From a virus (lineage: Duplodnaviria > Caudoviricetes): 64,000 nt of DNA. A model generated the notes under the pieces. The model was given only the letters and a program-made list of their open reading frames with translations, was not told where the DNA came from and made no database searches. The stretch is taken from IMG/VR virus record IMGVR_UViG_2721755587_000001; one strand, 5' to 3'. The position numbers and the translations under genes were made by a program. Positions 1 to 64,000 of the stretch are shown piece by piece. How positions within the stretch are numbered: the first letter of the stretch is position 1; each line of letters begins with the position of its first letter.

Positions 1-4
1 AACC

Positions 5-421
5 GTGCATTCGAAGCTGAAGGAGCTGATCGGAATGCAGTCCGAAGGCGAATGGGATGACTCCATGATTGAGTCCGACGCGCGCAAGTTCACGGATGCA
101 TTGATGCCCATCCTGGCCGCAGAGCAGAGCAGCGAGGACATGCTTGAACGCCTTCGCAATCCGATGCCTCCATTCGGCATGCTAGTTCGCACGCTGCGAA
201 TCGTCTCCGGTTCGTTGCTCATGGATATGGCGAAAGACCTGCAACTCGCGCCCTCCGAACTTAGTGCATACGAATGTGGCAGGAAGCCCATCCCAGAAGA
301 ACTTCCGCGCCACGCCGCAAATTATTTTGAACGGGAAGGTATCGGAGGAACTTTGTCTGCTCTGAGCAGGGCGCGCCGAGTCAGCATCCGCGGCGCAATC
401 TCCAAAGGAGAGGGGAAGTGA
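5..421 (+). CDS. XRE-family HTH protein (true start may lie upstream)
   Basis: PFGMLVRTLR...MAKDLQLAPSELSAYECGRKPIP. Confidence 0.65.
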   Translation: MHSKLKELIGMQSEGEWDDSMIESDARKFTDALMPILAAEQSSEDMLERLRNPMPPFGMLVRTLRIVSGSLLMDMAKDLQLAPSELSAYECGRKPIPEELPRHAANYFEREGIGGTLSALSRARRVSIRGAISKGEGK

Positions 422-675
422 GCGACATACGACAACTACCCGCGCCACTCGAAACCAGCCGACCAGCGCCGAAGCGTATCGTGCGCCCGTGCGAATGGCA
501 GCTTGTCAGTGCCGTTCAAGCCCTGGAAACACAGATGGGCTCCGTTGAGGCTTACAACCGGCTGTGCGATGCGGCGCGGAACCTGAAGCAGAAGATAGAC
601 GCCGGCCAGGGCCATGCCCAGCACGCGATGTGGGCAACCGACCCGAAGTGGATTTATCCCGCAGGAGGGGAATGA
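418..675 (+). CDS. phage hypothetical protein
   Basis: GTGA overlap with upstream stop, AAAGGAG RBS. Confidence 0.6.
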   Translation: MSDIRQLPAPLETSRPAPKRIVRPCEWQLVSAVQALETQMGSVEAYNRLCDAARNLKQKIDAGQGHAQHAMWATDPKWIYPAGGE

Positions 676-676
676 G

Positions 677-1792
677 ATGAGCGCCATGACTGAGAGCGCA
701 GAGCGGCTGGAGCGCGAGGCTTTTGAGGCTTGGTTTGAAAGTTGGCGTCGCAGCACTTGGCGGCCGCTTCCGTCTGATCCTCGCATTGAGTGCCCGGCGC
801 ATTGGAACACTGCCGCAAGGTGGCATATGGAGATTGCATGGAAAGCCGCACGCCGAGCCCCAGCGGAGGCCAGGTCATCGGAGATAGAGAGCATGCTGGA
901 ACAGCCCGTACGCTTCGATTTTGAAGGTTTCCAGCGATCGTTATCAGCTACGGTCGTGGCGCGGAATTTGACGTGGAAGCAGGTCGCCGAGGAAACGGGG
1001 GTAAGCCAGACGACGTTAAGTCGGATAGCTCACGGACGGAAGCCTGATGGTCCTAGCCTCGCGGTGTTGATGTACTGGGCCAATCTGCCGTTGTGCGATT
1101 TGGTCAGTCTACCCGCCCCGAATATGGCGGGGGCATACGACCGGGAGGCTCAAGGGAGCCGGATGACTCGTATGCCCCAATATCAATTCAACGAAGACTG
1201 GGCGAAGCGCATGGGTGCTCATACGCCTCTTACCGAATGTTCGGTTCTAAGCTACGTGAATACACTTCTCGCCCAAGGGTTGGTACCCGCCTCGCGGCCG
1301 GCGTGCGCAGCCTGCGGAGGCAATGATGGCGACATTCCTTGCGCATACCCGGATGGCACGCATCGCAGTTGTCTCCGCGCTGAGCAGCATATCGCGGTAG
1401 AGCGTGGCGGCGATATTGCGGCTGGCCTGTTCCTGCGCACCAAAGGCAGCGGCTGGAAGGAAGTGCAAAAGACCTTCGCCGGGCAGCCGGACGTGGTGAC
1501 TCTGTATCACGCGGCGGGTTGGCCGAGCGCTACTGAGGCGCAACCCAGCGCCACAATGCGCGGCTCGCAGATCCCAGCCGGCCTCCAACACGGCGCGGGA
1601 GCCTATGCGCGCTGCTCGTACTGTGGTCGGTACTCAGACAACCCCAAATCCCTGTCGCGTGAGAGTTTTCCTTGCGACTGTGGGGAAACGCACGGCTGGT
1701 GCGGCTCGTTTGTGAAGCCCAACGCCGAATCGAAGTGGAGCGAGGCGGGCATCATGGCGCGCCCCGCAATTGCCAAAGGAGAAGCAGAGTGA
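677..1792 (+). CDS. mosaic phage protein with XRE HTH and Cys-rich modules
   Basis: LTWKQVAEETGVSQTTLSRIAHGRKP; CAACGG, CSYCGR, CDCG; start trimmed to the ATG after the RBS. Confidence 0.65.
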   Translation: MSAMTESAERLEREAFEAWFESWRRSTWRPLPSDPRIECPAHWNTAARWHMEIAWKAARRAPAEARSSEIESMLEQPVRFDFEGFQRSLSATVVARNLTWKQVAEETGVSQTTLSRIAHGRKPDGPSLAVLMYWANLPLCDLVSLPAPNMAGAYDREAQGSRMTRMPQYQFNEDWAKRMGAHTPLTECSVLSYVNTLLAQGLVPASRPACAACGGNDGDIPCAYPDGTHRSCLRAEQHIAVERGGDIAAGLFLRTKGSGWKEVQKTFAGQPDVVTLYHAAGWPSATEAQPSATMRGSQIPAGLQHGAGAYARCSYCGRYSDNPKSLSRESFPCDCGETHGWCGSFVKPNAESKWSEAGIMARPAIAKGEAE

Positions 1793-2295
1793 AGAAAACC
1801 GCTGTGGTTTCCGAGTGCGGCACTTACCGCTACCGGCTCGGCCGGCGCTGGGACGATGGCCCGGCTATGCTGTTCGTGATGCTCAACCCATCAACGGCAG
1901 ATGCCGAGCAGGACGATCCGACCATCCGAAAATGCATCGGGTTTGCCACGAGGAAAGGGTTTGGCGCTGTCGAGGTGGTCAACCTGTTCGGGTACCGCGC
2001 GACCAACCCCGCCGACCTGAAGGCGGCCGGCTATGACAGCGGGCCCGAAAACCAGCGTGCCATCACCGATGCGGTGCGCGAATCGATAGACGAGGGTGGC
2101 GCTATCGTCCTTGCCTGGGGAGCAAACGCGCGCGGACTAGCGGCTCCGGTAGTGGTGCAAGGCATTGTCCGTGGGATGGGCGCCAAGGCGCACGCACTGC
2201 GGCTGCTGGATGACGGCACGCCTGCGCATCCTCTTATGCTGCCATATTCGTGCGAACTGGTTGAGGTGGCCGGCGCTGGTGCCATGGTGGAGTAG
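1789..2295 (+). CDS. DUF1643 family protein
   Basis: YRYRLGRRWD, FVMLNPSTAD...DDPTIRKC, VNLF, AWG, HPL. Confidence 0.85.
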   Translation: MKKTAVVSECGTYRYRLGRRWDDGPAMLFVMLNPSTADAEQDDPTIRKCIGFATRKGFGAVEVVNLFGYRATNPADLKAAGYDSGPENQRAITDAVRESIDEGGAIVLAWGANARGLAAPVVVQGIVRGMGAKAHALRLLDDGTPAHPLMLPYSCELVEVAGAGAMVE

Positions 2296-2299
2296 CGCG

Positions 2300-2779
2300 A
2301 TGGCTGAGCAACTGAATCTTGATGAGCTGGAGCGGCTGGCGAAGGTGGCTACCGAGGACTTTCAGGCCCGCGTGCAGCCGTGGATGATGGCTTGCTTCGG
2401 CGCGGAGATCTCAGCCGATGCGCAGGAGCGCAACCATCGGTTCCTTGAGGAAGCACTAGAACTGGTGCAGGCGTGCGGCGCGACGCAAAGCGAGGCCCAC
2501 CAGCTGGTCGATTACGTCTACGGCAGGCCGGTAGGAGAGAAGGTACAGGAGGTCGGCGGAGTCATGGTGACGCTGGCAGCGCTGTGCCTGGCACAGGACC
2601 TGGACATGCACGCCGCCGGCGAGACTGAGCTCGCGCGCATCTGGACCAAGGTCGAGCAGATTCGGGCGAAGCAGGCAGCAAAGCCAAAGCACTCTCCGTT
2701 GCCGCAGCACGTTTCCGGGCTAGACATCTACAAGAGCGGCCGCTATTGGCTGAAGAAACCAATTCAAGAGATCGAATAA
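2300..2779 (+). CDS. MazG-like all-alpha NTP pyrophosphohydrolase-fold protein
   Basis: RFLEEALELVQA...QEVGGVMVTLAAL. Confidence 0.55.
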   Translation: MAEQLNLDELERLAKVATEDFQARVQPWMMACFGAEISADAQERNHRFLEEALELVQACGATQSEAHQLVDYVYGRPVGEKVQEVGGVMVTLAALCLAQDLDMHAAGETELARIWTKVEQIRAKQAAKPKHSPLPQHVSGLDIYKSGRYWLKKPIQEIE

Positions 2780-3339
2780 TGAAAAGCCCAACCTTTGCCC
2801 CAGCATACCTGTCGTATTTCCCCATGCTGGCGGAAGTAGCGCAGAAGCACGGCTATGCCCTGGCCGCGCACGGCAGCCTTGTTAGCGATTTCGACCTGGT
2901 AGCGATCCCTTGGAAGGCGGAGGCCTCGTCAGCCGAAGAGCTGATGCGGGCAATTGCCAAGTACGCAGACGCATGCATGGATCTGAAGGATGGCCACGGC
3001 GTGCCATTGCACGTGCGAGAGCGGAAACCGCACGGGCGCGTGTCCTGGTCCATCCAATTAGGCAATGGCGCGTACATCGATCTGAGCGTCATGCCGCTGC
3101 TTGCCACCCACTCCCCGTCTCCCGTGCAGTCACAGGCTCGGGCGTGCGGCTGCCACAAGTGCATCAGGGACAAGGACGACGCTTCTGGCATACCACTCGC
3201 ATTGACGCGCATGGTTCTCTGCCCGACCTGTGGAAACAAGCGGTGCCCACGCGCCTCCGACCACGACCGTGCATGTACTGGAAGCAATGAGCCTGGCCAA
3301 GAGGGGAGCATCTACCCCAGGCCGCATTTTCAAGACTGA
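2779..3339 (+). CDS. minimal nucleotidyltransferase-like protein with C-terminal Cys cluster
   Basis: HGSLVSDFDLVAIPW (GS-x-DxD), later YIDLSV; CHKC, CPTCGNKRCP. Confidence 0.5.
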   Translation: MKSPTFAPAYLSYFPMLAEVAQKHGYALAAHGSLVSDFDLVAIPWKAEASSAEELMRAIAKYADACMDLKDGHGVPLHVRERKPHGRVSWSIQLGNGAYIDLSVMPLLATHSPSPVQSQARACGCHKCIRDKDDASGIPLALTRMVLCPTCGNKRCPRASDHDRACTGSNEPGQEGSIYPRPHFQD

Positions 3340-4018
3340 CCTGGAGGTCCAAACCATGGATGCAGCAAGGCCACTACGGGTTTGCATACGATGCACTGGT
3401 CAGCACTCGGTGCAGCACTGCCCTTGGCCATCAGGAGATGACAAATAAAGGTTGGCGCAATCTAGTGCGGGGCTAAGTGAAAACACCTAGAAAATATATC
3501 TGCATGACGTTTTAATCACAAACAGGTGGTGTGCGCACTGCGGAAATATCGCCGGAAACCTAAGCGCCGTGCGGGTTTCCGGCCTGATTACCCATCCCGA
3601 TGCAAAACGCGCTGGCGCTTGGAAAAGGAGATTAGCAAATTTCTTCGCGCGCGCAACTATTTGATCGGAACGCCTTTTTGGGGCGTTTGCAGAGTGGTCG
3701 AAATGCCCTTAAAGTCATCTCCACACCGAATCAAACAAGGGGAGTCACCGTGAAACAACAGGGCAAGAGCGAACGCTATTCGAACTCTGCCCCGTCTGAC
3801 ATGCGGGGTGCCGACTACCCAAGGGACGGGAGAACGATGCTGCGTCGACCGCGCTGTCAGCGAGACTAGCCCCTGATCCTCCATTCGACCCGGTGCCGCA
3901 GCCTTGTAGCCTAGCCGGCAACTGGGCCCATCGCAGTTCGACGCATTGAAAAACTGCTGGAATCAATAGCCATATGTGGCGCATAATAGTTCGATGATGC
4001 TATCGAGGAGGGATTCGC

Positions 4019-4387
4019 TTGAGAACCAAAATCGCTCATATCGCGGCGCTAGCGGCAATGGGGACGCTTGCTCACCAGCAGCGAGAACCCCAGAGCGCGC
4101 CACTGCCAGCACCAGTACCGCCGCGCGTTGAAATCAACCCGGAGCGCGTTCGACAAGCCATTCATGTCGTATGCCTTAAGCGCATGGGAAAGACCGCCAC
4201 GTTCACCCGGGAGAACCTGCGTCGTCAGATCGAGTGGGTGCTGCCGCTGAGCGTGCCAGAACTCGCTCGCCTGCAGACTGACATCAACAAAATGGTTCAT
4301 GAGGTCATCACCACGCAGCGGGAGGCCGGGCGGGTTCGCCGCGTCAAGAAAGGGCTGTACCGCTGGGTCGGAGGGCCGTTGGAATGA
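4019..4387 (+). CDS. hypothetical protein, possible winged helix
   Basis: GAGGAGG RBS, TTG start; GRVRRVKKGLYRW. Confidence 0.55.
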   Translation: MRTKIAHIAALAAMGTLAHQQREPQSAPLPAPVPPRVEINPERVRQAIHVVCLKRMGKTATFTRENLRRQIEWVLPLSVPELARLQTDINKMVHEVITTQREAGRVRRVKKGLYRWVGGPLE

Positions 4388-4662
4388 AGGTGCGTGGGTT
4401 TGAGGTGCCTGTAGAGATCAAAGCCGCTGCCTTGGCGCGCATGGAACGCGGGCCTTTCGTGGTGGCAGAGATTGTGCCCTTGGTTAGGAAGATGCTGCCT
4501 CCGGACCTTAGAGCTGACTGCACGGTGTTCCGGTTGAGCCATAGCGAAATTGCTGATCGCATCGTTGATCGCATTTTGCAGGGTGAGAAGAAGGCCGGCC
4601 GAGTTGAGAAGACTGGCCTATACCGCACCGGTTCGCCCATCTGGCGGTGGGTGTCTGAATGA
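4384..4662 (+). CDS. hypothetical protein, possible winged helix
   Basis: ATGA overlap; ADRIVDRILQGEKKAGRV...WRW. Confidence 0.6.
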   Translation: MKVRGFEVPVEIKAAALARMERGPFVVAEIVPLVRKMLPPDLRADCTVFRLSHSEIADRIVDRILQGEKKAGRVEKTGLYRTGSPIWRWVSE

Positions 4663-4675
4663 TGAAGGCGAGAAA

Positions 4676-5065
4676 ATGACGTGTGACATAAGCGCCATGA
4701 GGGCAGCGGCAGAAGCCGCCATAGAGCATGGTGAAAAAATCGGCGAAACCGCCTGGTACGAGAAGGGCTCGCTGCAGGGCGTGACCTGCGACATCATCGG
4801 TGAAGACGATGACGCCCATATCGCGGGATGCTCGCCGGTAACGATCCTGGAATTGATCGCCAGGGTTGAGCGCGCGGAGGCAGCCGCCCGTGCATTGATT
4901 CACTGGTACAAGCCGGAAGTCGAAGGACTCAAGGCAGACTACCACCCCTATGACACGTTGATGATGCCCGTGGCCGACTTCGTCAAGGCTGAGATGGATT
5001 CGGGGCCTCAGGGACAACTCGACCTTTCCCCCGATCGAGGCAATACCGCACGGGTGGCGTCATGA
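4676..5065 (+). CDS. Ead/Ea22-like protein
   Basis: DAHIAGCSPVTILELIARVERAE. Confidence 0.6.
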   Translation: MTCDISAMRAAAEAAIEHGEKIGETAWYEKGSLQGVTCDIIGEDDDAHIAGCSPVTILELIARVERAEAAARALIHWYKPEVEGLKADYHPYDTLMMPVADFVKAEMDSGPQGQLDLSPDRGNTARVAS

Positions 5066-5580
5066 GGTTCAATTTCCGTTGCACCAATGTCGATGTTTGC
5101 CTGGCCATGGTCCAGCATTTCGTGGGGATAGGCGACGTGAACATTGCCTGTGCCGACATCTTCAGCGCAGGCCGTGCAGATGCGATCGTGAGCCCAGCAA
5201 ATAGCTACGGCTACATGGATGGGGGAATCGACCTGGTCTACATCCGGCGCTTCGGGTGGGATCTGCAGACGCGTCTGCAAATGTTGCTTAGGGAACGCCA
5301 CGGCGGTGTGCTGCCCATCGGCCAGGCCGTCGCAGTGCCGACCGGGGACCCCGAGATCCCGACCATGATCAGTTCGCCAACTATGGTGCGCCCTAGTCCT
5401 GTTCCGCTGTCTCAAAACGCCTACCTTGCGACCCGGGCCGCATTGCTTATAGCTCGGAAGTTGGGGGTTGAAATCCTGCTTGGCACCGGCATGTGCACGC
5501 TCACCGGCCGCATGGCTCCGGCAGAGAGTGCGGCTCAGATGCGGAAAGCGTGGGATGAGGTGATGGTGCGGCCGGTATGA
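5062..5580 (+). CDS. macrodomain (Appr-1-p processing family) protein
   Basis: ADI, ADAIVSPANSYGYMDGGID, SPTM, GMCTLTG. Confidence 0.9.
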   Translation: MRFNFRCTNVDVCLAMVQHFVGIGDVNIACADIFSAGRADAIVSPANSYGYMDGGIDLVYIRRFGWDLQTRLQMLLRERHGGVLPIGQAVAVPTGDPEIPTMISSPTMVRPSPVPLSQNAYLATRAALLIARKLGVEILLGTGMCTLTGRMAPAESAAQMRKAWDEVMVRPV

Positions 5581-5870
5581 CGGACCTGGAACTGATCGAG
5601 GCAGCAGCGCAGGCAGCTGGTTACGAGACGCAGCGGTACCGCGTGCGCGAGCTCGAAGTAGTGTACGTGCGCGAGGACGGCGGCGAGTGGGAGTACTTCG
5701 ACCCGCTACAGGACGATGCCCATGCTTTCCGCTTGATGGTCAGGATGGCACGGCGGGTAGCCAGCAATGGGGGCAATTTCTCGTGTGCTTTCGCTGAGGT
5801 TGATGGCGATCGTGCGAAGGTGCGTCGATCGCTCGCCACGGCTGTTGCTGGACGGAAGGGACTCCAATGA
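5577..5870 (+). CDS. phage hypothetical protein
   Basis: ATGA overlaps; FDPLQDDAHAFRL. Confidence 0.65.
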   Translation: MTDLELIEAAAQAAGYETQRYRVRELEVVYVREDGGEWEYFDPLQDDAHAFRLMVRMARRVASNGGNFSCAFAEVDGDRAKVRRSLATAVAGRKGLQ

Positions 5871-6142
5871 AGGTCGAGATGGGAAAGATCCCGATCACCA
5901 TTTCCCTGGACGCGCCGAAGGTCGGCGATGTGTTGCGCGCGAAGGGCGGCCGGGGAGATACGCGTTTCTGGCTAGTAGCCGCTGTCGCCAATCAGACCGC
6001 GCACGTTCTGGGTTTGGACCGCGAAGGGAACATCGTCAGCACTGCTAGTTACGGTGTTCATGCGCTCGCCGGCCGTGAGATAGTTGGCGCGGTCGAGGAC
6101 TTCGCGGAAATGCGCCTCAATATCAAATGGGAGACTGTCTAA
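5867..6142 (+). CDS. hypothetical protein
   Basis: ATGA overlap, RBS. Confidence 0.6.
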   Translation: MKVEMGKIPITISLDAPKVGDVLRAKGGRGDTRFWLVAAVANQTAHVLGLDREGNIVSTASYGVHALAGREIVGAVEDFAEMRLNIKWETV

Positions 6143-6201
6143 GATTCTGCGTCTCACGCAGAAACGGGTACGCCTTAACCCAAACCGGTGATGACGATTA
6201 C

Positions 6202-6242
6202 GGAAAGTTGCGCCGTTTGAGGCGCCCCCGGTATAACAGAAT
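6202..6242 (+). promoter_or_regulatory. late-promoter motif upstream of terminase
   Basis: GGAAAG-N29-CAGAAT. Confidence 0.6.
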
Positions 6243-6298
6243 GGTGGAGTTGATAACCACCGCTGGCGACTTCGACAGCGATATCGAATCCACGAGTA

Positions 6299-7813
6299 GT
6301 GCCGGCAGCAAAGACGCTTCCTGAAGACCCCCGCTGGCTGGGCTTTGTCGATCGCTATGCGTTCGATCTGACGCGCTTCGCAATTGAGGTGTGCGGGATG
6401 ACCTGCACACATCAACAGATCGACCTCTTCGAATCCATCAACCCGGCCGGCTCAAGGACGTCTGTTTCATCCGGACACGGCACCGGGAAGACGAGAGCCA
6501 TTGGTATCACGGCGTTGTGGCATCTGCTGTGCTACTTCCTCAGTAACACGATGCTGACCGCGCCGAAGATAGAGCAGGTCCGCAACACAGCTTGGAAGGA
6601 GATCACCGATATCAAGGACCTGGTCCGCGCCGGCCCGCATGGGTGGATAGCGGACTACTTTGAGGTCGAGGCTGAGCGCGTCTACGTAAAGGGCTACAAG
6701 CAGCAGTGGTTCATCATTGCCAAGACTGCCCCGCGCGGCTCGCCAGAGAATCTGGCGGGTATGCACCGGGACTGGTACCTGGTGATAGCCGATGAGGCCT
6801 CGGGCATCCCGGACAACAACTACACGGTGCTGACGGGCGCGTTGACAGATGCCCGCAACCGGATGTTGCTGACGAGCCAGCCGACGCGAAACGTGGGGTT
6901 CTTCTACGATACGCATCACTCCCTGTCGAAAGCGGAGGGTGGGCCGTGGAATGCCCTCGTTTTCAACTCGGAGGAATCGCCTCGGGTATCGGACGAGTTC
7001 ATTCGGGACAAGAAGCTCGAGTACACCGATGTGGAGTACCAGATCAAGGTGCTCGGCCGGTTCCCCGAGAACATGGACGGTTTTCTGCTGGGGCGCAGCC
7101 AGCTCGAGGCTTGCTTCGACAAGGAGGTAATCGGGGACGGCCTGCTTTATGGCTTTGTCGCTTCGGCTGACGTAGGGGCCGGCGAATACCGGGACAAATC
7201 GATTCTGGTGCTAGCGAAGGTGTCCGGCTATGGTGATTTCGGGCCGGACGCGAGACGGGTGCAGGTATTTGGTATCCCCATCATCACGAACACTCGAATC
7301 ATTCAGGACTTCACTGGTGACGTGTTTCACCAGGTCGCTGAAATTGAGAGCGCGACCACCCTGGTTGATGCCGGCGGCATGGGGGTGGCGGTCTGCCAGG
7401 GTTTAGAGACAAAGGGCTTGCCCAATGTCATACGGGTGAAGTGGGGTAATTCCTGCTTCGGTACGAAAAACAAGGAGCGCTTCTTCAATCTGCGCGCGCA
7501 GGCCATGGTGCATGCATCTCGGGCGGCCAAGGAAGGCCGGCTGGGCATTGTCTCAGGGCCCTGGCGCAAGGACATTCTGGATCAGGGGTCCCGCATCCCC
7601 TACCACTTTGATGAGAAGGCGCGCTATGTCATAGAGAAGAAGGAGGATATGCGGGCTGCCGGTATTCCATCTCCAGACATCTGGGACGCAATCTGTTTCC
7701 TATTCCTGGAAGACGCCAACTACATCATCGCTGAGTCAAGTTCGACTCCGGAGGTGGTGACGAAACGCGACGAGGCAAGGAAGGAGGCCGAGGATATGTT
7801 TGCGCATGCTTAA
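6299..7813 (+). CDS. pacB: terminase large subunit, P1 PacB-like
   Basis: Walker A SGHGTGKT, Walker B VIADEASG, nuclease ADVGAG, SPDIWDA. Confidence 0.9.
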   Translation: MPAAKTLPEDPRWLGFVDRYAFDLTRFAIEVCGMTCTHQQIDLFESINPAGSRTSVSSGHGTGKTRAIGITALWHLLCYFLSNTMLTAPKIEQVRNTAWKEITDIKDLVRAGPHGWIADYFEVEAERVYVKGYKQQWFIIAKTAPRGSPENLAGMHRDWYLVIADEASGIPDNNYTVLTGALTDARNRMLLTSQPTRNVGFFYDTHHSLSKAEGGPWNALVFNSEESPRVSDEFIRDKKLEYTDVEYQIKVLGRFPENMDGFLLGRSQLEACFDKEVIGDGLLYGFVASADVGAGEYRDKSILVLAKVSGYGDFGPDARRVQVFGIPIITNTRIIQDFTGDVFHQVAEIESATTLVDAGGMGVAVCQGLETKGLPNVIRVKWGNSCFGTKNKERFFNLRAQAMVHASRAAKEGRLGIVSGPWRKDILDQGSRIPYHFDEKARYVIEKKEDMRAAGIPSPDIWDAICFLFLEDANYIIAESSSTPEVVTKRDEARKEAEDMFAHA

Positions 7814-7921
7814 CCCCTCTTCATGGGGGGATGCGGTCAGACATAAGTGAGTCCAGAATACCCACCGATGGCTAAAAATAGTCGCCTAAAAACGGTGACA
7901 CAGACAAAAGCATAGGAGTTT

Positions 7922-8179
7922 TTGATGGATCAGAAGACGGACGACTCCCCCATCTATATCACCGGAGACGTGGCCAAGCCCATTCTCCTGGCTATCGAGA
8001 AGGTGGTTGCCAAGGCTGCAAAGGACGGGGTCAGCGCTAGTGTCGAGGAGGTCGGCGATACGCTTGCAGACGGGTTGAGCAACACCGACGAGGCAGGGCG
8101 TATTGAGATCCTCCGCGCAATATCGGAAATGCTGATTCACAACTTCGAAGGGTTCACGCTCAGGCCATCTGAGTGCTGA
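7922..8179 (+). CDS. hypothetical protein
   Basis: AGGAG RBS; followed by a terminator. Confidence 0.6.
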   Translation: MMDQKTDDSPIYITGDVAKPILLAIEKVVAKAAKDGVSASVEEVGDTLADGLSNTDEAGRIEILRAISEMLIHNFEGFTLRPSEC

Positions 8180-8244
8180 TCCGCTTCAAAGGATAGGGCG
8201 AGAGGGGTCTTACCTATCTGGCAGCAGCGAAAGAGCCTCGAGAC

Positions 8245-8268
8245 ATGAGCTTGGGGCTCATTTTTTTT
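8245..8268 (+). terminator. intrinsic terminator
   Basis: ATGAGC/GCTCAT stem followed by a T run. Confidence 0.65.
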
Positions 8269-8278
8269 GCCCCAAATA

Positions 8279-8331
8279 ATGCGTATATGGCTAAAAAAAT
8301 GCTTGATAAAATAGCCACATATGCATAATAT
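8279..8331 (+). promoter_or_regulatory. sigma70 promoter with two inverted operator-like sites
   Basis: TTGATA-17-TAATAT; ATGCGTATATGGCTA 8279-8293, TAGCCACATATGCAT 8312-8326. Confidence 0.7.
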
Positions 8332-8435
8332 CCAACCGTCACTTGTCAGGACTTCTAAGGGGAGACGGCTGATGGGCTTCAAGCATACCGCAACCGGGGA
8401 TACCGTCCCTGGGCTTGGAAACAGGAGGTAAGGCG

Positions 8436-8618
8436 ATGTTCCTTGCTTGCTTCATCAGTTCGCTCGCCCTTGCCCTTGTTGTCACCGCCATCACCAGGCC
8501 ACGCACTCTGAACAGCGCCGTCCTGGAGATCGGGGTCGTGACCGTGACAGCCCTGTTTTCGCTGTATTGCGCTGCAACGGCCTTTCACTGGGCCTTCCCG
8601 CATGCACCAGGTTTCTAG
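8436..8618 (+). CDS. small membrane protein (two hydrophobic segments)
   Basis: AGGAGG RBS, hydrophobic. Confidence 0.55.
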   Translation: MFLACFISSLALALVVTAITRPRTLNSAVLEIGVVTVTALFSLYCAATAFHWAFPHAPGF

Positions 8619-8641
8619 TCAAGCTCAGCAGGTAGAACAGC

Positions 8642-8866
8642 ATGAAGAAAGTCACCGGAACTAACGCCCGCGCCCGTTGCAAGCTGCAACCGCAATCAAT
8701 GCGCACCGAGCCGTATTACGTGAGCCATAACCAGGTCACCAAGGACGAACCGCGCCCTGGCTGGTACTGGCGGCGCGCAGCGCGGCTGAACGGAAGGCTG
8801 CTGTCGGTGCCCCACGGGCCGTATCTGCAGCAGTGCGAAGCAGCCTCGGCATCGCAGCGCGATTGA
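8642..8866 (+). CDS. hypothetical protein
   Basis: in operon; PGWYW...HGPY. Confidence 0.45.
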   Translation: MKKVTGTNARARCKLQPQSMRTEPYYVSHNQVTKDEPRPGWYWRRAARLNGRLLSVPHGPYLQQCEAASASQRD

Positions 8867-8869
8867 CCC

Positions 8870-9196
8870 ATGACTGACGATGCGTTGTACGCGAAGGCCG
8901 TCGCCGTGGTGCACGAACGCCAGATCGCATCTATCACCCTGGTCGAGCGCTGCCTGAAGATCCCCTACGCGGTAGCCATGTCCCTGATGGATCGGATGAG
9001 CCAGGAGACCACGTTTGTTCGCAGGCTCCCAACGGGGCTGTTCGAGTACACGGCAAATGCCCTGGCGGCAGAGAACGCAACGCTTCATAGGCGGGTACAG
9101 GATCTTGAAAGCCAACTCGGGATTTGTCGCGAGGCGCTAGCGGATGCCGAGCGAGAGCTCGCTGCTGCAAATCGGGAACTGTCATGCCATCGCTGA
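8870..9196 (+). CDS. stand-alone FtsK gamma-domain-like protein with coiled coil
   Basis: DDALYAKAVAVV...ASITLVERCLKIPYAVAMSLMDRM. Confidence 0.7.
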   Translation: MTDDALYAKAVAVVHERQIASITLVERCLKIPYAVAMSLMDRMSQETTFVRRLPTGLFEYTANALAAENATLHRRVQDLESQLGICREALADAERELAAANRELSCHR

Positions 9197-9402
9197 CGAC
9201 TGTGCCCACGAAAGGGGCCTATCAAGGCTTGTGCAACCGATCAGCCTGTCTTGCGCCTGGTGCGGACTGGTTTAACCGTGGCACCCGAGCCTACTACTGC
9301 GCTCACTGTGCCCAACTCATCAACACTGCGGCACATGGCGACCTCGATGCCGGGGAATTGCCGCTCTGTGCGCGCGTCACGGAAGAATCCAACAATGAAT
9401 GA
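9184..9402 (+). CDS. small Cys-rich phage protein
   Basis: CNRSAC...YYCAHCA. Confidence 0.6.
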   Translation: MPSLTTVPTKGAYQGLCNRSACLAPGADWFNRGTRAYYCAHCAQLINTAAHGDLDAGELPLCARVTEESNNE

Positions 9403-10177
9403 AGAGATGAAGCCCGGTGCGCAGGCACTGACCGTTGCCAGATGGACCGGATCGGTCTCCCAGCACGCCAATGGCGGGTTTGTCGCGGTCAGCGACTACA
9501 TGGCGTTGGCGAGCGAGCATGACAGCTGGAAGCGCATGTACGAGGACGCCGTCCGCAGCCTAGCTTGCATTGATCAGGCTCTGGGCATCCCGGCTGACGA
9601 GGCGGGCGGTGCCGCGCCGATCCTGGCGGAAATCGAGCGCCTGAAGGAAGGAGCGAAGGTGGCCGGAGTTGATGCCAAGCACGAGGCCCTGGAGCTCACT
9701 GCGCGCTCCATTGCTCACGGCAACGCGAATGAGTGGGCTGCCCAAGATGGAAAGGTCGGTTCTCTGATCGAAAGCGAGTTCTACCCGTTCATCGAAACGG
9801 ACGTTGCCGCCTACACCGGCGATGATGCTGACGATGAGCGCTTGCGCGCTTACCTCGCGGCAGCCAACCCAAACACTGTCTTGGAGCTCTTCGATTGCGT
9901 TCGCGCGGTCCGGGCTAGTGCTCAGGCCACGGTCGCGCGCCCGCTGATGGATGCGAAGTACGGAAACGAGGGATATCACCCGTTCGCGGTTGCATCCATG
10001 CCGAAGCTGGGGCTGACGGACGATTTCGCGGGAGACAACGTGCACTTGGTTCGATGCATTGAGGCCCTGATTTCGCTTGATGCGAACGGCAGTTTAGTGC
10101 CGCACGGCATAGGCTGCCATGCGCGCACGCTGCTATCCGCATCGGCAGTACGGCTCGCCCGGCAGGAGCGCGCATGA
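9395..10177 (+). CDS. Ead/Ea22-like mosaic protein
   Basis: AYLAAANPNTVLELFD. Confidence 0.6.
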   Translation: MNEEMKPGAQALTVARWTGSVSQHANGGFVAVSDYMALASEHDSWKRMYEDAVRSLACIDQALGIPADEAGGAAPILAEIERLKEGAKVAGVDAKHEALELTARSIAHGNANEWAAQDGKVGSLIESEFYPFIETDVAAYTGDDADDERLRAYLAAANPNTVLELFDCVRAVRASAQATVARPLMDAKYGNEGYHPFAVASMPKLGLTDDFAGDNVHLVRCIEALISLDANGSLVPHGIGCHARTLLSASAVRLARQERA

Positions 10178-11970
10178 TCCACCGCGAATACAAGACGTTC
10201 GGCTTCTGCTGCGGCCTGGGCGGCGGGGCCAAGGGCTTCAAGAAGGCTGCTTCCCAGGTGGGCAACATGATCGCGACCTGGCGCTGCATCGGCGGCATCG
10301 ACGTCGACCCGGCAGCGGCGCGCGACTTCGAGCACCTCGTTGGCGTGCCGTGCACAGTGATGGACCTGTTCACCCGGGCGATGTACACCGCCTTCCACGG
10401 CAAAGAGCCGCCGGCGGGCTGGCGCGAGGCCACGGCCGCCGACGTTCGGCGTGCCGCCGGCAACGAGACGCCCGACTGCGTGTTCATCTCGTCGCCCTGT
10501 AAGGGCGCGTCCGGTCTGCTGTCCGAGGCGCTCAGCCGCACACCGAAGTACCAAGCTCTGAACGAGCTGACCCTGCGCTGCGTGTGGCTGATGTGCGAGG
10601 CTTGGAAAGACAAGCCCGTCAAGCTGATCGTCTTCGAGAACGTGCCGCGACTGGCCACGCGCGGGCGGCACTTGTTGGACCAGATCAACCAGATCCTGCG
10701 CCACTACGGCTATGCTGTGAATGAGACTACGCATGACTGCGGCCAGATCGGCAAGCTGGCCCAAAGCCGCAAGCGCTTCCTGATGGTTGCCCGGCACATG
10801 GAGCAGGTCCCGGCCTTCCTCTACGAGCCTGAGATTCATCGCCTGCAGGGCGTCGGTACCGTGCTGGGCCGCATGCCGCTGCCTGGCGATCCGGCCGGCG
10901 GACCGATGCACCGCGTGCCGTCGCTGCAGTGGAAGACCTGGGTGCGGCTGGCGTTTGTTGAGGCCGGTAGCGACTGGCGGAGCCTGAACAAGCTGGCGGT
11001 GGAGAACGGCCACCTCAGCGATTACCTGATCGTGCCCGAATATCGCGACGGCTACATGGGGGTGAATCGATGGGACGAGCCCAGCGGGACCGTCGCTGGT
11101 CGTAGTGGGCCGACGAACGGCACGTTCAGCGTTGCGGATCCCCGTTTCGCCAAAAGCGCGAAATGGAATGACGGCCATGCCTACGGCGTGCTGCCGTGGG
11201 ACCAGCATACGAACACCATCGCTGCGCAGCAGATGCCAGGCCAGGGCTACTACACCGTCGCGGACCCGCGTCACGCTGGCCCGGCCAAGCACAATAACGA
11301 GTTCCGGATCGTGCCGTGGGGCCACGCCGCCGGCGCAGTAACCGGCGCCCACGGCACCGGCCAGTGCGTGCAGGACCCGCGCGCGTCGACCGGCTTCGAG
11401 GGCGCGGGCAAGTACCGCATCACCGGATTCGACGAGCCGGCCGGCACGGTCATCGCTCGCAGCGATACCGGCCAGGGCGCTTATGCCGTGGCGGATCCCC
11501 GCCCGGGCATGCGGCGCGAGCGCGGCGACCACTACCTGACCGGTGGCCACTATGGCGTGGTGGGCTGGGAACAGCCGAGCGGTGCGGTGTCTGCTGCTGC
11601 TGGCCACGACAACGGCCGGTGGTCTGTGGCGGACCCGCGCCTGCCTGCGGCGAACGACAAGCTGATTGCGATCATCCGCGCGCTGGACGGTACCTGGCAC
11701 CGCCCTTTCACTACGTTTGAACTGGCCTGCCTGCAGTCGCTTGTTGAGCCCGAGGAATATCTCGAGTTGGACGGGCTGAGCGATCAGGCCTGGCGCGAGC
11801 GCATCGGCAACGCTGTGCCGCCGGACGCCGCGTGCGCGATCGCCGAGGTGATGGGCACCACCCTGCTACTGGCCGAGACCGGCGAGACGTTCATGCTGTC
11901 GGCCATGCCGGTGTGGGTCCAGCCCGTGGCCGTGGCGCTGTCGGTGGCGCAGCCTGCGGAGGTCTCATGA
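10174..11970 (+). CDS. DNA cytosine-5 methyltransferase with internal repeats
   Basis: motif I FCCGLGG, IV SSPCKG, VI FENV, VIII QSRKR, X IGNAVPP. Confidence 0.9.
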   Translation: MIHREYKTFGFCCGLGGGAKGFKKAASQVGNMIATWRCIGGIDVDPAAARDFEHLVGVPCTVMDLFTRAMYTAFHGKEPPAGWREATAADVRRAAGNETPDCVFISSPCKGASGLLSEALSRTPKYQALNELTLRCVWLMCEAWKDKPVKLIVFENVPRLATRGRHLLDQINQILRHYGYAVNETTHDCGQIGKLAQSRKRFLMVARHMEQVPAFLYEPEIHRLQGVGTVLGRMPLPGDPAGGPMHRVPSLQWKTWVRLAFVEAGSDWRSLNKLAVENGHLSDYLIVPEYRDGYMGVNRWDEPSGTVAGRSGPTNGTFSVADPRFAKSAKWNDGHAYGVLPWDQHTNTIAAQQMPGQGYYTVADPRHAGPAKHNNEFRIVPWGHAAGAVTGAHGTGQCVQDPRASTGFEGAGKYRITGFDEPAGTVIARSDTGQGAYAVADPRPGMRRERGDHYLTGGHYGVVGWEQPSGAVSAAAGHDNGRWSVADPRLPAANDKLIAIIRALDGTWHRPFTTFELACLQSLVEPEEYLELDGLSDQAWRERIGNAVPPDAACAIAEVMGTTLLLAETGETFMLSAMPVWVQPVAVALSVAQPAEVS

Positions 11971-12608
11971 TGGGTAGTCAAAAGCTCTTGAATCAGGGCT
12001 GGTTGGACCACAGCCCCGTCCGCAAGCCCCGCGCCGGCCATATCGGTGAACAGGTCTTTGCGGAGCGGTGGCGCGAGTTGATGGCGAGCGTTCCCCTGCA
12101 TGGAGAGGGCCATCCCAACGAGATGCTCGAGACGATCCTGCGCAATTACCACAAGGACCAAGTCGATCAACGCGATGCTACTGTGGCTGCAACGGTGGTC
12201 TGCTGGCTTGGCTGCAATTGCGGTCGGGCTATCCTGTACATCGCGAAGCGATTGAAAGAGCTCGGGGCTGGACCCGAGTCATACCTGTATGCCTGGGCAG
12301 GAGAAAACCGGAGGTCTTTGGGGATCAATCGTGGCTACAGGACGATCGAATACATGCTTGCCCCTGACGACCACTTTGGGCGGCAATGGCCACATGAATC
12401 AGAGTTGAGCCTGGTTCGTCGCCCGGAAATTTCAGTCAATGACCTTGAGGTCGCGGAGCACCTCTTTGCCTGGTTCAGGACTGGCGACGGGGAGGCATGG
12501 ATCGCAGAGTCTGAGCGGGAAGTAGACCGCCGCCAGGCGGAGGCCTACAGGCTCGGGCACGACAAGTGGCGCGCAGAAGCTGTTTGCCTAGGACCACTAG
12601 CCGAGTAA
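11967..12608 (+). CDS. phage hypothetical protein
   Basis: ATGA overlap; QRDATVAATVVCWLGCNCG. Confidence 0.65.
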   Translation: MMGSQKLLNQGWLDHSPVRKPRAGHIGEQVFAERWRELMASVPLHGEGHPNEMLETILRNYHKDQVDQRDATVAATVVCWLGCNCGRAILYIAKRLKELGAGPESYLYAWAGENRRSLGINRGYRTIEYMLAPDDHFGRQWPHESELSLVRRPEISVNDLEVAEHLFAWFRTGDGEAWIAESEREVDRRQAEAYRLGHDKWRAEAVCLGPLAE

Positions 12609-12616
12609 AGTTTTTG

Positions 12617-12644
12617 TTGAAAAATATGCATACATGGCTATACT
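12617..12644 (+). promoter_or_regulatory. sigma70 promoter with operator-like site, driving the structured RNA region
   Basis: TTGAAA-16-TATACT; ATGCATACATGGCTA 12626-12640. Confidence 0.7.
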
Positions 12645-12649
12645 TAGGC

Positions 12650-14630
12650 CAATACGAATTCTGCTTCGTTGGTGAAGGCCTCCTCGGCCGTGGGGCACCG
12701 CCGAACTGCAGGAAGATTGGCCGGTCGTAAGCGGCCCCGAGCAATCCACCGTATTGCACATGCGGCCCGCGCAAGCGGGGAGTCAAACGTCCGTCTCCTA
12801 CGGCAGCCCGAAAGGACAGGGTAATGTGCAGTGTCCTTGATAGTCGGCCGCGCCGCCGTGCATCGAAACGCCGGCGCGGCCAGTCTGTCACCAATCTCGG
12901 TAAGCACATTCAGCGAGTGCGCTTACCGAGACTGGATGGTGACCCTTCAAGACGGTCTCTTTAAATGTCTACCAAGGGCGCAGTGGTTCGCTTGAGACAC
13001 GAACCCGACTGGCCGGCGTAACCGGCTACAGAATGCACCCCGAGAGGGCCGCGCTGCAGCAGTACGCAGCAATCCGAATGACTGCCGTGGTGGGTGGTCG
13101 CTAGGTAGGTCCGACACAAGACTCAGCTAGCGCACCTCTCGCTTGCTGGCGCGGCTGACAGCGAAAAGTCGGCCACCTGTTGCAAGATGGCTCCGCCGCA
13201 GGAGTCTGACGCATCGCCGGACGAGAGTACCCGGCTGGAATTCCTGATCGCCACCAGTAGCCGGGTCGCCACCGGCGAAGGAGAAGAGGTGGCAGCGAGA
13301 CGGTAGCGTGCGGGGCGCAAGGCCCAATCCGTGACTAGCCGGGGAGAGTACCGGCATCTTCAAGCGTGCGGCTGCCCCGAGCGGGGTATCCCGCGATTCC
13401 AGGCCACACACCTATGTGCGGCCGCACACTTGAGGGTGAGAACACGTAGCGCGTGAATGGACTGGTCCTCCGCGCGGCAGATAGAGAACCGCGACGAGCC
13501 GGAGTAGCGACCGGCCACCTTCAGCTTTCAAGTGAGCGTCCTGCTGTCCAGTGGGCGCGGCCAGAGATGGCGACAAGAGGTGGTAGCGCACCTCAGCAGC
13601 TAAAACGCAAATGAGCGATCCGGTGGGCCTTTGGCCACATGACTCCGGTAGCAGGGTTGGCACGCATAGCCTCCCTGCCTTGTTCCCGAATTGGCGACAG
13701 GTGCTCAGGGCGTTCACTTGATGGCATGCATGCGAATGCACCTTTCAGACAGGTATAGATTGGACTCTTGGCCTGGCAGTCGGTGGAAGCCCGACCCTTC
13801 ATGCATCACCATCTCGGGGTCACGGGGTTGTAGCCGGACCTTAAACGACGGTCTGACCCGCGCCGGTGTGGTGATGCATGAGGGAATGCGCGGGCTGACG
13901 CGCGGCGGATGGAAGCGAACCGGCGGCGACGAATGTCCTGGGCCGTACCACGTAAGTGAGCAAAGCGGCGAATACAAAAAATCACCGCGTCCCTGTGCCG
14001 GGATCAGCGCCGGCCCCTCAGCCGCAAGCCCGGAGGCGGCGCGCAAGCGAAAAACACACGGGACGGATTAGCAGAGTGCGGGCGGACCGAAATGCCGTCG
14101 CTGGAATCGTAACCAGCACCTTCATGGATGTCTGTTTTCAGAGAAGTGACTCGCCCAAATATCATTGGGAAGGAGAACGTAACGTCCAGGGACATCCATG
14201 AGGGGCCACCTAGTCGTCAGCCCGTGGGCCGAGCAGGCAGGTGATATGCGGTGATCCGCGCCCTCTACTGTATGCGGGCTTGGCCGAGTGGTCAGGCAGC
14301 GGCCTTCCAAGCCGCCAACGCCGGTTCGAATCCGGCAGCCCGCTCCAAGAAACCTACCGCACAATAGGGCGGATGCTGGAACCCGTAACCAGCTCTTTCA
14401 TGCATGGCGATTGCCAAAGGGCCAGCGAAAGCAGCCGCCGACCGCCCGGCAATAGGTGGCGGCAGTCGTCATGCCTGAAAGTGAAGCGGGGATGCGAGCC
14501 CCGTATCAGGACACTCCTCTGTCGAAAGCCAAAAATGCCGCCACTTGCCAGGCGGAAGGCGCGAGCTGGGAGCAAGAGAAACCTGCATGGACTTTGCGTG
14601 CCGCCGGGGTAGCGTCCGGCCACTTTCTTC
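12650..14630 (+). ncRNA. candidate polycistronic structured ncRNA array
   Basis: no credible ORF; chained 15-21 bp stems, repeated GCCGG-loop-CCGGC hairpins, GNRA tetraloops, embedded tRNA. Confidence 0.65.
14274..14347 (+). tRNA. tRNA-Gly (anticodon TCC)
   Basis: acceptor GCGGGCT/AGCCCGC, anticodon arm GCGGC-CTTCCAA-GCCGC, T arm GCCGG-TTCGAAT-CCGGC, T discriminator, encoded CCA. Confidence 0.95.
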
Positions 14631-14654
14631 AATTTCGACAACGGGACGAAACGA

Positions 14655-14810
14655 ATGGCATACCTGCTCTTGTTGGTGGTGCTCTGCTTCTGGCGTTTTC
14701 CCGTGACGCCGGCGCTGTCGGGGGCTGGATCGCCCGCCTGGCGGAGTCAGCCAAGCCCACAGCCTACTCCACGCCTGGGTGCCAGGGCATGGAAAACGGA
14801 GTGGGGTTAG
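14655..14810 (+). CDS. possible 51-aa peptide with hydrophobic N-terminus
   Basis: MAYLLLLVVLCFWRFP...; weak RBS; precedes the terminator. Confidence 0.3.
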   Translation: MAYLLLLVVLCFWRFPVTPALSGAGSPAWRSQPSPQPTPRLGARAWKTEWG

Positions 14811-14849
14811 TGGCAGCACCATGACGACTTCAACACGGGAATGTTGACG

Positions 14850-14879
14850 AAACCCGGCTTCGGCCGGGTTTGTCTTTTC
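14850..14879 (+). terminator. intrinsic terminator
   Basis: AAACCCGGC-TTCG-GCCGGGTTT then T-rich. Confidence 0.85.
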
Positions 14880-14902
14880 TGGGGTCGGCTAGATCCGCTA
14901 GC

Positions 14903-15595
14903 CTAGATCTTGTCGAAGCTAGCCATCAGCATGAGCCGGCCCGCGGTGTCAGGGTGCCACGCTTGTACCAGCTCCTTGTGCCGCATCCCAGGCTCGGCGT
15001 ACAGGATTCTCACCGCGACAATTCCGACGTGGTAGGACCAATAGGCGAATGTGCACCTGCCATCGACGTCGTTTCCATTCACTTCTGTCCAGCCCGCGAC
15101 CCTAGTACCCGGCTCGTGGGACGGTGTTGGACCGATGGCAATGAAGACGTGCGGATGCGCCGTTCGAGTAAGAAAAGCACTCGCAAACGGGCGGAGATCG
15201 ATTGGAACCTTGTGTTCGGCGATTAGACAGCCGAAAAGCTTCACGAAATAGAGGTGGGTATCAAGCAAAGCATCCTCCACCGGTTGCTTGAATACTTCAG
15301 CCATCTCAATTGAGTCCCCCGGTCGGATAGATGGTCGACTTCTCAGATCGCCAGACAATTGCTCCCATGCTTTGTCATACGGCTGGCTGAGATTGTTGTT
15401 GCAGTCCGCGCATAGAAGAGCCTTCGACTTGAAGGCCGGATCCATCACTGTGCGTTTTGGGACGTTGCGCGCCTTACTCGAGTGAACATAAAGAAGCTTG
15501 TTCTGAGAAACGTGCCCAAACAACCCCCTCAGATCGGAGACCTTCATCAGGTGCTCTCCCGTCTCGGCAGCTTTCCCGCAGATCCAGCAATCCAT
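14903..15595 (-). CDS. HNH-like nuclease domain protein (moron)
   Basis: CWICG...TGEH...CADCNN; GGAGG RBS; opposite strand to neighbours. Confidence 0.7.
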   Translation of the reverse strand: MDCWICGKAAETGEHLMKVSDLRGLFGHVSQNKLLYVHSSKARNVPKRTVMDPAFKSKALLCADCNNNLSQPYDKAWEQLSGDLRSRPSIRPGDSIEMAEVFKQPVEDALLDTHLYFVKLFGCLIAEHKVPIDLRPFASAFLTRTAHPHVFIAIGPTPSHEPGTRVAGWTEVNGNDVDGRCTFAYWSYHVGIVAVRILYAEPGMRHKELVQAWHPDTAGRLMLMASFDKI

Positions 15596-15672
15596 TTCCC
15601 CCTCCTGCAGTACGTTCGGTCCTGACGTGAATTCTAAGGCAACAGGAGATCAGGCCTCTTGTTGGGGAAGAT

Positions 15673-15713
15673 GGAAAACGGCGTTCCGCTGACTCAATCC
15701 CGTATCCCAAGAT
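15673..15713 (+). promoter_or_regulatory. late-promoter motif
   Basis: GGAAAA-N29-CAAGAT. Confidence 0.6.
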
Positions 15714-15878
15714 GAATCCATGCCACCCCGGAAGATCGTGCAGTCGGGTCACGCGGGTGAGGGGTAAATCGCCCGGACACATGACATGGCGCGGGGCCGT
15801 GTCAATCCGACACCCCGCTACGGCAGCGCCCAGCGCGAAAGCGTAGCCCGATGGGCGCACCACCCAAGGAGATTGAGC

Positions 15879-15956
15879 ATGTGGTTTCCCGTTTGTGTGT
15901 TCCTATGGGCCGGTGTCTTCGTGTCTGCCTGTGGCTGGCCGAGCGACGACGGTTGA
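15879..15956 (+). CDS. possible 25-aa hydrophobic peptide
   Basis: AAGGAG RBS; MWFPVCVFLWAGVFVSACGWPSDDG. Confidence 0.4.
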   Translation: MWFPVCVFLWAGVFVSACGWPSDDG

Positions 15957-16050
15957 GGCATGCCATGAAACTCACCCCGGCTTACCGGACCCAAGCGATC
16001 GAGGAAGGTGGACTGCCGGTCCCCGGCGAGTTGGCGCAACGGAGCGAGCT

Positions 16051-16734
16051 ATGAGCGTCAAACACTTCGGCAAGAACACGGCCGGCCGAGATTTCGCTGT
16101 CGGCGACATCCACGGTTGCTTCTCGCGCCTGCAGGTGAAGCTCGACAGTATCGGGTTTGACCCATACTGCGATCGACTCTTCAGCACCGGTGACCTGGTG
16201 GATCGCGGCCCGGAATCGGAGCAAGTGCTCTCTTGGCTGGACAAGTCATGGTTCCATGCGGTGCGCGGAAACCACGAGGACATGGCAATCCATCACTACC
16301 GCCACGGTATCGACGTGTACGCATACAACGCTAACGGCGGTGCGTGGTTCATCGGTATGACCCCGGCGGAGAGGGCAGATTATGCGCTTGCATTCGCCGA
16401 CCTTCCGGTGGCCATGGAGGTGGAGACTGAATCCGGCTTGGTTGGAATTGTTCACGCCGAATGTCCCGTCACCGACTGGTCTCGCCTTGAACTCGCACTG
16501 ACTGGCCCAGCCAAGCAGATGTACGAGGCTTGGTGTATGTGGCAGGACCAGCGCATCAAATGCGTTTGCGATGATGACGTGGCCGGCGTGCGCGCCGTGG
16601 TGGTTGGCCACTACGTTGTAGAGCGCTTCACCAGCCTTGGCAATGTGTACTACTGCGACACTGGGGCATATCGCCGGGGTCGCGACTTCACGATCATCGA
16701 CTTGGCGACTATGGAGCCTGTCAAGGCGGCCTAG
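16051..16734 (+). CDS. Ser/Thr protein phosphatase (lambda NinI / P1 Ppp-like metallophosphoesterase)
   Basis: GDIHG, GDLVDRG, RGNHE, VVGH, DTGA. Confidence 0.9.
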   Translation: MSVKHFGKNTAGRDFAVGDIHGCFSRLQVKLDSIGFDPYCDRLFSTGDLVDRGPESEQVLSWLDKSWFHAVRGNHEDMAIHHYRHGIDVYAYNANGGAWFIGMTPAERADYALAFADLPVAMEVETESGLVGIVHAECPVTDWSRLELALTGPAKQMYEAWCMWQDQRIKCVCDDDVAGVRAVVVGHYVVERFTSLGNVYYCDTGAYRRGRDFTIIDLATMEPVKAA

Positions 16735-16782
16735 CCCTGGGTCAGACTGACCGATTGTCTCCCGTGCTATCCCGGCATGTTG

Positions 16783-16813
16783 GCCCGCAGCCCACCCCGC
16801 TGCGGGCTTTTTT
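16783..16813 (+). terminator. intrinsic terminator
   Basis: GCCCGCAGC/GCTGCGGGC + T6. Confidence 0.85.
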
Positions 16814-16819
16814 CTTCCC

Positions 16820-16860
16820 GGAAAATGAAACTCATGGGGATGGGCCCCGCCTCCCATAAT
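16820..16860 (+). promoter_or_regulatory. late-promoter motif (baseplate operon)
   Basis: GGAAAA-N29-CATAAT. Confidence 0.7.
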
Positions 16861-16867
16861 CCTCCGC

Positions 16868-17161
16868 ATGGCAACCAAAATCACCGGCGAAGACGTCCAA
16901 GCGATGGTCTCCCATTGGCTGGGCACGCCCCCCAATGGCTATCTCGGCTCGCCCTATGGCTCGCCGATCAAGGACATGCTCCAGACACCCCAGGCAGCCG
17001 GCCTGGCTGATGCCTTCCTTGGGAAGCTGCGGACCGACGTCCCCGTGATCACTGCGCTGCCGAACAACGCCGTCAACCTGTACTACCAGGACACCCAGCC
17101 GGACAAGCGGAGCATCTTCGTTGAAGTAGCCGGGAAACTGATCGAAGCGCCAAAAGGCTGA
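16868..17161 (+). CDS. baseplate wedge protein, T4 gp25-like (P1 PmgA position)
   Basis: WLGTPPNGYLGSPYGS; precedes the BplA-like gene. Confidence 0.6.
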   Translation: MATKITGEDVQAMVSHWLGTPPNGYLGSPYGSPIKDMLQTPQAAGLADAFLGKLRTDVPVITALPNNAVNLYYQDTQPDKRSIFVEVAGKLIEAPKG

Positions 17162-17164
17162 TGC

Positions 17165-18598
17165 ATGTACACGAAGAGCGACTTTGACCGAGCTGTAGCT
17201 GACAGGATCCAGGAATACCCAGCCGTTGCCACGCGGTTCCAGGCTGGAGACCCCACCGTTCTCGCCAGCCTGAGCGCCATTTCGCAGATGGCTTCGATGC
17301 TCTCGCAGCAACTCGAGATTGGCATGATGGAGCCCTTCGAGAAGGTGCGGGACTCCACTGTGCTCGCCGATGCCGCGCTGAAGGGCATCATCCCGGTTGG
17401 GACGCCTACCCGGGTAAAGGTTCTGGTGGCCAACCCGACGGCAGCCGACTTCGCGCTCATCGCTGGACGTAGCGTTCTGGACCCGACTGGTCGTCCCTAC
17501 GTGGTGGATACCCCCGTCACAGTGGTGGCCGGCGGCACCGGGTTTGCCCAACTGCTCCAGCGCCAGACCCGCACGATCGCGCACACGGTCACAGGGTCTC
17601 AGCCCTTCTACACCATCGAGGTGCCGCAGCCTGACGACGGCCAGTACATCGGTGGGATTGCCCTAGCGGATGCCCATGGGAACGCATTCACCTACGCCCA
17701 GGAGTTCACAAACGTCGGCGCTGGCGATCGCATCTTCCACGTGGAATCAGACGAGTATCGCCGGATCTTTGTGAAATTCGGATATGGCGGGGTGGTGGGA
17801 TACCAGCCGGCGGCCGGTGAAGCCTTCACGGTGACGGTGAACGACACCAACGGGAACTTCGACCTGGACCCGGGTAGTCCGTTCGCACTCGAGTACACGC
17901 TCGCGCCGCAGGACTCGATGGTGAAGATCACGCTCGATTCGGTATTGGTGCCGGGGCAGAATCCCATCGATATGGATACCCTTCGGGAGCTCTGCAAGTA
18001 TCCGTCGACCTATGACGCGAGCGCTGTGTACCTGGGGGAATTCGACTTCCTTATCCGGCGCAACATGCCGAGCCTCAAGTTCCTGTCCGTCTGGAACGAG
18101 ACCATTGAGGAGCAGGTGCGTGGGGCGAGCGTCGACAACATCAATCGGCTGTTTGTTTCATTTCAGCCGCCTGACGGTGGCGATCGGACGACGTACGAGA
18201 GTGACATTCGAGCCCTCATCACCAAAGCGGACGACTCGTACGATGTTGCCTTTGTCATGCCGGTGGTGCTACCAATCGGTACCACCATTGCTGCAACAGT
18301 CGCACGAGTTCACGAGCCTACGGCTGTCTCGACGCAGATTCAAGATGTCTTGCTAGGGCAATACGGGATCGATTCTGCGACGGCCAAGGCGGGGATGTTC
18401 TACCCGCAGTACAAGCGCGTGTACGAGCAGTTGCGAGCAAATGTGGCGGCGCTCCAGGACGGAGGGAGCGATTTTACCGTCAGCATCGGTGCGCTGCCGT
18501 CCACGCAATTGCCAGAGCAGTGGCGCTACATGACCGCCGATAGCCTAACGATTGCGGTCACGCTGTCCAACTACAACATCGGCTACTGGGGTCGCTAG
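17165..18598 (+). CDS. bplA: baseplate wedge protein, P1 BplA-like
   Basis: 477 aa; VKFG...GYQP; synteny. Confidence 0.7.
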   Translation: MYTKSDFDRAVADRIQEYPAVATRFQAGDPTVLASLSAISQMASMLSQQLEIGMMEPFEKVRDSTVLADAALKGIIPVGTPTRVKVLVANPTAADFALIAGRSVLDPTGRPYVVDTPVTVVAGGTGFAQLLQRQTRTIAHTVTGSQPFYTIEVPQPDDGQYIGGIALADAHGNAFTYAQEFTNVGAGDRIFHVESDEYRRIFVKFGYGGVVGYQPAAGEAFTVTVNDTNGNFDLDPGSPFALEYTLAPQDSMVKITLDSVLVPGQNPIDMDTLRELCKYPSTYDASAVYLGEFDFLIRRNMPSLKFLSVWNETIEEQVRGASVDNINRLFVSFQPPDGGDRTTYESDIRALITKADDSYDVAFVMPVVLPIGTTIAATVARVHEPTAVSTQIQDVLLGQYGIDSATAKAGMFYPQYKRVYEQLRANVAALQDGGSDFTVSIGALPSTQLPEQWRYMTADSLTIAVTLSNYNIGYWGR

Positions 18599-18600
18599 CC

Positions 18601-19479
18601 GTGGAGGACATGACGCCCACTCTGGGGCCACTTCAGAACAGTTGGGAAGCCAACGAAGTTGAGGCCGAGCTCAAGCAGGTATTTCTGGACCTGTTTGCGA
18701 CCTATCTTCGTGGGGACGAGCGGGACCTGAATGTCTATGGTACCGCTCATCTCGGCTCACTGGATCTGCTGGCCCGGAGTATCAAGCGGGACGGACTCGC
18801 CGTATTCGGCGATGACACCAACGCGGTTCGATACCTGTATCGCGCCTGGCACGCTCGCAATCCTAAGCGGGGTTTGACCTTCCTTCGAACGTACCTCCAA
18901 TTGCTCTGGCCGGATGGCTGGCGGGTAGAGCAGATGTGGCAGGACAAGAGTCAGTCCTACCCAACGAAGCTGGTGGCACGAGGTGAACTAGGGGCCAACC
19001 CACACGACACCCACTACCTCACAAGCCGCATAACCGTTTCGATTGATGACGACAATGAGACGGGGGTAAGTATCCCGCGAGTGTTGCCGGCGCTACGGTC
19101 CGTCATGGCCGCGCGCTTCGTACTCGATATCGAGGTGCTGAAGCGTGCGGGGAACACCATTAGCGTTGCATCAGGGGCGCTCACGGAGACCTTTGGCTTT
19201 TATGATGGGCAGTTGCTGGTGGGAGTGCCACCTCCAAGCCCCTCTCAATCTGATCTTTCGATGCTCTACACCGCGCTCGATGTCGGCGCGAAGCTGCCAT
19301 CCGCTCCAGATTCTCTGCTTCCTTGGTACTCGTGGATCCTGGCTGTGCCGGGCTGGTCCAGTTCTTGGACAGCTTCCCAGCAGCGAGATGCAATTACGCA
19401 AAGGCTCGCGGCCTTCGCGCCATATCTGGACGAACTGCATACGCTTGTCAACGTGACCTTACCGCAAACCTTCCAGTAG
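18601..19479 (+). CDS. baseplate protein, P1 gp16-like
   Basis: KRGLTFLRTYLQLLW...YLTSRI; synteny. Confidence 0.6.
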   Translation: MEDMTPTLGPLQNSWEANEVEAELKQVFLDLFATYLRGDERDLNVYGTAHLGSLDLLARSIKRDGLAVFGDDTNAVRYLYRAWHARNPKRGLTFLRTYLQLLWPDGWRVEQMWQDKSQSYPTKLVARGELGANPHDTHYLTSRITVSIDDDNETGVSIPRVLPALRSVMAARFVLDIEVLKRAGNTISVASGALTETFGFYDGQLLVGVPPPSPSQSDLSMLYTALDVGAKLPSAPDSLLPWYSWILAVPGWSSSWTASQQRDAITQRLAAFAPYLDELHTLVNVTLPQTFQ

Positions 19480-19530
19480 GGCCGAGCAGATCGAGCGGTA
19501 GGCATCCCGGCGAACTGGATATCGATTTCG

Positions 19531-19571
19531 GGAAATTGCACGGTTCGGTGGCTGCCCCAGATTGTTATCTT
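19531..19571 (+). promoter_or_regulatory. late-promoter motif (tailspike)
   Basis: GGAAAT-N29-TATCTT. Confidence 0.55.
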
Positions 19572-19602
19572 GCGGCTATTGAGCAAGGGCACTGAAAGAG
19601 CT

Positions 19603-21744
19603 ATGAGTAACCCGCTGCAGGACAAGGTAGACCAATTCATCGTGGATGAGGGTCTCAACCATCAGTATGTGAACGGTGACCAGAACACCCTTGTACAGAC
19701 AGCCGGTGGCCCGGTGCCGTCAATAGCCAAGCAGGCGAAAGACAATGATGCGGCTATCAACGCGGCTGGCTTACTCGGTCAGGTAAACGCGAGTAAGGAC
19801 GCAGCGCAGTCTGCAATGACAGGTGCTCAGTTTGCTATGACCGGTGCTCAGGCGGCACGCGATGGCGCGCTGATCCAGGCTGGCGTCTATGTGGATGAGC
19901 CGACGGGGCGGGCTGCCGTTGCTGATGGGCAGGCTTTCAAAGTGCAAGGTTCGGGCGTTATCGCGGCTTTTGAATATAGACGCGTAAATAGTGCGTCCGC
20001 AACGCTGATAGCGATCTACCCATCGTCGGCTGCTGTATCTGCTTTGCAGTCAATCCTTCCGTCTCTCGCACCGTCTGGATATGCGTGGGCACTTACTGAT
20101 GCGTTCTTTAGTGCCGCTATCGGCGTAAAAACGGACGGCACATTTACCGCAGTAGTCACGGACATCGCGAACCTCGTGGCCACGGTGAGCCGCATCGGAA
20201 ACCTCACAACGGCATCCTCACCGCCGGCCGGCTACTCTTATGCCTGGATGGATTCCCTTGGGCAAATGGCAGCAGGCATTACAACATCTGGTTCGTTCAT
20301 TATCTCGAATCTAACGGCGCTGCTTACCTCCATCAATCAACTGAATATCGGATCGTCGTCCGTAATATCTGAGCAGAGCACGCCAACTTCCGGAGTGTTC
20401 TCGATTAAGGACGGCTTTGGGAGTACGGCTGCGCGGGTTAACGCCGACGGTAGCGTTGAGGTGGACACGCTAACCGTGCGAGCCCTAAAGGTCACGAGCG
20501 TGAGTGCGCAAAGCCTTGCGGTTGCGGCATCTACCGTTTCAGCGCTCATGCCAGACATGCCGCACGTCATCAGCTATGGTCAGTCCCTCGGCGAAGGTGT
20601 GAATGCGTTGCCACCCTTGTCGACGGTGCAGAAGTACAACGCAGTCAGTTTCAATGGGGGAGTTCGCGCACAAGATGGCGGCACCGATCCGGCAGTAACG
20701 CACGCAAGCCTCATCCCGATGGTTGAAACGCAGTTCGATACCGGGAATGGTGTTGCAGGCGAGACACCATTGTCTGGCATGACGGAGTTCATTCACGAGC
20801 GTCTAGTTGCCGAGAATCCCGGCTTCAATGCCTCGGCGATGTCATTGCTCGGCTCTGCTCCTGGGCAGGGAAGCCAATCGATTGCAAATCTGTCGAAAGG
20901 TGGCTCTTATTATCAGCGGCTGCTCAATGACGTATCTTATGGCGTCAGCCTTGCCAATGCAGCGAGCAAGTTGTATCAAACGACGGCAATAACCTGGACG
21001 CAGGGCGAGGCGGATCAGAGTCTCGGCACGTCAGCCAGCGCCTATATCACCGCGCTAAACACTCTGCTTGCTAATGTGAATTCGGATGCCGCAGCCGCCA
21101 GCGGACAATCCCAAGCCGTTCGCATGATCATGTATCAGATGGGCTCATATAAGGCGCTTGGCGGCACCTACCCAACAATCGCATTTGCGCAGCGAGATGC
21201 GTGCCGGCAAAACGCCAATATGTTCCTGGCTTGCCCGATGTACCAGTTCGATAACTCGGATGCTGGCGTGCACCTGACAAACGTGTCGTCAAGGTGGCTG
21301 GGTGCCTACTACGGTCTCGTCTATAAGCGGGTCGTAATCGATGGCCTCGTCTGGAAACCGACCATGGCGACATCGTGGGTCAGGCAGGGAAAGGTTGCTC
21401 TAATCAAGTTCAACGTTCCAGGTGGGGGCCTTGTATTCGATACCTCATATGTGACTGACCCGGGGAACTACGGGTTCTCGCTAGTGGATTCTTCTGGCAA
21501 TCCGCTGACGATCAGCGGCGTGTCTCTCTTGCAGAACGATACGGTAAAGATCGTTGCGGCCACCGCGATCCCGGCTGGCGCGAAGTGGCGTTATGGCTGG
21601 GGCAATGGGACAGCGAACTACGGCAGGACAGCAGGTCCTCGTGGCTGCTTGCGGGACAGCATGGGCGACACCATCGTCTATGCAGGCGCGGGGAATCAGC
21701 CCATGCACAACTGGGCCATCGTTGACGAACAAATTCTCAATTGA
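19603..21744 (+). CDS. tailspike/fibre with C-terminal SGNH O-acetylesterase domain
   Basis: N-terminal VQTAGGPVPSIAK anchor; YGQSL, WTQGEAD, DAGVHL. Confidence 0.8.
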   Translation: MSNPLQDKVDQFIVDEGLNHQYVNGDQNTLVQTAGGPVPSIAKQAKDNDAAINAAGLLGQVNASKDAAQSAMTGAQFAMTGAQAARDGALIQAGVYVDEPTGRAAVADGQAFKVQGSGVIAAFEYRRVNSASATLIAIYPSSAAVSALQSILPSLAPSGYAWALTDAFFSAAIGVKTDGTFTAVVTDIANLVATVSRIGNLTTASSPPAGYSYAWMDSLGQMAAGITTSGSFIISNLTALLTSINQLNIGSSSVISEQSTPTSGVFSIKDGFGSTAARVNADGSVEVDTLTVRALKVTSVSAQSLAVAASTVSALMPDMPHVISYGQSLGEGVNALPPLSTVQKYNAVSFNGGVRAQDGGTDPAVTHASLIPMVETQFDTGNGVAGETPLSGMTEFIHERLVAENPGFNASAMSLLGSAPGQGSQSIANLSKGGSYYQRLLNDVSYGVSLANAASKLYQTTAITWTQGEADQSLGTSASAYITALNTLLANVNSDAAAASGQSQAVRMIMYQMGSYKALGGTYPTIAFAQRDACRQNANMFLACPMYQFDNSDAGVHLTNVSSRWLGAYYGLVYKRVVIDGLVWKPTMATSWVRQGKVALIKFNVPGGGLVFDTSYVTDPGNYGFSLVDSSGNPLTISGVSLLQNDTVKIVAATAIPAGAKWRYGWGNGTANYGRTAGPRGCLRDSMGDTIVYAGAGNQPMHNWAIVDEQILN

Positions 21745-21752
21745 GGTGAAGT

Positions 21753-22454
21753 ATGGGTGTTAGCCTACAAATCAATGACGCGCTGTTTAAGTATGCGGTC
21801 GCGCAGCAACTCCCGAAGACGGCCAACATTGTCGGCCTATTCAAGCTCGGCGGCGGCGCAGGTGCGGTGCAGAACAACCTTGTTCCTGGAGCGGCGGCAA
21901 CGTCGCTAGTCGGGTCGCCGACGATCAACGCCAACTCCATGTCGGGGACGTACCTTAACGGCCTGAACACTGGCGTGGCGATGCCTGCAACCTTGACGCT
22001 GGCTGCCCTGATGAAGGCACCGGCAGCAGCAAGTGCAGTCGCCATGGGCAACTATGACGGTGCTGCGCCTAAAGGCGCGTGCTTCTATTTCAATGGCAAC
22101 CTGAATGGACTCTGTGCCGGCAGTGCAGGGAGCGCGGCGGCCAATGCTGGATCTTTGGCCGGCTTGACCGCTGGGAGCTATTACTTGATGTACGTGACTT
22201 ACGACGGCGGCACGTTGGAGGTTGGGTATGTCAACAACGGATCATTCACCTCCGCCTCTGCTGCGGGAGTGGTTACCGGGATGCCGTCCAGAAACGTGAG
22301 GCTGCTCGCCGACTACGATGCAACGGCCACATTCCCGAATACCATCGAGATGGCACATGCAGGCGTATGGAATGCCGCGCTTTCGCATTCCGATCTTCTG
22401 CTCTACTACAACTATCTCAAGAGCCAGCTTGGGTCAGTGCTAACGATCGGATAA
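21753..22454 (+). CDS. LamG/ConA-like beta-sandwich protein
   Basis: YVTYDGG...GVWNAALS; follows the spike. Confidence 0.6.
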   Translation: MGVSLQINDALFKYAVAQQLPKTANIVGLFKLGGGAGAVQNNLVPGAAATSLVGSPTINANSMSGTYLNGLNTGVAMPATLTLAALMKAPAAASAVAMGNYDGAAPKGACFYFNGNLNGLCAGSAGSAAANAGSLAGLTAGSYYLMYVTYDGGTLEVGYVNNGSFTSASAAGVVTGMPSRNVRLLADYDATATFPNTIEMAHAGVWNAALSHSDLLLYYNYLKSQLGSVLTIG

Positions 22455-22525
22455 GCGCCGCATGATACAGAGGGAATCTGCGCCGCTTGTGAAGGGCGCC
22501 TTGGCCTTCGCGCGGCTTTGTATGG

Positions 22526-23636
22526 TTACGCATTGGCAGTGACTGGGTCAGTCTCTGCTGTGGAGCGCTGCGCGGGGAATAGATGATCACGAAGGCGCAG
22601 ACTTGGCCGTTCAATGGCCTTGGTGATGATGACTGCCAGGATGATCGCGCCGCCGTATTTCATGGAAAGCTCGACGACTGGCGGGATAGTGCCAAGGCCG
22701 GATTTCAGCCACATCCTTTCGAGGGCTCTGAACATGACGAACTGAAAGACATACGTGGCATATGAGTAAGTGCCGATCCAAGCCACAAAACTCGCGAGTC
22801 TATTCCGCGAGGTGACCGTGCGACCGTCGAGAATCAGGAGCAGGAAGGCTGCCGCCCCGATGTACGCAATCGAGTATCCATACAGTCGCAATTAGTACCT
22901 TTTCAGAATGGGCGAAAACCAAGAAGGAGACGCTAGCTGCCGCAACGGCCGCCCAAAGCCACTTGTACTTGAGGAGAGATGAGAACATCTCCGGCAAGAA
23001 GAACTTCGCGTACGCCAGCAGCACGCCGCAGGCTAGGGAGTCAATTCGGAACTGCGTCTGAACCTGGAGTGTGTGCGGATCAACGCCAAGTATGCTGCCA
23101 GAGACCCGCGCCACCAAGGCGACAACCATTATCCCGGCGAGAACCTTGGGAACACGCCTAATCTGGGCGACTCCCAGCGAGAACGCTGATGCGAGTAGGG
23201 CGAAGAGCAGATAGAAATGCTCCTCGACTGCGAGGCTCCATAGATGACTGAGAGGCGTGAGCCAGTAGTTTTGCAAATGGAGAATCGTCTGAGGGACAAT
23301 CTCCATGGGCTTATATCGGCCAGTCACTACGAGCAGCGCAATATACAAATAGAGGACGGGCCATATCTTGAAGGCTCTACGGATCAGGAATCGTCCTGCG
23401 GCAAATCCACCAGTCCGCTTTATTTCGCTGAAGATCAGGCCGCCGACGAGGAACCCGCTTAGCACGAAGAACAGATCAACGCCGGCCCACCCTATTGTCC
23501 TGCCAGGCGCCTGCATCCAATCTAGTACAGCGTAGCCAGTATGGACGTTGAAATGCCAACCAACCGCAAGAAGAATCGCAACCCCACGCGCAAAGTCGAG
23601 TTCAATCAGGCGCGGCTGACCGAGTGTGTTTTTCAT
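22526..23636 (-). pseudogene. acyltransferase-3 (OafA-like O-acetyltransferase) with a frameshift near 22882
   Basis: LDFARGVAILL, GVDLFFVLSGFL, RRAFKIWP, HLWSLAVEEHFY; C-terminal WIGTYSYATY lies in another frame. Confidence 0.8.
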
Positions 23637-23793
23637 CTTCAGCAGATTGAGATCAAGTAGGCCCGCGGCGCGGTCCAATCTGGCAGCGAGTATACGGTGG
23701 CTGCGTATTCTGGGATCCCCCAGTTCGGGGGGGTACGCATCTCCACCGGAGCCGGTTTTCGGCAAATAGCCGCACCAGGGTGGCTTTTTTATC

Positions 23794-23997
23794 TTAGGGC
23801 GTCCATGTACGCACCAGTCTTGATTTCAGGGGCCAGGGCCTGAATGCAAGAATCCAGACGCAGACCAGAGGCCCAAAAATAGGGATCAGGGCTAGATACT
23901 CGTAGCCCGACTCGAAGCGGGCCATCCGGAAAACCTTCCGGAATGGGAAGAACCAGAGCGCCTCGAAGACGAGGAAACCCAGCAGGTAAATGCTCAT
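23794..23997 (-). CDS. small membrane protein
   Basis: GAGG RBS; LALIPIFGPLVCVWILAFRPWP. Confidence 0.65.
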   Translation of the reverse strand: MSIYLLGFLVFEALWFFPFRKVFRMARFESGYEYLALIPIFGPLVCVWILAFRPWPLKSRLVRTWTP

Positions 23998-24288
23998 AGC
24001 GGCCTCATGGTGCAGTGCACACGTTGGAAGCAGTGTACGGCCGGTCTGCATTCTTTGATCCCCCAATATTGGGGGAGCGTTTGAGTCTGAACTCGAATTG
24101 CTCCCCACCCCCTAGCATTTCCTCCATCCAAAGCCGGTTACCGAGTTGCCCGAATAGGCAGAAACCGAAGTGCAACCACACCCCGGCCAGAGCGGGCATT
24201 TTCTTTTCCGGGGTCACAAATGCCCGAACCAATCAGCGCCGGCCCCCCCCCCGCGCCTGCACTGCGCCCGGCCGCCTGATCTTGCCGC

Positions 24289-24948
24289 TTACTCTGCCGC
24301 TTTGGCTCTTGGCGCACGCGGCGCAGCCTCCGCATTCATCCGATCGGCAGGGTAAGGCTGCATGAAGCTCCTAGCCCGCTCCGGATCCCGGCAGGTCAGC
24401 CAGTCGTCCCATTCCGCCCGAGGTACGATGACGATCATTCGCTTTTCCTTGCCTGGCGCATGGAAGCGGCTCATCAGCGGATGCTTGTCCGAGTTGATCG
24501 TTAGCATGGTGAAACTGAATACCTCGGTGCCGGCGTCGCCCGGCCACGCCCGCCAAAGGCCAGCGATGGCGAAATCCGGCTCGTCCTTCAGCCAGATCCG
24601 CCAGCGGACTGACTTGGGCCCGCTCTCGTAGTTGGGTTCATAGAACGCGCTGGCCGGTACCAAGCAGAGTTGCCCCTTCTTCCATGAACCGGAGAACGAG
24701 CGCTTCTCGCCAACCGTCTCCGATCGTGCATTGGTGGTATCGAACTTGGCCACACCGGGTGGGATTCTGGCCTTCGGCACCATGCCAAAGGTTCCGACCA
24801 GCGCTTGGCGCGCGCCGTCGCCGGCGGCCACGATGATTGGCGCTGCGTAATCCGGCCAGGTCTCTGGCGGATAGTCCAGGGCGGGCGGCTCGACGCCGTA
24901 GACGTCACGCAGCAACTGGCGCTGGACAGGGGCGTAGTTATTGCACAA
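24289..24948 (-). CDS. SOS response-associated peptidase (SRAP/YedK/HMCES family)
   Basis: N-terminal MCNNY, NARSET, FYE, IAGLW, H...RM. Confidence 0.9.
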   Translation of the reverse strand: MCNNYAPVQRQLLRDVYGVEPPALDYPPETWPDYAAPIIVAAGDGARQALVGTFGMVPKARIPPGVAKFDTTNARSETVGEKRSFSGSWKKGQLCLVPASAFYEPNYESGPKSVRWRIWLKDEPDFAIAGLWRAWPGDAGTEVFSFTMLTINSDKHPLMSRFHAPGKEKRMIVIVPRAEWDDWLTCRDPERARSFMQPYPADRMNAEAAPRAPRAKAAE

Positions 24949-24950
24949 GG

Positions 24951-25286
24951 CTAGTCCCTCCGATTTTTATTGCGAGTGTAGACGCTTTGCTGCGGCGGCC
25001 CGAAGAACTCCCGCTCCCATGCCTCCCGTTCCTCGATGCATGGTTCGCCTTGAATCTCCGCGCGGAATTTGTCGAGAATCTGCATGTGGGAGGCATGGCA
25101 GCCGCAGTCGTATGCCTTCTGCAACTGGTTGGCGCGCACCAGCAGTATGCGCAAACGATGGATCTCCCACAGGAGCTCGCGGACCTCAGGGCACGGGTTG
25201 CGCGCATAGATCGCACGGAGCTCGGCGGCGGTACGCCTCGGATACTCATAACGTCCGTCCGGACCAATCGGTAAATTTCGCGTCAT
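24951..25286 (-). CDS. hypothetical protein
   Basis: VRELLWEIHRLR; operon with SRAP. Confidence 0.6.
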   Translation of the reverse strand: MTRNLPIGPDGRYEYPRRTAAELRAIYARNPCPEVRELLWEIHRLRILLVRANQLQKAYDCGCHASHMQILDKFRAEIQGEPCIEEREAWEREFFGPPQQSVYTRNKNRRD

Positions 25287-25289
25287 GAC

Positions 25290-25694
25290 TCAGGATTTCT
25301 GGGCTGGCAAGACGCGTTGCGCCTTCTCCGCCACTCGGCGGTGCTTTTCCTGTGCCTCTTCCCAACTCGATGAGGTGAACACCTTGTCGACGGAGGGGCC
25401 CTTCAGATGCGTCAGGAAGACCGGAATATCTCCCCTGGCGTCTGACCACGGGCTGAAGCAGGTCCAGACGTGAGCACCTTGGTAGGGCAGGTCAGTTCGG
25501 AGCACAAAGCGGCGGAAGCCATCCTTAAGGAAGCGGTAGTGAGAATGTCCGTCCAGGACGTGTACCGGCCGACCGTTGGGGTCCAGGATGTAGAGGCGCA
25601 TGGTGAACGGATCTCCATAGGCATCCGGAGTGCCGCCGCGCACCGCATGGCGTAGCGCGCGCACCCAAGGCTCTGGGGCATCACTCAGGGTCAT
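25290..25694 (-). CDS. hypothetical protein
   Basis: ATG directly downstream of the SOS box. Confidence 0.55.
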   Translation of the reverse strand: MTLSDAPEPWVRALRHAVRGGTPDAYGDPFTMRLYILDPNGRPVHVLDGHSHYRFLKDGFRRFVLRTDLPYQGAHVWTCFSPWSDARGDIPVFLTHLKGPSVDKVFTSSSWEEAQEKHRRVAEKAQRVLPAQKS

Positions 25695-25709
25695 TTTGTC
25701 AGAAAACCA

Positions 25710-25725
25710 CTGTATGAATGTACAG
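25710..25725. promoter_or_regulatory. LexA (SOS) box
   Basis: CTGT-ATGAATGT-ACAG overlapping minus-strand TATACT. Confidence 0.85.
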
Positions 25726-25749
25726 TATAACTCAGCTGGGATGCGGAGC

Positions 25750-25790
25750 GGAAAACTAGCCAAGGATGCATGACTGCCGCCGCTGACAAT
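25750..25790 (+). promoter_or_regulatory. late-promoter motif
   Basis: GGAAAA-N29-GACAAT. Confidence 0.7.
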
Positions 25791-25817
25791 GGGGAAACGG
25801 TATCTCCATTGGCTGCT

Positions 25818-26660
25818 ATGCAAACCGAAGTCATTCGCTACAACCTCCGAGACCGGGGCCGCCAGTTCCGAGGCAAGGAACGCAATTTCGACGTGCCGCG
25901 CATCGTTGCAACTGTGAACGGCGGGGCATGCCAGGAGAAGGTGCGTCACCGGGACATGTTCGGCTACTTCGGGCACTGGCCCCGGGTGAAGTTCGGCATG
26001 AATCCATCGGAAGGTGGCCTGGTGGACGGCAAGCAGGTGGCAGTCGAGCCGGCCTTGGTAACGATCTCCCTGAAGGCCTTTGACGATGGGACGATCGAGC
26101 ATCAAGCCGAGTTTCTCGATACGAACGCCGGCCGGCTGGCTCAGCGCCTGTACGCGAGCAAGGCGGGAGGATTCTCATCCGCCATCGATGAGTTGCGCCC
26201 CGAGTTCTACGGTTTTGACTACGTGCTCGAGCCAAACTACACCAAGAATCGGGGCTATGACCTGGCGCTGGATGGGGTGCTGGGTACGTTCGATGCTGTC
26301 GAGGCGGTAGCCGAGTACCAGGAGCAGATCGCCGGCATCGGCAAACTCTTGGACTGTGTTCAGCAGGACCGGGACAGGGCGGTGGGCGATCTCGATCGCG
26401 CTCTGTCGGTAGTTGGCAGGATGGAGGCGGAGATTGTGCAGCTCCAGTCCATGCTGATGAAGAAGGGGGCGGCGGCTACCCTGGACTCTATTGGCACGCT
26501 TGAATCGGTCATGCCAATCGTGACGGATTCTGACGCTACCCACCGACTCCAACGGACCATCCAAGGTTTCAGGACCGCAGTCCTGGCACGCATCGATGAG
26601 CCTAAGCAGGCTGAAGAGCCGGCCCTAAAAGGGTTTATGAGCCGGCTTCTGGGCCGCTAG
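25818..26660 (+). CDS. pro: prohead protease, P1 Pro-like
   Basis: GYFGHWPR, GGFSSA, GFDYVLEPNY. Confidence 0.75.
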   Translation: MQTEVIRYNLRDRGRQFRGKERNFDVPRIVATVNGGACQEKVRHRDMFGYFGHWPRVKFGMNPSEGGLVDGKQVAVEPALVTISLKAFDDGTIEHQAEFLDTNAGRLAQRLYASKAGGFSSAIDELRPEFYGFDYVLEPNYTKNRGYDLALDGVLGTFDAVEAVAEYQEQIAGIGKLLDCVQQDRDRAVGDLDRALSVVGRMEAEIVQLQSMLMKKGAAATLDSIGTLESVMPIVTDSDATHRLQRTIQGFRTAVLARIDEPKQAEEPALKGFMSRLLGR

Positions 26661-26662
26661 CA

Positions 26663-27505
26663 ATGCAAGAGACAAAAAAGGCCTTCGGGCACTATCTCGG
26701 TGGGTACTACTCGTCCCTCGTGCCGACCACCCCTGCCATGACCGAGTTCTGTGCTCGCGGGCTGAAGTCATGCATCGTCTACGCACCGGGCCGGATGATC
26801 GACGCAGCCGAGGAGATGCTCGCAGCCTGGCGCAGGAACGACAACAATGGTCAGCCGGGTAGCAGTGCGTTCCTCCCAGTGATGATCGTGGCATTGGCCA
26901 AGGACTACGTACCGGTATCTGGCGATTTTTCGCGCCAGGTTGGTGACGACGAATGGATCACAGTGCCGGCAGACGAGAAGGGTCGCATTTTCAAGTTGCG
27001 ACAGATGCAGGGGGATCGAAGGGCGCAACTGCTGATCGCGGCCGCCGAGGAGGAGAGCGCCAGGAGCTTGGCAGCTCAGTTTTGCCTCTGGGTGGCCTCC
27101 GTTCCCAATCGGCGTTTCTACGCGACATACCGGTTCGCGGGCCTCGATCACCAGTGGCCGGTAATGATCGAGAACATCGACACGCCGGCGCAGAGCATCC
27201 AGACGGATGAAAAGAACCTCACCCTGCTGGTGGTCGATATCATGCTGCGCGAATCGATTCCGCTGTTCCGCGCGCCCAAGGGGGATGAGCCGAACGATGG
27301 CAAGGGCGATGGTTCGCCGGAGGATCCCAACGGCTATCCATACACCCGAGTGATCCGCATCACGGACGAGGTGGTGGGCACGGAAATGCAGGTGGACGAC
27401 ACTTACCAGGTGCCCATCTTTGGTGGGGGTGCCATCGCGATCGCCAACACCGACGATGCGTTGACGACGCTCCTCAACTCGACCATGCCAAGCCATAACC
27501 TATGA
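26663..27505 (+). CDS. morphogenesis protein (tail completion-like)
   Basis: late-operon context. Confidence 0.5.
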   Translation: MQETKKAFGHYLGGYYSSLVPTTPAMTEFCARGLKSCIVYAPGRMIDAAEEMLAAWRRNDNNGQPGSSAFLPVMIVALAKDYVPVSGDFSRQVGDDEWITVPADEKGRIFKLRQMQGDRRAQLLIAAAEEESARSLAAQFCLWVASVPNRRFYATYRFAGLDHQWPVMIENIDTPAQSIQTDEKNLTLLVVDIMLRESIPLFRAPKGDEPNDGKGDGSPEDPNGYPYTRVIRITDEVVGTEMQVDDTYQVPIFGGGAIAIANTDDALTTLLNSTMPSHNL

Positions 27506-27978
27506 CCAAGCGTCTCATCCAGGCATCGATCACCGGGTTTGAGGGCGAGCCGAGAACCGTCTATTCGCTGTATGACCTGGACACGGGTCTCTTGGTCGTC
27601 AACAAGGAGGTGGCGTTTCGAGAGGACCGATTTGGCGGTTGCGTGATTGTCAGCAACGCAGAGTTGCCCGCGCGCGAGGCCCTCTTCACCGTTGATCACT
27701 TCCCGGAAGCCATTGAGGCATTCTTCGAGTTGAGCCGGGGGAAGCAGATCCACATCGAGGATAAGGCGAGCCGGAGTAACCCTACTCACTGCATCCAGGA
27801 TGACGGCCTCAGCACCAACGGTGGTCGGACCTACCGGATCAATCCCAACACCTTGAATTGCCAGGTGGCCGTCATGGCCACCTGCTGGTATGTCAAGCGG
27901 TCACGTACCCTAAACAAGGTCGTGAACATGGCCGATCGCCTGCTTGAGATCCAACGCGGCGGCATATTGAGCGTCTGA
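27502..27978 (+). CDS. hypothetical protein
   Basis: ATGA overlap. Confidence 0.6.
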   Translation: MTKRLIQASITGFEGEPRTVYSLYDLDTGLLVVNKEVAFREDRFGGCVIVSNAELPAREALFTVDHFPEAIEAFFELSRGKQIHIEDKASRSNPTHCIQDDGLSTNGGRTYRINPNTLNCQVAVMATCWYVKRSRTLNKVVNMADRLLEIQRGGILSV

Positions 27979-27985
27979 CCGTTAC

Positions 27986-28026
27986 GGAAAACGCCGAGCT
28001 TGGCGCGATAGGGCATTCCCGACAAT
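27986..28026 (+). promoter_or_regulatory. late-promoter motif
   Basis: GGAAAA-N29-GACAAT. Confidence 0.7.
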
Positions 28027-28055
28027 GACTCCACTAGTCTTAGGAGTCCGGCGGG

Positions 28056-29276
28056 ATGCCAACTTCCATTCCATTGACACCTACCGTCACCGCAGACGGG
28101 CTGACTGCGCTATTCAATGCGCAGAACACAGGTGTCGAACTTGCAATCACCCACATCGCACTGGGAACCGGGCAGTATGTGCCCGATGGTACCGAGCACG
28201 CGCTGCAGAACGAAAAGCTTCGCCTGCCGATAGCCGGCGGCGGGCGTATTTCGCCCACGCAGATCCAGGTCTATGCCAGTGGGCGCGCGAATGCAGGTCA
28301 ACCATTTTGGTCTGGCGAGATTGGGTTCTACGCCGGAAGCATACTGTTTGCGGTCTATGGCCGGACGGCTGCGCCTTCGCTGTACGTGTCGGATGAGATT
28401 TCGACCACGATATCGTATTCCCTTGGCTTCAAGGCGCTGCCGCCCGACAGCATTACCGTCACGGTCGACCCCAATGCAGCCTCGGTACCGCTGCTGATCG
28501 GTCAGCACGTCATTGACCCCAATGCGCACCCTCAGTACGCGCCGCTGGACAGCCCGACGTTCATCAATACACCACGGGCCCCCACCCAGCCGGCCAGCGA
28601 CAACAGCACGCTGCTAGCTACGACCGCTTTCGCGCAAGGAGCGATTGCGGCCGCTATCCTGGCCGATACGATCGGGCGAGTATTTTTCAGTCCGCGCACG
28701 ACTGCGCCGGCCGGATCCATCAAGCTCAACGGTGTGCTTCTGCTCCGCGCCAACTATCCCGCTTTGTGGCAGTTTGCGCAGGCGAGCGGGAATCTGGTTT
28801 CAGAAGCGGCTTGGCCGGCGAGTCCTGGCAGTTTCTCAACTGGCGATGGGGCGACGACATTCCGGGTCCCAGAGGTTCGAGGGGAGTTCATTCGTGCGTT
28901 GGACGATGCACGCGGTGTCGATTCCGGCCGAATCATAGGGTCCTGGCAGGGCAGCCAGAATCTGTCCCACGCACACGGAGCGTACGCGGACGTGCAGGGT
29001 TACCACTCGCACGGTGCCACTACCTCGTACAACGGGGACCACAACCACAGCACCAGTTTCTATCGCAGTTCCTTGAACAACCATTACGGCGGGGAGCCAT
29101 TAGACCCGGCCCTGAATCCAACAAGCGACCCGATTTACACCAGCACGAATGGGGGGCACGTCCACAGCATCATCGGCGATGGCAGCCACAACCACAACAT
29201 TACGGTGTACGCCGACGGTAGCGGGGAAGCCAGGTCACGAAACGTCGCCTGGCCGATGTTCATGCGCGCCTATTAA
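28056..29276 (+). CDS. tail fibre with collar domain
   Basis: ITHIALGTG, HPQYAPLDSP, TFRVPEVRGEFIR, HxH repeats, RSRNVA. Confidence 0.9.
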   Translation: MPTSIPLTPTVTADGLTALFNAQNTGVELAITHIALGTGQYVPDGTEHALQNEKLRLPIAGGGRISPTQIQVYASGRANAGQPFWSGEIGFYAGSILFAVYGRTAAPSLYVSDEISTTISYSLGFKALPPDSITVTVDPNAASVPLLIGQHVIDPNAHPQYAPLDSPTFINTPRAPTQPASDNSTLLATTAFAQGAIAAAILADTIGRVFFSPRTTAPAGSIKLNGVLLLRANYPALWQFAQASGNLVSEAAWPASPGSFSTGDGATTFRVPEVRGEFIRALDDARGVDSGRIIGSWQGSQNLSHAHGAYADVQGYHSHGATTSYNGDHNHSTSFYRSSLNNHYGGEPLDPALNPTSDPIYTSTNGGHVHSIIGDGSHNHNITVYADGSGEARSRNVAWPMFMRAY

Positions 29277-29288
29277 GGAGAGCCCATC

Positions 29289-29855
29289 ATGTTGCTTCAT
29301 CACTTCGACAGCGAAACGGGGCAGTATCTGAGCAGTACGCTGGCAGAGGCCGACCCTCGCAATCAGGACCGCTGGTTGCAGCCGGCCTTCACCACTCCGG
29401 ATGCGTTGCCCGATCGAACTCGCTATACCTGGCCGGTGCGGCGGGCTGACGCATGGGTACTCGTCCCCGACTACCGGGGCGTGCTTGCCTACCGGCAAGA
29501 CACGGGCGAGGCGGTCGAGGTCATCCAGATTGGGAAGACGCTGGCCGATCTGGGTCTGGCAGATACCCCGCGCCCGTCCAGCGACTACTCCTGGGAGGCA
29601 GGGGGATGGGCCTTGAACTCAACCTTGGTGGATACCAGGCTGCGGGCAGAGGCCTTGGCGGAAATGGAGAGACGCGTCATCCAGGCACGGCAAATGACCG
29701 CCGGCAAGGCGGATGCGTTCGCCGCCGGGCTTCTCTCGGATGCCGAAGTCGCAAGCTTCAAGGCATGGGCAGCATATCAGCTCGCCGTGGCAAAAGTCGT
29801 AGACCAGGCCGGGTATCCTGCCAGCATCGTCTGGCCGGATCCTCCAGCAGCGTAA
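29289..29855 (+). CDS. tail fibre assembly chaperone (Tfa-like)
   Basis: WVLVPDYRG; AWAAYQ...IVWPDPP. Confidence 0.85.
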   Translation: MLLHHFDSETGQYLSSTLAEADPRNQDRWLQPAFTTPDALPDRTRYTWPVRRADAWVLVPDYRGVLAYRQDTGEAVEVIQIGKTLADLGLADTPRPSSDYSWEAGGWALNSTLVDTRLRAEALAEMERRVIQARQMTAGKADAFAAGLLSDAEVASFKAWAAYQLAVAKVVDQAGYPASIVWPDPPAA

Positions 29856-29861
29856 GCCGGC

Positions 29862-30242
29862 ATGAGCATCGAGCAGAATACCGCCTCGGTCAGCGACTTC
29901 TACAAGCGCGTCCGGACATTCGCCTCGCAGACCCCAGTCTGGGGTACAGCGCTGCGCTACCAGACCATGCCGGACGAGCGCTGGGACATGACTTTGGTCT
30001 CACAGCGCGTGTATGGCAGGCGGGATGAGTTTCTGGCTGTCATGGCGGCCGCCGGCCTGGACTCGATCGAGCAGCAACTGACGGAGCAGTTGCTGGTGCT
30101 GCCAACCGAGGCGCAGTTGAAGGACATCAAGACGGCGGCCGGGTTTGTGAACTTGGCCGATGATCGACCAGTCACGAGCCCGACGGCCATCCCGCCAGAG
30201 TACGCGCTGCTCCTTGGCAGCCTCACCAACGGGACAAGTTAA
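29862..30242 (+). CDS. baseplate protein, P1 gp26-like
   Basis: DMTLVSQRVYG...VMAAAGL...LVLP. Confidence 0.6.
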   Translation: MSIEQNTASVSDFYKRVRTFASQTPVWGTALRYQTMPDERWDMTLVSQRVYGRRDEFLAVMAAAGLDSIEQQLTEQLLVLPTEAQLKDIKTAAGFVNLADDRPVTSPTAIPPEYALLLGSLTNGTS

Positions 30243-31250
30243 GTGGCACCTCCACGTTCGAAGGCCGACCAGATCAAGGACCTGGTCAATCATCGTGGCT
30301 CGGTCAAGGAGGCTCGCGAGCGCCTCAAGGCCGACCAGGACAGGCGGGCGCGTGCATCCACACTCCTATCCCCGGCGGACGTCCGGGGCGAATACGATGC
30401 CGAGCGAGTGCTTAAAACAACACTCGGCGGCGAACTGCGGACGATCACGGTCGAGGATCTGCAGGCGTTTCGTGACAACATTGCCACGATTGGGCGACAC
30501 TACAAAAAGGGCCTGACGGCCCAAAAGGTGATCAACCTGGCCCGGCCGGAAGACCGGGAGAGGGCGAACCAGCAGATCCACCATGCGATTCCGGCTGGCG
30601 CGAATCGCGGAACTGTGCGGTTCATCACCAATGCCGGGCCAAATTCCGACGTGGCGCGGCATCATGTCCATGTGGATTTAATGGGCTACTCGGTGGCCAC
30701 GGCATCGCCGCTGGACCCGAAGAAGCTCGCGACGGAGCTGGTGAAAAAGAGCCCGCTGCGCCTATGGTGCGACTGCGGGCGCTGGCGCTTTTGGTATGGG
30801 TACATTGCCACGATTGGAGGCTTCAACCTCGTCTACAACGAGACCGCGTTTCCGAAGATCAAGAACCCCATGCTGACTGGCGTGGCCTGCAAGCATATCT
30901 TGCGGGTGATGCACGAGCTCCAGCGGAGCACGTCGATCCGTAACGTGGTGGCTCAGATGATCGAGCGCGGCCAGTCCGACGAGGCTAGGAAGCACGCCAC
31001 TATTAGCAAGGAGCAGGCCGAGAAGATCGCCAAGCAGCAGGCGCGCAAGCGAAGCGAGATCCAGGTCAAGCACCCACAGAAAGAGGTCAAGGCACTACAG
31101 AAGATCGTCGCAGCGAAGAAGGCCCCGCCGAAGAAGGACGCCGACCAGGCGCGATTCGATGCTGAGCGCAACTTGCGCCGGCTGAAGGAACTCGGCCAGA
31201 TCTCCGATGCGGATTTCAAGACGATCATGACGACGTTGAGGAAGAAATAA
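30243..31250 (+). CDS. SWIM-type Zn-finger phage protein
   Basis: WCDC...ACKHI. Confidence 0.65.
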   Translation: MAPPRSKADQIKDLVNHRGSVKEARERLKADQDRRARASTLLSPADVRGEYDAERVLKTTLGGELRTITVEDLQAFRDNIATIGRHYKKGLTAQKVINLARPEDRERANQQIHHAIPAGANRGTVRFITNAGPNSDVARHHVHVDLMGYSVATASPLDPKKLATELVKKSPLRLWCDCGRWRFWYGYIATIGGFNLVYNETAFPKIKNPMLTGVACKHILRVMHELQRSTSIRNVVAQMIERGQSDEARKHATISKEQAEKIAKQQARKRSEIQVKHPQKEVKALQKIVAAKKAPPKKDADQARFDAERNLRRLKELGQISDADFKTIMTTLRKK

Positions 31251-31252
31251 CC

Positions 31253-31759
31253 ATGCTAAACAAGGTCCCTCAAGACATCAACAGGGCGGCGCGTGCGGTG
31301 GTGCTACGCCACCCGAACAATATGGACTGTGCCGTCTATCGCAAGGTCGTCAACCGTGCCAACATGCCGCCGGACGACTTGGGAGGATTGCCGACGCTCG
31401 GCGGCTTGGCCGTGCTCGATTCTGAAGACGAGCCAGACGTCGACTGGGATGACCTGGGATACGGCAAGCTCCTCATCACCGAAGCCTACGGCGGCGGCCA
31501 AGTCGTGAACCGAGACGACGCGATCGACATGACATCGGCCCAGATGTATGCCCTGGTGGAGTTCGTTGACCTGCATACCGATCCCGACAGGCGCGTGGTG
31601 CAGAAACATGATGTGGTCTACCTGCTGCTAGCCGACGAGATCAAGATCGCCTACGAGGTTATGGAAGTTGATGGGGCGGTCAACATTCCCCCATACGCAC
31701 GGAAATATCTGCTGTCCAAGCGAGACGACCTCACGTACATCGGCGGCTTTCCTGACTAA
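31253..31759 (+). CDS. morphogenesis protein (head-tail joining-like)
   Basis: late-operon context, beta-rich. Confidence 0.5.
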   Translation: MLNKVPQDINRAARAVVLRHPNNMDCAVYRKVVNRANMPPDDLGGLPTLGGLAVLDSEDEPDVDWDDLGYGKLLITEAYGGGQVVNRDDAIDMTSAQMYALVEFVDLHTDPDRRVVQKHDVVYLLLADEIKIAYEVMEVDGAVNIPPYARKYLLSKRDDLTYIGGFPD

Positions 31760-31971
31760 ATGGCTAGCTGAACCTCAATAACGTCGAAGCCCTGGCCACG
31801 AACGCAGAGGTACTGGCCTTGGGCGGCCTCATTTACCGCCTTGCGCGCGTCGTCGCGCTTCAGACCCCGATCGCGCAGTTCCCGAACAGCCGCAGCCTTC
31901 GAATAGGCGAGTGCAAAGCTGTTCACGCCGGCATATGCGCCATTCCCGATCTTGATCCTTGTGGTGCTCAT
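31756..31971 (-). CDS. small hypothetical protein with its own promoter
   Basis: AAGGA RBS; upstream promoter. Confidence 0.6.
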   Translation of the reverse strand: MSTTRIKIGNGAYAGVNSFALAYSKAAAVRELRDRGLKRDDARKAVNEAAQGQYLCVRGQGFDVIEVQLAI

Positions 31972-32002
31972 AGTGGGAGTCCTTGCTTGTCAATTTGAGC
32001 TA

Positions 32003-32031
32003 ATAATAGTCATATAAGGCTAAAAAGGCAA
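32003..32031 (-). promoter_or_regulatory. sigma70 promoter with operator-like site
   Basis: TTGCCT-17-TATTAT; AGTCATATAAGGCTA 32008-32022. Confidence 0.65.
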
Positions 32032-32070
32032 GCGCAATTATGCCGTCTAGAGCGGCAACCATTGGCAACC

Positions 32071-32111
32071 GGAAAAACCCTCGTAGTCCAGCCAACGTGG
32101 CCCCGTACCAT
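32071..32111 (+). promoter_or_regulatory. late-promoter motif (dar operon)
   Basis: GGAAAA-N29-TACCAT. Confidence 0.7.
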
Positions 32112-32134
32112 CGCCTCATCTATAAGGGGCGAGC

Positions 32135-35086
32135 ATGTCTTGGCTTGATTACTGCATTCTCACTGGCGCGGAGGCGAATCAACTTGCCGCCGGCCACCTA
32201 CCAGCAGCAAATACCATCGGTGGCAATGTCGCAGTTTCCATTGAGTCTGAGGATGGGTCACCGTTAGTCCTATATGGCTTGGTCGTGGGTGTCAGCTTCA
32301 CGGCGGAGAAGGTTCGCTATGCCGTCGCATTCGCCGTTTCCCCGGAGCCGCGCGATGGTCTCACCCTATACGCCGTCGTCGGCGGGATCCCGTCCGAACT
32401 GGTGTCGCCCAATGACGCGGGCACTCGGGATGGTGTAAGCGAGGATGCTTTCGCTCTGCTCGAGCGCGCCGCCCATGACGGGGCATTCGGGGACAACAAC
32501 CTTCCGTTGCCTACGCCTGCGCAGTGCCTGGCGAACGACTACAAGGTCGGACATACCGAAATGTTCGGCCTTCCGGTGGCGATTGAGCAGCCGCGCGGGT
32601 CCGTTCGCTCGGGTGTCGACCCTGACGGCCACGAATGGTCGAACCGCATGGCGGCTCACTACGGCTATATCGAAGGGACCACAGGTGCAGACGGCGACGA
32701 GGTGGATTGCTTTATCGGCCCGGTGCCCGAATCCACGCGTGTCTACGTGATCAACCAGGTGGACCCGCGCTCCGGCCGCTTCGATGAGCACAAGACCATG
32801 CTCGGCTTTGCGGATCGCAGCAGCGCGATCCAAGCCTACCAGGAGAGCTACGACCGGGATTGGAGGGGGCTGGGCTCCATCGTGTCCCTGACCGTGGCGC
32901 AGTTAAAGCAATGGCTGGCAGGCGGTGATACGACGCAGGAACTGACTGCCGCGCAGCTTCCCGAAGGAGCCACGATGGACAAAGTGACATGGGCCGGCGA
33001 CATGCCGGAAAACAAGACGCTGGACGCGGTCTTATATGACATCCGCCGGCACGACGACGGTGCCGGATTGGTGTTTGATCCGGTGACGGAAGATGAGATC
33101 CACCAGGATGCCGAAGAGGTGATGACGCTGGACGCGATGGTGGTGCCGTTCAAGCTGTTGCAGCGCCGAATGGGGCTACTGCAGAACGTCATGAACCGCA
33201 CCGGTACCGGCCTGAACGTCGCCGCCTACACGATCACCAAGCCTTACAAGATTCGCGGAGTTGTCAATGTCGCTGCTATCTTCGAGATGAGCGACGGCCA
33301 GACCATGACGATCTACTTTCACAGCGGCAATCAGGCCAGCGTCAGCCGTGTGCAGCCGAACGACGAGCTCATTTCGTGGAAGTGGCTGCTGAACAAGAAG
33401 GACATCACCATCGTGGTGGCTCGCGAGCGGGGTGCCGACCTTAACGTTCGGGAAGTCTCCCGCCGGGTGATGCGCCTGGCGGACAAGAACTCTGCCGCCT
33501 TCAAGAAAGTCAATGCAAGCCGAGCCGCTCGTCTGGAAAGCATTGAGGGACTCAAGGCTCAGATTTCCGACCGAGAGCAGACCCTTGAAACGGTTCAGCG
33601 CGCGATCGTGGAGAAGCGGGCCGAGAAGGAGCGTGCGGACGCGGAAGCGCGGGCAGCAGCAGCTGCCATCAAGCTAGACCCAGCGGAAACCGGTGTCCTC
33701 CGCGCAATGGGTGTGCCCGAAGCTGATGTCGGGGCCATTCAACTTTACGCGACTTACGCGGCGTTCGCGGCGGACATCGCAAACCAGGACGTTGCTGATC
33801 ACATTGCCGTTGAGCGCATCAACGCCATCCGGAATGGCCTGCGGGAACGTGGCTGGGAAGGCCTGATGTACGGCCAACTGACCAAGACTGTCGGGCCTGT
33901 GGTCTACGGGTTTGGTATCGATCGACGGTCCGCATCCAGCTACAACCTCACAAACTTCGCGATCGCTGTGGGGCGAACCGGGGAAGACGGGCGGGAATCG
34001 CACGTGGGCACGGTCGAAAACGACATGACCAAAACGGCAGATCAGCTCGCGCATTCGATCGATGCCATGGCCGCAGCCGTCGCGTCTCCGATCGTGGAGC
34101 CCGCTGCGGCGCAGCCGGCAGAGCCGGATGCTGCGGTCGTAGTGGTGGATCCCACTATCGCTGCGGTCGTGATCGATCCCCCGACGGAACCGCAAGTCGC
34201 GCTGGACCCAACCCCAGAGCCGGAGGTAGTCGCGACGGTTGTGGCTCTGCCTGAGCCGGCAGCTGAGCCTGCATACACCCTGGAGTTGAATGGGGCACCG
34301 GCTACAGACGCATCCAACTCATGGCCCGGCCTGTCGCTGGCAGACGTTACCGCGCGCGTTGCCGAAATTTCGAATGATGTCTGGTGGATGTACAAGGTCT
34401 TCCGCGAAGACGAATCGGGCCCGGTGGACGTGACCGATGAAATCCGGGCAAGCGCTGTTCCGGCCCCTCAGATCGATCCGGCTCTTCCTGCCGAGGAGGC
34501 TCCCTCTGGGCCCGCCGTCGTGGAGGTTCAGGAGAGCGGTATCGCTGCACCCGAGGCCGCCGCCCTGGCCGTACAGGTCGCTGCTGCTGCCGTTCAGGTG
34601 GATCCGGACAATCCGACCCCGCCGGCCGAGCCGCCTGTCATCCCCGAGCCGCCGGCTGATCCGACTCTCCCGGCTGGCGCTGGGGGCCAGCCTGCGCCCG
34701 AGCCGACGGCAGTTGCTGAGCCGCCCGTGGATCCCCAGTCTGCCGAGACGGCCCCGTTGGCAGCAACCGCTCAGACCGTGGAGCCGTCTACGGAGCCGGC
34801 TGCATCGGGAGAGCCGCCGGCGGTGCCTGAGGTGCCGACTGAGCCCGTGGTAGCCGAGGGAGCGCAACTACCGGCCGCGATTGACCGGAATAGGGATGAC
34901 GATATCGCCTTCATCCAGTCGGTCATCGACCAGAGCGCCGACATGATGGACCCTGAGGTGCCCGAGAAGTTGGCCACCATCCATGCTGCCTACGGTGACG
35001 ATGCGGGGATGGGGGCACGTTTCTCGGAGGCGGTCAGGGCCTATTCCTCGTTCATGGTCGATCGCGCCGGCCTGGCGCTTGCCTAA
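32135..35086 (+). CDS. darA: DarA-like antirestriction protein fused to an inorganic pyrophosphatase-like domain
   Basis: HYGYIEGTTGADGDEVDCFIG; FEMSDGQTMTIYFH...WKWLLNKKDIT; Pro/Ala/Glu-rich linker; helical C-terminus. Confidence 0.75.
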   Translation: MSWLDYCILTGAEANQLAAGHLPAANTIGGNVAVSIESEDGSPLVLYGLVVGVSFTAEKVRYAVAFAVSPEPRDGLTLYAVVGGIPSELVSPNDAGTRDGVSEDAFALLERAAHDGAFGDNNLPLPTPAQCLANDYKVGHTEMFGLPVAIEQPRGSVRSGVDPDGHEWSNRMAAHYGYIEGTTGADGDEVDCFIGPVPESTRVYVINQVDPRSGRFDEHKTMLGFADRSSAIQAYQESYDRDWRGLGSIVSLTVAQLKQWLAGGDTTQELTAAQLPEGATMDKVTWAGDMPENKTLDAVLYDIRRHDDGAGLVFDPVTEDEIHQDAEEVMTLDAMVVPFKLLQRRMGLLQNVMNRTGTGLNVAAYTITKPYKIRGVVNVAAIFEMSDGQTMTIYFHSGNQASVSRVQPNDELISWKWLLNKKDITIVVARERGADLNVREVSRRVMRLADKNSAAFKKVNASRAARLESIEGLKAQISDREQTLETVQRAIVEKRAEKERADAEARAAAAAIKLDPAETGVLRAMGVPEADVGAIQLYATYAAFAADIANQDVADHIAVERINAIRNGLRERGWEGLMYGQLTKTVGPVVYGFGIDRRSASSYNLTNFAIAVGRTGEDGRESHVGTVENDMTKTADQLAHSIDAMAAAVASPIVEPAAAQPAEPDAAVVVVDPTIAAVVIDPPTEPQVALDPTPEPEVVATVVALPEPAAEPAYTLELNGAPATDASNSWPGLSLADVTARVAEISNDVWWMYKVFREDESGPVDVTDEIRASAVPAPQIDPALPAEEAPSGPAVVEVQESGIAAPEAAALAVQVAAAAVQVDPDNPTPPAEPPVIPEPPADPTLPAGAGGQPAPEPTAVAEPPVDPQSAETAPLAATAQTVEPSTEPAASGEPPAVPEVPTEPVVAEGAQLPAAIDRNRDDDIAFIQSVIDQSADMMDPEVPEKLATIHAAYGDDAGMGARFSEAVRAYSSFMVDRAGLALA

Positions 35087-35091
35087 GGGGA

Positions 35092-37560
35092 GTGGTGATG
35101 GAGATCATGACCCAGACGGATACGCCGCCCGATATTCTTCCCGGCGCGGTGGTGCTTGAGGGGGCGGAAGATGTACCGCCTACTCCGCCATCGTTGGTAA
35201 TCCCGGTCCAGGTCGGAGAGGCGATCAGCAGTCTGCCCTCGGGTGGCGGTGTTGCGCTCGACAGTACCGACTTGGATCGGCTTCGGATCAGCGCAGGGCT
35301 CGGGCTTCATCTCGCAGATCTGAGCCGGCTGGGCGACAGTGACGCCGACGCCTTGGAGAGGCTTCGGCTTGCGGTCCAGATTCGCGATGCCCTGGCCGCG
35401 CTTGGCGTGCAGCCAGAGGAGGAGAGCGACGACCCCAATAGCCCGAACTACCGCTATCGGGACACGGGATATATTGCTGCCTCGCGCAAGGAAAGGGCAG
35501 CAGAGATGATCCGGGTGGCGCGAGATAGTGGGCAGATGCTGCGCGCTACCGATGTGGATTGGTCGGAGATCGAGCAGAATCCGCGTCAGGCAAAGGAGCT
35601 GATCACCAAGTCGAATTTGTTTGGCAAGGTGGATTGGGCGGCCTTGCGCGAAGCGGGGATGGATCCAGCAGCCGGCTTTCTCATCGACAGGGTATATGCG
35701 TCGATTGCTCCAGAGCCGGCAGAGGACAAGCCGCAGGCGCGCATGGACTACGCCCGTGGGATTGAGACGATTCGGGCACGTATCGAGGATTGCTTGACTG
35801 TCGATGCCGTCATGGCGGTGCTGCAGGAGATTCGCGATGAGCTCCGAGGCACCACCCTCAGGCCGGATGAGGCGGAGCAGTACGAACTATGGCGCGCTGA
35901 GTTGATCGAGGTGCGGATAAAGCTTCGTGATGCGGAGAACAGCACGAACAGCCTGTACGAGGCAGCGCAGGCCGCCAAGAGCGAGCAATATCGAGTCGAG
36001 TACACCCTTGAGGGCCGCAAGAAGCGCGGCTGGAAGATCCAGCCGGAGCACGAGGAGGCTCTGGCAAACGCCCAAGCGCTGGCGGAGCAGTTGTGGGCGC
36101 AGTGGTCCTCGGCCCTGGACGCAAAGAGGCCCATCGTAGAGTCGCTTCGCAATCAGGCGCAAGCCCTCTCTCGTCAACTGATCGACCTCGAGCAGGCAGC
36201 TAAGGCTCGCAACCTGACCGAGAACCCAGTCACCAGGGCCTGGCTGACTTTCGGGGATCGGTTCTTCAAGCTCTTGCACTACCGCAGTTTCAAGGGCTCC
36301 GACGCCTTTGCCGGCCACGTGACCAACGCAAAAGCAGGCCGGATTGCCGACTGGGCTTGGTCAGAGGAGAAGGATCGTCCGCTTCGGACGGCGACCAAGC
36401 AGGAGATCAACTTTCAGTTGAGGGTAGCGGATACCTACACGCGTCGTGGTGGCCGGGCGGTCTCCGCTGCCTCCACCCAAGCACTCAAGGATGCGCTTGG
36501 CCTCCGGGATGTCCAATCTGGAAACTGGGTGCTGAAGGACCCAAACAGCGCCAAATTTCACGTGGAGCAGACCGCCGCCGCTATGTCCGATTTGGCCGAC
36601 GTGCTTGGTATTGATGGCAACGCCTTGGGCCTTGGTGGACGTCTTGGGCTTGCTTTCGGAGCTCGCGGTACAGGCGGCAAGAATACGGCGCGGGCTCACT
36701 ATGAGCCGGTTCATCGCGTGATCAACCTTACCAAAATGGGTGGGGGCGGCTGCCTTGGTCATGAATTCTTCCATGCTGTGGACAACATGCTTGCGGAACT
36801 GGTGACACAGCAGTCCACTGGGAAGGGCGACTTTGCGACCAGCAACCCGGACTTGCTGCCGGACGGACCTATCAAGGAGGCGACCAAAGCGCTCGTTGGT
36901 GCTATCTACCAGGGCGACAATCGGGTCACTGAATCGATCAAGTTCACGGAGAAGGACGTCAGGATCGCGAAGTACAACGTCGATTCGCCTAGTAGCAACA
37001 TGGCGCGTGCCATCAAGGAGGCGGGCAACGCGACTGATGCGGTCCTCGCAGTAGACAGTTCGGTCGAGAACACCCGATCCAAGGGAAGCACGTATCACAG
37101 GCGTTGGCGAACGTTGGCCGCCGCCTACTACGCGCCGGAGGGTGTCAACATCATCCGGACGAAGACTGGTCGGCTTGTATCGAACTTCGTCGTCGGGGCC
37201 GGACAACTGGACAACGGCGAAATCGGCAAGTACTGGTCGCAAACTGATGAACTCGCGGCGCGCGCATTCCAGTCCTGGATCGAGGACCGGCTGACGGAGC
37301 AGGATCGGCAGAATGACTACCTGAGCGTCTATGCCGATAACAAGTACCACGTCGATCCGCTGACAGGGTTCGAGTGGAAGCCCTACCCGGAGGGGGATGA
37401 GCGGGCCCAGATCAATGCGGCGTTCGATGGGCTGTTCGCTGCCATCCGTGAGGCCAAGACATTCGAGTCTGCCGCTGTGAACCCGACATTGCTGGACGCG
37501 ATCTTTGGCGCGACTCAGCAGGTCGACGCCGGTGCGGAGCCCGATTTGCTCCCTGTGTAA
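35092..37560 (+). CDS. ddrB: DdrB-like protein with LPD1-type zincin-like domain
   Basis: LAFGARG...AHYEP...INLTK...HEFFHAVD; YWS...ELAARAFQSWI; PYP. Confidence 0.7.
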   Translation: MVMEIMTQTDTPPDILPGAVVLEGAEDVPPTPPSLVIPVQVGEAISSLPSGGGVALDSTDLDRLRISAGLGLHLADLSRLGDSDADALERLRLAVQIRDALAALGVQPEEESDDPNSPNYRYRDTGYIAASRKERAAEMIRVARDSGQMLRATDVDWSEIEQNPRQAKELITKSNLFGKVDWAALREAGMDPAAGFLIDRVYASIAPEPAEDKPQARMDYARGIETIRARIEDCLTVDAVMAVLQEIRDELRGTTLRPDEAEQYELWRAELIEVRIKLRDAENSTNSLYEAAQAAKSEQYRVEYTLEGRKKRGWKIQPEHEEALANAQALAEQLWAQWSSALDAKRPIVESLRNQAQALSRQLIDLEQAAKARNLTENPVTRAWLTFGDRFFKLLHYRSFKGSDAFAGHVTNAKAGRIADWAWSEEKDRPLRTATKQEINFQLRVADTYTRRGGRAVSAASTQALKDALGLRDVQSGNWVLKDPNSAKFHVEQTAAAMSDLADVLGIDGNALGLGGRLGLAFGARGTGGKNTARAHYEPVHRVINLTKMGGGGCLGHEFFHAVDNMLAELVTQQSTGKGDFATSNPDLLPDGPIKEATKALVGAIYQGDNRVTESIKFTEKDVRIAKYNVDSPSSNMARAIKEAGNATDAVLAVDSSVENTRSKGSTYHRRWRTLAAAYYAPEGVNIIRTKTGRLVSNFVVGAGQLDNGEIGKYWSQTDELAARAFQSWIEDRLTEQDRQNDYLSVYADNKYHVDPLTGFEWKPYPEGDERAQINAAFDGLFAAIREAKTFESAAVNPTLLDAIFGATQQVDAGAEPDLLPV

Positions 37561-37567
37561 CAAAAAT

Positions 37568-37608
37568 GGAAAACGGCGGTCGGGACAATAGCCACGCTAT
37601 CCCATACT
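37568..37608 (+). promoter_or_regulatory. late-promoter motif upstream of a terminator hairpin
   Basis: GGAAAA-N29-CATACT. Confidence 0.6.
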
Positions 37609-37627
37609 TGAGCCGTTCAAGGTGTTG

Positions 37628-37666
37628 GCCCCGACCGGTTGATGAAACTGCTCGGGGCATTTTTTT
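37628..37666 (+). terminator. intrinsic terminator
   Basis: GCCCCGA/TCGGGGC + A-T7. Confidence 0.7.
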
Positions 37667-37671
37667 GCCTT

Positions 37672-37712
37672 GGAAAACCACGCCATGCCGTCCGGGGCCA
37701 CCCCCACACAAT
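37672..37712 (+). promoter_or_regulatory. late-promoter motif (portal operon)
   Basis: GGAAAA-N29-CACAAT. Confidence 0.7.
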
Positions 37713-37740
37713 AGGCTGACGAAGCTGACTCCAATCCACG

Positions 37741-39306
37741 ATGCCAAAAGAACTTACCTCGCGCCCGGGCTTGATCAGCCGATTCGGCCAGTCTGCTAGG
37801 CGCCTTCTTTCGGCATCCCAGCGTGACGCAGCCGAGATAACGACCGCTGACTCCTACGTCTATGACGGCGGCACGACCATCTCCGCCTTGCTTGGCAGCG
37901 GTCGGCGCATGGCCCGCTCGCGCGCGCAGATCTATCAGAAGTGGTCGTTCATGGAGGGTGATCCAATCATCTCCAGCGCAATCGGCCTGCTGGTGACGTC
38001 GGCCCTTGGCGGGCACGAAACATCTGGCGACGTGGTTTTCATTGAGAAGACTCCCGCCGCCGAGAAAGACAAGCGTCTGGCCAACATGGTGGATGAGATC
38101 AACGACGATCTCGCTCCGCTGTTCAACCGGGTTGCCTACACGCTGGCCTACAACGGCGCGGTCTTTGGCGATTCGTACGCCCGCATCTATGCGGACCGGG
38201 GGGGTATTAGGGACCTGTACGTGGACGAGTTGGTGCGCCCGCCCATTGTGCAGCCCTACGAGAAGGGCACCAGAACCGTTGGCTTCATGATCTATGCCGG
38301 CGACAAGATGCTCGAACGTTTGGACATCTCCCAGCTCGCGCGCTTGAAGATGCCGCGCACGCTGTGGGTGCCGCAGTTCCAAATCGTTGAGAAGGCCTTC
38401 CGGACCGCCTTGACCGAGAACGACATGGATAAGTTGCCGGTGCTGCCGGCATCCATTGGCGGGTCGTTCCTCTACCAGGCCGAGGAGCCCTACGACAACC
38501 TGCTGGCCTCCTTGCTGGGTTTGGTCGGCCAACGCTGGATGGATTCGATTGACGAGCAGATGGTGGGCGTCAATCTGGAGACCATGACAGCCGATCAGCA
38601 GGAGAAATTCCTGACGTCGATCATCGGGATGCTCAAGCTGAGCAAGGATCGCGCTGAGAACGCTGTGAAGACCGGGCAGCCGGTCATGGAGCGCATTCGC
38701 CACATCATCCCGGTCTGGGGCGAAAAGCAAATTACCCGTCTTGATCAGATGCAGAACGGGCGCAACGCCACGATCAGCGTCGAGGACGTGATGCTGCATG
38801 CCAAGCTGCTCTCCGGCGCGCTGGGCACCGATCTCTCCATGCTTGGATTCTCTGAACTCCTGTCCGGCGGCCTGGGCGACGGCGGCTTCTTCCGTACAAG
38901 TGCCCAGGCGGCGGAGCGGGCGCGGGTGATCCGGGGGGCGCTGTCCGATTGTTGCAACGCGATCATCGACATTCACACCATGCACCGATATGGGACGGTG
39001 TTCCTGCCGAGTGCTCGCCCGTGGTCGATCAATTTCTATGGGTCGATTTCCGCGCTCGAGTCGGAGCGACAACGGACGCGCCAGGACGCCATGGCCGCCG
39101 GCCAGTCCCTGATTCAGGCCATCCGTGATCTGAAAGACATGGGAGCGTCGCAGGACTTCATCTCGCACTTCCTGACGAAGCAGATGTTACTGGACGAGGA
39201 CCAAGCCAAGATGTACTCGCAGATTGCTAATGAGCCCGATACGCGCGGCAAACGGGATCCGCGCGTACGTCTCAGCGGCTCGGATGAGACTGAGGATGAT
39301 GAGTAA
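37741..39306 (+). CDS. prt: portal protein, P1 Prt-like
   Basis: MEGDPIISSAI; LGTDLSMLGFSELLSGGLGDGGFFRTSAQAA. Confidence 0.8.
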   Translation: MPKELTSRPGLISRFGQSARRLLSASQRDAAEITTADSYVYDGGTTISALLGSGRRMARSRAQIYQKWSFMEGDPIISSAIGLLVTSALGGHETSGDVVFIEKTPAAEKDKRLANMVDEINDDLAPLFNRVAYTLAYNGAVFGDSYARIYADRGGIRDLYVDELVRPPIVQPYEKGTRTVGFMIYAGDKMLERLDISQLARLKMPRTLWVPQFQIVEKAFRTALTENDMDKLPVLPASIGGSFLYQAEEPYDNLLASLLGLVGQRWMDSIDEQMVGVNLETMTADQQEKFLTSIIGMLKLSKDRAENAVKTGQPVMERIRHIIPVWGEKQITRLDQMQNGRNATISVEDVMLHAKLLSGALGTDLSMLGFSELLSGGLGDGGFFRTSAQAAERARVIRGALSDCCNAIIDIHTMHRYGTVFLPSARPWSINFYGSISALESERQRTRQDAMAAGQSLIQAIRDLKDMGASQDFISHFLTKQMLLDEDQAKMYSQIANEPDTRGKRDPRVRLSGSDETEDDE

Positions 39307-39308
39307 TC

Positions 39309-40118
39309 ATGGGCCTATTCGATCTCGTCTCTAACCAGGTGCTTGGGCAGATCGCCGGCCAGGTTAAGAAGCGCATCCCCTCCAATGCCATCGCCGGCTT
39401 GCAGACGGCTGGCAATGTATTGGGGAAGGTAGCCAGCGGGAACCTGTTGGGTGCCGCGTCGGCGCTCATCAACTCGCGATTCATCCGTGACAAGTTCCCG
39501 ATCGGTGCGGATCTGGCGAGCCAGGCGGAATACTGGCTCACGCCAACGCCTGTCTTTGGCGGCATCGCGCCGGTGGATGCGCAGGAACTCTACGGCTATG
39601 TCCGTGACCTTGATCTGGCCAAGAAGAACCTTTTCCTGATCGAGATTTCTGACCTTACGCCTACGGCTTCGGTTTGGCTGGACGGCCCGACTTACCTCGG
39701 AACTGACGGACCCAGAGCCTTCAACATCTTTGCCACGGACGTGAGCTACACGCCTGTCAGCGTATCGGGTGAGAAGCACAGGGTGGGTGGTGCCACGACG
39801 GACGGCGTCAACTCGTTTGATCCAACCGACCTGCGCATCACCACGATGGACGACACCGTCGGAACGATCAAGGAGTGGTATCGGTGGAAGGCGCGCCAGG
39901 CCGTCAACTGGGATGGGACGGTTGGGGTTCCCGCCGACTACCTGGTCCGCATTCGCATCCTGCACGCCTTCATTACCAATGGTTCGAACGTGCTGGGTTA
40001 CGAGGATACGTATCTGATGCGGCCGGCGACAGCCGAGGTGGAACTCTCCCGACGAGACAACAATATCCAAGAGATCCACCTCAACTTCAGTCAGTTCGAT
40101 ACTTTCCTGCCTCCTTAA
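39309..40118 (+). CDS. tail/baseplate morphogenesis protein (tube-fold-like)
   Basis: precedes the tape measure gene. Confidence 0.5.
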   Translation: MGLFDLVSNQVLGQIAGQVKKRIPSNAIAGLQTAGNVLGKVASGNLLGAASALINSRFIRDKFPIGADLASQAEYWLTPTPVFGGIAPVDAQELYGYVRDLDLAKKNLFLIEISDLTPTASVWLDGPTYLGTDGPRAFNIFATDVSYTPVSVSGEKHRVGGATTDGVNSFDPTDLRITTMDDTVGTIKEWYRWKARQAVNWDGTVGVPADYLVRIRILHAFITNGSNVLGYEDTYLMRPATAEVELSRRDNNIQEIHLNFSQFDTFLPP

Positions 40119-40121
40119 TTC

Positions 40122-42344
40122 ATGGCACTCAAAAGCGATTCCTACGGATTCCTGGTTGGCGCACCAGTAGAGTGGGGCAAGGCACTGGACGTCTGGAACG
40201 ACATCCTGGTCGAAATCCGCGCGCTCCGTCTGGCGCTGGCAGCCGGGCATGGCTCGGCAGTTCCGAGTGCGAAGCGTCGCCCACCATCGTCCACAACCGC
40301 CGTACCCGCACTGGTGAAGCGCGAGGTAGCTCAAGCTGTAAAGGAGGTGGTTGCCCCCGCCAAGCGGCGAGGAAACACCAACCATAGCAGTCTCCAGCGC
40401 GACTCTAGTGGCCGGTTCCTATCAAAGGGAGGCGGTTCGGCGCAGCCAACAGCAACGCCCGTGTCAACGAAAGTGGCGCTCCACTTGGAGCCGCCGATTG
40501 ATCTGGCCAAGGCGGAGGCTGCGCGCCCGAAGGCGAAGACCGACTGGGACCTGGTTCGGCGTCAGAATGCCGCAATGGCCCCGGCTCGGCCAGCGCGGTC
40601 GGTGGATGGGCAGAAGCGCGAAGAGAATGGGCGGTTCGCCGGAGCCGGCAAAAAGGGGCCCACGAATGGCGACGGCCCGCTAGAAGATGGCGCTAAAGAC
40701 GAGCCAGCTGACTCCAGCGGCAAGGGTGGTCGTCGTAAGCGGGGCGAGGACGAAGCGGTCTCGTTGCTTTCCCGAGTGATGGGACGGGTACGAACGGCAT
40801 CGGGCGTCGTTGCCTCCGCGCCGGAGATCGATCCTACGATTAGCGCGCTCAAGGAAGTGCAATCGATCGCATCTCCGGTAGGCCGTGGCATCGGGAAACT
40901 CTTCAGCCGTAGCTCGGACCGGGCGGTGCCGTGGTACCGGCGCATCTTGGGCGAGTTGAGGGGGATGCGCAGAGATGACTCATCCTTCCACAAGGCCGAG
41001 CTCCGCAAACTCAAGGATATCGAGCAACGTACGAGCACCGGATCAGGGTCGGGGTTGCTCGGCGGGATGTTGTCCAAGATCCCTGGCCTTGGCATTGCTG
41101 GCCGCCTCCTTGGCTCCGTCGGTGGCGGCCTGGGCGCACTGCTGAAGTTCGGGCGAAAGAGTGGACTCTTGCGGCGAATCCCACTCCTCGGCGGACTACT
41201 GGCCGGCGGCAGTGCTCTCTATAGCATGCTCGGGTTTGGTGACGACGCGAACGCTAGCCCCGAGGAAAACCGGCGTAGTCGGTTCGAGGGCGGTGGGGCT
41301 GGTGTCGGGGCGATCGCAGGCGGTGCGCTTGGGACCTTCCTTGGTGGGCCTGTGGGGACGGTGATCGGCGGCATCATCGGCGAGAAGGTTGGCTCCCGAG
41401 TGGGTGGTTGGCTCGCTGAGGTGGATTGGAAGAACGTTGCGGAGAACATCACCGATTCATGGGGCGCTGTCACGCAACTCATTAAGACGAAGTTCGGCGT
41501 AGACGTGCCAGCAGTTATGGACGCAGCCAAGGAAGTCGCCAAGAAGGCTATCGACTATGGTGGGGATTTCTTCGACAAAATTTCTTCGGCGACCAAAAGT
41601 GCAGCGGAGTGGGCTAACCAAGAGGTGATCCAACCGGCGGCCAACGCAATCAAGCGGATTGTTCAGACTGGAGCTGGCTTCAACGTCGTGGAACGGGGGG
41701 ATGGTTCAGTCGTCCAGCAATCGGGGGCGCGCAACTGGCGCAATAACAACCCTGGCAATATCGAGTATGGGGACTTCGCGAAGAAGCACGGAGCCATTGG
41801 CTCGGATGGACGATTCGCCATATTCCCTGACTACGGTTCAGGCCGTAAGGCGAAGGAGTCCCTGATCTTCGATGGGAAGTCGTATCGCAACCTCACCCTG
41901 TCGCAGGCAATTTCCCGCTACGCCCCTGCTTCGGAGAACGATACGGCCGCCTACCAGCGCTCGGTCCTTGGATCGGTAGGAGGGCAGGACTTGAAGATGT
42001 CCGACTACACGCCCGCACAGCGAACCGTGATTCTGGATGCGATGCAAAAGGTGGAGGGATACAAGGTCGGGAAAACTGTGATCAAGGGCCGGAGTGGCGT
42101 TCCCGTGCTGGCTGCCGGCGGGGTGCCTGGTACACCGGTTGTCGCTTCGGCGCCAACCGTCTCAGTCAACACCGCTGTTCCAATGCCGAAAATCGCCGAT
42201 GCTCCGGCGTTGTCCCCTCTGACCGCAATCCCAGCCACGTCTCGTCAAGAGATCAGGGTGACGCAAGAGAAGGGAGACGTTGGGCAAAACCTCAGCGATA
42301 GCAAGATCGCCCGCATTGCGACAGGCGGGCTCAGTAGCCCGTAA
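40122..42344 (+). CDS. tape measure / injection protein (Sit-like) with lysozyme-like domain
   Basis: Gly/Ala-rich hydrophobic segments; RNNNPGNI...YAPASENDT. Confidence 0.75.
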   Translation: MALKSDSYGFLVGAPVEWGKALDVWNDILVEIRALRLALAAGHGSAVPSAKRRPPSSTTAVPALVKREVAQAVKEVVAPAKRRGNTNHSSLQRDSSGRFLSKGGGSAQPTATPVSTKVALHLEPPIDLAKAEAARPKAKTDWDLVRRQNAAMAPARPARSVDGQKREENGRFAGAGKKGPTNGDGPLEDGAKDEPADSSGKGGRRKRGEDEAVSLLSRVMGRVRTASGVVASAPEIDPTISALKEVQSIASPVGRGIGKLFSRSSDRAVPWYRRILGELRGMRRDDSSFHKAELRKLKDIEQRTSTGSGSGLLGGMLSKIPGLGIAGRLLGSVGGGLGALLKFGRKSGLLRRIPLLGGLLAGGSALYSMLGFGDDANASPEENRRSRFEGGGAGVGAIAGGALGTFLGGPVGTVIGGIIGEKVGSRVGGWLAEVDWKNVAENITDSWGAVTQLIKTKFGVDVPAVMDAAKEVAKKAIDYGGDFFDKISSATKSAAEWANQEVIQPAANAIKRIVQTGAGFNVVERGDGSVVQQSGARNWRNNNPGNIEYGDFAKKHGAIGSDGRFAIFPDYGSGRKAKESLIFDGKSYRNLTLSQAISRYAPASENDTAAYQRSVLGSVGGQDLKMSDYTPAQRTVILDAMQKVEGYKVGKTVIKGRSGVPVLAAGGVPGTPVVASAPTVSVNTAVPMPKIADAPALSPLTAIPATSRQEIRVTQEKGDVGQNLSDSKIARIATGGLSSP

Positions 42345-42368
42345 CTTGGGATCGATCGGTACGGCCAG

Positions 42369-42767
42369 CTACTTGGCTGGCCGGATTTGAGCCGGCGTCA
42401 TCAACACGTTTGTCTGGTGATTGCCGTTATCAGCGTGGAACAGTGAACCGGTGATGGTGGCCGGCTGGCCTTTCAGGCTCTTGAAGCTCTCCATCATCCT
42501 GGGATTCAGAACCAGGTGCATGAGCACGACGCCTCGCTCAGTTGGCGATTCCTGGTCACCTTCCACTGTGATAGGCGAGTCGAGTTGGATCGCTGGGAAC
42601 GTAAGTTTCTTGCCATCTGGCGTTGCACCGGGTGCTGACAGCAGCTTCCCATGGACCGTCACGACCTGCGGCTCATAGCGGATTGGCTCGGCGTTGGCCA
42701 GTCGCTGGGCCCCAGCGGCAAGAAGAGCGACAGAAAGTAAGGCGGCACGGAGACGGCGTTGCATCAT
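42369..42767 (-). CDS. secreted DUF4431-like protein (moron)
   Basis: signal peptide; ITGSLFHADNGNHQT. Confidence 0.65.
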   Translation of the reverse strand: MMQRRLRAALLSVALLAAGAQRLANAEPIRYEPQVVTVHGKLLSAPGATPDGKKLTFPAIQLDSPITVEGDQESPTERGVVLMHLVLNPRMMESFKSLKGQPATITGSLFHADNGNHQTNVLMTPAQIRPAK

Positions 42768-42900
42768 GGATCCTCGCATCAAGCCAAGCCGGCCCCAATT
42801 TGGCGTTTTGCCCGGCAAGTTTGTGACTTTACATCACCGGCATACGGCTACTGACTGCGCTATACCCCACTTTGGTTGGGTTAGGCTCGCAAACGCGTTC

Positions 42901-42941
42901 GGAAAACAGCGTCCGGTCATGGTAGTTGAGCCATCCAAAAT
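42901..42941 (+). promoter_or_regulatory. late-promoter motif
   Basis: GGAAAA-N29-CAAAAT. Confidence 0.7.
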
Positions 42942-42977
42942 CCACGGTAGACAAACGCATATACCGCTGGAGGGTCT

Positions 42978-43469
42978 ATGGGCGTAAACACCGCAGCCTA
43001 TCTGAATGGCTTCTACGACACCACGCGGGCGATGGGTGACAAGGCTGTTTCGAGCGACGGCGCTTTCGAAATCGAGGGTTTCGAGGACATGTGGCTCCTG
43101 ACCAAGAGCTTTCCGTGGCCGACCATTTCGCCGGCCGGTGAAATCGAAGTCCCCACTCCGCTAGGTGGCGGGATGTGGCAGCCGCAACAGGTCAAGGTCA
43201 ACCTACAGGGCCAGATTACCCTGATGGAAACCTCCCTTGGTAGCGTATCCAACATGCTCATCCGGCTGATTGCCCAAGGTGCGCGGTTCAATGCCAAGGC
43301 GTATGAGGGAACTCCGGATCGCTACCGGTTCTACCACCGTCTCAAGGACTGCTTCATCCAGACGGACATCCAGGACCGGGACTTCGAGAACCGTTCTCAG
43401 ATTCTGACGATCAGCGGAACCATGTATTTCCACTACTTCGGCGAGAAGATCGTCGGCAACATCACCTAA
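42978..43469 (+). CDS. tail tube protein, P1 BplB-like
   Basis: 163 aa beta-rich; GGAGG RBS; ILTISGTMYFHY. Confidence 0.6.
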   Translation: MGVNTAAYLNGFYDTTRAMGDKAVSSDGAFEIEGFEDMWLLTKSFPWPTISPAGEIEVPTPLGGGMWQPQQVKVNLQGQITLMETSLGSVSNMLIRLIAQGARFNAKAYEGTPDRYRFYHRLKDCFIQTDIQDRDFENRSQILTISGTMYFHYFGEKIVGNIT

Positions 43470-43978
43470 TGGCTGACAAGACGCTAGCTGACCTGGCCGG
43501 CCTCTTCTACCAGACGGAGAGGCCGGTTGGCGTCGTGCTGGACGCGGATACGGTTGCCGCACAGGCCGTGGCAGCCGCGCGATTCTATGCCGGCCACGGG
43601 CCGGTAAAGAGCCTGTTACCGCCTGCGTCCGTGGATGCCGCGCCGCCGGCAGACTCTTCCCAGGAGCTGTATCCGTTCCTGCCCTTGTATGGCTGGCCCA
43701 TGTATCCCCTGCCGGCAAAAAAAATTGAGCCTGGCAAGCCGCTCGCTCCGGTGGACTGGGTGGAAGCCGGCACGGTCATCTCACAGAGCGAATGGTCCCT
43801 GATCCGTCCGCTCTTCATGCTGTACGTCGAGCGGGAGAACTCGCTGCATCTCGAGGCCTCTCGCAATCTTGGGGTCGATGTCTACGGCCGCTCTTCATCT
43901 GAGATTAACCAGGAGATCTCCCAGCTTGAGATGGATATCAAGCGGGCAGCGTTCGTTCAGCCGGTGATCTCGGTATAG
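43469..43978 (+). CDS. morphogenesis protein (adaptor-like)
   Basis: TAATG coupling; SEWSLIRPLF. Confidence 0.55.
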   Translation: MADKTLADLAGLFYQTERPVGVVLDADTVAAQAVAAARFYAGHGPVKSLLPPASVDAAPPADSSQELYPFLPLYGWPMYPLPAKKIEPGKPLAPVDWVEAGTVISQSEWSLIRPLFMLYVERENSLHLEASRNLGVDVYGRSSSEINQEISQLEMDIKRAAFVQPVISV

Positions 43979-44003
43979 AAGTACCGCCCGGACGAGGCCT
44001 AAC

Positions 44004-44900
44004 TTGAATCTCTCCATCGGTTCACCTTCCAAACTCCTCAATGGAGACCAAATTGTATCCCTGGTGCTCCGAACGGATGCCGCGCCGGTACCGGTGACGC
44101 TCGAGGGCACGATTCGCCTGGATGAGAGGTTTCTACCAGGCATTCAGGAAGACCAGATTGTGTATGCGGGCCGCGACCAGTTGGCCTTTCGCATCGTCGC
44201 AAACTCCCTGGACAAGGATGTGACTGCAGTGCAGGGTAGCCAACCATATGGGCAGATTTCATTCATCGCGTTGCTGGACGCCTGCCACAAGGTTTCGTTC
44301 CGGCGGAAGACGGCGGTGATCAAGAGCCGTGCAACGTTGGGCGAAATCTACCGGGCGTGTGGCGCGACCGTGCAAATCGACTCCGACTTTACAGTTGACC
44401 GCTTCGCCTCGTACGTCGGCGATGTGCCTACGTTCCGAATTGCGCAGGCGCTGCAGGAGGAGGGTGGGGCAGTCTTCTGGAACGGTAAGCGGCTCCAGTT
44501 CATCCGCCTACCTGACCTGCTTAAGAAGAAGCCGGTGGCTCAGCTCCCGGCGGACACGCTGGAGGACATCTCTTCCGGGTTCATGGAGAGGCACGAGGTC
44601 CCATTCTTCTATTCAATCGATCCTGGTGGCGGGTTTGTCTTCGGCAACCGGAACAAGGCGCGTGCCGCTCAGTACATCCCGCGCCAGGACACGCGCGTCC
44701 TGACCAATATGACTCGGGTCCTAGTGCAACGGAAGACCCTCAAGTCCCCCTATGCCCCGGCGATCAATGCAGGCGACCTGATCTTGGTGGAGAACACGCC
44801 GTATCCGGTAGTTACAGCCGCGCACGTCTATCAGAGCGGGACCGACGGCTCTGCGGCGAACACTTACTCCAAGTTCTGGCTTGGCTCTGTGGAGGAATAG
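44004..44900 (+). CDS. baseplate hub protein (P1 gp6-like)
   Basis: LRTDAAPVPVTLE; precedes the spike. Confidence 0.6.
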   Translation: MNLSIGSPSKLLNGDQIVSLVLRTDAAPVPVTLEGTIRLDERFLPGIQEDQIVYAGRDQLAFRIVANSLDKDVTAVQGSQPYGQISFIALLDACHKVSFRRKTAVIKSRATLGEIYRACGATVQIDSDFTVDRFASYVGDVPTFRIAQALQEEGGAVFWNGKRLQFIRLPDLLKKKPVAQLPADTLEDISSGFMERHEVPFFYSIDPGGGFVFGNRNKARAAQYIPRQDTRVLTNMTRVLVQRKTLKSPYAPAINAGDLILVENTPYPVVTAAHVYQSGTDGSAANTYSKFWLGSVEE

Positions 44901-44903
44901 GCC

Positions 44904-45410
44904 GTGATGCTTCCATCCCGCCTCCCCGGCATCGTCCGAGGGTATGACCCGGATTCCCGGACATGTCGCGTCGAGATCCCCGGCATCACAGATGGTGCAC
45001 AGGAGTTGCCCGTGGCTGAGATCGAGTATCCGATTGGCGATAAGTCGAGAGGAATGAACCCCACCGAGATTGAGATTCTTGACGGCGATCTGGTCTGGCT
45101 CGCATTTGAGGCCGGCGATCCACGCTTTCCGATCATCACGGGGTGGCGCAACCCGCGTTCTGCGAACTCCGTAGGATGGAGACGCTGGCACCATCCTAAC
45201 GTCGAGATCAACGCGGACACTCTCCTGAATGCAATCGCTGGTTCACACATCACCATTACGAGCACAGGGGCTGACGTCAGGATCAACTGCGTCAATGCAA
45301 AGGTAAGCGCTTCCGGCGATGCTGAAGTAGTTGCAGGAGGCCAGGCTAACGTGAGCAGCGATGGTGAGGCAACGATCAGCGCCACAACAATCAATCTCAA
45401 CTCGAAATAG
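44904..45410 (+). CDS. baseplate spike, gpV/gp5-like
   Basis: CRVEIPG...GDLVWLAFEAGDPRFPII; beta-helix tail. Confidence 0.85.
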   Translation: MMLPSRLPGIVRGYDPDSRTCRVEIPGITDGAQELPVAEIEYPIGDKSRGMNPTEIEILDGDLVWLAFEAGDPRFPIITGWRNPRSANSVGWRRWHHPNVEINADTLLNAIAGSHITITSTGADVRINCVNAKVSASGDAEVVAGGQANVSSDGEATISATTINLNSK

Positions 45411-45412
45411 AC

Positions 45413-45715
45413 ATGGCCGAGCTCGCGCGAATCGGAGATCTTGCACAAGGCATCTGCCGAGCTCACCCTACGCCCGTCGAATTCACTGCCACATTCACGA
45501 CGGGGTCGGGGACATTGGGTTCCGATGGGGCCGGCTTGGTACGCGTTGGCGATATCGGGCATACGGACTGCGGGCACACAATCGTGGCGTTGGCAGGGTC
45601 CGACGTCCTTCTGGCGGACGGTATTGGACTGGTCCGGGTCGGTGACCCAGTGGCAGTTCAGGAAGGCGGCGAGGGGGTGGTTGTGAGCGGCTCAGAGATC
45701 GTGAAGGATGCATGA
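45413..45715 (+). CDS. PAAR-like spike tip
   Basis: ARIGD, VRVGD (twice), CRAH, CGH. Confidence 0.8.
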   Translation: MAELARIGDLAQGICRAHPTPVEFTATFTTGSGTLGSDGAGLVRVGDIGHTDCGHTIVALAGSDVLLADGIGLVRVGDPVAVQEGGEGVVVSGSEIVKDA

Positions 45716-46980
45716 TGGGTTTGTTTGACTTCGTATCTACCTTCAAGGACGGATCGGCGTTTGTGGATAACGTGTCGCAGCACGTGGATGCGGTGTCGTC
45801 CATGTCGTCAGCTGTAGCTAGCGTGGGAGCGGCAATGCCATCATTCGCAACCGCGGCCAGCGGCATGGCCGCGATGGCTACAGCAATCTCCGCCGCCCGC
45901 GCTTCGCTGATATCTAGCCTTCCGTTTGCTCTGCCGGCAATGAAGGCCGTTCACGTGCTTGAAAAGAAAATGGAGATGGACGGTGGAGGCATGGCGTCCA
46001 CAGCCGGTTCCGCCTCCTTCTCGTCGTACTTCGCGACGTTTGACGTCATCGATACCGTCACTGCGCAGGCTTCCTCCTTGCTCCAGTCGACCGTGTCCGC
46101 TATGTCGTCTGTTGCGACTGGTATTCCAGGGGTCGGGGGCGGGAGCCCTGGGCAGGTCTTCGGCTCGTTGGCCGCTGCATTTCCTTCCGCAACTATCCCT
46201 GATCCTGAGCACCCGGGCCAAACCATCCCAAATCCGGCCTATACCGCATTCGTGAACCAAAATGCAGGAGCCCTGAATTCTCTAACGGGCTCTGCAGGGA
46301 GCCTGGCAACATTTGCAGCCTCTGGGAAGTCCGGTATCGATGGGCAAATGGCGATTGCCAAGAGTAAGTATGCCGACGGAATGGCATCGCTCAAGGCAAT
46401 GTCTTTCGCACGCTTCTGTTCTGCGCCACAGCCGACAGCGGTTCAAGAGGTGATTCAGCGGACGGTAAAGCCCACGTCGATTCCGTCGCGACCTGCATTT
46501 GGGGTCGCAGATGCCGGCTCGTCCCGGTGGATGAGTGCGCAAAGCAAGCCGACCACCTTGGCGTATGACGGGCCGAGCGGGAAGGTAGACCAAAAGGCAG
46601 CAGTGCCAGCACCTACCGCTCATACTCCGACCTCATGTAGCCAGGTCCAGCTAGGAGCGATTCAGGCGCAGTGCGAGGCCGCCGGCCAAGCAGCCATCCA
46701 GGCAAAAGGGGTGCGCACGACAGCCAGAGATCAACTGGAGCCTTGGCTGGATGCGAACGGTTTCTACGCGCTAAAGAACAACCGGGCTGCCTCGCCAGAG
46801 GCTGAGGCACAGTTCAAGGTAGTTGAGGCCCAATTGCACGCCAAGCCGGACTATCAGAGCTACTCGGCGGCGGGTGACGATTACATCATGAAGCTAAAGG
46901 AGTATCAGCGGCTAGTCGAAATCCAGACGTACATGGTGACCAAGGGACCATGGCCTGGAAATCCGGACGGACCGTGGTAG
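45712..46980 (+). CDS. Ala/Ser-rich hypothetical protein
   Basis: ATGA overlap with the PAAR gene. Confidence 0.6.
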   Translation: MMGLFDFVSTFKDGSAFVDNVSQHVDAVSSMSSAVASVGAAMPSFATAASGMAAMATAISAARASLISSLPFALPAMKAVHVLEKKMEMDGGGMASTAGSASFSSYFATFDVIDTVTAQASSLLQSTVSAMSSVATGIPGVGGGSPGQVFGSLAAAFPSATIPDPEHPGQTIPNPAYTAFVNQNAGALNSLTGSAGSLATFAASGKSGIDGQMAIAKSKYADGMASLKAMSFARFCSAPQPTAVQEVIQRTVKPTSIPSRPAFGVADAGSSRWMSAQSKPTTLAYDGPSGKVDQKAAVPAPTAHTPTSCSQVQLGAIQAQCEAAGQAAIQAKGVRTTARDQLEPWLDANGFYALKNNRAASPEAEAQFKVVEAQLHAKPDYQSYSAAGDDYIMKLKEYQRLVEIQTYMVTKGPWPGNPDGPW

Positions 46981-46997
46981 AGCAGCCCATCTAGCAT
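46957..46997 (+). promoter_or_regulatory. late-promoter motif (hdf)
   Basis: GGAAAT-N29-TAGCAT. Confidence 0.6.
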
Positions 46998-47036
46998 TGG
47001 GCTCATCAAATGATGAGCGTGATGCGGGGTGCGACT

Positions 47037-47513
47037 ATGGCAGGAAACGTGATCTTCAGCTTCGAAGACATGACCGATAGCAGCAAGGCAACCAAGGCCT
47101 TGGTGAGGTACTTTGCCCGCGCGGGTGAGCAGGTTGTCCAGACCACAGTCGATCCCAAGGTGCGTCGCACCGCCGGCGTGTCTTATCGCCAAATGAGCCT
47201 CACCTTTGCCGACGGCCAGGTGATCACGATGTTCGTCAAGCAGACGGGCGATATCTACCAGGTCAGCCTCAATGGCAAGGCACTGGCCATCAAGAACCAG
47301 AGTGATCAAGAGAAGGCCGTGACGGAGATGGTGAGCGCGATGGACTCCGGGCGAGCGAAGTTCCAAGCGGCCCTGGCGAAGGCTCGGGCAGTCTTGCCGC
47401 CGAGCATCCGGATGGCAGTCCCGAAGATCGAGGTGGCGCTCAAGGAGAAGCTCGCCGGGCTGGATGAAGCCATCGATCTCGCTCACAAGGAGCTGGAGGC
47501 GATCGATGCCTGA
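47037..47513 (+). CDS. hdf: Hdf-like (DarA N-terminal homologue)
   Basis: LTFADGQVITMFVKQTGDIYQVSLNGK. Confidence 0.65.
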   Translation: MAGNVIFSFEDMTDSSKATKALVRYFARAGEQVVQTTVDPKVRRTAGVSYRQMSLTFADGQVITMFVKQTGDIYQVSLNGKALAIKNQSDQEKAVTEMVSAMDSGRAKFQAALAKARAVLPPSIRMAVPKIEVALKEKLAGLDEAIDLAHKELEAIDA

Positions 47514-47715
47514 CGTGGCCGACCTGGCAGACGGATTTCAGGATGACCAGGCTCAGGAGGGCATCAGAAAGGCTCGTTCCACTTCCAGCCTGCCGCCATG
47601 CAAGGCTTGCTACAACTGCGACGAGCCGATCGGTGCCGGCCTGCTCTTCTGCTGTACCGAATGCCGTGAGGACTTTGAGAAGTGGCTGGCATCCCGTGCT
47701 AGGGAAGGTCGGTGA
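47506..47715 (+). CDS. TraR/DksA-like C4 Zn-finger protein
   Basis: MPDVADLA; CYNC...CTEC. Confidence 0.65.
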   Translation: MPDVADLADGFQDDQAQEGIRKARSTSSLPPCKACYNCDEPIGAGLLFCCTECREDFEKWLASRAREGR

Positions 47716-47719
47716 AATC

Positions 47720-47760
47720 GGAAAACGAGCACCTTCGTAGCGCTTGACAGTACGCAAAAT
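47720..47760 (+). promoter_or_regulatory. late-promoter motif (capsid operon)
   Basis: GGAAAA-N29-CAAAAT. Confidence 0.7.
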
Positions 47761-47831
47761 TGTCTCTGTAACGGTTGCGCGGGATTCGCCTGCGCCAAGG
47801 CGTAAATCTGAACTATCTGAGAGAGGAAACA

Positions 47832-49520
47832 ATGCGAACTCAAGGCGCACAGTACAGCAATGCGAAGACCGCGCAGATCGGACAATTTGTCGAGGGCCTG
47901 CGCGAGACCCAGGCCAAGCCCGGCACGTTCGATTCGGCCGCAGCCGATGAGTTCGTCGCTGGCATCAAGAGCCAGTCCAACGGCATCGAGATCCCTCAAG
48001 CGCTGGCCGCCATCCTGGAGGAACTGCCCGCCGGCCAGGATGCCAAGGTCATCAAGGGCGTGCTGGACGGCGTCGCCTCGTTCGAAGCCCAGCACGGCGT
48101 GGCACCCACTGCCGACGTGATCGAGTGGGCGCTCCACCAAGGCTACGCAACGACCGAGGAAGCTCGCAAGAAGTACTCGCTGGACTCTGCCAGCTCTACC
48201 GGTAGCGACCCGCTTTCGCTGCAACCGAATCGCGCGGTGATCGCGATCACCGCCGCGCTGGCCGAGGCCATCCCGGTTGCCAACTACTTGCCCGCCGATA
48301 TCGGCTCGAACGAAGCCAAGCTGGTTATCGTGTCGCACACCGCCGGCAACCTGTACGGCGGCTACGCGCAAGATCAATTGATGGACGGCGTCAACAGCGG
48401 CGATTCGTACATTTCGTCCGCTCGCGTGCATGCGCTCACGCTGCAGAGCTCGGGCGCGGACACCGGTTCGTACACCGGCATCCTGACTCAAGTCCAGGCG
48501 ACCCCGGAAACCTGCGATCAGGCAGCCACGCCGGTGAAGCTGATGCGTGGTCGCCTGATCGTCTACGTGAATGGCCTGCCGGTTGCCTTCGAGGTCAAGC
48601 AGGTCGGTTCCCCGGCCACCGCTCCGATCAGCGGCAGCATCGTGATTGCTGGCACCACCTACAATCTGGCCGGCACCGTCGCGCCGGATACGGGCGTAGT
48701 CAAGGTTACCCCGAGCAGCGCACTGCCGGCCAACACGCCGGTCGTGGTCGAAGGCTTCATCGACTATGAGCGCTCGCCGGGCACCACGCCGGTGATCAAC
48801 ACGAATGCCACGCCGTTCCAACTGTTCGCATCGCCGTGGCGCGTGCTGACCGAGCAGACCATCGACGCGCGTACCCAGTTCTCGAATGAACTGGGTCTGG
48901 ATCCCGCCGCCGAATCCATGCTGGCGGTCCGGTACCAAGCATCCAACGAGCGTCACTACGATGTGCTGCGGAAGGCCCTGCGTATCGGCTCGGTGCAGAA
49001 CGTCAACAACTTCGACTTCGGCTGGGCCGCCAAGGGCGTGTACAAGAGCCGTGCTGCCATCTGGCAGGACTTCTCGGCCGTCTTGGGTGCCGCTTCGCAG
49101 AAGATGGCCGAAGACACCATCGATCACGGTATCACTCACCTCTACGTGCCGATCAACATCGTCGCGCAGTGGCAAGCTCTGCCGGCGGACATCTTCGAAC
49201 CGTCCGGCATCTTGGCGAAGCCCGGCATCTACCGCGTCGGCCGCCTGTTCGGCATGTACGAGGTGTACTACAGCCCCAAGGTAGTTGTCGGGGCGAAGGG
49301 TTCGGCTACCGCCACGATCCTTGCGATCGGCCGCTCATCGCAGGTTGCTCGCTGCCCGTTCGTCCTGGGGGATGCCGTGCCGCCGACCGTGAATCCCACC
49401 CCGTTCACGCGCGAGATGATGTCCGGCTCGGCCTTCTACGCGCGTCAGTTCACGAGCGTGAACCCGCACGTGCCGTCGGCTTTCGGCTGCGCAGTCTTCA
49501 ACGTCACCAATCTGTTCTAA
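47832..49520 (+). CDS. major capsid protein, P1 gp23-like
   Basis: 562 aa, GAGG RBS, strong codon bias, IYRVGRLFGMYEVYYSP; upstream of the sheath. Confidence 0.8.
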   Translation: MRTQGAQYSNAKTAQIGQFVEGLRETQAKPGTFDSAAADEFVAGIKSQSNGIEIPQALAAILEELPAGQDAKVIKGVLDGVASFEAQHGVAPTADVIEWALHQGYATTEEARKKYSLDSASSTGSDPLSLQPNRAVIAITAALAEAIPVANYLPADIGSNEAKLVIVSHTAGNLYGGYAQDQLMDGVNSGDSYISSARVHALTLQSSGADTGSYTGILTQVQATPETCDQAATPVKLMRGRLIVYVNGLPVAFEVKQVGSPATAPISGSIVIAGTTYNLAGTVAPDTGVVKVTPSSALPANTPVVVEGFIDYERSPGTTPVINTNATPFQLFASPWRVLTEQTIDARTQFSNELGLDPAAESMLAVRYQASNERHYDVLRKALRIGSVQNVNNFDFGWAAKGVYKSRAAIWQDFSAVLGAASQKMAEDTIDHGITHLYVPINIVAQWQALPADIFEPSGILAKPGIYRVGRLFGMYEVYYSPKVVVGAKGSATATILAIGRSSQVARCPFVLGDAVPPTVNPTPFTREMMSGSAFYARQFTSVNPHVPSAFGCAVFNVTNLF

Positions 49521-49550
49521 GCAGCGCCAACCATAAGAAGGGGTGCAAGC

Positions 49551-50174
49551 ATGGCCAAGAAAGGCAGTGCCAGCGCTCCTTCCCAATCTGGGAAGGATGC
49601 GGCTGAGCAAGGGGACGGAGTAGCGGACATCTCCGAGGGTACCAATGCTGGCGGCGAAAGTGGCGGCGATACCGCCAGTGGTCTTGAGCCCGGCGGTGGA
49701 GTAGTGGCTTCGGTGGATGGCCAAGGCGCTGGCTCCGAAGTGGTGGGTGGTAGCAACGGGGGCAGCGCCCCTGAAGGCTATGCCAGCCAACAAGACGGTG
49801 CGACTCTGGGTGGGCAGGTCATCGATGCCGCTCTATCCCCAGTGGTTCCTCCGGTGCCGGTGATCGAAGATTCGCCGTCGCTTGCTGCGCCATCCATAGC
49901 GGATGCTCCGGGCTATGCGGTCCCCGAGTTTCCTAAGTGGTTCCGCATCACCAACAACACGCCGATGCAAGTCGTGTTCTCGGAGGTCGGGCTTGAGCTC
50001 GCAGGCAACGCTGAACCAGCGGGGAAGACCTCGGATACGGTTTCGTTCAAAGACGTGGATCAGTTGATCCGGTTCGCCACGGACATCGCTGCCATCGCCG
50101 AGATGCATGGCTGGCAAGAACCGCTGACGATCGAACAAGCCGACGCGCCGGACTCCGGGGCGGACGGTAACTAA
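49551..50174 (+). CDS. hypothetical protein with disordered N-terminus
   Basis: RBS; between capsid and sheath. Confidence 0.6.
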   Translation: MAKKGSASAPSQSGKDAAEQGDGVADISEGTNAGGESGGDTASGLEPGGGVVASVDGQGAGSEVVGGSNGGSAPEGYASQQDGATLGGQVIDAALSPVVPPVPVIEDSPSLAAPSIADAPGYAVPEFPKWFRITNNTPMQVVFSEVGLELAGNAEPAGKTSDTVSFKDVDQLIRFATDIAAIAEMHGWQEPLTIEQADAPDSGADGN

Positions 50175-50183
50175 GGGGAAGGT

Positions 50184-52046
50184 ATGCAAGCATTTACCCG
50201 ACAACTTGGCGCGCAGCCGGGTATCCAGCTGAATCCCCTGCGTGATAACACGGACGGCTTTGCGCCGGACAACTCCGACCAGGTCTTCGGCATCGCAATG
50301 CGCGCAACTCGGGGCCGCATTGACAAGGCGTTTCGGGCAAACGCGGGGAATTTCAAGACGCGGCTCGGCGCTGGCGAGTCCTTGCGTGCCTCGGCATTGA
50401 ACGAGGCTCACATCCACGTCTACGAGGCGCTCAACAAAGGTGCCTACCAGGCGGTAATCGCCCGCCTGGTTACGTCGGCGGCGGTTTTACAGCTCATCAA
50501 CATCACGCAGACGACGGCACCTGCAGGGACCGGAGCAGTTCTGGCGGCGACCGTCGCGGGTGGTGTCATCACCGGCGTTACGGTGACTAACGGCGGTACC
50601 GGGTATTCCGGTTCGGTATCGGTCACGGTTGGCGGCCCTGGCTCCGGTGCGGTGCTGAACCCTGTGATCGTCGCGGGCGTCATCACGTCCGTAACTGTCG
50701 CGAATGCCGGTAGCGGCTATACGTCCGCGCCGGCATTGACGGTTGTGCCGAACCCTTCCGCCACGACAACCGCATTTGCAACCTCTGCGACGGTTCCAGG
50801 TGGGCAGTACCTGGTTTCCGTGAAGCATCTGGAGTGCTTCAACGACGGCATCAAGCTGGCGTTGCATGCTGACGCGGTGAAGGACGGGACGGGTACCCTG
50901 GTCGCGAACCCACTCGTGACGCTCCGCCTGCTGGACAAGGATGGGAACATCCTTTACGAGTTCCAGGGTTCGTTTGACCCAGCGGCGCTGGACGACTACG
51001 GCCAGAGCCTGTATCTGCCGGACGTCGTAAGCAATCAGACCGATGCCGTTGTCGTCACCGTCGGTGTCGGCGCGTCGATTCCGCCGGACTCGGATGCGTA
51101 CGGGCGCGATGCAAGCAATCTGAACAAGTGGGCCACCTCCGCCGTACTGGCGTACTTCTCCGAAGGTGGCACCGGCTACGCGACCGCCGACTATGCTAGC
51201 GCAATCTCCCGCCTCAAGCGGACCGAGTACGATTACGGCTACATCGCGAGCGGCGGTTCCCAGTCGATCGCGCTCCTGTCCCAACTCGCGCAACTCGCAT
51301 TCGACACCAACCGACCCTTCAAGTACGACGTGCCGGGTACGCTGACACCGGATGCCGCTGCTGCGTGGATCGCGCAACTGAACCTCGATTCGCACTACTG
51401 CCATGCCTTCTGGGCACCGCTGAAAAGCGACGATCCGCTTGGCCTGAACGGCAAGTCGGTGATCGGGACGTCGACCTTCAACATCGCCCGGGCCTGCGCG
51501 CGGAACGCTCAGACCAATGCGAAAGGCTTCGCACCGAAGAACTTTCCCATCGCCGGCAAAGAGTGGCCACTGGATCGCACGGGCATCATCCAGATCTACA
51601 CGCCGGACGAAACCGGCCAGGAGTTGAGCGACCTTGCGACCGCGAAGATCAATCCGGTCCTGTTCCAGGTCTACAACGGTGGCGGGCGATATGTCTTCAC
51701 GGACTCGCTGACCAATGCGAAGACAGCCGTATCGATGAAGAAGCTCATCTCGGTCGCCGAGATGTCTGCAACGATGGACGACTGGATCACCCGATTCGGT
51801 AAGGAAGCAATCCAGTTGCCCATTGAAGTCACCATCAAGAAGATGAATGACTTCCTGAAAAAGCTCTTCGAAGATGCCCAATCGTCCGGCTGGATTATCC
51901 CGAGTGTTGATCTCGCCGGGGCGGCAGCGAAGTACCTGGTGCAGCGCAGTGAAATCAAGCCGGCTGACAACGTAGTCGTCACGTACTCGCTCCGTTACGA
52001 CGGGACGACCCGGCAGATCACGGTGACCCAGACGCTGTCCCGCTAA
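50184..52046 (+). CDS. tail sheath protein, P1 gp22-like
   Basis: 620 aa; DLATAKINPV; two VTVTNGGTGY-type inserts. Confidence 0.8.
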   Translation: MQAFTRQLGAQPGIQLNPLRDNTDGFAPDNSDQVFGIAMRATRGRIDKAFRANAGNFKTRLGAGESLRASALNEAHIHVYEALNKGAYQAVIARLVTSAAVLQLINITQTTAPAGTGAVLAATVAGGVITGVTVTNGGTGYSGSVSVTVGGPGSGAVLNPVIVAGVITSVTVANAGSGYTSAPALTVVPNPSATTTAFATSATVPGGQYLVSVKHLECFNDGIKLALHADAVKDGTGTLVANPLVTLRLLDKDGNILYEFQGSFDPAALDDYGQSLYLPDVVSNQTDAVVVTVGVGASIPPDSDAYGRDASNLNKWATSAVLAYFSEGGTGYATADYASAISRLKRTEYDYGYIASGGSQSIALLSQLAQLAFDTNRPFKYDVPGTLTPDAAAAWIAQLNLDSHYCHAFWAPLKSDDPLGLNGKSVIGTSTFNIARACARNAQTNAKGFAPKNFPIAGKEWPLDRTGIIQIYTPDETGQELSDLATAKINPVLFQVYNGGGRYVFTDSLTNAKTAVSMKKLISVAEMSATMDDWITRFGKEAIQLPIEVTIKKMNDFLKKLFEDAQSSGWIIPSVDLAGAAAKYLVQRSEIKPADNVVVTYSLRYDGTTRQITVTQTLSR

Positions 52047-52073
52047 TCGGCCAATTGAAGAGAGGATTTTGAT

Positions 52074-52787
52074 ATGCACCCGTTGACGCAGAGCCTCCGT
52101 GCCGCCATGAAGGCCGACAAGGCGGAGAAGGAGAAGCCAAAGACGCCTGGCGTCGTGCTGGACAGCGTGCTCGACGCTGACGCAGATGACGATGCGGCCA
52201 GCTATGCGCTGACCAATATCGCCGTCCTAGTCGCCGCCGCGCTGCAGGAGTGGGTCGAAACCGCTGATGACGACCTGGATGAAGGCGAAAGCCTCGCCGA
52301 TAGGTTGCTCGCGACCTTGATCGGCATCGCTGACCCTGACCAGGACGACGAGGAGATGGACGACGATGAGCAAGCCGTCCTCAATCTGGCCCTGGAAGCG
52401 GCTTGGGACTATCTGACGGACAAGGGCGTGTCCGAAGACGATGCCGACAAGCTCCTGAACGACTGGGACCCCGACGCGGCCGGCCGTATCCGTGACCTGC
52501 TGGTGTCGATCCTGCCGGACGGCGATGACGCAGCCGCAGAGGACATCGATTCGTTCGCCTTTGATGGGGACGACGATGACGGCTCGGTCAAGTTGGATGC
52601 CGTCTACAAGATGAAGACCGCCGTTCGCAACGGAAAACGTGTCCGCATCCGTAAGCGCATGTCCGGCAAGGTGAAACTCTCGGCCAAGCAGAAGCTGGCC
52701 ATCCGCAAAGCCCAGAAGAAGGCGCATACCGCAGGCGCGATGATGCGCCGGCTCAAGTCGCTGCGGAACGAAGGGCTGGCCAAGTAA
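52074..52787 (+). CDS. prohead core/scaffold-like protein
   Basis: very acidic middle and very basic C-terminus, resembling T4 prohead core proteins. Confidence 0.5.
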   Translation: MHPLTQSLRAAMKADKAEKEKPKTPGVVLDSVLDADADDDAASYALTNIAVLVAAALQEWVETADDDLDEGESLADRLLATLIGIADPDQDDEEMDDDEQAVLNLALEAAWDYLTDKGVSEDDADKLLNDWDPDAAGRIRDLLVSILPDGDDAAAEDIDSFAFDGDDDDGSVKLDAVYKMKTAVRNGKRVRIRKRMSGKVKLSAKQKLAIRKAQKKAHTAGAMMRRLKSLRNEGLAK

Positions 52788-52813
52788 GCCGTCGGCAATT
52801 CCGATGTGCCACG

Positions 52814-52845
52814 CGGGCTGCGCTTCACCAGGCGCAGCCCGTTTT
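52814..52845 (+). terminator. intrinsic terminator
   Basis: CGGGCTGCGC/GCGCAGCCCG + TTTT. Confidence 0.7.
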
Positions 52846-52859
52846 CATAGGGTTTAGGT

Positions 52860-53669
52860 ATGGCCGACAGCGGCGCAGGCAACATTCTTTCGTCCAGGTG
52901 GGATGGGCTCAGCGAGCACCTGATCGCGAAGTTCTATGCGGTCGACAGCAAGGGGTACCGGATCTCCGGCGACTCCGTGGAGGTGCATGCACCGTTGCTG
53001 GACGCGAACACGGATATCGCCTTGAACTGGCAGTCGCCGTTCGAGCAGGCCAGTCCTGACACGAAGGCTCCGGCGCTGTTCGCAATGCTTCAGTCGGGGG
53101 CGCTAAGCACCGTGATGAACGACTTGACGAATGCTCGGATCGGGACCGACAAGGATAAGCAGCGGCAGGCGCTCAATGACCAGTCCTCCCTTGAAACGAC
53201 CCTGCAGGAATTTCAGGGACGAACCGGGATCACAAAGCTCAACAGCGTTCAGATTTTCACCGGAATGGCTCCAGTCAAGATCACCTGCATGGCGCTCTTC
53301 CGTGCCTATGCTGATCCGTACAAAGAGGTCGAGCAGCCTTTCCAGCAATTGATGAGTTGGGCACTGCCTAAGAAGTTGAGCTCAGACAGCATCATCAAGC
53401 GCGCTGCGGGCGCAGAGGGCGTGACGGGATACCTCAAGGCTTTGCTGCCGTCTCAGGCACCCCAGCTCATTGGGTTTCAGTACAAGCGCCGCACCTATGC
53501 GCCGATGGTGATCGAGAACATTGGTGAGCCGCTTAACAGCCCTGTGGCGAGCAATGGCTACTACACAGAGCTGCTGGTCCCAATGACGATTGCGACGCTG
53601 ACCGCCCTCGATAGGGATGACATCCAGCGGATAGCAGCGCCAGGTACCGACGTCGGACCGGCGGCATAA
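52860..53669 (+). CDS. tail tube initiator-like morphogenesis protein
   Basis: WQSPFE; FRAYADPYKEVE. Confidence 0.55.
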   Translation: MADSGAGNILSSRWDGLSEHLIAKFYAVDSKGYRISGDSVEVHAPLLDANTDIALNWQSPFEQASPDTKAPALFAMLQSGALSTVMNDLTNARIGTDKDKQRQALNDQSSLETTLQEFQGRTGITKLNSVQIFTGMAPVKITCMALFRAYADPYKEVEQPFQQLMSWALPKKLSSDSIIKRAAGAEGVTGYLKALLPSQAPQLIGFQYKRRTYAPMVIENIGEPLNSPVASNGYYTELLVPMTIATLTALDRDDIQRIAAPGTDVGPAA

Positions 53670-53680
53670 CAGGACATACG

Positions 53681-54463
53681 ATGGTCAACTTTTCAGCATT
53701 GCGCACCCGCCGGCTTTCTGTGCTACTCCGGGAGATCTCGATCGCGGACGCCATTCGCTTGGCTTCGGTGCCGGCGAGCCGTTTCGAAGCGGGAACAACG
53801 GACTTCCTCACACGCGTTGTCGAAAAAGCAGACGCACAAACTGCAGCGCAAGTGGCAGATCCCCGCGCCTGGACGGTGCAGGAACGCATGTTTGTCGTCG
53901 GCCACTATCTGGCCCATGTGAGCGATGACGGCCCCGATTTCGCCGTGGGTGGCGGAGGCCGTTACTCGAACTATCTTGATACGGCAAAAGACATGCCGCC
54001 CCAGGCCTCCGAGGCGTATGAGGTAGGCGGAGACAAGTGGCACCTCGTGCCACTCATCGGTGCGGCAGCGGAAGCAATCGAGAACCTTCAAGGGGGGATG
54101 GGTGACTCCATCTCCGGGCGGTTCCACTGGCTTGTCGGTGCGATGGGGGCGCAGTTGCGGCGTGGGGACGAGGAGGTGCCCGACGCGGTAGCCGATCCGT
54201 CCACGTTCGCCGATTGGCTACAGCAGCGGATACACGTCTTTGCCGGCTATCCAGAGTCCGACTTCGTACAGTTGCTTGCAGCATTCAAGTTCGGTCAGCG
54301 TGATCTCGACCACCTCTTTCAAATCGAGTTCGATGATCAAGGCGTGATCGTGATGCCGGTTAATGAAGCGGAGGCGGGGGAATCGGCACTTCCCCCGGCA
54401 CGATTTCCAGTTGGTTCCTGCATCTCAGACTTTGCGAAAGACCTGGTCGGAAAACTTGAGTGA
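53681..54463 (+). CDS. morphogenesis protein (tail assembly chaperone-like)
   Basis: AGGA RBS; context. Confidence 0.55.
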   Translation: MVNFSALRTRRLSVLLREISIADAIRLASVPASRFEAGTTDFLTRVVEKADAQTAAQVADPRAWTVQERMFVVGHYLAHVSDDGPDFAVGGGGRYSNYLDTAKDMPPQASEAYEVGGDKWHLVPLIGAAAEAIENLQGGMGDSISGRFHWLVGAMGAQLRRGDEEVPDAVADPSTFADWLQQRIHVFAGYPESDFVQLLAAFKFGQRDLDHLFQIEFDDQGVIVMPVNEAEAGESALPPARFPVGSCISDFAKDLVGKLE

Positions 54464-54489
54464 GTTGGCCGCCAGCATGCCCCTATATT
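54449..54489 (+). promoter_or_regulatory. late-promoter motif upstream of the lysis cassette
   Basis: GGAAAA-N29-TATATT. Confidence 0.55.
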
Positions 54490-54683
54490 CGAGCACATCG
54501 TATCCCGAAGCGCTGCGGCTAGGGGTATCCGATGCCCAAGGATTCTTTGACTCGAAGGCGTACACCGATCACAGGAAGTCCAGGGAAGCGGAACTCAAAC
54601 TCCAGGCCGCGTTGATCGCCCGTATGGACGTGATGATTCGCGCTATCGGGGCGCTAAGCAACGCGCTGGCCAAGAAGGGGTAG
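54477..54683 (+). CDS. small hypothetical protein (start uncertain)
   Basis: FFDSKAYTDHRKSRE. Confidence 0.5.
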   Translation: MPLYSSTSYPEALRLGVSDAQGFFDSKAYTDHRKSREAELKLQAALIARMDVMIRAIGALSNALAKKG

Positions 54684-54704
54684 CGCATAACCATTGGAGT
54701 CGAT

Positions 54705-55016
54705 TTGGACAACCAGGACACCAAGCCTCAGAAGATCATCGACGCCAAGCTGCCGTTGTCATGGCTTATTTCGTCCACGGTCGCAGTGATTGCCTTCTTG
54801 GCTAGCGCGCTTTGGGCCGTGTTCAACCAGTCGGCAAAATTGGACATCCTGATCACCCAGACTACGAAGCTCGAGCGGCGTATGGATGACCGGGATGCCC
54901 GTATCGACAACGTGATCCGGGACATCTACGACCAGAAGCGGGTCAATGACCTGCAGGATCTGCGTATTGGGCAACTTGAGGGCCGGCACTCTACCGGCGA
55001 CAGGAGTACAAAATGA
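54705..55016 (+). CDS. single-TM coiled-coil lysis protein (holin/antiholin-like)
   Basis: GGAG RBS, one TM segment. Confidence 0.6.
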   Translation: MDNQDTKPQKIIDAKLPLSWLISSTVAVIAFLASALWAVFNQSAKLDILITQTTKLERRMDDRDARIDNVIRDIYDQKRVNDLQDLRIGQLEGRHSTGDRSTK

Positions 55017-55336
55017 TGGGTTTGCTTTGGCGGGTTCTCCCGCGCGTTGTCTGGTCGGCGGCTCTCACGATCGTGGCCTTTCTTGCATTCCAGCCCCTCA
55101 CAATGCTGACCGGTGTGCCCGAGGTCGCGCGTGTCTTGCCGGCGCTGGCGGTGCTCTACTGGATCGAACTGTCGCTCTTCCTCGCACGCGTCATCTTCAG
55201 TCCGGATATCGATCACCAGGCCATCGCGCGCAAAGCGGCCGAGGAGTCAAGCGGCGCGGCCATGGTCTTCGCTGTGCAGACGTTCTCCGTCATGTTCCGA
55301 GTGGGCATCCTGGTATGGATCATCTTCGCGCTGTGA
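55013..55336 (+). CDS. holin, three TM segments
   Basis: hydrophobic, directly upstream of the endolysin. Confidence 0.7.
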   Translation: MMGLLWRVLPRVVWSAALTIVAFLAFQPLTMLTGVPEVARVLPALAVLYWIELSLFLARVIFSPDIDHQAIARKAAEESSGAAMVFAVQTFSVMFRVGILVWIIFAL

Positions 55337-56004
55337 TGCCTCGGGTTCTTCTGGCCTTGGCGCTGCTATTTGGGGTGCAGGCACAGGCCCAGAAGCTTCC
55401 CGGGGATGCGGATCGCTATCTGCCCACACTCAAAGGTGAGATCGCGCGTTACTGGCCGGACCTGCAGCCTCGCGCTTGGCCACCGGCTCTGATCGAGCAG
55501 GAGAGCAATTGGAAGCTGCGGGCCACGCTGCGGACGTCGCGTGAGCTCGGCTGCGGGCTCGGGCAGTTCACGAAGGCACTCAACTCGGACGGCTCGGTCC
55601 GGTTTGATGCGCTGGCGGAGACGCGCCGCCTGGATCGCTCTCTGGCCGGCTGGTCCTGGTCGGATTGCTACAACGCCGAGTACCAGCTGCGTGGCGTGAT
55701 TCTCAAGCTCAAGGCTAACGAGCGGCAGTGTGCGGCGTGGATGCGTGGAAATCGTGAGGTTAAGGCCTGTAACGCTGCCAGCTACAACGGCGGCGGTGGG
55801 TCAGTCCTCAAACGCATCAATACGTGCAAGGCCACGTCAGGCTGTGAATCGCACCTGTGGTTCGGGCATCTGGAACGCTTGTGCCCTCAGTCACAGAAGA
55901 AGGCAGCCCAGTACGGCGAGTCATTCTGTGAGATCAACAGTCGCTACCCGGGCAGGGTGGAGGCGCGCATGCCGAAGTACGTCGGCCCTATGGAGCGTCC
56001 ATGA
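55336..56004 (+). CDS. endolysin, SLT-type lytic transglycosylase with signal peptide
   Basis: IEQESNW, GLGQF, ASYNGG; MPRVLLALALLFGVQAQA. Confidence 0.85.
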   Translation: MPRVLLALALLFGVQAQAQKLPGDADRYLPTLKGEIARYWPDLQPRAWPPALIEQESNWKLRATLRTSRELGCGLGQFTKALNSDGSVRFDALAETRRLDRSLAGWSWSDCYNAEYQLRGVILKLKANERQCAAWMRGNREVKACNAASYNGGGGSVLKRINTCKATSGCESHLWFGHLERLCPQSQKKAAQYGESFCEINSRYPGRVEARMPKYVGPMERP

Positions 56005-56522
56005 ACGTGCTTGGCTATGTCATTCCGGGTTGGGCGCGGGCGCTCTTCATCGTTGCGGCGCTGCTGGCGGTCTACGTGCTCGGGCGTCTGGATGGCGAGA
56101 GGATCCAGGGCGCAGAACATGCCGACTATGTCGCCAAGCAAGCCACGACGGCGGTGAAGGTGGTCGAAGCCCAGACCAAGGTAGTCACGGTAACTGAGAC
56201 GAAATGGCGAGACCGAATTGTGACGGTCCGGGCCAAGGGCGATACGATCATCAAGGAGGTCCCGAAGTATGTTACGCCGAGCGACGATTCTGCTTGCACT
56301 GTCAATGCTGGCTTCGTGCGGTCATACCACGCCGCCTGGGCAGGTGAGCCTGCCGGACCTCCCGCCGATTCTGACCGAGAACCCTCCGGAGTTCCGCTCT
56401 CTGAAGTCGCAGAAGCCGATGCCTTCAACGCCTCAGTCGCAAGGCAATGGCGCGAGCAGGCCTTAGGGCTGCGTGACTTCTACGTGAACCTGCAGAAAGC
56501 CAGGGAAGAGGCTGCCAAATAG
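56001..56522 (+). CDS. i-spanin (Rz-like)
   Basis: N-terminal TM; TIIKEVPKYVT...C.V..GFVR. Confidence 0.8.
   Translation: MNVLGYVIPGWARALFIVAALLAVYVLGRLDGERIQGAEHADYVAKQATTAVKVVEAQTKVVTVTETKWRDRIVTVRAKGDTIIKEVPKYVTPSDDSACTVNAGFVRSYHAAWAGEPAGPPADSDREPSGVPLSEVAEADAFNASVARQWREQALGLRDFYVNLQKAREEAAK
56269..56466 (+). CDS. o-spanin lipoprotein (Rz1-like), embedded in the +1 frame
   Basis: lipobox LASC, Pro-rich. Confidence 0.75.
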   Translation: MLRRATILLALSMLASCGHTTPPGQVSLPDLPPILTENPPEFRSLKSQKPMPSTPQSQGNGASRP

Positions 56523-56588
56523 GCTTGTTCCCAACTTGACCTCTCGGGGGCGCATGCTAGGCTTCCCATGTGCTGCTAGGAGAGGGCC

Positions 56589-56858
56589 ATGGGGAATCGA
56601 CTCGAGTGGGTATCTCATAGCTATCGCGGGATGTTTGTTCACGCGCTAGCTTTCGAGGTGGTGGAGATTGGCCGGCAGACCTCGCCGCCTGGTCAGAAGT
56701 GGGGCTACCTGGTGGAGATACGCTTTTCCGCCCAACCGGACGAGGAGCCGGTCTATGCCCCGTCCTTGGAGGACTACTTCACCCGGGCGGCTGCCGAGCA
56801 AGCTGCCTTTCACTACGGACGGGGTGCGATCGATCTATTCTTGGCGGCACCGCCATGA
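56589..56858 (+). CDS. hypothetical protein
   Basis: GGAGAGG RBS. Confidence 0.55.
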   Translation: MGNRLEWVSHSYRGMFVHALAFEVVEIGRQTSPPGQKWGYLVEIRFSAQPDEEPVYAPSLEDYFTRAAAEQAAFHYGRGAIDLFLAAPP

Positions 56859-56859
56859 G

Positions 56860-57300
56860 TCAGCTTCTAGCCAAGGCCGCGATGATCTCCTGCGGTGCGT
56901 CAAAGATGTTAAGACGTCCTGTCATCGGCATCAGTGGGATAGGGCGGGCTTCGGTAAGCTTGAAGCCCCAGCAGTCTGGCATATGCCAGGGTGAACTGCT
57001 GTCGCGCAGGCAGTCGGTGAGGGTGGCAATGCCGACGATGCCGCCGCGCTCTAGGTCCTGATCACGCGGGAAGTAGGAGCGAAATCCGACTGCCAACGCG
57101 GTAGCCATCCCGGCTTCGTAGTCTGCGCGCGTCATGCCCTTGCTGGCGTGGATCAGCAGACGGCCTCGGTACTTAGTTGGCCATGTGCGATTTTCGATGT
57201 CCTTGTGGCCGTTGACGATGAGCCAGGCCCAAGGTTGGCGCACGGAGAGTACCTTCACTGGTTTTTCCTTTGACGATTGCACGGGCGCTGGCGTGCTCAT
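56860..57300 (-). CDS. ASCH domain protein
   Basis: LSVRQPWAWLIVNGHKDIENRTW...LLIHAS. Confidence 0.9.
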   Translation of the reverse strand: MSTPAPVQSSKEKPVKVLSVRQPWAWLIVNGHKDIENRTWPTKYRGRLLIHASKGMTRADYEAGMATALAVGFRSYFPRDQDLERGGIVGIATLTDCLRDSSSPWHMPDCWGFKLTEARPIPLMPMTGRLNIFDAPQEIIAALARS

Positions 57301-57545
57301 TGTGTGGGTTCCAGAAGTTCTACGGCTGCGGCCATGATCTGGCCAATCTCCATCCCGGTCATACCTGGATCCGAGCAGATTTCCTTCGCAGTCATGAGGA
57401 CGTCCTTGCCCTTGCGCGCCGCGATCTTCTGCAGCGCGCTTCCGAGCTCGTCCATGCGTTCGCGGTACCGGTCGCCGAGCAGGCGCTTGATGGTGTCGCG
57501 CACCTCATACAGCTTTGCCGCGATTTGGATGGCTTGCTGAGTCAT
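57297..57545 (-). CDS. hypothetical protein
   Basis: ATGA overlaps. Confidence 0.6.
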   Translation of the reverse strand: MTQQAIQIAAKLYEVRDTIKRLLGDRYRERMDELGSALQKIAARKGKDVLMTAKEICSDPGMTGMEIGQIMAAAVELLEPTQ

Positions 57546-57958
57546 GCGGCACCCCCTTGCAGAGCCTGGTGCCCCGCCTTGATCCGGGTGGCCACGCCAC
57601 CGCGCCAGCGCCAGCCTGGTGCGATCGCCTTCGTGCTAATCCGCTCCCGGCGCAGCTGCAGAGTTACTTTCGGCACGTCGCGCCAGTTGCCATCGAATCC
57701 TTCAGGGACGACGTATGTCCAGTAATGGCACTCAAGCCATAGGTCGAGCGGGCAGTGCTCTTCGTACTCAGGCTCGTAGTAGCCGCTCATGTAGCCGATT
57801 ACTGGCGTACCCTTGAGCGCACCGATACAGCCCGGGTGATCGCCCTCCGTCGGATCGTGGCCAAACACGTCAGAGTCCATGTCGCGGCCCCATCCGCCGT
57901 GCGAGCGCAGCAGCTCAATGGCGCGCTTCGCATGCTTTTTGTAGATTCGTGGGTTCAT
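57542..57958 (-). CDS. hypothetical protein
   Basis: starts MNPRIYKK with ATGA overlap. Confidence 0.6.
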   Translation of the reverse strand: MNPRIYKKHAKRAIELLRSHGGWGRDMDSDVFGHDPTEGDHPGCIGALKGTPVIGYMSGYYEPEYEEHCPLDLWLECHYWTYVVPEGFDGNWRDVPKVTLQLRRERISTKAIAPGWRWRGGVATRIKAGHQALQGGAA

Positions 57959-58359
57959 GCTGCACCGCCTTCCGGCTCTTGGCCGGTGGGCTTTGGCGCT
58001 GCGGGAGCGGCGGCGAGAGCAGCCTGATATACCGGAGCGACGCGAAAAGGGTAGCGAGGCCACTCGCGCAGCTTCTCCTGCATGGCTTGACACATGGTCT
58101 GTGTCGGTTCGACCGGCACCAGCCGATACCCATCTGGCACCCCCGCCTCTGTGGGCGCTCGGCGGTTCCAGGCATCGATGGTTATCTTCTCCAGCCAATC
58201 GAATCCGTGTCGGATCGCAGCATTGGTCAATTGGAAACGGCATCCTTTGCACTTTATTGTCAATTTCCGGCTGCGCGTGTGGTTGTTGCCCTGAGGCCGA
58301 AGTTCGGGCTCTCCGCCACAAAACGGGCACGGCTCCAGCCGCTCTGCGCGCTCAGTCAT
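57955..58359 (-). CDS. Lar-family restriction alleviation protein
   Basis: LEPCPFCGG...CKGC...AWNRR. Confidence 0.8.
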   Translation of the reverse strand: MTERAERLEPCPFCGGEPELRPQGNNHTRSRKLTIKCKGCRFQLTNAAIRHGFDWLEKITIDAWNRRAPTEAGVPDGYRLVPVEPTQTMCQAMQEKLREWPRYPFRVAPVYQAALAAAPAAPKPTGQEPEGGAA

Positions 58360-58733
58360 GCTGCCTCCTTGGCGGCCCAACCGTATTCCAGCCCGGCAGA
58401 CTGAGCCACGCGGTGGACGGTGTTATATTCCATATCCTTCCAGTAGAAGGTGTTGTTGTTCCCAGCGCCTACATATAGCAGCGCCATCAGATGGGCGGCC
58501 TTGCCCTTCTTTTTGCTCGCCTGGTCGCGCACACGGATGCTTGTATTGCCGGTGCCGCTGGTCTTGTGCGGGTAGAAGATAAGCGTCACATCCGGCGAAA
58601 CGAAGCGGAATGCCTCGTAGTCGTTGGTGCCCCATTGGAGACGGCCGCCAGCGCCGGCTAGCACCTTCTCGGCGATGGAAAACTCTTGCTTGGCCAGGCG
58701 CTGGTAATTTCCGGCGTTCGGATCGCGGCTCAC
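58356..58733 (-). CDS. hypothetical protein
   Basis: GTGA overlap, RBS. Confidence 0.6.
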   Translation of the reverse strand: MSRDPNAGNYQRLAKQEFSIAEKVLAGAGGRLQWGTNDYEAFRFVSPDVTLIFYPHKTSGTGNTSIRVRDQASKKKGKAAHLMALLYVGAGNNNTFYWKDMEYNTVHRVAQSAGLEYGWAAKEAA

Positions 58734-59056
58734 TTCCCCGCTCCTTTGGCGATTGCGGCGCGGATAAGAGCGGCGCAGTCGTCAGCATCGATGGCGTCCG
58801 GGCTTTCGCAGATCGTGGCCGCTTCCTCCAGCGCCGCCGCGCGGGCCTCGGCGCGGGCGGCATCGAGCTCGCTGGCTGTGTACAGGCGTTCCCCGACTGG
58901 CTCTAGCTTGACCATCATTTCCTCGCCCACGTCATCCGAGACAACGCGGGCCAGTGCCGGCAGCAGCTTGGCGTAGTGCTCCACCTTCGGCTCGGCGGCG
59001 CGCACCAGTGCTTGCATGGCCTCGGCCAGCGCGCGGTGGTTAGCGATTCGACTCAT
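58730..59056 (-). CDS. hypothetical protein
   Basis: AALEEAATICE...CAALIRA. Confidence 0.6.
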   Translation of the reverse strand: MSRIANHRALAEAMQALVRAAEPKVEHYAKLLPALARVVSDDVGEEMMVKLEPVGERLYTASELDAARAEARAAALEEAATICESPDAIDADDCAALIRAAIAKGAGK

Positions 59057-59365
59057 GACCTCTCCATCCTATGTCCGATCTTCCGCAGATATGCGGGGGG
59101 GCAGGTCGCCCCAGTTAAATTCGTCTTTGAAGTCGCCACAGTGGTGTTCGCGCGGCGTCATGATGTGACCTGCGTCCGGGGTAATGCTCGATACACGAAT
59201 TCCGAGAATTGCAAACCTGTCTGCCCCCGAAACTGGCGCAGACTTGCGGCATTCCCCAACCAAGCTATTGGTCCATCGCCACCAGTCACAGCCAGCACAG
59301 CAAGGACCATGCTCGACGTAGAAGCGGTCAAGCAACTCTTGCCTGCGGTCTGCGATGTGGCTCAC
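59053..59365 (-). CDS. Cys-rich protein with a probable +1 frameshift in a C7 run near its 3' end
   Basis: CCAGCDWW, HCGDF; removing one C restores an ATGA overlap with the next gene. Confidence 0.5.
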
Positions 59366-59547
59366 GGCAGGCACCATTGAGAGCCGCCGCATACGCCGGA
59401 GCCGTCTTCTACATCTTCCATATACCAGCCGGTGTCGCCGTTCTCGTAGGCTTTCGGGGTGACAGATTCCACTTTCCCGCACCTGCAGCAGCGAAAGTGG
59501 AGAAGATCGTCCTCGTCGGGCGTGCTCGTCTCAGCGTTCTCAGTCAT
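59362..59547 (-). CDS. small Cys-rich protein
   Basis: AAAGGAG RBS; CCRCG. Confidence 0.55.
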   Translation of the reverse strand: MTENAETSTPDEDDLLHFRCCRCGKVESVTPKAYENGDTGWYMEDVEDGSGVCGGSQWCLP

Positions 59548-61225
59548 GACCCTCTCCTTTTGCGATTGCGGAGTCGATGGCGGCGTCGAGGCTCGATGGG
59601 TCAACATCCCATCCGTGCGACGGCTCAGCTTTCCAGATTCGAGTCATCAATGGGCCATCGCCGTCATATTCATCCTCCAGATAGCCCCACTTGTCTCGCA
59701 GCCACCGATACCGCTCCGCATTGCGCTTGTCTTCGCAGGGCGGCTCTGCGGCCAGCAGGGCGCGGATGTGCTCATTGAATGCCCAAGTAAGGTGCGATGA
59801 CCCCTGCCTTGGCCCGGCGATGTAGCCGAACTCGATCCCGACTGCGTCACGCTGCTGAATCATCATGGCGAAGTTGGCAACGTCTACCGGATCCCCCTTC
59901 TGGACGTGGTCGACCAGCAGGCGTGCCAGATACTCGTTCGTGCATGCGTGCCGGTCATCCCAACCTCCCCGACCCTTGGCGCGGCTGGCAGCCATCTTGG
60001 CTTTCATGGCGGCTGCGAAGCGGTCCACGGCGGTGTCGTCCGGATGCTGAGCCCCGGCCGGCGCTTCGGCGGGCAGGATGGCTGCATCCCATTCACGGCG
60101 AAGGTCATTTAGGCTTTGGGCCCATTCATCAGATAGCGTGTCGCCTGCGCGCTGCGCAAGGTTGAATGCGGCATTGGCCAACTTGGTGCCGGCTGTGCGA
60201 ATGGCATCCGTCAGCGCCTTGGCGCTCGGTTGCGGGGCGGCTGGCGATGCGTCGAGCAGGGCGCTGTGCTGATCTTCCGTGATGGCGCCTGCCACGTTGA
60301 GCAAGTCGGCCCATTCCCAGCCTTCCTCATCGCTCACGATTTCCAGCATTTCGGGAGTCATGCGCAACGGCACCAACGCGAATCCATCCGGCACCGTCAG
60401 TGCTGCCGGCGATGCGCTCGGCGCAGGGGCGTCGTCGTAAACAGCACGCGTGTATCCGTAGTGCTCAGCTAGGGCGCGGTCCGTGACGTAGAAGCATGCG
60501 CCTGCAACTTCCGGCGAAAGCCACGCCACCGGCTCGCTGCCATCCTCGCTGAGGACGGGGGCGGACGGCTTGTTGGCCCAGCCGCGCCATGCGTGCTCAG
60601 TGTCGTCGTTCCAGTAAGTGGCGGGTCCCACGCCGTCAGCAGTCGTGATGCTGCCGTGGTAAGCACAGGTGGTCAGGTCGTAACCCTGCTGCTTGGCGAA
60701 TGCACTGAAGTCCGCCCCGCCAACAGGTGCCGGGGGAGCGGCGCAACTGCACCGGCCAAGCCACTCTCCGTCCGCGCGGTGTACGTCGCCAGTGCCGTCG
60801 CACTTCTGGCATGCCGGGGCAGCGGCGCAGAGGGCGGCGGAGTTGGCCCCGCCCCTGGGCATCTGGTGGTAGTTCTTAAGCCACGGCATCTCGCGCGCCA
60901 TTCTTTCCCGTGCAGTCGTGTCGGAAGTGGACTGGGCGCGCTTCATCGCGTTGTAGTCGGCCAGTAGTTCCTGGGAGACATAGACGCAGCCCTCGGGTGG
61001 CGCAGCGGGAGCGGCGTGGAGGGCGGTGATTGCCGCATCAGCGATCTCAGCGACGCGAGTCTCGTCCTCGGCTACCAGGCGGAAGTCGTCAGAGCACATC
61101 GTGCCGCAGCCCCATACGCTCCATACCCGAAGGCAGTCATACGCTTCGCCGAGCGCTTCAGAAACTGCCGAGCAGACAGACTCCCGCTGAGCTCCGCTGA
61201 TTACTGGTCCTTGCGGTCTGGTCAT
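59540..61225 (-). CDS. mosaic accessory protein (Eaa-like modules)
   Basis: CQKCDGTG; PDGFALVP; KGDPVDVANFAMM; NAERYRWLRD. Confidence 0.7.
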   Translation of the reverse strand: MTRPQGPVISGAQRESVCSAVSEALGEAYDCLRVWSVWGCGTMCSDDFRLVAEDETRVAEIADAAITALHAAPAAPPEGCVYVSQELLADYNAMKRAQSTSDTTARERMAREMPWLKNYHQMPRGGANSAALCAAAPACQKCDGTGDVHRADGEWLGRCSCAAPPAPVGGADFSAFAKQQGYDLTTCAYHGSITTADGVGPATYWNDDTEHAWRGWANKPSAPVLSEDGSEPVAWLSPEVAGACFYVTDRALAEHYGYTRAVYDDAPAPSASPAALTVPDGFALVPLRMTPEMLEIVSDEEGWEWADLLNVAGAITEDQHSALLDASPAAPQPSAKALTDAIRTAGTKLANAAFNLAQRAGDTLSDEWAQSLNDLRREWDAAILPAEAPAGAQHPDDTAVDRFAAAMKAKMAASRAKGRGGWDDRHACTNEYLARLLVDHVQKGDPVDVANFAMMIQQRDAVGIEFGYIAGPRQGSSHLTWAFNEHIRALLAAEPPCEDKRNAERYRWLRDKWGYLEDEYDGDGPLMTRIWKAEPSHGWDVDPSSLDAAIDSAIAKGEGHD

Positions 61226-61668
61226 TGGGCGTCTCCCGAACGGTCCTTGATGCGCCAGTCGATGGCCAGTTTCTCGAAGGTCTCACCGCCACGCTCGAAG
61301 TAGAGGTGGACTTCCTTGGATGGGCGGCTGTCCATGCGAAGCACCTTCAGGCAATCTTCGAAGATGGCTTCGTCCAGGCAGCGGAGATCCGTAAGGTCGA
61401 ACGGAAATCGTGTTCCGTTGTATAGACCCAACAGGAACTTTGCTACGTACTTGCACTGCCCGCTGCAACCGTGTGCCAGCTCGTAGAGCCGCTTCAACGA
61501 CTCCAGGCCGTCGCTCTGGTCTTGCGCGCGTACTTTTGCAGCTCGTTGGGCATCAGTCTCGCCGCGCCTGAATTGCGCGACCATTTCCATAAAGGGACTG
61601 ATATCTAGCACCGGCAACTTGATGCTGACCTCGCGCATTTCGGTAGTGACGGATTCACTCATGGTCAT
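61222..61668 (-). CDS. conserved hypothetical protein
   Basis: SGQCKYVAKFLLGLYNGTRFPFDLTDLRCLD. Confidence 0.7.
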   Translation of the reverse strand: MTMSESVTTEMREVSIKLPVLDISPFMEMVAQFRRGETDAQRAAKVRAQDQSDGLESLKRLYELAHGCSGQCKYVAKFLLGLYNGTRFPFDLTDLRCLDEAIFEDCLKVLRMDSRPSKEVHLYFERGGETFEKLAIDWRIKDRSGDAQ

Positions 61669-61751
61669 CTCACGATTGGTTGGGGGATCCGCCGATTCGG
61701 CTTGGCAGCCGAAGCGACAGGGCACTTAGTTGGTGTGATAAATGAAGCACA

Positions 61752-61871
61752 TCAATTGATGCCCAAGAACACGATCAGGGCGAACAGGACGCCAACTCCG
61801 GACACGCCGAGAATGCTGCGGATCATCCCGGGAGGGCGTTGGTCCCACTCCTTAGGCGAGATGATGTTCAT
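61752..61871 (-). CDS. 39-aa single-TM peptide
   Basis: MNIISPKEWDQRPPGMIRSILGVSGVGVLFALIVFLGIN; ATGA overlap. Confidence 0.5.
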   Translation of the reverse strand: MNIISPKEWDQRPPGMIRSILGVSGVGVLFALIVFLGIN

Positions 61872-62152
61872 TGCGCGACTCCCGAGTTGCTCAGGTCCGC
61901 ATCGTCCGAGTCGATCTCATTCCCGTCCTCGTCCGCCCACTCTTCCCACTCGCCGTCTTGCTGGAGCACTTCAAGGCCGCCGGCATTGGCATAGTCAGGC
62001 TTGATGCGATTGGTCAGATGGAACAGGTCATAGTCCGCGAGGACAGCCAAGAGCTTCTTGGCTTCCGTTGGCGATGCGACTTCCACGTTGAAGCATGGGC
62101 CTGGCACCTGAGGTACCCACCAGACGCGCAGCGCACCTGCGTTGTTTGACAT
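61868..62152 (-). CDS. P22 gp17-like (anti-)exclusion protein
   Basis: LRVWWVPQVP...LADYDLF...IKPDYANAGGL. Confidence 0.75.
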   Translation of the reverse strand: MSNNAGALRVWWVPQVPGPCFNVEVASPTEAKKLLAVLADYDLFHLTNRIKPDYANAGGLEVLQQDGEWEEWADEDGNEIDSDDADLSNSGVAQ

Positions 62153-62302
62153 ATATGCTCCTCATTTATGCGCAATCGATCTACCGGCCGCTGCTTCGCA
62201 ATCCTCGCCACGCCGCACTTTTGCTCGCTGTAGGGGTGGCTTCTGCCCTTCGTTGGGCCGGTGGGTTTGCTGCTTTCTGGGTGCCACAGAGGCTCTGGAA
62301 AA

Positions 62303-62374
62303 ATGCGTATGTGGCTATAAATAAGTGTATGAGGCTATCTGCGGACGGTCAAGCAAAATATCCGTATATGGCTA
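62303..62374 (-). promoter_or_regulatory. leftward sigma70 promoter with three operator-like sites
   Basis: TTGACC-17-TACACT (62352-62324); sites at 62303, 62323 and 62360. Confidence 0.75.
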
Positions 62375-62595
62375 TTAAAATGCGGTTACGGGTTGTGTGC
62401 TGGGAGGGACAAAACGCCTGGGGAGTGCTACAATAGCGCCTACATTGCGTGGCCTAGGATGGCTTAAAAGTGTGCATAATTTAAGCCGCTACCCCACGTA
62501 GATTGAAGGCTTTCGGGCGCTCAAAAGTTGAGCAAGTATTATGCGGTTGGGGACTATTCCTAGTCCCTATGCGGGCGGCAGGGTAGCGCAATCCC

Positions 62596-62642
<47 letters not shown>

Positions 62643-62650
62643 GTATTAAG

Positions 62651-62685
62651 AAAAACCCGCACAGCGATTGTGGTGCGGGTTTTTT
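62651..62685 (+). terminator. intrinsic terminator (likely the original tRNA terminator)
   Basis: AAAAACCCGCAC/GTGCGGGTTTTT. Confidence 0.85.
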
Positions 62686-63003
62686 GTTGCCTGTTCAAAA
62701 CGCCAGCATTTGGCCCGACAAAAATACGCGGCAACAAGCATCATCGAATTCTCCTTAATCTTTTCGAATCGACGCCGCCACCGATGCCGACGCCGCCAAG
62801 GGCTCTTGGCGTCCGGCCTGATCCTCCTCGCCTGCCTTTCCGCGCCGGTGGTGGCGCGCGGGTAGCGCTAAGGGACTAATGCATCTGTCCGATGCGGTTG
62901 CCGGCGAAATGCTTCACCATTGGAGGATGGCCGCCGTTGGCGATCCCACCGGGGTCTGGGCAGCTCCCTGCATCACGGAGTTTGCTCCACAGTGGAGAGC
63001 GCC

Positions 63004-63258
63004 ATGATGCCACCCGTGAAAACCAAGCACACCAACCTCGTGGTCGGCGAGCCCCTGGACTGGGATGCCGCCAGGGACGGGGAATTCTCAGGGCTGCCGG
63101 TGCACCTTGATGCGGCGCGTGGCGTGATGCACTCTTTCTGGCAGCCCACGGAGCAGGATATTGCGAACATCCTTGCCGGCATGCCTATCCGCCTGTCCGT
63201 GTTCGGTGAGGTGCACCCGCCCGTCGCGGTCGCGGTGACCAATGAGGTGGTGGGCTAG
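63004..63258 (+). CDS. hypothetical protein
   Basis: GGAG RBS; SFWQPT...HPPV. Confidence 0.6.
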   Translation: MMPPVKTKHTNLVVGEPLDWDAARDGEFSGLPVHLDAARGVMHSFWQPTEQDIANILAGMPIRLSVFGEVHPPVAVAVTNEVVG

Positions 63259-63446
63259 CGAAGCCCTTTGCCGATCCATCAGGCCAATCAGGTCTGTCGC
63301 GAAGGGTCAGCGGACTCTACAATCAAGCCATGGACCGTGTGGCGCGCATGTCTTTCCAGGCAGACGTTTGCTGTGCGCAGGGTCCCGAGGCACTGGTTTG
63401 GCCGGATGCCGTTTACCGCGTGCAACGCATACGATAGGAGTAAGGG

Positions 63447-63737
63447 ATGGCCAAACGCGAGCGCGCCGCCAGGGCCTTGCAGGACGAGGTGAGCCGGCGC
63501 ATCCAGCATCTTGATGACATTGTGGAGGACGGCGCGAAGATCCGGGTGCCGGCACCGCAAGCGCATGCGCGCGATGCGCGCGGGCGCAACTGGGATATGA
63601 AGACCTTCGCCAATGCCGCGGGTTATGAGCGGAGTATCCGGGCCGTGGTGGACAAGGCGCGCGACGAGTTCGACCTGACCGAGGTGCCGGGCCAGCAGAG
63701 TGCTGATCCCTTTGGCACTCCGCCCTCGCTGGAGTGA
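63447..63737 (+). CDS. hypothetical protein
   Basis: AGGAG RBS; HARDARGRNWD. Confidence 0.65.
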   Translation: MAKRERAARALQDEVSRRIQHLDDIVEDGAKIRVPAPQAHARDARGRNWDMKTFANAAGYERSIRAVVDKARDEFDLTEVPGQQSADPFGTPPSLE

Positions 63738-63757
63738 GCGTTTCATTGGAGTAAGGC

Positions 63758-64000
63758 ATGCACGCTTGCGATCTCTGCCATCTTCTCGTTGGTGCCCCGA
63801 CCACAGTGGAGCCGCACGAGAACCTGGCCGCATCGGGTGCGGGCGCACTTGGCATGGACATCAACTCGCGCTGGGTGGACCGGCCCTGGCGCTGCACGGT
63901 TTGCGGCGCCTGGATGTTCCAGAATGCCGCCCACGGTGAGCCGCCCAATGTCTGGCGCATGGGGCGCCGCCCCCAGGATCGCCCGCAGGAACGGACCTAG
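63758..64000 (+). CDS. small Cys-containing hypothetical protein
   Basis: GGAG RBS; CDLC, CTVCG. Confidence 0.55.
   Translation: MHACDLCHLLVGAPTTVEPHENLAASGAGALGMDINSRWVDRPWRCTVCGAWMFQNAAHGEPPNVWRMGRRPQDRPQERT

Follow-up and report, generated by a model that had tools for sequence, protein, structure and literature searches.

Introduction

Phage T4 produces two small stable RNAs, "species 1" and "species 2", from the transcript of its tRNA cluster. Long stems that are processed by RNase III occur as the leader-trailer helices round the 16S and 23S rRNAs and as the R sites of the early RNA of phage T7, and the attC sites of integrons are recognized by their R''/R' cores, RYYYAAC / GTTRRRY. 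In genome annotations, a phage tRNA cluster usually consists of tRNAs with "empty" spacers between them. YrlA RNA is acted on by both RNase P and the CCA-adding enzyme, and a Ro60 (TROVE) gene within ~4 kb on the same strand serves as a criterion for it (Chen et al. 2014, PMC4201824).

Here, we analysed 64,000 nucleotides of a Caudoviricetes virus (IMG/VR record IMGVR_UViG_2721755587_000001), referred to below as the window, with the focus on an array of structured elements at positions 12617-14879, for which some 70 related loci from phages and prophages served as comparison. Judged from this comparison, the array is a member of a widespread but unannotated, tRNA-associated modular RNA array family in Burkholderiales phages, and its anatomy and family membership are the part of our reading that we hold with high confidence.

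A predicted non-coding transcription unit built of two modules

Sequence features mark the region 12645-14871 as a single predicted transcription unit, non-coding and on the plus strand, of a temperate Burkholderiales phage. The codon-position GC periodicity (maximum minus minimum) did not exceed 0.13 across 12450-14400, compared with mostly 0.17-0.46 in the flanking genes. The one weak exception was a doubtful 51-aa ORF at 14655-14810 (0.15-0.17), which had no Pfam match and is overlapped by the structured 3' tail of the array (14628-14849); apart from this signal, the claim of the first-pass annotation that about 2 kb hold no credible ORF was borne out. The unit follows a predicted sigma-70-like promoter and ends at a terminator, strong as had been claimed, that faces a convergent gene. 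Of the "promoter/operator" proposed at 12617-12644 only the promoter was retained. Its spacer contains an 8-bp palindrome, the sole trace of an operator. Promoter-like AT-rich sequence, found by reading, also precedes the arrays of Ralstonia phage p2110 (L001) and of the related locus L036. All modules in the window are oriented with the tRNA, the promoter-like site and the terminator.

The array strings together two interlocked kinds of module, here called clamp and connector, and one true tRNA-Gly. The clamps are helices of 14-25 bp with the base CCYUCA/UGARGG that surround variable cargos of 40-160 nt; the arms in the window measure 14-21 nt and the stems in relatives extend over 15-36 positions. 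The connectors are tRNA-sized and cloverleaf-like, with an acceptor-like helix P0, a D-arm-like Pa, a variable arm and a T-arm-like Pb, and the canonical form carries Pa GCGCR GGCUGA YGCGC and Pb GCCGG ... CAGCR CCGGC. In helix P0, the clamp's own UGARGG(UG) strand is paired to a (CA)CCYUCA that lies further downstream, so that UGARGG can pair both with the clamp upstream and within P0 downstream. This interlock could be read out for all five units, though for D more weakly than for the other four, and the alternative clamp-base and P0 helices differed by a median of 1.7 kcal/mol. The earlier picture of a conserved scaffold with variable inserts was right as to conserved and variable parts, but the single scaffold gave way to two interlocked ones. 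The parts of the unit are listed below; bit scores of connectors are those of model R1, which was built from relatives.

12617-12644, plus strand: predicted sigma-70-like promoter, TTGAAA-16 nt-TATACT, 10 of 12 matches
12647-12831, plus strand: two 5' structured elements with stems at ~12647-12722 and ~12752-12831 and a short hairpin between them (minimum-energy fold)
12846-12978, plus strand: hairpins 12846-12881 and 12891-12935 (inverted repeats I5 and I1) and a mini-clamp at 12943-12978, CCCUU...AAGGG
13012-13026, plus strand: 5-bp hairpin; its CGUAA loop is seen again in relatives
13033-13235, plus strand: conserved structured RNA element of ~200 nt that ends in a hairpin (homologues, RNAalifold)
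13338-13438, plus strand: unit A, hairpin 13338-13355 and clamp A with arms 13355-13375 / 13418-13438 (I2, fold)
13432-13522, plus strand: connector A, P0 GAGGGUG (13432-13438) / CACCUUC (13516-13522), Pb 13498-13515; 11.3 bits, E = 0.06, full length
13524-13725, plus strand: clamp B, arms 13524-13543 / 13706-13725, cargo of ~160 nt (I4, fold)
13719-13801, plus strand: connector B, divergent, P0 UGAUGG / CCUUCA with one mismatch, Pb 13779-13795; 8.4 bits, E = 0.34, weak, architecture read from the sequence
13796-13884, plus strand: clamp C, arms 13796-13811 / 13869-13884 (I3, 94% complementary)
13879-14023, plus strand: connector C, canonical, P0 UGAGGG (13879-13884) / CCCUCA (14015-14020), Pa 13888-13903, Pb 13997-14014; 56.9 bits, E = 6e-14
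14100-14204, plus strand: unit D, hairpin 14100-14117 and clamp D with arms 14119-14132 / 14191-14204 (I7, 93%; direct repeat D1)
14200-14265, plus strand: putative short connector D, found by reading, GAGGG (14200-14204) / CCCUC (14261-14265), directly 5' of the tRNA; no match to model R1
14274-14347, plus strand: tRNA-Gly, anticodon UCC (ARAGORN; Rfam 66.4 bits)
14375-14481, plus strand: unit E, hairpin 14375-14393 (loop AACCCGUAA) and clamp E with arms 14395-14415 / 14461-14481 (fold)
14477-14627, plus strand: connector E, divergent, P0 GAAAGUG / CACUUUC (14621-14627), Pa 14487-14503, Pb 14603-14620; 6.6 bits, E = 1, weak
14628-14849, plus strand: 3' tail, closing helix of ~13 bp at ~14675-14688 / ~14810-14822 with three hairpins inside (minimum-energy fold)
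14850-14871, plus strand: intrinsic terminator, 9-bp stem with 6 G-C pairs and a T-run

The first-pass annotation had named five long stems, three further stems upstream and an internal tRNA-Gly, and all of these were recovered. Four of the five long stems were returned by the repeat finder (I2, I4, I3 and I7); the stem 14395-14415/14461-14481 came solely from the unconstrained fold, which also showed the other four. The sequences of all arms were confirmed by reading them out at their coordinates. The upstream stems were located by repeat finder and fold at ~12647-12722, 12752-12831 and 12891-12935. A small 5-bp hairpin before each stem, also claimed earlier, was found just upstream of all five clamps in the window (13338-13355, 13498-13515, 13779-13795, 14100-14117 and 14375-14393), and the arrangement of clamp, variable cargo and upstream hairpin recurred in 56 of 59 related contexts. 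The hairpin before stems B and C is the T-arm-like Pb of the connector, and the same can be inferred for stem A; in front of stems D and E, Pb is replaced by a similar hairpin that stands on its own. Among the connectors in the window C alone was strong, with A, B and E at 6.6-11.3 bits. The region is single-copy in the host genome save for one 67-nt tRNA-like match.

Covariation of the modules and choice of strand

The stem structure receives real support beyond chance from the comparison of related loci, the folding z-scores being only modest (-1.1 to -3.9, with -3.85 for the segment 12645-13035) and not separating the strands. RNAalifold on related connectors recovered P0, Pa and Pb. Across 60 distinct connectors, 98.9% of cells paired compared with 91% in shuffles, and none of 500 shuffles reached 98.9%. 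Eight of the 16 connector pairs varied on both sides, and slid controls paired at 33-51%. Where P0 of a relative has an extra UG in its 5' strand, the 3' strand always has a matching CA or CG, and the variable pair of Pa was only A-U or G-C, though the search pattern had tolerated mismatches. Loop-loop pairing between Pa and Pb had a single covarying example (L078). Covariation, which the first pass had proposed as a test, was present among homologous modules of other phages.

The same held for individual parts of the array. In the 13033-13235 element, of which copies 71-79% identical were found in three same-genus genomes, 13 of 46 pairs stayed paired through two-sided changes (RNAalifold, 4 sequences). 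Clamp C was 84% identical to its p2110 counterpart, one of the differences being a compensatory exchange (C-G to U-A), and the P0 helices of connectors E and A differed by compensatory changes. The hairpin of unit E together with the start of its stem had exact-pattern relatives in 6 viral contigs, and the hairpin showed a compensatory C-G to U-A change.

As for the strand, G.U exceeded A.C by 97:12 in clamps that had been found by Watson-Crick matches only, and by 37:12 outside the ascertained clamp base. This excess favours a plus-strand RNA. In clamp A, two U.G wobbles are compatible with the plus strand only.

A family of arrays in Burkholderiales phages

The connector core of 25-27 nt was found in 56 viral contigs (IMG/VR) and 12 genome contigs, among others from Pandoraea, Cupriavidus and Burkholderiaceae MAGs. 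Short pieces of the window matched non-coding DNA of Ralstonia phage p2110 and of Burkholderia phages Mica and BcepIL02. The segment 12916-12980 was 86% identical to non-coding DNA 3' of the integrase of phage Mica, 12902-13026 was 84% identical in a related genome (G267), and the cargo of clamp B (13547-13715) was 67% identical in another (G116). The hairpin with the CGUAA loop also precedes clamps in L036 and Mica.

The Rfam search agreed with the earlier statement that the array was not recognized as a named family: at the gathering threshold nothing in the window was covered besides the tRNA, and in 24 related loci tRNAs alone were above threshold. The weak matches in the window (rnk leader, istR, rsmX) and in L036 (Bp1_781) fall on the terminator and were rejected. 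Core motifs of the family were printed in no paper found by the literature search. The description of a Bcep22-like phage lists only a tRNA-Ser, with the array absent from its text, and the annotation of phage p2110 has ORF calls laid over its array. Two further searches gave nothing of use: a 20-nt pattern from the cargo of clamp C had its sole match in a coding region of one viral contig, which we ascribe to chance, and a loose scan of the genome that carries the prophage for stem plus hairpin returned mostly noise.

Relation of the family to tRNA

The family is, on the evidence of its sequences, tied to tRNA genes and looks partly tRNA-derived. Same-strand tRNAs occurred in about 22 of 60 related loci, several of them directly 3' of a connector, and a tRNA-Gly type after connectors was also present in L095, L077 and L083. 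In relatives, the clamp cargos of L090 (40.9 bits) and L084 (33.3 bits) exceeded the Rfam tRNA threshold of 29 bits (RF00005), and one connector in L105 carried the canonical GGUUCGAUUCC T-arm; it is these cases that make the family look tRNA-derived. A T-loop-like motif was found in only 6 of 56 cargos. Within the window, the Rfam tRNA model gave no match at E up to 10 in modules other than the tRNA-Gly, so the tRNA-likeness of these modules rests on topology and relatives. Pseudo-tRNAs called in the window by relaxed ARAGORN were noise on both strands and were discarded.

Alternative explanations

Trans-acting base-pairing sRNAs, for which the stems would be only stabilising or processing scaffolds as in E. 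coli PasA-D, STnc100 and AgvB/AsxR, seem to us a rather unlikely content of the array. The sRNAs of E. coli prophages are clustered with tRNAs and other structured RNAs (bioRxiv 10.64898/2026.05.13.724894), and in 8 of 60 related loci a CU-rich tail and a terminator follow the last connector, one such tail (L089) giving a sub-threshold match to the Betaproteobacteria toxic sRNA (RF02278; 31.6 bits against a threshold of 50). The array in the window, however, lacks a CU-rich tail, and STnc100 (RF02076), RF02278 and other named families had no Rfam match in the window. The first-pass annotation had suggested antisense guides. This was not supported: when all cargos and connectors were compared with the 8.4-Mb genome by blastn-short, complementarity to host and phage was limited to 15-18-nt chance matches in both orientations with no antisense excess, within the scope of a search that leaves 7-10-nt seeds open to pairing.

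Decaying remains of a phage tRNA cluster, in which pseudo-tRNAs and spacer debris surround a tRNA-Gly that alone has a function, would not be expected to keep a connector core near letter-for-letter in 56 viral contigs despite unrelated flanks. Compensatory and indel-coupled changes maintain the helices, the G.U bias is strand-specific, and the arrays have promoter-like sites and terminators of their own. We regard such decay as unlikely, although a tRNA origin is plain for some cargos and one connector in relatives, model R1 matched the window's connectors other than C weakly or not at all, and most cargos are mutually unrelated and not conserved.

The near-isoenergetic competition of clamp base and P0 would also suit a cis-acting leader that controls read-through, by antitermination or by a riboswitch-like clamp-base/P0 switch. 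A large part of the ~70 related loci have terminase or portal genes on the array's strand, 0.7-3 kb downstream of it, but these terminases belong to several unrelated families. A terminator-like site was present within 200 nt 3' of the connector in 12 of 60 cases, but the connectors differ in what comes next, which may be a tRNA, an ORF, a terminator or a further clamp, and in the window the unit is closed by its strong terminator facing the convergent gene. Leader control is in our view quite unlikely. The "early" timing once assigned to the unit stays a conjecture; in many relatives the array lies directly 5' of terminase genes.

It is very unlikely that the repeats act as DNA, whether as attC-like hairpins for cassette recombination, as single-strand initiation sites or as packaging signals. 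As in attC, the outer core of the inverted repeats is conserved and their interior varies, the modules were shuffled between phages, and the arrays are often near terminase genes. The excess of G.T over A.C (97:12), however, indicates that one strand is under selection. The modules all run in the direction of the tRNAs, the promoter-like site and the terminator, and the connector folds as a closed cloverleaf with covariation. The core differs from the attC consensus. Neither a recombinase nor another conserved protein neighbour was found in the related loci, the most frequent ORF cluster family being present in 10 of 70.

Y-RNA-type (YrlA-like) RNAs acting with the Ro60/Rsr ring protein are extremely improbable here, and this reading is largely refuted at the locus. 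The long closing stem and, in relatives, the tRNA-like cargo resemble YrlA (PMC4201824), but the host genome, 100% complete and including the prophage, had no TROVE (PF05731) match. The motif GNCGAA(N)G had 3 matches against 2.1 expected, a chance rate, with none on a clamp arm, the 5' strand included. Since the Rfam match was confined to the tRNA at the gathering threshold, a Y-RNA-type family was not matched, nor did any Y-RNA-type model appear at E up to 10. The DUF2828 (PF11443) profile had 0 matches in the host genome and likewise 0 in control genomes, which makes it uninformative here.

Self-cleaving ribozymes such as the hammerhead were rejected, the CUGAUG of Pa lacking the essential following A and Rfam giving none. 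Reading of the sequences gave no specific support for 16S 3'-end mimicry, for a CsrA sponge (GGA motifs) or for nut/boxB or put sites, and these ideas were dropped.

Proposed processing and role

Taken as a whole, a tRNA-associated array processed by host enzymes, with the guess of a bait or decoy role included, is the explanation that we consider probable. The long transcript, most likely a precursor of the tRNA-operon type, would be matured by the tRNA-processing machinery of the host, in which RNase P would cut 5' of P0 and 5' of the tRNA, with 3' trimming thereafter and RNase III possibly cleaving the clamps. Connectors processed in this way would act as punctuation and protective ends, freeing several stable small RNAs; for such processing into several stable RNAs the chances appear to us about even. 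Clamp base and P0 are rivals for one strand, and which helix forms is probably settled by folding order or by cleavage.

Our best guess is that the released RNAs may engage host tRNA-binding or tRNA-cutting factors, rather than serve as antisense guides, and we offer this bait or decoy role tentatively, as possible but doubtful. The loops of the variable arm in connectors were mostly 4-6 nt with no enrichment of 7-nt loops; they do not resemble anticodon loops, and this makes a role as decoys for anticodon nucleases less plausible. Cargo turnover is fast between close relatives, the link is to phage tRNAs, and neither antisense targets nor a protein partner emerged; these observations bear on the role. 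A bolder proposal, speculative and with a minor chance of being right, is that the array may represent a new class of natural RNA expression platform, "tRNA-punctuated", in which connectors would recruit RNase P and 3' trimming enzymes to excise a set of clamped RNAs, hypervariable cargos would bait or act as decoys for tRNA-directed immunity or tRNA-handling enzymes of the host and the clamp/P0 switch would order the processing.

Together, the ~70 loci and the window indicate that spacers in the tRNA clusters of Burkholderiales phages hold a conserved, covarying RNA architecture that lies outside Rfam. If the modules are processed into stable RNAs, phage biology would gain a large class of RNAs that is still unexplored; these RNAs would probably be linked to the contest of phage and host over tRNAs and would provide a natural precedent for tRNA-punctuated multiplex RNA expression. 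A covariance model of the connector would correct annotations such as the ORF calls over the p2110 array.

Comparison with known systems

To our knowledge, the clamp-connector repeat with its shared UGARGG strand and Pa/Pb hairpins has no counterpart in known small RNAs, and the resemblances to described systems are partial. The closing stem of YrlA holds a tRNA-like domain and is akin to a clamp; the array differs in having no TROVE partner and no Rfam match, in an Rsr-binding motif at chance rate and in its many interlocked copies. The sRNA clusters of E. coli prophages (PasA-D, STnc100; 10.64898/2026.05.13.724894) are, like the array, structured RNAs that lie clustered with tRNA genes and are exchanged horizontally, but they are single base-pairing sRNAs with known seeds, whereas the array has the clamp-connector design and no Rfam match. 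Integron attC sites share with the array imperfect inverted repeats, a conserved outer core, an interior variable in sequence and length, and the arrangement in arrays. The clamp cores CCYUCA / UGARGG do not fit the attC consensus, clustering of the neighbouring proteins gave no integrase association, and the evidence favours RNA over recombination.

Like the flanks of RNase III processing stems, clamp arms pair into a long helix round a cargo within a polycistronic transcript, and the clamps in the window, with arms of 14-21 nt, form a helix of about two turns, as an RNase III stem does. Unlike in those stems, the clamp base CCYUCA/UGARGG is conserved and shared with a second helix. The T4 species RNAs, although unrelated in sequence, are like the array non-coding RNAs that lie among phage tRNA genes on one transcript, and in both cases release by host tRNA processing would be expected.

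Boundaries and coding status of the array

The array is a plus-strand non-coding unit at 12645-14871 of a prophage with a G+C content of about 60%. Its region is single-copy in the host genome (8.4 Mb, two contigs), except that 67 nt match a chromosomal tRNA.

Features of the array and its flanks
10174-11970, upstream of the array: large DNA methyltransferase (PHROG 116 and 32684)
11832-12608, plus: 258-aa flanking gene, no Pfam/PHROG family
12617-12644, plus: sigma-70-like promoter (TTGAAA, 16 nt, TATACT), 10 of 12 consensus matches
13033-13235, plus: structured RNA, about 200 nt long, copies 71-79% identical in three other same-genus genomes
14274-14347, plus: tRNA-Gly(UCC), the sole feature that ARAGORN or Rfam finds between promoter and terminator
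14655-14810: 51-aa ORF with hydrophobic N-terminus, weak GC3 periodicity (0.15-0.17), doubtful as a gene
14850-14871, plus: strong intrinsic terminator
14903-15595, minus: 230-aa flanking gene with CxxC motifs, no Pfam/PHROG family

The first-pass annotation had seen no credible ORF and a real tRNA-Gly in this unit, and both observations held. The ORFs listed mechanically in the array lacked a coding signature, with a G+C spread across the three codon positions of 0.00-0.13 over 12450-14400 versus mostly 0.17-0.46 in the flanking genes. The doubtful 51-aa ORF overlapped a strongly folded segment with a closing helix of 13 bp and gave no match in a Pfam search. The phage tRNA-Gly(UCC) was closer to a chromosomal tRNA with the anticodon GCA (Cys; 81% identity, L005) than to a typical tRNA-Gly. 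A 23-nt direct repeat (22/23 identical, E = 0.003) was shared by 13288-13310 and genome C1:1480624-1480646, a site some 150 bp before the window starts; the likeness could be accidental or mark a further copy of a small element.

Architecture of the clamp-connector unit

The comparisons establish the architecture of the array, its conservation, its strand and its association with tRNAs, and we are confident in reading it and the related loci as one family of structured RNAs. In related contexts, the repeating unit consisted of a clamp and a connector. The clamp is a long stem around a variable insert (the cargo), and its base pairs a 5' (C)CYUCA with a 3' UGARGG. A complementary 5' arm was found in 56 of the 59 distinct contexts, the modules measuring 54-227 nt overall and the stem extending over 15-36 positions. 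The connector begins with the clamp's own UGARGG strand, which also forms helix P0 with a downstream (CA)CCYUCA. P0 encloses a domain of about 80-200 nt in which a variable arm separates two hairpins, Pa (GCGCR GGCUGA YGCGC) and Pb (GCCGG and CCGGC around a loop that ends in CAGCR); P0, Pa and Pb were recovered by RNAalifold from 28 sequences. Pb adjoins the 3' strand of P0 as the T-arm lies against the acceptor stem of tRNA, and the smallest connectors (79-84 nt) are of tRNA size.

Five long stems (clamps A-E, about 13355-13438, 13524-13725, 13796-13884, 14119-14204 and 14395-14481) had been proposed in the window; a repeat finder recovered four of them in place, and an unconstrained fold showed all five. 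The connector covariance model R1 matched connector C strongly, and its weak matches A, B and E had the same architecture. The P0 strands, read out from the sequence, covaried among these connectors.

Connectors of the window, with R1 match and P0 strands
13433-13524, plus: connector A, 11.3 bits (full-length, weak), GAGGGUG with CACCUUC
13719-13804, plus: connector B, 8.4 bits (full-length, weak), UGAUGG with CCUUCA
13879-14023, plus: connector C, 56.9 bits, E = 6e-14, UGAGGG with CCCUCA
14478-14629, plus: connector E, 6.6 bits (full-length, weak), GAAAGUG with CACUUUC

Downstream of clamp D there is a short GAGGG/CCCUC helix, with the tRNA-Gly at most 8 nt further. The first 700 nt of the array contain other modules, including a mini-clamp that phage Mica also has. 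Of the 46 pairs predicted in the 200-nt element at 13033-13235, 13 stay paired despite two-sided changes among only four sequences.

The 5-bp hairpin described immediately 5' of each of the five stems was present, but its identity had to be recast. At clamps B and C it is the preceding connector's Pb, and it looks like a Pb at clamp A as well; at clamps D and E it is a similar hairpin that stands free. In the related loci L077, L079 and L051, a true tRNA can occupy this place.

Selection on RNA structure

Folding z-scores of the array segments were -1.1 to -3.9 versus -0.9 to +1.1 in three coding controls. Since these values were modest and did not separate the two strands of the array, thermodynamics alone is little proof in G+C-rich DNA.

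Comparison of homologues was more informative. Among 60 distinct connectors, standard pairs occupied 98.9% of the cells versus 91.0% in shuffles, a value reached by none of 500 shuffles, and pairing fell to 33-51% when the partner was slid by 1-3 columns. Two-sided changes were seen at 8 of 16 pairs. The alignment behind all these values was fitted to the model, and much of the P0 signal came from two sub-types. These differ by a UG insertion after UGAGGG, always paired with CA, or CG, before CCCUC. The variable Pa pair was A-U or G-C only, though the search pattern permitted four combinations. The connectors covaried through compensatory and indel-coupled changes, as the chained RNA modules of the first-pass annotation would.

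A feature of double-stranded DNA would be expected to show G.U and A.C mismatches symmetrically. In the clamp arms, located via Watson-Crick matches alone, G.U exceeded A.C 97:12 (37:12 outside the ascertained base), and the favoured strand is also the one with the tRNAs, promoter-like site and terminator.

The Pa loop (GCUGA) is complementary to the Pb loop (UCAGC), and a kissing contact like that of the tRNA elbow would be possible; the loops are nearly invariant, with a paired change of both in one variant only (L078).

Relationship to tRNA genes

Same-strand tRNA genes occurred in about 22 of 60 related loci. In several relatives the place directly 3' of a connector is taken by a tRNA, frequently Gly(UCC) or Met(CAU), and other phage arrays have the window's Gly(UCC) type immediately behind their connectors (e.g. 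L095 770-860). The Rfam tRNA model scored above threshold inside the cargos of L090 (40.9 bits) and L084 (33.3 bits), where the clamp continues the acceptor stem of the tRNA-like cargo, and a canonical T-arm replaces Pb in the L105 connector. Judging by these cargos, the T-arm and the adjoining tRNAs, the family seems to be derived from tRNA genes, if only partly. The claim is weaker for the window's own modules: besides the tRNA-Gly, none matched the Rfam tRNA model, and relaxed ARAGORN gave noise only. A T-loop-like motif was found in only 6 of 56 cargos overall.

Distribution

Against phage records, blastn gave short matches only, in non-coding DNA or on the tRNA. The non-coding matches were to Ralstonia phage p2110 and Burkholderia phages Mica and BcepIL02, whose regions show the same design on reading. 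The comparisons supplied two conserved patterns with which the collections were scanned. The hairpin and stem start of unit E were found in 6 IMG/VR contigs, mostly Bcep22-like phages, in which they lie upstream of a conserved ORF annotated ssb in the BcepIL02 record; one contig of 90 kb carries a 2-kb array of at least 8 modules with a terminator at its end. A total of 56 IMG/VR and 12 genome contigs contained the sequence directly 3' of clamp C with the next hairpin; of the genome contigs that have names, most are Pandoraea, Cupriavidus or Burkholderiaceae MAGs. A strong copy occurred in 2 of 150 sampled other genomes of the same order, the sporadic pattern expected of a phage-borne element. 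In GenBank, two minus-strand "hypothetical protein" genes cover the plus-strand array and connector of p2110 (L001 2484-3595; record 54947-56058) and are probably ORF miscalls.

The earlier label of an early unit was not supported: arrays of L042-L107 often lie 0.7-3 kb upstream of genes for the small or large terminase subunit or the portal, and that spot is the start of the late/packaging module and not an early region. The commonest genes downstream of related arrays were terminases of several unrelated families, and a conserved neighbouring protein was not found. Some relatives (L036 4400-4470, L081, L086, L089, L105 3300-3340) have a CU-rich tail (GUCUCCUC...) and terminator after the last connector. 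L089 gave a sub-threshold match to Betaproteobacteria toxic sRNA (31.6 bits vs 50), and L105 a near-threshold int-alpA RNA match (32.9 vs 35.8 bits).

Proposed processing and function

A 6-8-bp P0 stacked on the 5-bp Pb presents the geometry that RNase P measures on tRNA. Where P0 is of the sub-type lacking the UG insertion, the nucleotides after it are often ACC and an A or U. YrlA, a comparable tRNA mimic, is an RNase P substrate and receives CCA (PMC4201824). In view of this geometry, the ACC and the YrlA precedent, host tRNA-processing enzymes would most likely cleave the predicted long transcript at its connectors and tRNA, with a possible contribution of RNase III at the clamps. The expected products are several small RNAs whose ends are protected, and we put the chance of such processing into stable RNAs at about even. 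The same strand is contested by P0 and the clamp base, which are predicted to be nearly equal in energy (median difference 1.7 kcal/mol, range -4.7 to +8.0), and the choice would probably be set by folding order or cleavage.

The suggested antisense-guide role was weakened by the absence of complementarity to the host or phage genome beyond chance matches of 15-18 nt. No Ro60 gene was found in the host genome and prophage with the TROVE profile, the Rsr motif was not above chance, and the connector variable arm had no anticodon-like loops. Since the cargos change fast between close relatives on a fixed scaffold and phage tRNAs accompany the arrays, our guess is that their RNAs may be engaged in a phage-host conflict over tRNA-handling factors, with a bait or decoy role as the favoured form, at low odds.

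Comparison with known systems

The core motifs were not found in print by literature search, and a genome paper on one Bcep22-like phage mentions a serine tRNA alone. No array module is represented in Rfam 15, where only the tRNA matched, in agreement with the first impression that this is not a named family. The nearest known systems are stable RNAs from the tRNA cluster of T4, Y RNAs of the YrlA type, processing stems for RNase III and the sRNA clusters near tRNAs in E. coli prophages; none of them matches the array in sequence or by model. We rate the array as belonging to the stable, tRNA-like RNAs associated with phage tRNA operons, its stability here being predicted.

Follow-up and report, generated by a model that had tools for sequence, protein, structure and literature searches.

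The C4 RNA of phages P1 and P7 and the CI RNA of phage P4 are cut from longer early transcripts through their resemblance to the acceptor/T stack of tRNA, and RNase P is the enzyme that matures them. The tRNA operon of phage T4 also specifies species 1 and 2 (rnaC/rnaD), which are stable, structured RNAs other than tRNAs, and it is established that phage tRNAs counter tRNA-targeting defences. In engineered tRNA scaffolds and polycistronic tRNA-gRNA arrays, an RNA is placed in the position of the anticodon arm or between tRNAs so as to be processed and stabilised by host enzymes; in E. coli, engineered tRNA scaffolds have this stabilising effect on the RNAs inserted into them. Among RNAs encoded by prophages, STnc100 and PasD are Hfq-associated (bioRxiv 10.64898/2026.05.13.724894).

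The locus described here lies in a window of 64,000 nucleotides (the whole stretch of DNA that was analysed), in which 2.2 kb of the prophage are free of genes. Besides a tRNA-Gly, this stretch holds a series of tRNA-shaped RNAs in alternation with long hairpins, as follows.

12617..12644, + strand, sigma-70-like promoter TTGAAA-16-TATACT (10/12 matches), where the non-coding unit probably starts
13012..13026, + strand, hairpin GCCGG-CGUAA-CCGGC of the conserved 5' block (same hairpin in relative G315)
13338..13437, + strand, T-like hairpin 13338-13355 abutting long hairpin H1, with arms 13356-13378 and 13416-13437
13430..13524, + strand, family V tRNA-shaped unit: closing stem 13430-38/13516-24, D-like hairpin 13443-13455, middle arm 13473-13493 with loop CAGAUAGAGAA, T-like hairpin 13498-13515 with loop AGUAGCGA
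13522..13727, + strand, long hairpin H2, with a base of ~20 bp and a structured top of 162 nt
13717..13801, + strand, weak tRNA-shaped unit: stem 13719-24/13796-801 (5/6 paired), GNRA hairpin GCAU-GCGA-AUGC, T-like hairpin 13779-13795
13796..13884, + strand, long hairpin H3, with a 17-bp base
13879..14020, + strand, kissing-loop cloverleaf (family U): closing stem 13879-84/14015-20, D-like hairpin 13888-13903 with loop GGGCUGAC, insert of 93 nt, T-like hairpin 13997-14014 with loop GAUCAGCG
14032..14123, + strand, possible unit: GGAGG 14032-36/CCUUC 14119-23, GNRA hairpin CGC-GCAA-GCG, T-like hairpin 14100-14117
14119..14204, + strand, long hairpin H4, with a 15-bp base
14200..14265, + strand, possible short unit: GAGGG 14200-04/CCCUC 14261-65, hairpin GCGG-UGAU-CCGC at 14248-14259
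14274-14347, + strand, tRNA-Gly, anticodon TCC (ARAGORN; Rfam tRNA, 66.4 bits)
14375..14481, + strand, T-like hairpin 14375-14393 abutting long hairpin H5, with arms 14395-14415 and 14461-14481
14477..14627, + strand, family V tRNA-shaped unit: closing stem 14477-83/14621-27, D-like hairpin 14488-14502, long insert, T-like hairpin 14603-14620 with loop GGUAGCGU
14850..14880, + strand, intrinsic terminator closing the unit

Our best explanation, to which we give as a whole slightly less than an even chance, is that 12617-14880 would form a single early, non-coding prophage transcript, from promoter to terminator, of tRNA-shaped frames that are processed and stabilised as a natural tRNA scaffold. 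Protein coding was ruled out for this region: none of the ORFs in 12610-14650, nor the 51-codon ORF at 14655, matched Pfam or PHROG. The next gene beyond the terminator lies on the opposite strand. A BLAST comparison of the whole region with phages and related genomes returned only module-sized, mosaic matches and no collinear homologue, and a model search found carriers in only 3 of the 151 genomes of the order, a patchy occurrence that is expected of phage cargo. In an Rfam scan the tRNA-Gly is the sole match, and models of tmRNA (ARAGORN and the Rfam families) and YrlA gave none; known RNA families were ruled out, with Rfam finding only tRNA and STnc100 being absent. No description of the U or V fold was found in the literature.

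The original prediction started from eight hairpins resembling the T-stem of the tRNA-Gly, all of which lie where it had placed them. Their stems are GCCGG/CCGGC at 13012, 13338, 13498, 13997 and 14603, GUCGG/CCGAC at 13779, and GCUGG/CCAGC at 14100 and 14375; the loop at 13012 has only 5 nt (CGUAA). Such hairpins are clustered, in that 10 of the 18 occurrences of G[CT][CT]GG-N6-10-CC[GA][GA]C on the + strand of the window fall in 13216-14620. A strict motif, consisting of a perfect 5-bp G+C-rich hairpin followed after 0-2 nt by C[CT][CT]TCA, occurs five times within 0.9 kb (13498-14393), and this cluster of at least three separate hairpins is unique on both strands of the 8.4-Mb genome (~225 raw matches in 16.8 Mb of strand). 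The claimed identity with the T-stem of tRNA-Gly(TCC), GCCGG/CCGGC, is real but not specific to tRNA-Gly: the same stem is the family consensus in phages with other tRNAs or without tRNAs, which rules out a derivation of the hairpins from the present tRNA-Gly.

The units share a tRNA-shaped architecture. An acceptor-like closing stem of 6-9 bp is stacked directly on the 5-bp GCCGG T-arm-like hairpin, with a linker of 0 nt in the units at 13430-13524, 13879-14020 and 14477-14627. A D-arm-like first hairpin begins 2-4 nt 3' of the 5' strand, and the anticodon-arm position is taken by a variable insert, of which there are at least 17 classes (32-200 nt) within a near-invariant frame. At 13879-14020, GCUGA (13894-98) in the first loop can pair with UCAGC (14004-08) in the second, which mimics the tRNA elbow. 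The units contain no T-loop (UUCRA), D-loop GG or 7-nt anticodon loop, their T-like loops being AGUAGCGA, GAUCAGCG and GGUAGCGU; across 12000-15500, the Rfam tRNA model and ARAGORN match only 14274-14347, with no other match at E up to 5. The tail 3' of the closing stem begins with A in 34 of 61 units and contains ACC within 5 nt in 18 of 61 (~5% expected). This ACC-like tail is confined to ~30% of units and is absent in P1; a universal CCA end was ruled out, the tail being merely ACC-biased.

The two 7-bp acceptor-like pairings of the original prediction are present, at 13432-13438/13516-13522, where the pairing extends to 9 bp, and at 14477-14483/14621-14627. Its two 5-bp pairings (13184-88/13356-60 and 14200-04/14261-65) can also be formed, but relatives lend them no comparative support; the first of these, with AAGAU at 13184 as the upstream partner, amounts to only 5 bp. 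No acceptor-like partner was detected for the 13012 hairpin, whose counterpart in phage Mica (GCCGC-CGUAA-GCGGC) carries a compensatory change.

With its closing stem, two hairpins and 0-nt junction, the unit at 13879-14020 belongs to family U (covariance model R1), which is not in Rfam 15 and is characterised by a GCGC hairpin with loop (A/G)GGCUGA(U/C) and a GCCGG hairpin with a loop containing AUCAGC. The match at 13877-14025 scores 57.9 bits (E = 7.5e-15) with R1, the unit being part of the seed alignment. Family U occurs in 46 IMG/VR viral contigs, in more than 50 species genomes (61 genome loci) and in phage P1. In about 40 of the 46 contigs, the 5' core is followed by the ending GCCGG-(A)GAUCAGCR-CCGGC-CCCUC, which lay outside the search pattern. 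The nucleotide that precedes GAGGG covaries with the one that follows CCCUC. Among 61 R1 matches from diverse genomes, 98.6% of the cells pair, G-U pairs included, and double-change cells number 137, as opposed to 33 ± 4 after shuffling (0 of 500 shuffles reach the score). All six closing-stem pairs and all five T-like pairs change on both sides in this alignment, which is fitted to the model. In phage P1 (51 bits), all three stems are compensatorily changed and the loops are kept; P1 and one metagenome contig have even the insert in common. The alignments were gathered with an exact 5' pattern, so the invariance of the 5' half and loop 1 is by construction. With loop 1 fixed by that pattern and no variant of it sampled, loop 2 contains the matching UCAGC in 37 of 61 units and CAGC in 42 of 61, or about 50 of 61 once the G-U variants seen as UCAGU in the list of loops are included.

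Transfer RNA genes lie 0-2 kb downstream on the same strand in 12 of the 46 family U contigs (within 1 kb in 11), and in none of the 46 is a nearby tRNA on the opposite strand. In one relative (G129), a tRNA-derived element (Rfam tRNA, 33.3 bits) lies within the hairpin that precedes the U unit.

The units at 13428-13526 and 14475-14629 represent family V (model R2), also absent from Rfam, with the loop GUAGCG and a closing stem that ends in GUG/CAC. The family is defined by GCCGG-NGUAGCGN-CCGGC followed directly by CAC+N4-9, which is complementary to an upstream N4-9+GUG, and it occurs in 23 contigs. The two copies score 61.3 bits (13430-13524; E = 0.045 with R1) and 58.8 bits (14477-14627) with R2, both being in the seed alignment. 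In 18 aligned members the closing stem is 95.2% paired, with three to five pair types per variable position and 49 double-change cells versus 17.8 ± 3.5, the 5' strand having been located by a complementarity search and lying, in 12 rows, directly beside the conserved D-like hairpin. The L102 homologue of 13430-13524 has compensatory changes in three stems. R2 weakly cross-matches U units. Families U and V are related and are carried by phages and prophages across Proteobacteria.

These searches bear out the central claim of the original prediction, namely that tRNA-like modules mimicking the T-arm and acceptor stem form a family; it is backed by covariation in dozens of relatives and further by co-orientation with real tRNA genes. 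Three of the eight hairpins are T-arm-like arms of cloverleaf RNAs, for which comparison with relatives gives strong support. Within the window, comparative support extends to 3 of about 7 candidate units, the rest scoring E = 0.037 to 6.8 with R1. The weak unit at 13717-13801 reaches 10.7 bits (E = 0.037), with a closing stem that lacks comparative support; those at 14032-14123 (E = 6.8, not significant) and 14200-14265 (E = 1.6) are readings of the sequence only. The 14375 hairpin appears in Bcep22-like Burkholderia phages as GCCGG-AACCCGUAA-CCGGC, a compensatory change; the top of H5, whose arms are paired at 20 of 21 positions (two G-U), is 97% identical in BcepIL02, and the top of H3 is 84% identical in Ralstonia phage p2110.

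The overlap of acceptor-like strands with long stems was also predicted correctly. The GAGGG and GAAAG strands close the long hairpins at 13356-13437, 13796-13884, 14119-14204 and 14395-14481, and since each acceptor-like strand doubles as the base of an adjacent long hairpin, the two folds are mutually exclusive. The nearest-neighbour model prefers the long-hairpin register: with the individual closing stems imposed, the fold lies +3.5 to +18 kcal/mol above the MFE, and -7.6 is regained through the loop-loop duplex.

Under the scaffold model, the 5' strand of each closing stem would first be locked in the base of the preceding long hairpin. Cleavage of the long hairpins by RNase III would free this strand and allow the cloverleaf to form, such that the transcript would mature stepwise into stable small RNAs and tRNA. 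Host tRNA-maturation enzymes would recognise the tRNA-shaped frame, RNase P cutting on the 5' side of the closing stem and 3' trimming taking place at the A/ACC tail, and the frame would shield the variable insert from decay. Their 6-7 + 5 bp stack and partial A/ACC tail make it plausible that the units act as an RNase P processing signal. Recognition by tRNA enzymes has to be assumed, because the T-loop motif is missing from the T-like loops and the units are not seen by the Rfam tRNA model. The wider view, that Proteobacterial phages share a superfamily of natural tRNA scaffolds with a loop-loop elbow, interchangeable cargo, and stepwise-refolding arrays that include RNase III hairpins and tRNAs, is doubtful.

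The units might instead be trans-acting, chaperone-bound regulatory sRNAs similar to STnc100 and PasD, the insert providing a seed that pairs with mRNAs of phage or host and the tRNA shape being incidental or merely stabilising. Hypervariable inserts fit target-specific seeds, and the known Hfq-binding sRNA isrJ lies ~100 nt upstream of one U unit on the same strand. Both STnc100 and PasD are prophage sRNAs that are abundant and bound by Hfq, and many partners of theirs are known from RIL-seq (bioRxiv 10.64898/2026.05.13.724894). In P1, another copy of the fold matches STnc100 below threshold (33.4 bits, the gathering score being 47; E = 5e-4). We nevertheless regard this alternative as unlikely: STnc100 gave no match in the genome at E up to 1, in the window, or, at E up to 0.01, in eight U loci of enterobacteria, and the units lack the terminal Rho-independent terminator and U tail typical of most Hfq sRNAs. 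The sRNA and scaffold readings partly overlap and differ on the purpose of the frame.

The mimicry of the acceptor/T stack and elbow, the multiple copies in a predicted early transcript and the tRNAs that the phages also carry would suit decoys or sponges for host factors that engage tRNA through its upper half (acceptor end and elbow), such as defence toxins that modify or cut tRNA 3' ends, or RNase P itself. This is improbable, as it leaves the hypervariable inserts unexplained and there is no pattern of linked defence or counter-defence genes. Decoys for anticodon nucleases, one of the functions suggested in the original prediction, are unlikely: the anticodon-arm position holds a hypervariable insert of 32-200 nt and no 7-nt anticodon loop, so that PrrC/RloC/PARIS-type enzymes would have nothing to recognise, and even at E up to 5 the units go undetected by the Rfam tRNA model.

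The registers exclude each other, and the array of P1 occupies the leader of ban, an operon under C1 control; both could also point to a role in cis, with the array serving as an RNA switch or as a leader for antitermination or insulation and thereby controlling the transcription or stability of downstream genes. The strong terminator that ends the unit and the opposite orientation of the next gene leave nothing to control except the doubtful 51-codon ORF, making this quite improbable here. Least probable is a role of the frame halves mainly at the DNA level, as recombination linkers between exchangeable phage modules, or else a state of decaying tRNA pseudogenes without RNA function. In favour of such readings are the mosaic shuffling of modules between phages, the near-identical frame halves around unrelated inserts, the insert common to P1 and the metagenome contig, and the truncated tRNA-Gly and degenerate tRNA of relatives. 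Against them, the stems show compensatory substitutions and G-U pairs, which are tolerated by RNA only, the units invariably lie on the same strand as the tRNAs, and conservation across Proteobacteria points to purifying selection rather than decay.

Rfam thus far lacks both of these structured RNA families, which are common among phages and prophages and range from P1 to phages of Burkholderia and Ralstonia, and their loci have been left blank or mis-annotated as hypothetical proteins (a p2110 CDS over the array; plp/upl in P1). Models R1 and R2 permit their correct annotation even without a function. If the frames do deliver cargo, they would explain long "gene-free" stretches beside phage tRNA genes and constitute a new class of phage small RNAs, with a natural precedent for tRNA-scaffold engineering.

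Like the units, STnc100 (RF02076) and PasD1/PasD2 of Salmonella and pathogenic E. coli are prophage-encoded, intergenic, structured small RNAs; the difference is that the STnc100 gathering score was reached nowhere tested, the second P1 copy coming closest. No tRNA-like reading of STnc100 or PasD was found in the literature. C4 and CI resemble the units in being small phage RNAs with complementary short boxes that recur in the same transcript, but they are single antisense regulators with known targets and have no sequence similarity to the units, which form an array with interchangeable inserts. With tRNA, the tRNA-like domain (TLD) of tmRNA, YrlA Y-RNA-like RNAs and plant-virus TLSs, the units share the four-way junction, the 6-7 + 5 bp coaxial stack, a predicted loop-loop elbow contact and an A/ACC-biased tail, and they would be co-transcribed with tRNAs; unlike these, they lack the T- and D-loop consensus and the anticodon arm, and their elbow would consist of 5-6 Watson-Crick pairs. 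Species 1 and 2 of T4, compared by description, are likewise structured non-tRNA RNAs within a phage tRNA operon, although the host range differs. Engineered scaffolds and tRNA-gRNA arrays are man-made, and the array described here would be their natural counterpart.

Judged by sequence comparison, the tRNA-shaped units of the array are RNA structures under selection, with the shape of a tRNA's upper half, predicted to be co-transcribed with tRNAs and bearing interchangeable inserts. The window is a portion of a prophage within an 8.4-Mb, two-replicon genome, and the array in it is preceded by a C5 DNA methyltransferase and followed by NinI-like phosphatase and baseplate genes. No convincing gene occurs between the ORF end at 12608 and the minus-strand ORF end at 14903; the ORFs in this interval are short, as expected for 60% G+C DNA, and none matches Pfam or PHROG. 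At E values up to 5, Rfam matches nothing in the array region other than the tRNA-Gly. The features are as follows.

12617-12644, plus strand: predicted sigma-70-type promoter (TTGAAA-16-TATACT), rated good, at the start of the gene-free stretch
13356-13437: long helix
13522-13727: long helix
13796-13884: long helix (H3)
14119-14204: long helix
14274-14347, plus strand: tRNA-Gly(TCC)
14395-14481: long helix
14850-14880, plus strand: strong predicted intrinsic terminator, at the end of the gene-free stretch

Between the last tRNA-shaped unit and the terminator lies a 51-codon ORF (14655-14810, plus strand) with a hydrophobic N-terminus, a weak ribosome-binding site and no PHROG match, which may encode a small membrane peptide or nothing.

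All eight of the GCCGG-type hairpins in the original prediction are present where it placed them. Ten of the 18 hairpins of the form G[CT][CT]GG-N6-10-CC[GA][GA]C on the plus strand of the window fall within 13216-14620. The strict motif (a perfect 5-bp G+C-rich hairpin, 0-2 nt, then C[CT][CT]TCA) has five copies within 13498-14393, and such a cluster of separate hairpins is unique to the array in the whole genome, both strands included. The cluster is real and far beyond chance.

BLAST searches with the array return only module-sized, mosaic matches, which come from Ralstonia phage p2110, Burkholderia phage Mica, Xanthomonas phage RiverRider, the Bcep22-like Burkholderia phages BcepIL02, DC1, BcepMigl and CSP3, and several same-genus genomes. 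Wherever a module is common to relatives, its hairpins and long stems differ in a compensatory manner (e.g., GCUGG/CCAGC versus GCCGG/CCGGC, and GUCGG/CCGAC versus GCCUG/CAGGC), indicating at the sequence level that the modules are selected as RNA. The p2110 annotation places a hypothetical protein on the minus strand over the array (record 54947-55627). This CDS and plp/upl of phage P1 (69472-70041) are both minus-strand "hypothetical" CDSs over plus-strand structured-RNA arrays, and both are probably artefacts. Two other stretches recur in relatives. A 45-nt element at 12936-12980 (GGAUGGUNACCCUUCAAGACGG...UUAAAUGUCNACCAAGGGCG) follows a long hairpin and matches nothing in Rfam; Mica and G315, a genus relative (84% over 125 nt), retain it, and RiverRider retains part of it. 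A 200-nt noncoding block (13031-13235) has copies 71 to 79% identical in four same-genus genomes (G352, G005, G011 and G019), and in G352 the copy is followed by two further hairpin-plus-long-helix modules.

The unit at 13879-14020 defines family U. The 23-nt string after H3 (GAGGGAAUGCGC-N-GGCUGAYGCG) is matched exactly in 46 IMG/VR contigs, and in about 40 of these it starts a unit whose last part, 32 to 200 nt further on, reads GCCGG-(A)GAUCAGCR-CCGGC-CCCUC. This ending was not part of the search pattern, which did fix the 5' half of the alignments. In the resulting cloverleaf, the 5' strand of an acceptor-like closing stem, (N)GAGGG/CCCUC(N), is followed by AAU and a GCGC hairpin, whose loop is AGGCUGAU; next come a variable insert and a T-like GCCGG hairpin, which adjoins the closing stem. 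The two loops are complementary (GCUGAU/AUCAGC; duplex of -7.6 to -8.3 kcal/mol), and their predicted pairing resembles a Watson-Crick version of the D-loop/T-loop elbow of tRNA. The base 5' of GAGGG covaries with the base 3' of CCCUC (U-A, G-C, or A-U, with a handful of exceptions); across 22 aligned sequences this outermost pair is UA in 15 and GC in 6, with 1 unpaired. A covariance model from these 22 sequences (R1) gives the copy in the window 57.9 bits (E = 7.5e-15, a rough value, as are all E values from the models here). Its weak same-strand matches in the window, at 13717-13806 and 13429-13528 (E about 0.04) and at 14197-14271 and 14476-14631 (E = 1.6), are stretches that start with a purine strand and end in a hairpin followed by a pyrimidine strand.

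Near-exact family U cores occur, unannotated in every case, in 20 cultured Ralstonia phages, and a relaxed 18-base core matches at least 120 species genomes, against about 17 expected by chance. Among 80 relaxed-core loci, R1 matches 61 at E < 0.001, about 50 of them at full length (>37 bits), from Gamma-, Beta-, Alpha- and Deltaproteobacteria and from a few MAGs of other phyla, which we do not trust. In the alignment of these 61, 98.6% of cells pair, G-U pairs included (slid controls, 34 to 46%); two-sided changes affect 6 of 6 closing-stem and 5 of 5 T-like pairs, and there are 137 double-change cells versus 33 ± 4 in shuffles. Fitting to R1 flatters this pairing, but the margin is still large. 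In phage P1, which R1 matches at 69818-69920 (51 bits), all three stems are compensatorily replaced and the loops kept, and the insert is nearly identical to that of one metagenome contig. This copy lies beneath plp/upl and has dmt, the C1-controlled ban promoter and two tRNAs upstream of it, a layout resembling the methylase-promoter-array order of the window; it is present in 547 of 5,426 complete E. coli genomes, where RefSeq has no annotation for it. Only 3 of 151 sampled genomes from the order of the window's genome carry the fold, which therefore travels with mobile elements. In Pseudocitrobacter vendiensis (L127:3517-3593), the Hfq-binding sRNA isrJ (Rfam, 58.9 bits) has a cloverleaf about 100 nt downstream on the same strand.

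The two 7-bp acceptor-like copies of the original prediction (13430-13524 and 14477-14627) belong to a second family, V, whose closing stem likewise covaries. Exact matches to GCCGG-N-GUAGCG-N-CCGGC-CAC occur in 23 IMG/VR contigs. In 20 distinct instances, the bases 3' of CAC are complementary to a GUG-ending strand 99 to 185 nt upstream, which in 12 of the 20 directly precedes a conserved D-like hairpin (GCGUG-GAAAGCAGA-CACGC) that itself changes compensatorily (GCGGG/CCCGC and GCGCU/AGCGC). Pairing of the closing stem reaches 95.2% across the 18 aligned sequences (slid controls, 22 to 51%); the four variable positions closest to the junction pair in all rows, with 3 to 5 pair types each, and double-change cells number 49 versus 17.8 ± 3.5. 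A close homologue of 13428-13526 (contig L102) shows compensatory changes in the closing stem, D-like stem and middle arm. The family V covariance model, R2, weakly cross-matches family U units (E = 1e-4 to 3e-3), suggesting that the two families are probably related. Comparative support extends to just three tRNA-shaped units of the window.

Each strict-motif hairpin adjoins a long helix whose 5' arm begins CYUUCA and whose 3' arm finishes UGARGG. As an alternative, the purine-rich 3' arms can pair with the CYUUC strand that follows the next hairpin, and these pairings are the acceptor-like stems that had been predicted. The 5' strand of a closing stem is also the last 5 to 7 nt of the preceding long hairpin, and its 3' strand the first 5 to 7 nt of the next, so that neighboring modules, as anticipated, have mutually exclusive folds. 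In energy calculations on 13326-14640, imposing a single closing stem raises the energy by 3.5 to 18 kcal/mol over the unconstrained MFE, and imposing all six raises it by 50 kcal/mol; left bare and full-length, the transcript should therefore adopt the hairpin register, and the cloverleaf register would need help from proteins, cleavage or tertiary contacts. Five contigs have a U unit that directly follows a gene, with no hairpin before it; thus, the cloverleaf can stand alone.

Twelve of the 46 contigs have a genuine tRNA (Met, Asn, Gly-TCC, Thr, Ala, Gln, Tyr or Leu) 0 to 2 kb downstream of the U unit on the same strand; the distance is at most 1 kb in 11 of them and sometimes only 5 to 10 nt, and none of the 46 has an opposite-strand tRNA nearby. 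In the relative G129, the long helix before the U unit surrounds a tRNA-derived element that has lost its anticodon arm (Rfam tRNA, 33.3 bits), and the array ends with a tRNA-Gly missing its middle. Several prophages (L031 of G129, minus strand, about 1940-1660; also L049 and L077) have, within or just before their RNA arrays, a conserved gene of about 95 codons whose product ends ...DKFYVDFTPA. The insert takes the position of the anticodon arm and is hypervariable: the 42 units compared hold at least 17 classes, 32 to 200 nt long, within an almost invariant frame. Part of the window's insert (13904-13925) is complementary to the variable-loop/T-arm part of the tRNA-Gly (14319-14340) over 10 perfect nucleotides (CGAACCGGCG) plus 4 after a bulge; the probability of this by chance is estimated at about 1 to 2%, and no such complement is seen in two other arrays with tRNA-Gly(TCC).

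We propose that the tRNA-shaped frame would be read by tRNA maturation enzymes and would protect the insert, and that RNase III may cut the 15- to 21-bp long hairpins, which would make available the strand with which the following cloverleaf closes. Immediately 3' of the closing stem, 56% of units have an A, and in 30% the tail contains ACC; this is compatible with an RNase P type of substrate but is no proof of one. Alternatively, the units might be trans-acting sRNAs of the Hfq type, might act as decoys for factors that bind the acceptor or elbow, or might serve as a cis-acting switch or as DNA-level linkers. The decoy for anticodon nucleases originally suggested is the least likely reading because the units hold nothing like an anticodon loop.

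A literature search found no published description of the family U or V fold. Among catalogued families, the nearest is STnc100; it and its relatives PasD1/PasD2 are Hfq-bound prophage sRNAs (bioRxiv 10.64898/2026.05.13.724894). A second, weaker P1 copy gives a subthreshold STnc100 match (33.4 bits versus 47); the model matches nothing in the window, its genome or eight enterobacterial U loci, and the units are therefore not filed under STnc100. Functional parallels are offered by the C4 and CI RNAs, which RNase P processes, the stable RNAs of the T4 tRNA operon and engineered tRNA scaffolds.
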